Shown here: positions 1 to 64,000 of the stretch, one piece after another | Numbering within the stretch: position 1 is the stretch's first letter | Layout of the letters: every line of letters starts with the position of its first letter | Origin: Eledone cirrhosa | Taxonomy: Eukaryota | Direction: 5' to 3' | Length of the DNA: 64,000 nt | Assembly: GCA_964016885.1 (NCBI GenBank) | Contig: OZ024740.1 | Location: forward strand, 56,482,001-56,546,000 | Translations under genes and position numbers: made by a program | The notes under the pieces: generated by a model | Seen by the model: the letters and a program-made list of their open reading frames with translations, nothing else | The model's database searches: none | What the model was told of the DNA's origin: nothing

Positions 1-53
1 GGAAGAAACAATTGTCAGCAATTAAATGTTCTAACATAGCTTTGATTCTTGTG

Positions 54-87
<34 letters not shown>

Positions 88-89
<2 letters not shown>

Positions 90-695
90 TGGCTGCCAAC
101 TCGTTTTCGAGTACGGCCACTACTTTATATTCATGTAGCAGAACCCCTACCGATGCGCTGAACGAGTGTGACTTTTTAGTCCAGCCAGCGACTTGAAAAC
201 TCTGGTACAAACACTACACTTGTGACAATTATTGACACATAGTGCTGGGCCCATGGTACCATGTGACGACAAGTGTAGAGAGATCTCCAGATATAAAGCA
301 ATGCCTGTGCCGTGAAGCTTTTATAGTGAGCAAAGACATTGCACAAAGCCAGTCCCACTCTCTTAACCAAGATGATATTTACCAAAAAGAAGAACAAGTC
401 AACATCATTGGATACCATCAGGGTTGCAGGTGTTATATCAGAGTTTTCCTTCTCCTAGAATTCTGCCTTGACAAAGGCTAAGGGGTCATCTCTCCCGGTG
501 AATTTGGATGGCCATTGACTCTTAAGAGCTCCTTTGCCCTTTGACAGGTTTTGTTTTTAGTCCTGCAAGATGTCCAAAGTCACCCTCCTCACCAAGAAAC
601 CTTGGTGGGGTTGCCAGTTTAGTCGCCAACGACCCGACCATGGGACAGGTTGTACTGGAATACATGTTACCAGTAGCACCAACTGGTGACCTAAC
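88..695. mobile_element. ~610 bp non-autonomous interspersed repeat (family A), copy 1, in (TA)n
   Basis: Near-identical copies lie at 22197-22667 and 43150-43757. All are flanked by TA-rich microsatellite and begin with a terminal hairpin GTGGCTG...CGGCCAC. Confidence 0.85.
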
Positions 696-741
696 ATATG
701 TATATATATATACAGTATATATATATATATATACATACATA

Positions 742-779
<38 letters not shown>

Positions 780-787
780 TATACATA

Positions 788-971
<184 letters not shown>

Positions 972-1117
972 GGTTGATTATAGACTTGTTCTATGTGTGA
1001 CGGTATTTTAACGATAGTTATAGCTCTGATTTATCTGAATTATTGAGCCCTCTGCCGCTCATATCGAATTTTGTTTATCGTGAACTCGTGCGCCGATTTT
1101 TCGATACTCGATTATTC

Positions 1118-1155
<38 letters not shown>

Positions 1156-1160
<5 letters not shown>

Positions 1161-1580
1161 GAATTGATGCTCTGAAATAGCGGTATATATATGAATGTAT
1201 ATGAGGTCTTCGAAATGCTTTTAATTAAGCATACAGTGTATTGCAAAATACACTATATATACATTCATATATATATCGCTATTTCAGAGCACCAATTCTA
1301 ATTTTCAATTTTTGCTTGACCGGCAACCGCTCTGTATAATCAGTTCCTGATTATAACTAGAATTCTATAAGAATCAAACATTCATGATTTTCAGCAAACG
1401 GGTGGAGTACTTAGCTTTGATATGTACCAAAAAGTACGAAACAGAGCTCTGTTAGCTTTATCTCCCCATGTTTGCTGATAATTGAAAGTAACTGAGACTG
1501 TCACTACTCTAAAACAATAGCGTAAGGTCTTCGAAATGCTTTTAATTAACCATACAGTGTATTGCAAAGTACACTATATA
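1156..1580. repeat. Interspersed repeat with short inverted 5' segment; same family as 56956-57845
   Basis: 1157-1201 is inverted relative to 1256-1302, and 1205-1260 is duplicated at 1525-1580. It shares GACCGGCAACCGCTCTGTATAATCAG with about 57625. Confidence 0.7.
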
Positions 1581-1582
1581 TA

Positions 1583-1628
<46 letters not shown>

Positions 1629-1653
1629 TGTACATATATATATATATATACTG

Positions 1654-1853
1654 NNNNNNNNNNNNNNNNNNNNNNNNNNNNNNNNNNNNNNNNNNNNNNN
1701 NNNNNNNNNNNNNNNNNNNNNNNNNNNNNNNNNNNNNNNNNNNNNNNNNNNNNNNNNNNNNNNNNNNNNNNNNNNNNNNNNNNNNNNNNNNNNNNNNNNN
1801 NNNNNNNNNNNNNNNNNNNNNNNNNNNNNNNNNNNNNNNNNNNNNNNNNNNNN
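1654..1853. other. Assembly gap (200 N)
   Basis: Run of N. Confidence 1.
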
Positions 1854-4800
1854 GTTTTGATCAAGGGGTGGACCATGGCTGATGGGTCTCCACCAAGCAA
1901 AAAGATGGCGGAGAACCTGAAGAGCCATGGGTTTCTGAGGACCCTGGCACAGATAGAGAGAAAGAGAAAAGAAATTGAGAAGGCGTGTGTCCTCATAGCG
2001 CCACATATGGCGATGCTAAGCCGTGTCCTCAGGGAGGAGAAAACCGAAGAGAGGGATGAGGAGAAAGAGAGGGAGAAGGAAGAGGAAAAAGAAAAGGAGG
2101 AGAGCACAAGCACGGAACTGAAAGAAAATGATATACCCTCCGCTACAGGCAGGGAGGGCAGGCCGGGCAACCAACAAGCAAAGGGCAAAGGTGAAAAGCG
2201 AAATCACTTTCCGAAGGAGAACCAAGCGCAGAGGGACCAGTGGACAACTGTTCAAAAGAAGAACAGAAAGCACCGAGACACTGGGAGCAAAAAAACCCAA
2301 GTAATGTGCAAGTTTTTCAAGAACGGGACATGCTGGCATGGAGAGACAGGGATGGGATGCAGATTCGCCCACCCTAGGTCTCAAACGAACTATGCCCATC
2401 ATACTCGCGCAACATGCCCCAGCCAAAGCCGAAATAAGCCGCTCCAGAAGTATGCTGATGTCGCGCGTGCCGCACCAACAAGGAGAAGGCACGCACATGC
2501 CGACGAGATACAGATGGCAGCAGCAGATCAGAAAAATTTTTTAGTGATGGCAGAGAAGATTGTGGGACAGCTGACCTGGCTGCATCGTCTTCAGAGCCAA
2601 GGTCATCCACACCAGCACTCGAGACCACCACAGTTAAGGGACCCAGAGTGGTCGCCGCTGACACCAGACCAGGTGTCATACCGACAGCCATTACTGGCAC
2701 CCCAAAAGTCACACCAGTGCTGCTGCTGAATGTCAGAGGCCTGGTGAAACTCAGTAACATGAGTAAAATTTCCTACCTGGGAGACTTAGCCATAAGCAAT
2801 CAAGCACTATGCATGGCACTAACCGAAACGCACCTGACAGGCAGTATAGCAGATGCAGAAATACATATACCGAAATATACTGTATTTCGTTCGGACATGG
2901 TGGGGTTGCTCTGTATATCCGTGAAGATGTCACACCAATTGTACTGTTGACACATTCAAACTCAGTCTGTGACACACTGATAATACATATGAAGCAACTA
3001 CAGACAGTAATATGTGTCGCATATCGGCCGCCCGATGCCCCCAGTTATGAGGGTAAATTTGAGCATAGCCTAAGTAGGATAGAAGAGGTCCTTGACAAAC
3101 TGGACCAGGGTCTCAACATCCTACTGCTGGGAGACTTTAACCTACCAAAGGTCAAATGGCCTGAGGGCCACCTCCTACCTGTAATGACGTCAATAGAACA
3201 GAGACAGACGGAATCCCTGCTGGCCCTCACACACAGGCTGTTCATGGAGCAAGCAATACTCCTCCCAACAAGAGGCGAAAATGTCCTGGACCTCTGTTTT
3301 ACAAACAACGAAGTGCTCATCCACAATGTAAAGGTGACACCAACAATTCTCTCCGATCATAACTTAGTAGAGCTAATGATATGTGGTCCAAGAGAACCAA
3401 CAGAGACAAAACCACCAAGAAGCTCCGGGACGCTATCCAGCCTTAACTTCTACAAGGCTAACTGGAAAAAGATTAAGAGTGAAATCCGGAAGCAAACATG
3501 GAGTGAAAACACCGCCACACAAGACACTAACACACAATTTCAACACTTCATGACAACGATACACACTATATGCAAAAAGTGTGTCCCGGAGAAAGAGGCA
3601 AACAAACACAACAATCTTATTCCCAGAGATAGGAAAATCCTTATGAGACGTAGAACTAAACTCTCAAACCAGTTGAATAGTCAACAAAACAAAAACAAGA
3701 AGGAATCCTATTTGAAACGTGCACTACTTGACACCGAGATTGCACTCAAACTTTCACATGAGAACGAGAGGGCAAAGAAAGAGAACAGGGCCATAGAAAA
3801 CATTAAAACAAACCCTAAGGCCTTCTTTAAATTTGCAAAAGAAACTGCCTCAGTACACTGCAAGATTGGACCACTCTTCCACACGGACGGTTCATTAACC
3901 GAAAACCCCCAAGAGATATGTGAAATACTGAACGAACAGTACAAAAGTGTCTTCACATGTCCACTGAGGCACATGCAAATAACGAAGCCAGAGGAGTTCT
4001 TTGATGCCACAACACTACATCAAGAAATGGCAACCATCAACCACATAGACATAACGGAGGAGGATGTGGTGTACGCCATTGATGAAATTAGAACAGACTC
4101 GGCTGCTGGACCTGATGGATTCTCTTGAAAATATGTAAGCGGGCCTTAGCAACACCACTGAAGATGCTCTTCAGAAGCTCCTTGGCTAGCGGTGTACTAC
4201 CCAGGGAGCTGAAAGAAGGCACAATATGCCCTATTCATAAATGAGGTAGTAGAGCGGAGGCCAAGAACTATAGGCCAGTCTCCCTGACGTCGCATATCAG
4301 TAAGGTCATGGAGCGAGTCGTCAGAAAGAAACTAATCACTTTCCTCGAAGAAAATGACCGCCTGACTAGCACGCAACATGGCTTCCGCTCAGGAAGAAGC
4401 GGTCTTACACAGCTGCTACATCACTACGACTGGGTACTGAGACAACTACTAGACAGCTCACATGTGGACGTGATATATCTTGACTTTGCGAAGGCCTTTG
4501 ACAAGGTCGACCACGGAATGATATGTCACAAACTACACGGACTCGGCATAACTGGAAAAGTAGGTGAGTAGCTGCATGGCTCCCTAAGGGACAGAAGCCA
4601 GGCAGTCGCAGCAAATGGGTCCCTCTCGAGGGAAACACCGATAACAAGTGGGGTGCCCCAGGGGACAGTCCTGGGACCACTACTGTTTTTGGTGGATCTC
4701 TCGGACATGCCCTCTGTGGTGCATGCAACAACATCCCTCACTAGCTATGCTGATGACACTAAGGTAGCACAGGCAATCAAAAACCCGGCTGACGCTGCCC

Positions 4801-5738
4801 TTTTACAGCATGATCTGGATGCCATATACAGATGAGCGGAAGAAAACAACATGCAGTTTAATGCTGGCAAATTCCAAGCCCTACAATACAAACCTGCAAA
4901 CACAAATATAGTGGAACACAGCTACACAGGACCAGGAGGGACCGATATCCCCGTGTCAAAATCGATACGAGACCTGGGCATAGACATGAGCGATGATGCA
5001 TCTTTTTCTTCACACATCATGAAAGTGGTGACAATGTGCAGACGACTCGCTGGCTGGATCTTGAGGACTTTCCGGACAAGAGATCGAGACACCATGTTGA
5101 CACTGTGGAGGACTTTTGTCCTAAGCCGCCTGGACTACTGCTCCCAGTTGTGGTCACCCCATAGTGTCAAACTAACCACGGAGCTTGAGGCAATCCAGCG
5201 AAGCTACACCAAGAGGATTGCCAAGATGAGGGAGACAAGCTACTGGGAGAGGCTAAAGGAACTGAACCTCTACTCCTTGGAGCGAGGACGGGAGAGATAC
5301 GCAGTGATCTACATGTGGAAAATCCTGGAGGGACTAGCACCAAACTTTGGCATTGGGAGCTGGACCAACCGTCGAACAGGACGTCACTGTGTGGTGCCAA
5401 AGGTCCCGTCTTCCACATCTAGAATAAGGAGCAAGTATTGCAATAGCCTGGGATTCAAGGGCCCTCAACTCTTCAACAGGCTGCCGAGGCATCTGAGAGA
5501 CTTGCATGACGTGGAGGTGGATGTCTTTAAGAAACATCTCGACACCTTGTTATCCAGGATCCCGGATGAGCCCACAGCAAGACACGAGGGAAACCTAAGG
5601 GCAGCAGCAACAAACTCCCTCTTACACTAGTGGCCAACCTATACAGGCTGGAGATAAAATGCTTAGCAACAAGGGCGGTGCCCCAGCATGGCCTCAGCCG
5701 GATGGCTGAAACAGGTAAAAGAGTAAAGAGTAAACGAG
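1854..5738 (+). mobile_element. Near full-length CR1/Jockey-group LINE, decayed (ORF1 with CCCH zinc finger; ORF2 APE + RT)
   Basis: ORF1 carries CKFFKNGTCWHGETGMGCRFAHP. The APE has LNVRGL, LTETHL, AYRPP, LGDFN and SDHNL. The RT has QHGFR, YLDFAKAFDKV, PQGTVLGPLLF and YADDTK. The C-terminus has LDYCSQLWSP. There are several stops and frameshifts, and the 3' end is AAAGAGT repeats followed by (TA)n. Confidence 0.93.
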
Positions 5739-5755
5739 ATATATATATATATACA

Positions 5756-5928
<173 letters not shown>

Positions 5929-5929
5929 A

Positions 5930-7090
5930 ATTACATGAATCAAAGTTCAGTTTAAATCATTTATTTGCTTACAATAGTTTCCTCCAAACCGTGGTTTGGA
6001 TTCTTCGGAGCAACTATTTAGTGATTTTTTACATACTTGACCTCCTTTTCAACACAAGAGACATATGAAAACATATGTATATATTGACCCACAGTGGGTT
6101 GACATCCATCATAATAGTATAGCATGGCAATTTACATACAAAGGTTACAGTCATATTAAAGGACAAATTTAAGTTAAAATTAAAATTAAAATAAAAATAA
6201 AACATTGGCAGTTTATGAAGATAAAGCAACAGGGAAGTTTAGAGTAGTCAGTGTATGAAACAGTCTCACGTGTGGCATGCACGCCTGTCTTATTTATACA
6301 GGATTATAGTGCGGCAGATTGTTACATGTAAAACAAGCAGTTAAAGCAGGCATCAATAGCATTATGGGGACTGTATTGTTAAAGCATTTTTCACACACAC
6401 TTGTACGATATATAAGCCCGTTTGTAGAGAAACACCAAATATATCAAAAATATTACAAATGAGAAGCAAAACAGCATCACTGTCCTCGCACCCACCACCA
6501 CTCACACAATCCAGGAAACGCAATTTATAGACTACATGTCCATCACACAATCCACGATGATTCAACATTGGGTGCCTCGTGAACCATGTTACAAATCATA
6601 GCTAGTCGTTCCTTAATTCGATTCATAGATCAGGTTGTTTTTGTTGTGAGAGATGACATTGTATTATATTCCGGAAGTGTGTGTGTGTTTAAGGAGAGTT
6701 AATGCGTAAGGGGAGGTAACTAGCTGATTTTCATAGTTAAAATTTATTATCCTAAAGTACATTAATGGTGTTTCAAATGAGTCCGTATCATATAAGGTTA
6801 TAAACAATTTCTAAATTTAAATATCTTATCTATGATAGACTACACTGTAATCTTATCTTGATAGACTACACTGTAATTTATAGATAAGATATTTAAATTT
6901 AGAAATTGTTTATAACCTTATATGATAGGGACTCATTTGAAACACCATTAATGTACTTTAGGATAATAAATTTTAACTGGTTGTGGAACCAACCAACCAA
7001 CCAGAAATTTATAAATGTATTATAATAAATTGAAGTGAAAATCAACTGGTGCGTGTGTTTCTTATTGGCAACATGACCCTCCCAAAGTAT

Positions 7091-7094
<4 letters not shown>
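5930..7094. mobile_element. PLE-related non-coding repeat cluster with ~245 bp hairpin (6734-6978)
   Basis: The 3' end ATGACCCTCCCAAAGTATAACAA(TA)n is shared with 13364-13498 and resembles the end of the coding PLE at about 16126 (minus strand). Confidence 0.6.
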
Positions 7095-7176
<82 letters not shown>

Positions 7177-7199
7177 TGTATATATATAAATATATGTAT

Positions 7200-10100
7200 A
7201 TCTATCTATCTAAGGCGGGTAAAATTCCCGAGATCCATGGACGAGTTCTCTCCAGCGGTCTCTGTCCCTCATTATCGCTGCCATGTCCTGCATCTCCAAC
7301 AGACCAGTGTCTGTCCTTAGGGTATCAACATACGTTAACCTTGGTCTTCCTCTTCTAGTGTGTCCAGGTAGGGGCTCCCAAAGGAGCACTGAGTGCAATG
7401 TCAACTCTGGATGTCGGTGAACCATGTCCAGCCAACCTCAGTCTCCTCTGTGTCACTTTTGACCTGACTTTTGGGATGCTCCCATACAGCTCTGAGTTTT
7501 TCATCCTCAGTGTATACTGATTAATGTTCAGAGCCATCCTCAGCATTCTCGTGTACCACCCATCCACCATCTGAGTGAGTTTCTTGGTCAGTGTCCAAGT
7601 CTCAGACCCATACAGCAGCACAGACTCCACTACAGCAATGAAGAGGCGGATTTTCAGGTCTCTACGAAGGTCCGACTTCCACACCGATCTCAAGCTGTGG
7701 CACGCCGCCCAGGCCTTGCTCTTCCTCTCAACCACATCATCTTCCGTATTCCCAATCCTTGCTCCCAAATACAGGAAGTCCTCAACCAATTCCAGCGGCT
7801 TCCCGCCTACATTAGTGATCCCCTCTGGCTTCTCAACATTCTCTACCAGATATTTTGTTCCAGTCTCATTCATTCTCAGCCCCACACCCATCGACACAGT
7901 CCCAACCTCCCGCAATCAAATCCTCTGCCTACTTCACTGTATTTGTCACCAAAACCATGTCGTCGGCAAATTCAGCATCCGATACCTTTTTCGCCCTAAC
8001 TCTCCTGCTCTGAGCCGGTGCTACAGCAAAGCCAGAGTCCTGGTGTCCCTCCAGCGCAAGGCGCATACAATAGTCCACTACGATGATAAAAAGATAGGGA
8101 GCCAATGTATCTCCCTGGAGCACTCCAGCCAGTATCTCAAAGAACTCTGTCATCCCATCAGGTGTAATGACCCGGGCTTTGGTGTTGGTGTAGAGCAGTG
8201 ATATCAGGTCCACTATCTTCTTGGGGATTCCATAAGCCTGTAAGATCTTCATCAGGCAGTAACGGTCCACAGAATCAAAGGCCTTCCTAAAGTCAATGAA
8301 AACCATGACCGTAGGAAGGCACTCTGCTCCAGCTCCTTCCAATATCCCCCCCAGCAACAGGATGTGACCGGCGGTTGATCCAACCTCTCTGAAGCCGCTC
8401 TGGTTGTCCCCGAGCTTCTTCTCCATCTCAGGCTGGATCCTGTTAAGTATCATCCTGTTGAGGGTCTTTGCCACAAGTGACGCCAGTGAGATCCCCCGGT
8501 AGTTGTTGGCGTCAGAGAGATCCCCCTTCTTTGGCACCGGGACGATGCCACTGATCCTCCACTGATTCGGGGCAACTCCCTTCTCCAGTGCCCCGCCACA
8601 GAACCCCAGGATGATATCATCAAAATCACACCTCCTCATCACTCCCGACGCCACTCCATCCTCTCCACGAGCCCCGCCCCCCTGATCCTCTTCTTGGCTC
8701 TCTGAAGCTCCTCTCTGGTGAAGGGCTCTGTCTCAACATCCAGTTCCTCAAACAGCCGCCTGATCTCCCCAGTGCTCTGGGCTGTGGAGGGTGGCTCTCC
8801 TAGTAGGGTCCTAAAATGGTCTAGCCATTTCCTCTTCCTATCCTCGGGCCCCGTTCCCTGGATCTGAATCTAACACCTTCTCTTCCTCCCTGTGATCTCG
8901 TTGATGATTATCCAGCTCTCCTTACATCCAGATCTGTCAACCGCTCTCTCCACACTTCTGATCTTCTCTATCGGTGCCTCCTCTCTGACCTCAGTGTAAG
9001 CGGTACAGAGCTCTTCCCTCATCACCTCCACAGTCTCCATCCTCTCCTCCGTAGGATCAGCATAGAATTGATCCCTGGCAGCTTTCAGGTGTTCTCTGGC
9101 TGCACACACTTTTGGGTTTGCAGAGTTGACGTGCTTCCCTTTATTCTTTTTCCTCGGCACCAGGGCTTCACTTGCTTCCGCCACTGCATTGGTAAAGTGC
9201 CCGCACCTTCTCGTCACACTCTCCCCAGTCCATCCAATCTCTCTCTCCTCTGACTCTCCACACAGAGCACTAAACCTGTTTCTCACTTCCACTGTGAACC
9301 TCTCCTGTAGCTTATCTTCCTTGAAAGCTCCCCAGTCATAGATTGTTCTCCGGGCTGAGCCTTGCTCTTTCTTAAGCTCACGCGGACCTCACTCATAACA
9401 AGCTGGTGGTCACTACCCAGTGTACTGAAATAGCTGTATGGTTCCGTGTTCAGAACACTATTCCGCCACTTTTTCCTCACCAGAATGAAATCAATCTGGG
9501 ACTTGGACAGGTGCATATCTGAGATGTAGGTCCACATCTTCCCCAGATTCTTCCTAAACCTTAGGTTGGTCGCCATCAAGTTCGCCTCCAGCAGGGTGTC
9601 TCTCAGTAGTCTTCCATTTCGGTTGGTGTTGTTATGGAAGTACCAGCAAGGATCTTCACTGCCCTCCTTACTCAGGTGTGCATTGAAGTCCCCCAAAACA
9701 AGCAGGATATTGTGTGCCTGAGTGGTGTTGACAGCTCTACACACCTCCTCATGGAACTCTTCCGCATTCACATCGCTGTCCCCTCGGTTGGACTATAGGC
9801 TGAGATGACTGTCAGTCTTGGGTTTCCATTGAAGGTCACCCTCAACACTCGCGGGGAGATAGGCATTATTTCCCTCACCAACAGATTGGTTTTTGCACTG
9901 AACACAAAACCCACTCCTCCTACTGCAGCATTTGTTGTGTTCTTCACTGCCGATGTAGTGATGAGCTGGCTCTTCTTCCCAATCATGACACTCCTCACGG
10001 GTTCATCGTTTAGAATCCTGTATTCTTGGATCGCAAGTATCTGTATACCACTCTCCTCGAACAGATGTCCCAACTCCTCTCTCTTCTCCAGCGTCCGAAT

Positions 10101-10345
10101 AGTCCTCACATTCAAAGTGCCCATTTTGATGGCTCTTCTGCAGGACAAAACTGCATTCTTTATATTTGTCTCAGAGACAGCTGATCCATCATCCACTGGC
10201 CTTCTCTGTGGCTCTAGGCCAGCAGAGTCATAACGACCAGCCTGCTCCTTGACAGTGTAATCAGGGGCTCTAACCCTAGTGCTGTTAGATCGACTCTCCA
10301 TATTTCTTTTCAATGGCTGACAATACCTTACCGGCGCCACTCGAA
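7200..10345 (-). mobile_element. RTE-clade LINE, near full-length, frameshifted
   Basis: The APE has GTLNVRT, AIQE, SAYSPT, LGDFNA and SDH. The RT has NYRGISL, FIDFRKAFDSV, GVLQGDTLAPYLF and FADD. The C-terminus has LLYGSETWTL and RGRPRLTY. It is flanked by (TA)n. Confidence 0.93.
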
Positions 10346-10347
10346 TA

Positions 10348-12440
<2,093 letters not shown>

Positions 12441-12523
12441 GTTATTCCGGGTTGAATCGGAGGTAACCACAGTAAGTAAGGTACTCAATACATTGCAGAG
12501 TATAAAAGTTTTAATATACATGA

Positions 12524-12572
12524 GATTCTACAGGACTAGAACTGTTTCATTCTTTAGAAATCATCAGGAATC
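12524..12572 (-). ncRNA. Type I hammerhead ribozyme motif
   Basis: The minus strand reads GATTC-CTGATGA-tTTCtaaaGAAt-GAAA-CAGttctagtcCTG-TA-GAATC. The core is intact, all three helices pair and the cleavage triplet is GUA. Confidence 0.85.
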
Positions 12573-13303
12573 TGGGTATCAAAAAATAAATATGGTATTT
12601 ATAGGTCTCTTCAGGTGGTAGGAGAGGGTAGGGAGTGGGATGGGTGTAGGTCATAGGTTGATAGAAAAGGGAATTCATTAAAAACTAATTCTTCAAAGCT
12701 ATAGTTTATATTTAGAGTAACAAAGGCAGAAAGAATTCTATAAACAAGTTAACTTGTTTATAGAATTTTATGAGTTATAATATTATATATATAATCAGTT
12801 AGATTATATGAAGAATTATGGTTGTAAGTACATTTTATCTTATTATATTACAACAGCTTGTAAGTATATAAATCTCTATATAGATTAATAAGTGTGCAGG
12901 TATAAGTATTATTGGTGATTTTATAGAAATAGAACACAACATGCTAAAATAGAACATAAGGGTAAATTAGAGAACATAGAAATAAAAATAGAATCTACAC
13001 ACAGAAAAGACACAATGTTTAGACAAATCACAGAGGCAATAAACATAAAAGAATTACAACCAAATCATGAGTGGAACAGCAACATCACAACTTACAATTA
13101 AGGACAAAATTATAACACACACGTACATAGAACAACCAACCAACCAGTAACATGTAAATAAACAAATAAATAAACGAATATAAACACACACAGACACCCG
13201 GATGTGGCGCATGCGCAGACTGAGCACACAACACACACACAGAAACAAGATGGCGTAGGACAGAACAAAGGATAGGCACAAAAAAATAAGAAAATAATCC
13301 CCA

Positions 13304-13346
13304 GTCACTGAAGAGGTCACAGAATGTGTGACGAAAGAACTTTGAC
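13304..13346 (+). ncRNA. Minimal hammerhead ribozyme motif
   Basis: GTCA-CTGAAGA-gGTCACAgaatgTGTGAC-GAAA-gaac-TT-TGAC. Helices I and II pair and helix III is minimal. Confidence 0.7.
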
Positions 13347-13492
13347 AATATGTAAACAACCATCTGGTTATGGAACCAACCAACTAACCGGTAATTTATA
13401 AATTCCTAAATTTATAATTTTATTATAATAAATTGAAGTGAAAGTAACTGGTGCGTGTGTTTCTTATTGGCAACATGACCCTCCCAAAGTAT

Positions 13493-13550
<58 letters not shown>

Positions 13551-13556
13551 ATACTT

Positions 13557-14035
<479 letters not shown>

Positions 14036-14104
14036 ATATATATGTGATATATATATATGACATAAGGAACGCAGAATCAATGAATCGGCGAATTAAAATT
14101 TATT

Positions 14105-14201
14105 AGACATATTACAATCGTTTCACTGGCGACCAGCTCGGGGCGCGCTCGATGCAATGATCGAACCTGACTCTGAAATCGCAAGATCCTCAGATACGTC
14201 T
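14105..14201 (-). ncRNA. Hammerhead ribozyme motif with long helix II insert
   Basis: The minus strand reads AGACGTAT-CTGAGGA-...-GAAA-CGATTG-TA-ATATGTCT, the same family as 45897. Confidence 0.75.
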
Positions 14202-14366
14202 CGATTCTTCGTAGCAGAGTTTTTAATTCGTCGCACTGCTGATTCTCCGTTTCTCATGTGATATTATACTCTGCTCTGTAAAAGCATCGAGTGCTCAAAC
14301 GGCCTACCGCGTACGGACGGTTTAAGCACCCCACATCAATTATATATATATACTGTATATATACTG

Positions 14367-14402
<36 letters not shown>

Positions 14403-14404
14403 CA

Positions 14405-14435
<31 letters not shown>

Positions 14436-14663
14436 CTGTATATATATATATATATATACTGTATATATATATATATACTGTATATATATATATATACTGT
14501 ATATATATATATATATATATACTGTATATATATATATTGACCAATGAGAATCAAAACTATTCCTGCTAACAACATTAAATTATTCCAAACAAGCTCATAT
14601 GCCCCAAAGCTCTGATACCATCAATACTATAAACACAGAGCTGGCATATCTAAGAACTGACTA

Positions 14664-14719
14664 ACTGCCTGATGAGGTCATAGCCATTCAATGGCTATCA
14701 TCGAAATATATATAGCAGT
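14664..14719 (+). ncRNA. Hammerhead ribozyme motif (palindromic TATATA helix III)
   Basis: ACTGC-CTGATGA-ggtcATAGCCATtcaATGGCTATcatc-GAAA-TATATA-TA-GCAGT. Confidence 0.8.
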
Positions 14720-14786
14720 AAATAAAGGATTATGAGTTCATGCTATTGACTTATGTTTCGTCACTATATATATATATATATATATA

Positions 14787-14820
<34 letters not shown>

Positions 14821-14842
14821 TATATATATATATAAATATACA

Positions 14843-14881
<39 letters not shown>

Positions 14882-14887
14882 TATACA

Positions 14888-14965
<78 letters not shown>

Positions 14966-15002
14966 TATATATATACAGTATATATATATATACATATATA
15001 CA

Positions 15003-15060
<58 letters not shown>

Positions 15061-15189
15061 TATATATATATACAGTATATATATATATACTGTATATATA
15101 TATAGTGTCTATATATACTGTATATATATATATATATATACTGTATTTATATATATATATACTATATATATGTACTGTATATATGTATA

Positions 15190-15278
<89 letters not shown>

Positions 15279-15351
15279 TGTATATATATATATATATATA
15301 TACATAGTGACGAAACATAAGTCAATTGCATGAACTCATAATCCTTTATTT

Positions 15352-15407
15352 ACTGCTATATATATTTCGATGATAGCCATTGTATTGCTATGACCTCATC
15401 AGGCAGT
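15352..15407 (-). ncRNA. Hammerhead ribozyme motif (inverted sister of 14664)
   Basis: Reverse complement of the 14664 motif with small helix II changes. It lies within the inverted pair 14538-14764 / 15306-15533. Confidence 0.75.
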
Positions 15408-15894
15408 TAGTCAGTTCTTAGATATGCCAGCTCTGTGTTTATAGTATTGATGGTATCAGAGCCTTGGGACATATGAGCTTGTTTGGAATAATTTAATGTT
15501 GTTAGCAGGAATAATTTTGATTCTCATTGGTCAGTTTGTAGATGCTAGTAGGGTTGGTATTTGACCTCAACGAGGCAGGTGGTGTTGTAAAGTTCGAAAG
15601 ATGACAATAGTTCCATATGAGTGATTTTCACAAAAAGCATTCCTGGTCAGATATATATTCAATTAAGGTTAATAGTATGAAAGGGATACTACAGGTCATT
15701 CTTAAATTGGGAATTTATGTGGAGTGATGGTATTGTAATTTATGGTTAGATTAAAAAAATTACAAATAAAAAGACTTATGTAGGTTGGCTTGCACGTACA
15801 CTCACAACCACCCCACAGACACACACACACGTCCACACATGCAACATGTGGGGGTGGTAATACTTAAAATACTATATATTGGTTAGAGTCCAAT

Positions 15895-15979
<85 letters not shown>

Positions 15980-16005
15980 TGTATATGTACTATATATATA
16001 TATAC

Positions 16006-18190
<2,185 letters not shown>

Positions 18191-18495
18191 TGAAGGCGCA
18201 TGGCCTAGAGGTTAGAGCATTGGGCTTGCAATCGAAAGGTTGTGAGTTCAATTCCCGGACCGGGTGATATGTTGTTTCCTTGAGCAAGACACTTTATTTC
18301 ACCTTACTCCAGATTGCTCACCTATATATATGTGATATATACATATATATATACTGTATATATATATATATATATATATATACTGTATATATATATATAT
18401 ATATACTGTATATATATATATATATGTATGTATATATATATATATATACTGTATATATATATACTCTCTCTCTCTCTATATATATATATATACTG

Positions 18496-18526
<31 letters not shown>

Positions 18527-18663
18527 TATATATATATATATATAAATACTGTATATATATATATATAAATACTGTATATATATATATATATATATACTGT
18601 ATATATATACATATACTGTATATATATATATATATATATATACTGTATATATATATATACTGA

Positions 18664-18697
<34 letters not shown>

Positions 18698-18701
<4 letters not shown>

Positions 18702-49149: not shown

Positions 49150-49755
49150 CTGCGCATTGACGTTTCCTTGAGGCTCGGCCTCCGGATCTGCGAGCCACAC
49201 CAATGTCGCTGTGGATCCACCGTGGACTCTTTCGGCCTCCACCTGCTTTCCTGTCGCCATAGTGCCAGCCGCCTTCCACGCCATGCTGCCCTCAGCGAGG
49301 TCATATAGCATGGCTTGGACGCTGCAGGCTTCCCTTCCCAGCTCGAGCCGGTGGGGCTGGACCGAGGGGACAGCAAAAGGCCAGATAGCATGACCATCTT
49401 CCCCTTCTGCGGTGGCAAACCCCTCGTCTGGGATGCCACTTGCACCCACATTTTCTGCAGTCTGCGACTAAACCAGGTTCTGCTGTACGTCGAGCTGAGG
49501 AGGCCAAACTCTTCAAATACCGGTCACTCTCCGACAGGATTGCAGTTGTACCCTTGGCAGTGGAGACTTCTGGTGTCCTCGGCCCTAGGGCTACCTCCAT
49601 ACTCACCACCATAGGCGCTGAGCTGGCCAGCCGCAGGTGTGAGCCCCGCGAGTTGGAATGGCTTTTCCAGTGCGTCTCCCTTGCCGTCCTCCGGGGAAAC
49701 GCCTTCTCTATTCTGTCCGTCGGGGCTGTGGGGAAGCACCAATATGATTGACTGA
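49150..49755 (+). mobile_element. CRE-clade non-LTR retrotransposon 3' fragment (restriction-like endonuclease)
   Basis: [28 protein letters not shown]...AEEAKLFKY...[11 protein letters not shown]...FQCVSLAVLRGNA, read across frameshifts. Confidence 0.85.
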
Positions 49756-50439
49756 CTTGTCATTTTATCAGTCAGATGTTATTAAACATGGTGAGACAAT
49801 ACATGTATTAGTTTATCATAACATTGCATATAACACTACCAATAGCATTATTAGTATTAGTCTAAAGTATCCTTTTATAATACTAGGTGGGTGTTTCTAA
49901 TTAAAACTTGAAATTCAGCTAGTTGACAATAACACCAGCAACTCTAACAACAGTATCAACACTGAGTAATAATTTCTTTGTGTGATGATCTGCAATCAAA
50001 GACAATTAGTGTTGGGCTGAAAGAGTAAATATTCACCTATATGAGATTTCCTAGAGGATTTCTATAAGTGTTGTTGCAGTAAATCCAAAGAGTGAAGTAT
50101 CAAATGTTTCAACCACTTGGTATTTGTCTGAAAATGTGGAATTTTCCTAATCTACACCTAAAAAAAAAAAACTACACGTTCTCTTTCTGCCTCACTCAGA
50201 CAAAGAACGACGGCACGAAATATTAGACCATTCAACCCCCTTGAGATCTGAACATATTGATCTCTTTCCAAAGACCTCCCATCCTAAGGATACAAGAATA
50301 TACATTTTTTAAAAGATGCTATAATTGATTGAAACCACAGTATACATTATAATACTGAGGTGTGGGTTTTTTTATTCGGAATATTGTCCAAGGTATTCAC
50401 AGCCATCTCTACCCCAACTCCTGACATCAGAGTGGTCAA

Positions 50440-51224
50440 TACTGTTGGGGTCCCGCTTAAAATTTAGCAGCTCCTCTTTTTGGGGAAGATAGGAGGAAGT
50501 TCTATAGGGTCAGCGTTCTGGCATAGTGGTTAGCGCAAGGTTAGTGAGCGTTAAACACAACGGAGGTGTTGAAATGAGACCAGGCGAATGAGTCAAGATA
50601 AGATCCTAACTATGTTGAGAAGTTGCGAACGTTTTCCCCATGAGAAATCTTCAAAATTTGTGAGGCCCAGCATTTGGAGTGATCTCGAGGGTAAAATGTC
50701 ACATGTTTTTCATGATTTTGAAGTATGATGATGTTCTCTTTAAGTGAGTAGTGATTATGCGGGAGAGTGTGTGTGTGTGTGTGTTTTGCTGTTGAAAGAG
50801 GTAGAAAATGGCATGATTCGTTAAAGATGTTTTACGGGTTTCTGGTCATGGAATCGGTGCAGATTTGACAAGGCTGCATGTAAGTGACACTTGGTGGTAT
50901 CATCAGCGTAAACGTGGGCGTTGTTGAGCGTAATTGTTAATAGATAATTGATGTATAGACGGAAGAGGGAAGAGTGTGCGGGCCAAACCGAAACTCTGGG
51001 GTACAACGAAGTTGATAGAGGAAGTCATCTATCCAAGAGATCACTGACGAATGGAGCTCATAGGTGGGCAGTTTTGAGGAGAATTGCATGACCGAAAACT
51101 TTGCTGATCTCGAGAATAATTATTTTCACAAAATTTCTCTAAGGCGCGAGTCCACTGGTGAATGGCATAGTAGAGTAGGTCTCCAGTAGATCTGCCTTTA
51201 CGAAAACTGTATTGTTTACAATTA

Positions 51225-51225
<1 letters not shown>
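50440..51225 (-). mobile_element. Old CR1/Jockey-group LINE RT fragment
   Basis: VPQ...LFRLYINYLL...HVYADDTT remnants. Confidence 0.65.
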
Positions 51226-51301
<76 letters not shown>

Positions 51302-51728
51302 TATGTGTGGAAGAGACAGATAGAGAAATAGAGAGAGGGGGGAGAGTAAGAGAGAGAGAGGAGAACTTCAGGGATAATAGCTGTCTCTATTACCTTTAAG
51401 AAATAATGTAGAAAGCAGAGTCGAGATTTTAAATCAGATTAAAGGAATTTAATGTGACACGCCATCATATCTGATGCTACCTTAATAATGGTGATAATAA
51501 CAATGATAATAATTTAAACGAGAGAAGTGCTTTCGTGAGATTGGACCCAGTATGTAATGTATGCTCAACTTTATAAACAAATCTAAGACATGCAAAATAA
51601 TTAATTGAAAAACACCCCTGAAGACGTTTGTGAATTATATATATTATGTCTATATGATAATGGAAATTTTCTAAATTTTGATGTGTAGTCAAATATTTAA
51701 GTTTTACTAAAATTCGATTTATACTTAC

Positions 51729-51953
51729 GAGGCACGGAGTTCTTTTAATGCTGTTTGCAAGAACGCTTTTAGCAGCAATAATGTCTTCCATGGTAATTTT
51801 TCGAGCAGGTTGACTCCGAAATGTTTCATAGAATTCACTCATGCTCCGTCGGAAACATTTTGATGGAATTGGCTGTTCGTGTAAACTTATACTTCTTGAA
51901 AGTTTTGGATCTGAAGAATCTGTTTTCTTTTCTTGCACCATTTTGGACTCCAT
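51729..51953 (-). CDS. Threonine/serine dehydratase (TdcB-like, PLP fold type II), coding exon 1
   Basis: ATG at 51953 has an in-frame TAA upstream and an acceptor (TTGTCCACAG) ending at 51990. It encodes 75 codons, MESK...ITMEDIIAAKSVLANSIKRTPCL, followed by a GTAAGT donor in phase 0. Confidence 0.85.
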
Positions 51954-52069
51954 CTTTGTTATTGTGTAAATCACTTCTTATTTTAGCTTCTGTGGACAAT
52001 AAGAAGGAATATATAACACAGAAACTGTTAAAGACTAAGATAACACAGACAAACACACATTTAACTACC

Positions 52070-53010
52070 GGCGTAAGCCCTCCCTGACTTCGAGGCTCAA
52101 TAGCAGTATCGCTTCCTTCTGCGACCCTTCATCTGCAAGCCTCTCAGCTCTCTCATGCTGCCCACCAACGCCGACTCAGTGCACACAGTCCGCTTCCGAC
52201 TGCACGAAACGTCTCCGTAACAGTGTCAACCTTAAACTAATTGAGGGTGACGTTTTGGTTGCGGTACGTGCGCTGGTATCGAACGACACTGTACACCAGC
52301 CCGCACCACATGTCCTAGCAGCGCTCCGTCTTAAACACCGGGACCCACCAGCCGACATCAGGGACATCCAATCCCCGGCCACTAACTTTTCTTTGGCCGC
52401 GTCAAGAGGGGGGTGTATTAGCTGCCCCAAGATCCTTCCCAGGGAGCAGCAGGGGCAGAGTTGATAGCCTGCGACCAGGCGACCTCAGAGACTTTATCTC
52501 ACCACAATCTAATGAGGCAGGAGTACTTTTGCTCCAGATGATCACAGCTCTCACCACATGTTTTCTCTGTGCCAACCTGCTACAGATGTCCAGCAAGGAG
52601 ATCCACTCGGCCCGCTCCTCTTTGCGCTGGCAGGTTACGGCGTTGCCCGCTCTGCCAGGTCACCATTCAGCATCTGGTACCTGGACGATGAGACCCTGGG
52701 TGATTCCGTTGAGTCGTTAGTTCAGAACCTTCGGCTAATCATCGCAACTCGTAAGCTCCTCAGACTTGAGATCAACCAATCCAAGTCCGAGGTGATAAAC
52801 GTTAGCTACGATGCGGCTCAATTCCCCGACGCCATAATCCGCATACATTCTGTCTTGTCAAGGGCTCGGCTACGCCCGAAGACGCTACCTGCATTCTCGG
52901 CTCTCCAATCCTCTCGAAAGCCATACAAAAGTGTCTGGACTCAGACCTGTCTGGACTCAGACCTGTCGAGGATGACGGAGAGGCTGCCTCTCATTGCGTC
53001 TCATTGTGAG
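52070..53010 (+). mobile_element. CRE-clade non-LTR retrotransposon RT fragment, internally deleted
   Basis: VQQGDPLGPLLFAL...WYLDDETLGD...LEINQSKSE, in a GC-rich island. Confidence 0.8.
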
Positions 53011-54239
53011 TTGTTAGTGCGAGCTGGAAAGTAAGTTCGCTGCATTCAATGGAAATACAAGTTATGTTTGTATTTCTGTCTTGATAACGCGCTATTGGGA
53101 TTTCTATCTCTCCCATTTATACCCGATTGATTTTGCATTTCGTCTCACACCACGATCAATAAAATATGCTCCATATAAAATACTGGGGTCGATATAATCG
53201 ATTGAAACTGGTTATAAATCCAATAAGTAAACCCAATGAAATATGTCCCATATCTCTAAAAAATTGCCTTGTTGCTAGAGAAAAATATAACACTAGCATA
53301 TGGTATAGCTATATAATGGTTAAGTTAATTAATCTAACATATATGTATATATTTTAATTAATGTTTGGTTTATGTTTGAAATAAAAGCTTGCTGCATAGA
53401 CAGATGAAAAGAAGATTGTTGTTTATGGGGTGGGGATAATTGAGTAAATTAACCTTAGTATTCTTTTTATACCGTGAAGTCACGAACAATAATGTGATTG
53501 AACCAATCACTGATTCATTACATTTCCGGTTATGACAGAAGTGGCAACAGGTGTTTATGTACATCGGGTTTGAAAGCTAGTATATTGTTGGCCGACATAA
53601 CTTGTGACGATGTCTGAACCTTTGTTCTAAATTCTGATAGTCGAGTACAGGAAGTTCTTGTCCAAATTGTAAGAATTTCTGTCTGGTTTAAAGTCTGTGA
53701 ACAGACATGATTGAATTGACCGTTCTAAAAAAGGAGTTCTTCATAGTGCGTTGGTAGATTTTGACTAGTGCTCATTTCGAATGGATTTCCTTCGATTTCG
53801 ACAATGAATATTCCAGTCTAGTCTTTCGATCACCAGAACAACATGCTCGTGAAAATAACCTGTATATAACTAGGTATTCCACACACACGCATAACCATAA
53901 CGTAATTCTGAGGGAGATTCAACGAAACACATTGTGCAAGAATGCTAACCCTTGAATTACAGATACTTCGGTGGGGCTTCCGAGCAGTTTCTACTTACTC
54001 AATTTCACTCTAATAGATAAGATTTGAACTGAAAATGTAAATGTCCGTAACCAAATGATGACAGAACGCACTGAATCAGTGTCTTCCAGATTCCACCACT
54101 AAACCACAATTAGTGACTGAATTAAAGTAAATCGACCACCACTGGTTTTCATGAGAGTGCGCCATTCCACCGAGCAATGGAACAGCATACTCAACAAATT
54201 AACAGGTACTGACTACGTATTACATAAGAACTCGTACCT

Positions 54240-54445
54240 ATAACCTTCAGTCTGATACGGTGCGTGACAAGGCTAGCCTTTTGAATTACATGTACAGTCT
54301 CTCAGACGGGCAATCAAATTTCACTAGCAACGGTCGGGTTGTCCCGATAGTATGTTAAAAGATACATGTTCATGATGCCACTAAGTAGGATCGAACCCGG
54401 AACCTCACGATTGTGAAGCGAACTTCTTCACCATTCATCTACGTT
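54240..54445 (-). mobile_element. tRNA-derived SINE, third family
   Basis: The minus-strand head has AATGGTGAAGAAG...GGTTCGATCC (B box). Confidence 0.6.
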
Positions 54446-55885
54446 GCACTCAAAGGGGGATGAATCAACCACTGAAATAAAGCTGTGAAAATATATACTT
54501 ACAGTTTCTGGATGAATATATTGAAATTGATCCAACTCGTACAATTCACTTAATGTTATATTTTACAGCTGCTACTACATTAATTTTCTTTAATTGTTTC
54601 TGTTTAGTAGCGGTGAAAAAGATACTGGTTTCTTTTTCTTTATCTTTTTTCTTTTGTTTTTATTTTCACAACAGAGGAATTGTATTAAAAACAATGAACA
54701 TCGCGGGAAAGGCCATATGGAGGATTAAACATTCATTAAAGATATGTCACAGATATTAATGAAAGTAATCTCAATATTAACAATTTAGATATTGGATAAG
54801 GCGGTCACTTGACAAAATCATTAGGGCGTTGTACATTTACCCGGCGTTCTGAGTTCAAATCCACCGAGGGCCACAATGCCCTTGGTAATTTCGGGATTTT
54901 AAAAGAAGTGTCAGCCCTGTGGTGATGCAACTCTTTCTCCTAAAGCTGGAACATCCTAGATGTTCAATTGAATAAAGGAGAAGCTCGATAATGTGTCTTT
55001 CCCGATTATGGTAATGCTACCAAATCGTATTTAATTGCAAATGACAGCTATAGTTCTGGTTTGTTTTTTAATTATGGGGTCATCTACTTTGTGAGCAAGG
55101 AAAGAAAGCATATGGAAATTATTTCGTTTTAGTTTTTTTTTTTTGTATTTTTTATTTGTTTTTTCTTAGAGTTACCGTTATAAGTAAGTGGTTTAAAATG
55201 CTGAAAATTTTATACACTTAATATTTAATATTTCATACTGGTTTCATGCCCATAGACTTTCCTCTTTCTTTGACTTATATACCTACAGCATGGAGTAATG
55301 AAACTAGATAGTCAATTAATTAATTATATTTTTGTCGTGAATATTTATTTAATGTTTATAATCAACTGATTGGATTAGCAGATTAGGTAGAACGCTGATA
55401 AAATACCATGGCTCTTTCCATTCTGAATTTAAACTGTGCTGTGGTTAACTTTGCATTTCACAATTAAAGAGCCGATAAAATAAAGTACCAGTTGACTACT
55501 GGAGTTGATGTAATCAACTTAGTCCTTCCCCCAAACTTGCTAGCCTTATGCCTAAATTCAAAATCAATATTTTAATTCAGAAAAAATAGAAAGAAAGAGA
55601 AAGACGAAAAGTATATAAAAACGAGAACATACTTCTATAGAAAGAAACAATTTTGGATATGCTTCATTTATTTGGATGGTTTCAGTTCCACAATAGATCT
55701 GGGGATCATGAGTAGAGCACATGTATGTGACTTGCCCACCTATTTGGAATCTACACTCACATGAGGTATAGATAACATTAAAAAAGAAGCAATGGTGAAA
55801 CATTTCCTTTACACATTTGAATCGGCGCCACATCTCTCTCCAGTGAACAGCTATATATGTATATGTGCGTGCGTGTAAGTGTGTC

Positions 55886-55942
<57 letters not shown>

Positions 55943-56955
55943 CTTGCTGGTTATGGATTTATTATTAATCGATGACCAGCGGATTCTCCACAGAATTTGA
56001 AACTAGCTTAGATGTGGTTTTTGTAGTCCGGCGGATTTTTGTGAGCTAAACTAAGAGGATCTGGCTGTTTCAATTGATGAAATTGTGAGTTCAATAATTA
56101 CACTGATTTCCTAGCTTAGGCTTCTGACTGGGGGTGTTGTATTACAATTACTCATATGCATTCGCTCCAAATGATTTCGCTGAGCAAATTGTAAACAACG
56201 AAATCTAAATCAAATTATCTGCCTTTCATCCTTTCGAAGTCTTTAAAAATAAATGCTAGTAATACAGCTGGATAGATTTAATCGACTCTACCCGTTCCCT
56301 AAATGAATGACTTTTACTAAAGCTGAAAATCAATATTCATTAGTTACCAAAATGTGTTGGATTGACAAAATCAGAAACAATATACATTAGGTTCTGAATT
56401 CGATTCCTGTTGGAGTTGACTTTGCCTTTCCTCCTTTCGGGGTCAATGAAATAAATAATTGACTTCCCCTACTCTCAAATTTGTGCCCAATATTTATTGT
56501 AAACCTAATAGTAGGAAATTATTATATACAGAGTTATTTGCAGATTTTGCTCTTAATATCATAAATTGAATGAACTGTCGATACTGAATCCTAGTAGTAG
56601 TAGTAGTAGTAGTAGCAGTAGCAGTAGTAGTAGCAGCAGCATCAGCAGCTGTTGCTGTTGTTGTTTAGCACCAGGTCAGCACTGGTCGCGCAGTTTCACG
56701 TTCAAAGGTATCCTAGCTGTGGCCATCTTGTCTTTTCTAACATCTGCTCTTTAAAAGAAGGTAGAATGTATTTTGAGATTGATTAGACTACTACCTCTAG
56801 CAGATCTAGTAACCAAGTAGAGGTTTCCTCTTTGTCACGTCCTAAATTCTTAGTTATGTATTTTGTTCGTTCGTCTGTAGATCGCAACCGAATACAACTG
56901 TTCTTCTATTGATGTTACTAATATAGCTGATACTGTCAACCCTTGGTACTCTTAA

Positions 56956-57845
56956 TATTAGGTATTAGGATTGGTGCTCTGAAATAGCGATGTATACATG
57001 AATGTATGTATAGTATATTTGGCAATATACCGTATGTTTAGAAGACCATACGCTATCAGTTTTAAAGTAGTGACTCTGTCACTTACTTCTTTTCGGCGAA
57101 AGAGGGGAGAGAAGTTAACAGTCTGTTTCACGCTGGTTGGCGATCATCATAGCCACGCACTCCACTGCTTCCGCCGAAAATTATAGAAGCTGGATTCTTA
57201 TAGAATTACAGTAATAATCAGGAGCTGATTATACAGAGCGATTGCCGGTCCAGCAGAAATTAGGTATTAGGATTAGTGCTCTAAAATAGCGATGTATACA
57301 TGAATGTATGTACAGTATATATGGTAATATACCGTATGTTTAATTAAAAACATTTAGAAGACCATACGCTATCGGTTTTAAAGTAGTGACTATGTCACTT
57401 ACTTCTTTTCGGCGAAAGAAGAGAGAGAAGCTAACATCGTTGGTTGGCGATCATCAGAGCCGCGCCAAAAAGAAGTAAGTGACACAGTCACTACTTTAAA
57501 ACCGATAGCGTATGGTCTTCTAAATGTTTTAATTAAACATACGGTATATTACCATATATACTGTACATACATTCATGTATACATCGCTATTTCAGAGCAC
57601 TAATCCTAATACCTAAGTTTTGCTGGACCGGCAACCGCTCTGTATAATCAGCTCCTCATTATTACTGGAATTCTATAAGAATCCAGCTCCTATAATTTTC
57701 GGTGGAAGCAGGGGGGGGGGGGGGGGGGGCGTGGCTCTGATGATCGCCAACCAGCGTGAAACAGACTGTTAGCTTCTCTCCCTTCTTTCACCGAAATGTT
57801 TTTAATTAAACATACGGTATATTGCCAAATATACTATACATACAT
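56956..57845. repeat. Tandem plus inverted array of a ~300 bp repeat
   Basis: 56956-57255 and 57261-57465 are direct copies, and 57465-57845 is inverted. Confidence 0.85.
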
Positions 57846-59697
57846 ATTAATATTACTCTTTTCAATACCAGACCTGTCAAAACTCCCTGGCTGACGGGGA
57901 GAACTCCCACCCACTTTGAGTTGGCTGAGAGATGTCTTCTCTTGTGAAAATAGGTATAGCATTCATTATGTACTCTCCATTTTGCCTCATTTCTCCTCGT
58001 GAAAGGCACCTTTTCATGGTACTCTCCGTTTGGGTGTTTAAATGTTGGCGGGTCTGCAATACGATGATTTGGCAGAGTCGGTAACGCATCTGATCACTCT
58101 GCTTTCCGATGCTCTACCGATACAGCTAATCCACGATTATATCGTATCATTCTTTACCGCGTACAAGTCAGCTCAATAGAAATAATTCTAAAAGAGCTTG
58201 TTATAGTTTGTTATAACTTAACTCGTAGATCTTTGATAAGCTTCATAATATATATAGGTCGTAGAATCATTCTTTTTAGACGAGTGAAACTACAGAACGT
58301 TCTCTAAGCTATGTCTACAGTACATAACAGATTTTGTAAAGTGGAGAACATAACACTGAAAAACATCGTGTTTATTGTTCCACCAATTTTGTCACACTAT
58401 CTATCTGATGCAGATAAGTAGTAGCAAACTAATTGTCTTATTTATTTCGTTCTATTCAATAAAGAATATATATTAAAGAATTTAATATTTAATTTCAAAC
58501 ATTTTCCATTTATTACTTTTTAAATCTCAAATTCTAGTCTCTGAATATGTAATCTCAGAATATTATATAATCCTATGACTGAAGGAGAAGGAGAGATTTA
58601 TATGAATAATGCTATATGTTTATAGCACAGAACAGAAGCTTTAAGACTTTCGAGGTAATGTTTTCTAATCAGTAATTGAAGAAAGTATTGATAAGATATG
58701 ATAGAAAGCCTACAGGTGTTATTTTCACAAAGACAGCACAGAACACGTTTTTATCTCCGTTAAATTCTCATTATTTCTTTCGACGAGTTTCACATTTAGA
58801 AATCTGATGAAATGATTTCGGAATTGAAAGTATTAGAATATTTAGCTTATCTGGTTTCACTATTTGAAGATAGGTTTAAGTGACATTATAAATTTTAGAA
58901 TAGTATCTCGTCCATAGTTATTCAGTTTATTAATTCAGAAATTCTATCTTTCTCTGTCGAATATCTTGATTCATAATTCGATTGCATTTAGTAAATTACA
59001 TTTATTGAAAGATTGAATCTCTTCCAAGGTAAAACTTCTGTATTCTGTTTCCAAATTATATGAACTTGATTCAAGCAAATTCCGATTTACTGAATTTCAA
59101 TGTAAACCACCAATCTGTAAATTCAGTCTTATTCAAAGGCAGCAAATTAACAGAGATTTCAGACCATCGGATTGAATGTTTTGCGGTATTTGCTCATGTT
59201 TGTTACTCTCGAAATTCAAATGCTATCGAGGTTAACTCTGTTATTCATCATTTCGGAGTCGATAAATAAACATTAACTCAAGACAGATGGGCGTGGGGTG
59301 TAATTATTAGAACACCGGGCGATATGCTTTGATATATCTGTTGCTGCTTTGGGTTTATATCTCCACTTAATGTAACAAAAAATATGGTAACATGTTTGAA
59401 CTAAGACCCCTATCATTAAAACATTCAAGGAACCTCCTTACAAGAATTGGCTAAATTTGCATGTGTTAATCAGAACAGCATTCATTGCGGCAATGAACAG
59501 GTTTGGATTAATTACGAAAGTATATTTAAATGTTCAGTTATATCATTGGTAGGCAACTAATTGACAGTCTTTAGAACGTGTTAAATGATGCCATATTTTT
59601 TCCTACTCTCTACATTTTATGTTCAAATCCGGCCGAAATCAACTTTGCCTTTCATCCTTTCGAAGTCAACAAAAGAAGAACCGCTCCGACTGGAGTC

Positions 59698-59752
<55 letters not shown>

Positions 59753-62363
59753 CGAAATCAGTTATGATTAGACTTGGAGAGAGATGTTCCTCGCCATGTT
59801 TTAAATGCCCAAGACGTGATTTATGTCACGATGGTACTCCTACGGCTCTATCAAGAGTTACGGGTCCATGGCAAGTACCATTAGCATCTTACTTATATTG
59901 CGAAGAATTTAGTGATTTACAATTGCGAAGCAGTAATAGTTTCCGAACGTCAGCAGGCATATGATCTTTTCCTTCCTTTATTCAGACGAAATGTATCCCA
60001 CAATGCACGCTATCCTTTTAAAACAATGATTGAGCATGATTTAAGGGACATTTGGCTACTATTTCTAGCAGTTCAAATGACCACATAGAGGCTTACAGCA
60101 CAACGTAGCCGTTTTTCTTAATTATTCAGACCTGAACATTGCAAATAATTTGCATAATTAAAAGTTGAAATTCCAGGTTCTAATTAGCCGATACAACTGT
60201 TAGATACTGTTAAAATGTACGGATTTTATATTATATGCCCATATACTATATAACCTTTATCCATTATATTTAAAATCTAGTGGCGCACTACGCAAAGTAG
60301 GTCCTCCAATTCGAGACCCTTCACTTATTTCACTATTGTCTTTAAGCAAAGCACGAATGTCAGACATTTAATAAACCCATTTAGTCTCTTTGATACCAAC
60401 TCGACCAAAACCGCCTCTATTTCTACGAAACAAAACCACCCATTTTAAATGCTTCCTATTTAAATTGAAATATTTGAAGCCAATGTTATGCAAGAACCTA
60501 TTGTTAAGTTACAAATACTATCTTGATAATATAAAATTAATTATCTTAGTAAACCCCTTTAGATTATTCATTAATAAATAGAAATGTAGTATATGTCATT
60601 AGAATTAAGGTGTGGAAAGGGTTAAGGTTGAGTACTTTTACTGGTTCCTGAATTGCCCCAATAATATTTACTTATATGGAAAAGAAAGGAGCTGAACGTC
60701 AAATCAAACCAAGGAAACTGTTTCCGTTGATCTTTCGATTGCTTATATTATCTGCGGGTCACAACTCCCAGCAGAAGCAACACCGTTTTCCTACAACCAG
60801 TGGTGGCTTTGAATTGAGAACACATTAGAGCCAGAACAGATATCGAAAGGAAGCATGACCGACACAATATAGATTCCACCGAGCCACCACCTGGATTGGT
60901 GCTTTATTCGTCAACTACGAAAGGATGAAAGGCGAGGTTAACTGTGGCGAGATTTGAACTTAGAGCGTAAAGAGCTGGAACAAATTCTGAGGCATTTAAT
61001 CCATGCACTAATCACTCTATAGATTGCCTATATATCCAGAGTTAATAATTTTCAATTGCAATATATATATCTTCTTGCCAAACTCAATTATAATAGAAAT
61101 CACAATGAATAAAATTCATTGTATTGATTCAGATATGTATGTCTAACAATAGGTACCATGCTAAGCATTTTGAGGAAGGAGTATAATCGATTAGATCGAT
61201 TTCACTATATAACTCCATATTTTATTGGTAGTGGAATAATTAAATCTAATTTGACACAGACGGGATTTAAACATAGAGCCTAGGGGGATGTAACTGAATA
61301 TAGCATGGCGCCGGCTCCGACCTTCTAGCGATTCTGCTGAACCATCACTTTGTTTCGTTTAAGTATTGAACAGCATTGTGTAATAGTATTGTTTTTCTTA
61401 TTCATTCTATTATGTTACTTCTAAGTCAAATACTTCCAGAAACTTTTACCAGAGCTATCGTGACTGACAATATAATAGTTTTCAAAGGTCGAGTGCAAAG
61501 ATACCTTTTGTCATTTTCGCAATCGGAAATGCAGTGAACCAGTGATTGGACCCTATATCCAGCAACACTATTGCCCTTTAATACTCTATAGAAACAAACA
61601 ACATAAATATACAAATGCAAAATTATAAAATGTTTCTATGGTGTGTTAGTAATGTCAAATAGGTACGTGTAGAAAGGTGTTTTATTTTGAATATATTTTG
61701 GCATTCTACTTCTCCATTCATACTTGGGAACTTGGCCAGTCTTTTATGAAAGGAAAAGAAAATATATTCATGAGATCCTATGCGTAATGATTTCATTTAT
61801 AATTCAGCTACTACGTCTGAACAGTAAAGTTCGACGGCTTAAATAGAGTGAATCGAAATAGTTTGAATAACTGTGGACATCCAAGCAACTAGTAAGCAAA
61901 ACCTCCTTCTACGTGTATTTAAAGTCTAAAAACGAGGAAGAATGATAACTCCAATAACTTCAGTGGTTCGAAATTTTAGACAATATAGACACTACAGATT
62001 GGGGTGGATCTTATAAAGCAGCGGACGAGTTTCGATCTTATTACACCTCCTTAGCGAAGCCTATTCTATACAGTTAGCAACACAATGGATGATCAATCTA
62101 CATATGTAAGGTCTCACATAGGTCATATAGTGAGTTGAACGTCATTTGGTTAAATAAGACTATCCAAGCAAATTAGTTACCAAAACACACTCTAAAGAAG
62201 TTTAAATCCTAAAACAAAAAATAAGAAACGCAGATAAAGCTAGTAATACCAAATTATCAAAATTTTGGACAATATACGCAATGTAGATAGTCGTCGATAA
62301 GGTGTTTTCCCAGAGAAATATATTTCTAAATTCATAACCGGCTCCATTGCATTCCATCTACTT

Positions 62364-62587
<224 letters not shown>

Positions 62588-62789
62588 ATTGAATATATAA
62601 GAGAGATAAACACATATATATATACATATATGTGTTCAAATCGTATGGGACCAGACTGGTTAATCTGTGTTTATCTGTGTTTATCTCTCTTTTATATTCA
62701 ATTATATTACACGGCCCGGAAAACTTTTTTGCTTGTAAGATATTATTTTATAAGAGACTATTTTGAGTTTCTAACTCAATATATACTTT

Positions 62790-62838
<49 letters not shown>

Positions 62839-63519
62839 GATATCAACTGTAAGTTGTGGGGTTTATTCTGCATGAAGAACTCAATGTAATCCAAATGTTG
62901 AAAATGTTGTAGGTTAAGATAAATCCAGGAAAACAATAAAACATTAAAAGGAAAACAGTCATGATATAAGTTAAAACAATGAAATAAAAAATCAAGTCAT
63001 TAGAGATATACTTCACTGCTTTACGATCGTTTCTAGGTAATGATAATAGATTGTAGCTATACTTCGTTATTGATCCATGTAAGCTTAGTTACAAAATAAC
63101 AGATAAAGAGAATATTTACTTACATGCATATCACCAGCTGTTTTCAAAAGCAATAATAATTTTATTCAGAATTAGTAGTATGTTAGTATCTTGTCGTTAT
63201 TTGGAGGTAGTTGAAAAACTAACCAATCAAATTGTTTTTTTCATATGATGTTAAGATGAAAAGTAATTCACTTTAGTTGAGGTCATGACCCTTTGAAAGG
63301 AATGGTTGAATGGTGTTAATAGTAGAATTGCCATAAACAAATCTATTAGGAGGAAAGGGATTGTCAAATTGATATTTGAATGTATCTGGTATAGTGGAGT
63401 TTAAAAGGAATGTAAAAATAAATGATGATTAGTGTTGTATGGAGTTTTTAGGTGAATATAAATTAAGGTCATGGCTAGGAAAGATAGTATATTAAAAGAT
63501 GAAAATTATAATAAGATAA

Positions 63520-63700
63520 TTGTTTCTACATTTGGCACAAGGCCATCAATTACCCAGTACATTACTGGTACTTTATTTTATCGACCCCGTAAGGATGAAA
63601 GGCAAAGTTAACCTCGGCGGAATTTGAACTCAAACCGTAAAGGGACGTAACTATGCTGGAAAGCATGGCGTCCGACCCTCTACCAATAATGCCAATCCAC
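63520..63700 (-). mobile_element. SINE, second family (older copies near 54800, 55370, 56390, 59550, 60890, 61150)
   Basis: Same core and B box. Confidence 0.88.
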
Positions 63701-64000
63701 AGTAATGCAATAATATAATATAACTAACACAATATAGTACGGTGTGGTAAATTGTACTTAGTATAATACAGCATATGATACGCTCTAAAATAATATCAAG
63801 TATGTTTATGTATAAATAATCAAACTCAGATAAATACATGTTGACATAGTCAAAACGTATAAATTTCATAGATCACACTATAATTAGAGAGGTATAGTTA
63901 CATTGATACCCAACTAAAAATATACATACGCATAAATAGATGGAAATATAAATACACATTTACGCATGTGCACATAATCATATACACATATATTTATACA

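Follow-up and report, generated by a model that had tools for sequence, protein, structure and literature searches.

The locus analyzed here raises the question of whether a run of A-to-G changes in a genomic retrotransposon copy is the trace of RNA editing. The copy, a dead RTE-type element, lies in a stretch of 64,000 nucleotides from Eledone cirrhosa (the window). The first-pass annotation had placed it on the minus strand and proposed that a transcript hyper-edited by ADAR had been retrotransposed. The orientation was borne out, and the A>G tract is a genuine feature of the assembly. We consider it highly probable that the sense RNA was hyper-edited by ADAR while paired to antisense RNA and was then retrotransposed into the germ-line genome. 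The strand class of the changes, their 5'-neighbor signature, and their polarity relative to the element strand all support a hyper-edited and then retrotransposed transcript, in which ADAR would be the responsible enzyme.

The window copy (Table 1) is truncated inside the 5' UTR, of which ~165 nt are absent, and sits in a (TA)n tract. Its decay comprises 2 stops and 6 indel events, none of them due to A>G changes. Genome-wide exact matches to a 3' and a 5' 22-mer numbered 3,178 and 739, respectively, and the family, present in either orientation, exceeds 3,000 copies. Among 98 copies sampled by position on contig C1, 15 carried an ORF longer than 900 aa (typical length of 1031 aa), showing that the family was recently active. 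Elements of the RTE clade have no separate ORF1, a short 5' UTR, and no C-terminal CCHC knuckle. Judged by its sequence features, the family appears to have an RTE-like anatomy. The single ORF carries both the endonuclease and the reverse transcriptase (RT) (PF14529 and PF00078 were matched), a separate ORF1 is absent, and the intact copies share a short 5' UTR of ~213 nt upstream of the ATG, in which the longest frame has 59 aa (copy L116). The CCHC knuckle is absent, since the last 150 aa hold only two cysteines (899 and 917). The 3' (TAGA)n tail has the TAG stop of the ORF as its first unit, leaving the family without a 3' UTR. Most full-length copies end in (TAGA)1-4 followed by (TA)n, a microsatellite-like tail in place of poly(A), as reported for the RTE clade (PMC6007223). 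For the target-site duplication, which spans 7-15 bp in RTE elements, only a candidate of 11-14 bp can be given here, because with (TA)n targets such matches are low in complexity. The RTE-2_OV element of Octopus vulgaris, as described in PMC9115989, is also a single-ORF LINE of the RTE clade recently active in octopus. It is set apart by its description, which gives an ORF of 1109 aa together with a C2H2 finger and ~600-nt UTRs, whereas the present family has an ORF of 1031 aa and lacks a 3' UTR, its 5' UTR being ~213 nt long.

Table 1. Coordinates of the retrotransposon copy and its parts in the window
Feature	Positions	Strand	Basis or remark
RTE-type non-LTR retrotransposon copy (dead)	7200..10347	-	Family alignment; Pfam RVT_1 and Exo_endo_phos_2
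Broken single ORF	7210..10301	-	Intact sister copies have 1031 aa
Reverse transcriptase domain (limits approximate)	7830..8537	-	Aspartates of FADD and DFRKAFD unchanged
A>G hypermutated tract	7860..8690	-	38/232 A changed to G; 0/189 T>C
Dense core of the tract	8324..8682	-	Best 300 nt hold 19 A>G, against an expectation of 0.34
Apurinic-type endonuclease domain (limits approximate)	9397..10120	-	Without hypermutation
Candidate target-site duplication, beyond the 3' tail	7173..7186	.	11-14 bp, within (TA)n, low complexity
Candidate target-site duplication, 5' junction	10345..10358	.	Overlaps the element end by 3 nt

Several features of the family and of the surrounding DNA were observed along the way. 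Inversion of the 5' part was very common, affecting 31 of 79 copies when sampling was anchored at the 3' end and 25 of 98 when it was anchored at the 5' end, which is consistent with twin priming. Tracts of (TA)n flank most copies, often on both sides (at the window insertion, 7096-7200 and 10348-10402), which suggests that TA microsatellites either serve the family as targets or are seeded by it. A degenerate relative with 72-80% identity (L184-L200; C9:18148, C7:21009, C8:18824, C13:39804) recurs in near-identical form on many chromosomes, with several copies less than 40 kb from a contig start, and is possibly a subtelomeric repeat. In the window, the RTE copy is adjoined by another LINE (2767-5720, plus strand), different from it and likewise broken, which retains traces of endonuclease and RT and appears CR1/Jockey-like by its motifs. 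Long inverted-repeat elements lie on either side of the insertion (6720-6980 and 10351-11450), the right one being found again at 21555-22196. Another broken endonuclease/RT element of different sequence occupies 26518-29413 on the minus strand.

The hypermutation had originally been placed at 7800 to 9300. Clustered A>G changes are indeed present there, in a narrower tract with its own dense core (Table 1). Compared with the majority of 29 sister copies picked by similarity, the window copy differed on the sense strand by 49 A>G changes but only 3 T>C over ~3 kb. The test was redone with 98 copies picked by an anchor outside the tract. In this comparison, 41 of the 232 majority A positions of the tract were G. 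Three of these, at the tract edge (8661, 8682, and 8688), are subfamily variants shared with other copies, which leaves 38, against no T>C and 3 G>A among 243 G (binomial P = 2e-10 and 3e-9, respectively). The excess of A>G over both classes on the element strand is thus present, and the G residues are not the family consensus; the proposal thereby withstood both of the outcomes that would have refuted it. Outside the tract, 5 of 673 A were changed (odds ratio of 26; P = 9e-19, with tract limits set after the data were seen). No second copy of the window haplotype was found in searches with its edited parts (the best other matches had 94%, 94%, 87-89%, and 85% identity), pointing to a single event and not to a subfamily. 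The sense G>A clusters expected of APOBEC-type DNA editing were not seen, with 3 G>A changes in the tract and no passing G>A cluster in the scan of 305 copies described below.

Within the tract, A>G affects 34 codons, 26 of them nonsynonymously. Of 25 codons tested against 120 homologs (the shared variant at codon 540 was excluded), 11 had the change at positions with 94-100% conservation, such as N571, R643, R653, and K816. The catalytic aspartates of the RT were spared. The residues expected at the altered positions had first been taken from motifs of the clade. Ten of the twelve proved to be the family majority (R633, N637, R643, T646, S647, R653, R654, T609, T761, and I784), while the two in "GFTITP" did not, the family having GFTVAP.

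An ADAR origin predicts a particular neighborhood of the changed adenosines. In the window copy, 7 of 91 A that follow G were changed, compared with 27 of 131 that follow other bases (P = 0.008). The depletion of upstream G was found separately in four other clustered copies, which formed the pooled set (a fifth, L355, was found later and left out). In this set, the changed fraction by 5' neighbor was 46/130 for A, 18/50 for T, 17/126 for C, and 16/237 for G, i.e., rates of 0.35, 0.36, 0.13, and 0.07 (P = 6e-13; G versus the rest, P = 9e-10). For L025 alone, with 9 sites, the context was not significant (P = 0.38). The downstream side gave a different result. The initial impression that many of the changed A precede G was not supported by the counts (15 of 73 with G as the next base versus 19 of 149 with any other, P = 0.16), and enrichment of 3' G was significant neither in the window nor in the pooled clusters (P = 0.43). 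The pooled 3' rates of 0.19 for A, 0.20 for C, 0.19 for G, and 0.10 for T (P = 0.09) favor neither G nor A. Porath et al. (PMC5625713) reported upstream-G depletion in all animals and a reduced downstream-G preference in octopus. The clusters, with upstream-G depletion and without downstream-G preference, fit this invertebrate motif.

To assess recurrence, 305 copies were scanned, each against its nearest neighbors and its own background, for clustering in four substitution classes, A>G, T>C, G>A, and C>T (1,220 tests, Bonferroni correction). Recognized duplicates were excluded (repeat fetches, 12 of the 13 copies carried by a C12 tandem array, and 16 of the 17 loci of a more distant family), as were the ADAR loci. 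Six copies (the window copy, L355, L173, L025, L012, and L142) had clusters that passed correction, all of them sense A>G; no T>C, G>A, or C>T cluster passed among the 305 copies. Of the six, L173, L025, and L142 are on the plus strand of their contigs and the other three (the window copy, L012, and L355) on the minus strand, indicating that cluster polarity follows the sense strand of the element and not that of the contig. Since L173 and L142 were retrieved by edited queries, they were not counted for polarity; L012, L025, and L355 have no cluster site in common with the query that retrieved them. Over whole copies, rare A>G versus T>C changes numbered 86 versus 4 in L173, 12 versus 0 in L025, 8 versus 1 in L012, 10 versus 0 in L142, and 13 versus 0 in L355. 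L173 belongs to an older age layer than L025, L012, and L355. The window copy and L142 share 3 sites, with different sites interleaved, and their clusters appear independent on this pattern. Recurrence of sites between edited copies, as expected of hot spots, was not significant (P = 0.07-0.5 and P = 0.41). Among the 177 copies sampled purely by position, no cluster was found (0/177, upper 95% bound of 1.7%). A looser rule (at least 5 changes in 300 nt with 70% purity) was discarded: among 231 copies, it flagged 10 G>A and 2 C>T clusters versus 2 A>G, and the G>A and C>T clusters vanish when the background of each copy is used.

The four G of L142 at 8512-8549 recur in 13 copies of the C12 tandem array, which argues that the clustered G are real, replicated DNA. 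These 13 copies, which have their A>G cluster in common (L142-L153 and L155), lie at G000:C12:17.0-17.47 Mb with spacings of ~26-94 kb; 8 of them are almost full length, and the other 5 are shorter as well as inverted.

Outside the clusters, the unflagged copies show a diffuse excess of sense A>G over T>C (0.0053 versus 0.0036 per eligible base, 1.5x). In the singletons of 57 young copies, this excess reaches 2.3x, with no clustering and no avoidance of 5' G (35 of 72 changes follow G). A low-level input of ADAR across the whole family was not supported on these grounds, and the diffuse excess is probably a separate, non-ADAR bias related to the RT.

This bias bears on the explanation that the clusters are error bursts of the element's own RT (e.g., at low dTTP), which would place C opposite A in runs. 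Such errors would likewise be specific for the sense strand, and the diffuse excess shows that sense A>G changes can arise with no ADAR context. It is precisely the context that separates the two, since the clusters strongly avoid A after G and the diffuse changes do not. In addition, hypermutation by pool imbalance favors the products of G:T wobble (G>A and U>C) over A:C mispairs. Error bursts are therefore very unlikely in our view. Deamination of adenine in DNA, within the RNA:DNA hybrid at insertion or in a later R-loop, by ADAR acting on hybrids or by an ADAT-like enzyme, has precedents: ADARs edit DNA in hybrids in vitro (PMC12925331), and amphioxus ADAT2 was reported to deaminate DNA (PMC10354150). 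Nevertheless, a first-strand cDNA target would leave T>C on the sense strand, contrary to the class observed, so that the change must have preceded reverse transcription. R-loops formed after insertion should affect either strand, yet T>C clusters number 0 in 305 copies. We regard this route as extremely unlikely.

An artefact of assembly or polishing, for instance by edited cDNA reads, would be suggested by the absence of the window haplotype from the contigs of the three deepest runs. In these contigs (X1-X3, one sample), the window allele was absent at 8510, 8538, 8549, 8596, 8597, and 8635. However, the paired G alleles at 8548/8549 of the 13 C12 array copies were absent as well, implying that these runs do not represent the rare haplotypes of the assembly. 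Six separate loci that follow the orientation of the element, one of them amplified in a tandem array after editing, also speak against an artefact, which we find highly unlikely. Other reads add little: the RAD run X24 had almost no depth over the window tract, and places with A>G/T>C relative to an intact copy numbered 43/32 in contigs of X5 and 46/36 in those of X19 (both runs of uncertain kind), and 53/30 in X1, contigs being prone to drop rare variants. Finally, the G-rich tract could stem from a distinct subfamily or from gene conversion with a diverged relative, as the three shared variants at the tract edge might indicate. A diverged donor would bring all substitution classes in both directions, whereas here a haplotype without a second copy carries changes that destroy residues invariant in 120 homologs. 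This explanation, already largely refuted, has a next to negligible probability.

Hyper-editing of the sense RNA followed by retrotransposition, the reading that we prefer, would have proceeded as follows. Part of one transcript would have paired with the antisense RNA of another copy, in trans or beside the source locus, to form a long duplex. Such an antisense partner from a different copy is probable, because the longest self-complementary match of the element is 15 bp, with no internal hairpin, and the window holds no second copy. Antisense copies of the family are abundant in the genome; a source locus with an inverted neighbor was not found in the immediate surroundings of the close relatives retrieved. 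ADAR would then have deaminated ~16% of the adenosines in the duplex part, and the RT would have read inosine mainly as G. Such reading is established chemistry, the pairing preference of inosine being for C (PMC10877575). Target-primed insertion into the (TA)n tract would have fixed the G, after which the copy would have decayed. From its 24 further rare substitutions, besides the A>G cluster, and its indels, we infer that the window copy has resided in the germ line. Since many near-invariant RT residues were edited, the RT encoded by the edited RNA was probably defective. The inserting protein may thus have come from another RNA, or have been made before editing; by the same residues, the edited RNA was probably mobilized in trans or edited after its translation.

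The host has the enzymes that this would require. The A_deamin domain gave twelve matches at four places in the genome. The gene on C6 is ADAR2, 95% identical to an Octopus vulgaris protein, so the premise of a cephalopod editing background holds. The gene at C1:146.46 Mb is presumably ADAR1-like, going by a motif. Further adenosine-deaminase loci were observed at G000:C25:17.35 Mb (L133) and C1:320.7 Mb (L132), which may be ADAR-like, ADAD, or ADAT1. Widespread editing of repeats has been described in coleoids (PMC9068888).

Related phenomena are known from other systems. ADAR-type A-to-G hypermutation was described in avian retroviruses (Rous-associated virus as well as avian leukosis virus; PMC12925331, citing Felder 1994 and Hajjar and Linial 1995) and in HTLV-2/STLV-3. 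As in our element, clustered sense A>G changes were ascribed to ADAR acting on RNA and were recorded via reverse transcription. However, those are exogenous LTR retroviruses of infected cells, with an inverted repeat or U3 as the edited site, whereas ours is an endogenous, target-primed non-LTR element without an internal inverted repeat, fixed in the genome at several ages. APOBEC editing of the DNA of LTR retrotransposons has been fixed in vertebrate genomes (PMC4866542, PMC2873906). In both cases, a retroelement hypermutated by a deaminase still integrates, with strand-biased clusters, a neighbor motif, and damage to the ORF. The APOBEC changes are sense G>A, made by C-to-U deamination of the cDNA of vertebrate LTR elements, while ours are A>G changes on the RNA of an invertebrate LINE. 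In the APOBEC screen, invertebrates served as negative controls and LINEs were not targeted (PMC4866542), which may bear on novelty.

ADAR hyper-editing of repeat-derived dsRNA is found in metazoans and is very high in octopus (PMC5625713, PMC9068888). It resembles the clusters in density, upstream-G depletion, weak downstream-G preference, and the use of repeats as substrate; there, the changes are differences between RNA and DNA, whereas ours are in the genome sequence itself. In human cells, where ADAR1 also acts on a LINE, L1 RNA was reported as unedited and its restriction as independent of editing (PMC5224506). This rested on bulk Sanger sequencing of >2.5 kb of L1 RNA, an assay that editing in at most ~1% of insertions, as here, would escape. 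A 2016 review called the roles of ADAR editing in retrotransposon subfamily evolution and mutational suppression undetermined, with reference to Alu (PMC4982230), and the accessible portions of PMC5974252, PMC9148063, and PMC7827607 treat the editing of repeat RNA only. In the literature covered, which comprised few subscription papers, no account of LINE copies with ADAR-type clusters in a genome was found.

At the level of the genome, the effect is small, with at most ~2% of copies concerned and a window haplotype that left no progeny. If the reading is true, genomic ADAR-type clusters would show directly that LINE RNA enters the germ-line genome after being edited. They would make three matters testable by sequence: the ADAR editing of retrotransposon RNA in germ cells, the mobilization in trans of damaged RNA by RTE proteins, and a change over time in the neighbor preference of ADAR (by comparing L173 with the younger L025, L012, and L355). 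The chances seem to us evenly divided on the broader proposition, namely, that ADAR acts on the LINEs of octopods as a mutagenic equivalent of APOBEC. On that proposition, RNA with a crippled RT-coding sequence would still be inserted, in trans or through editing that comes after translation, and its edits would be repeatedly heritable and open to amplification (as in the C12 array with its 13 copies), so that the activity and specificity of ADAR in the germ line would leave a dated record.
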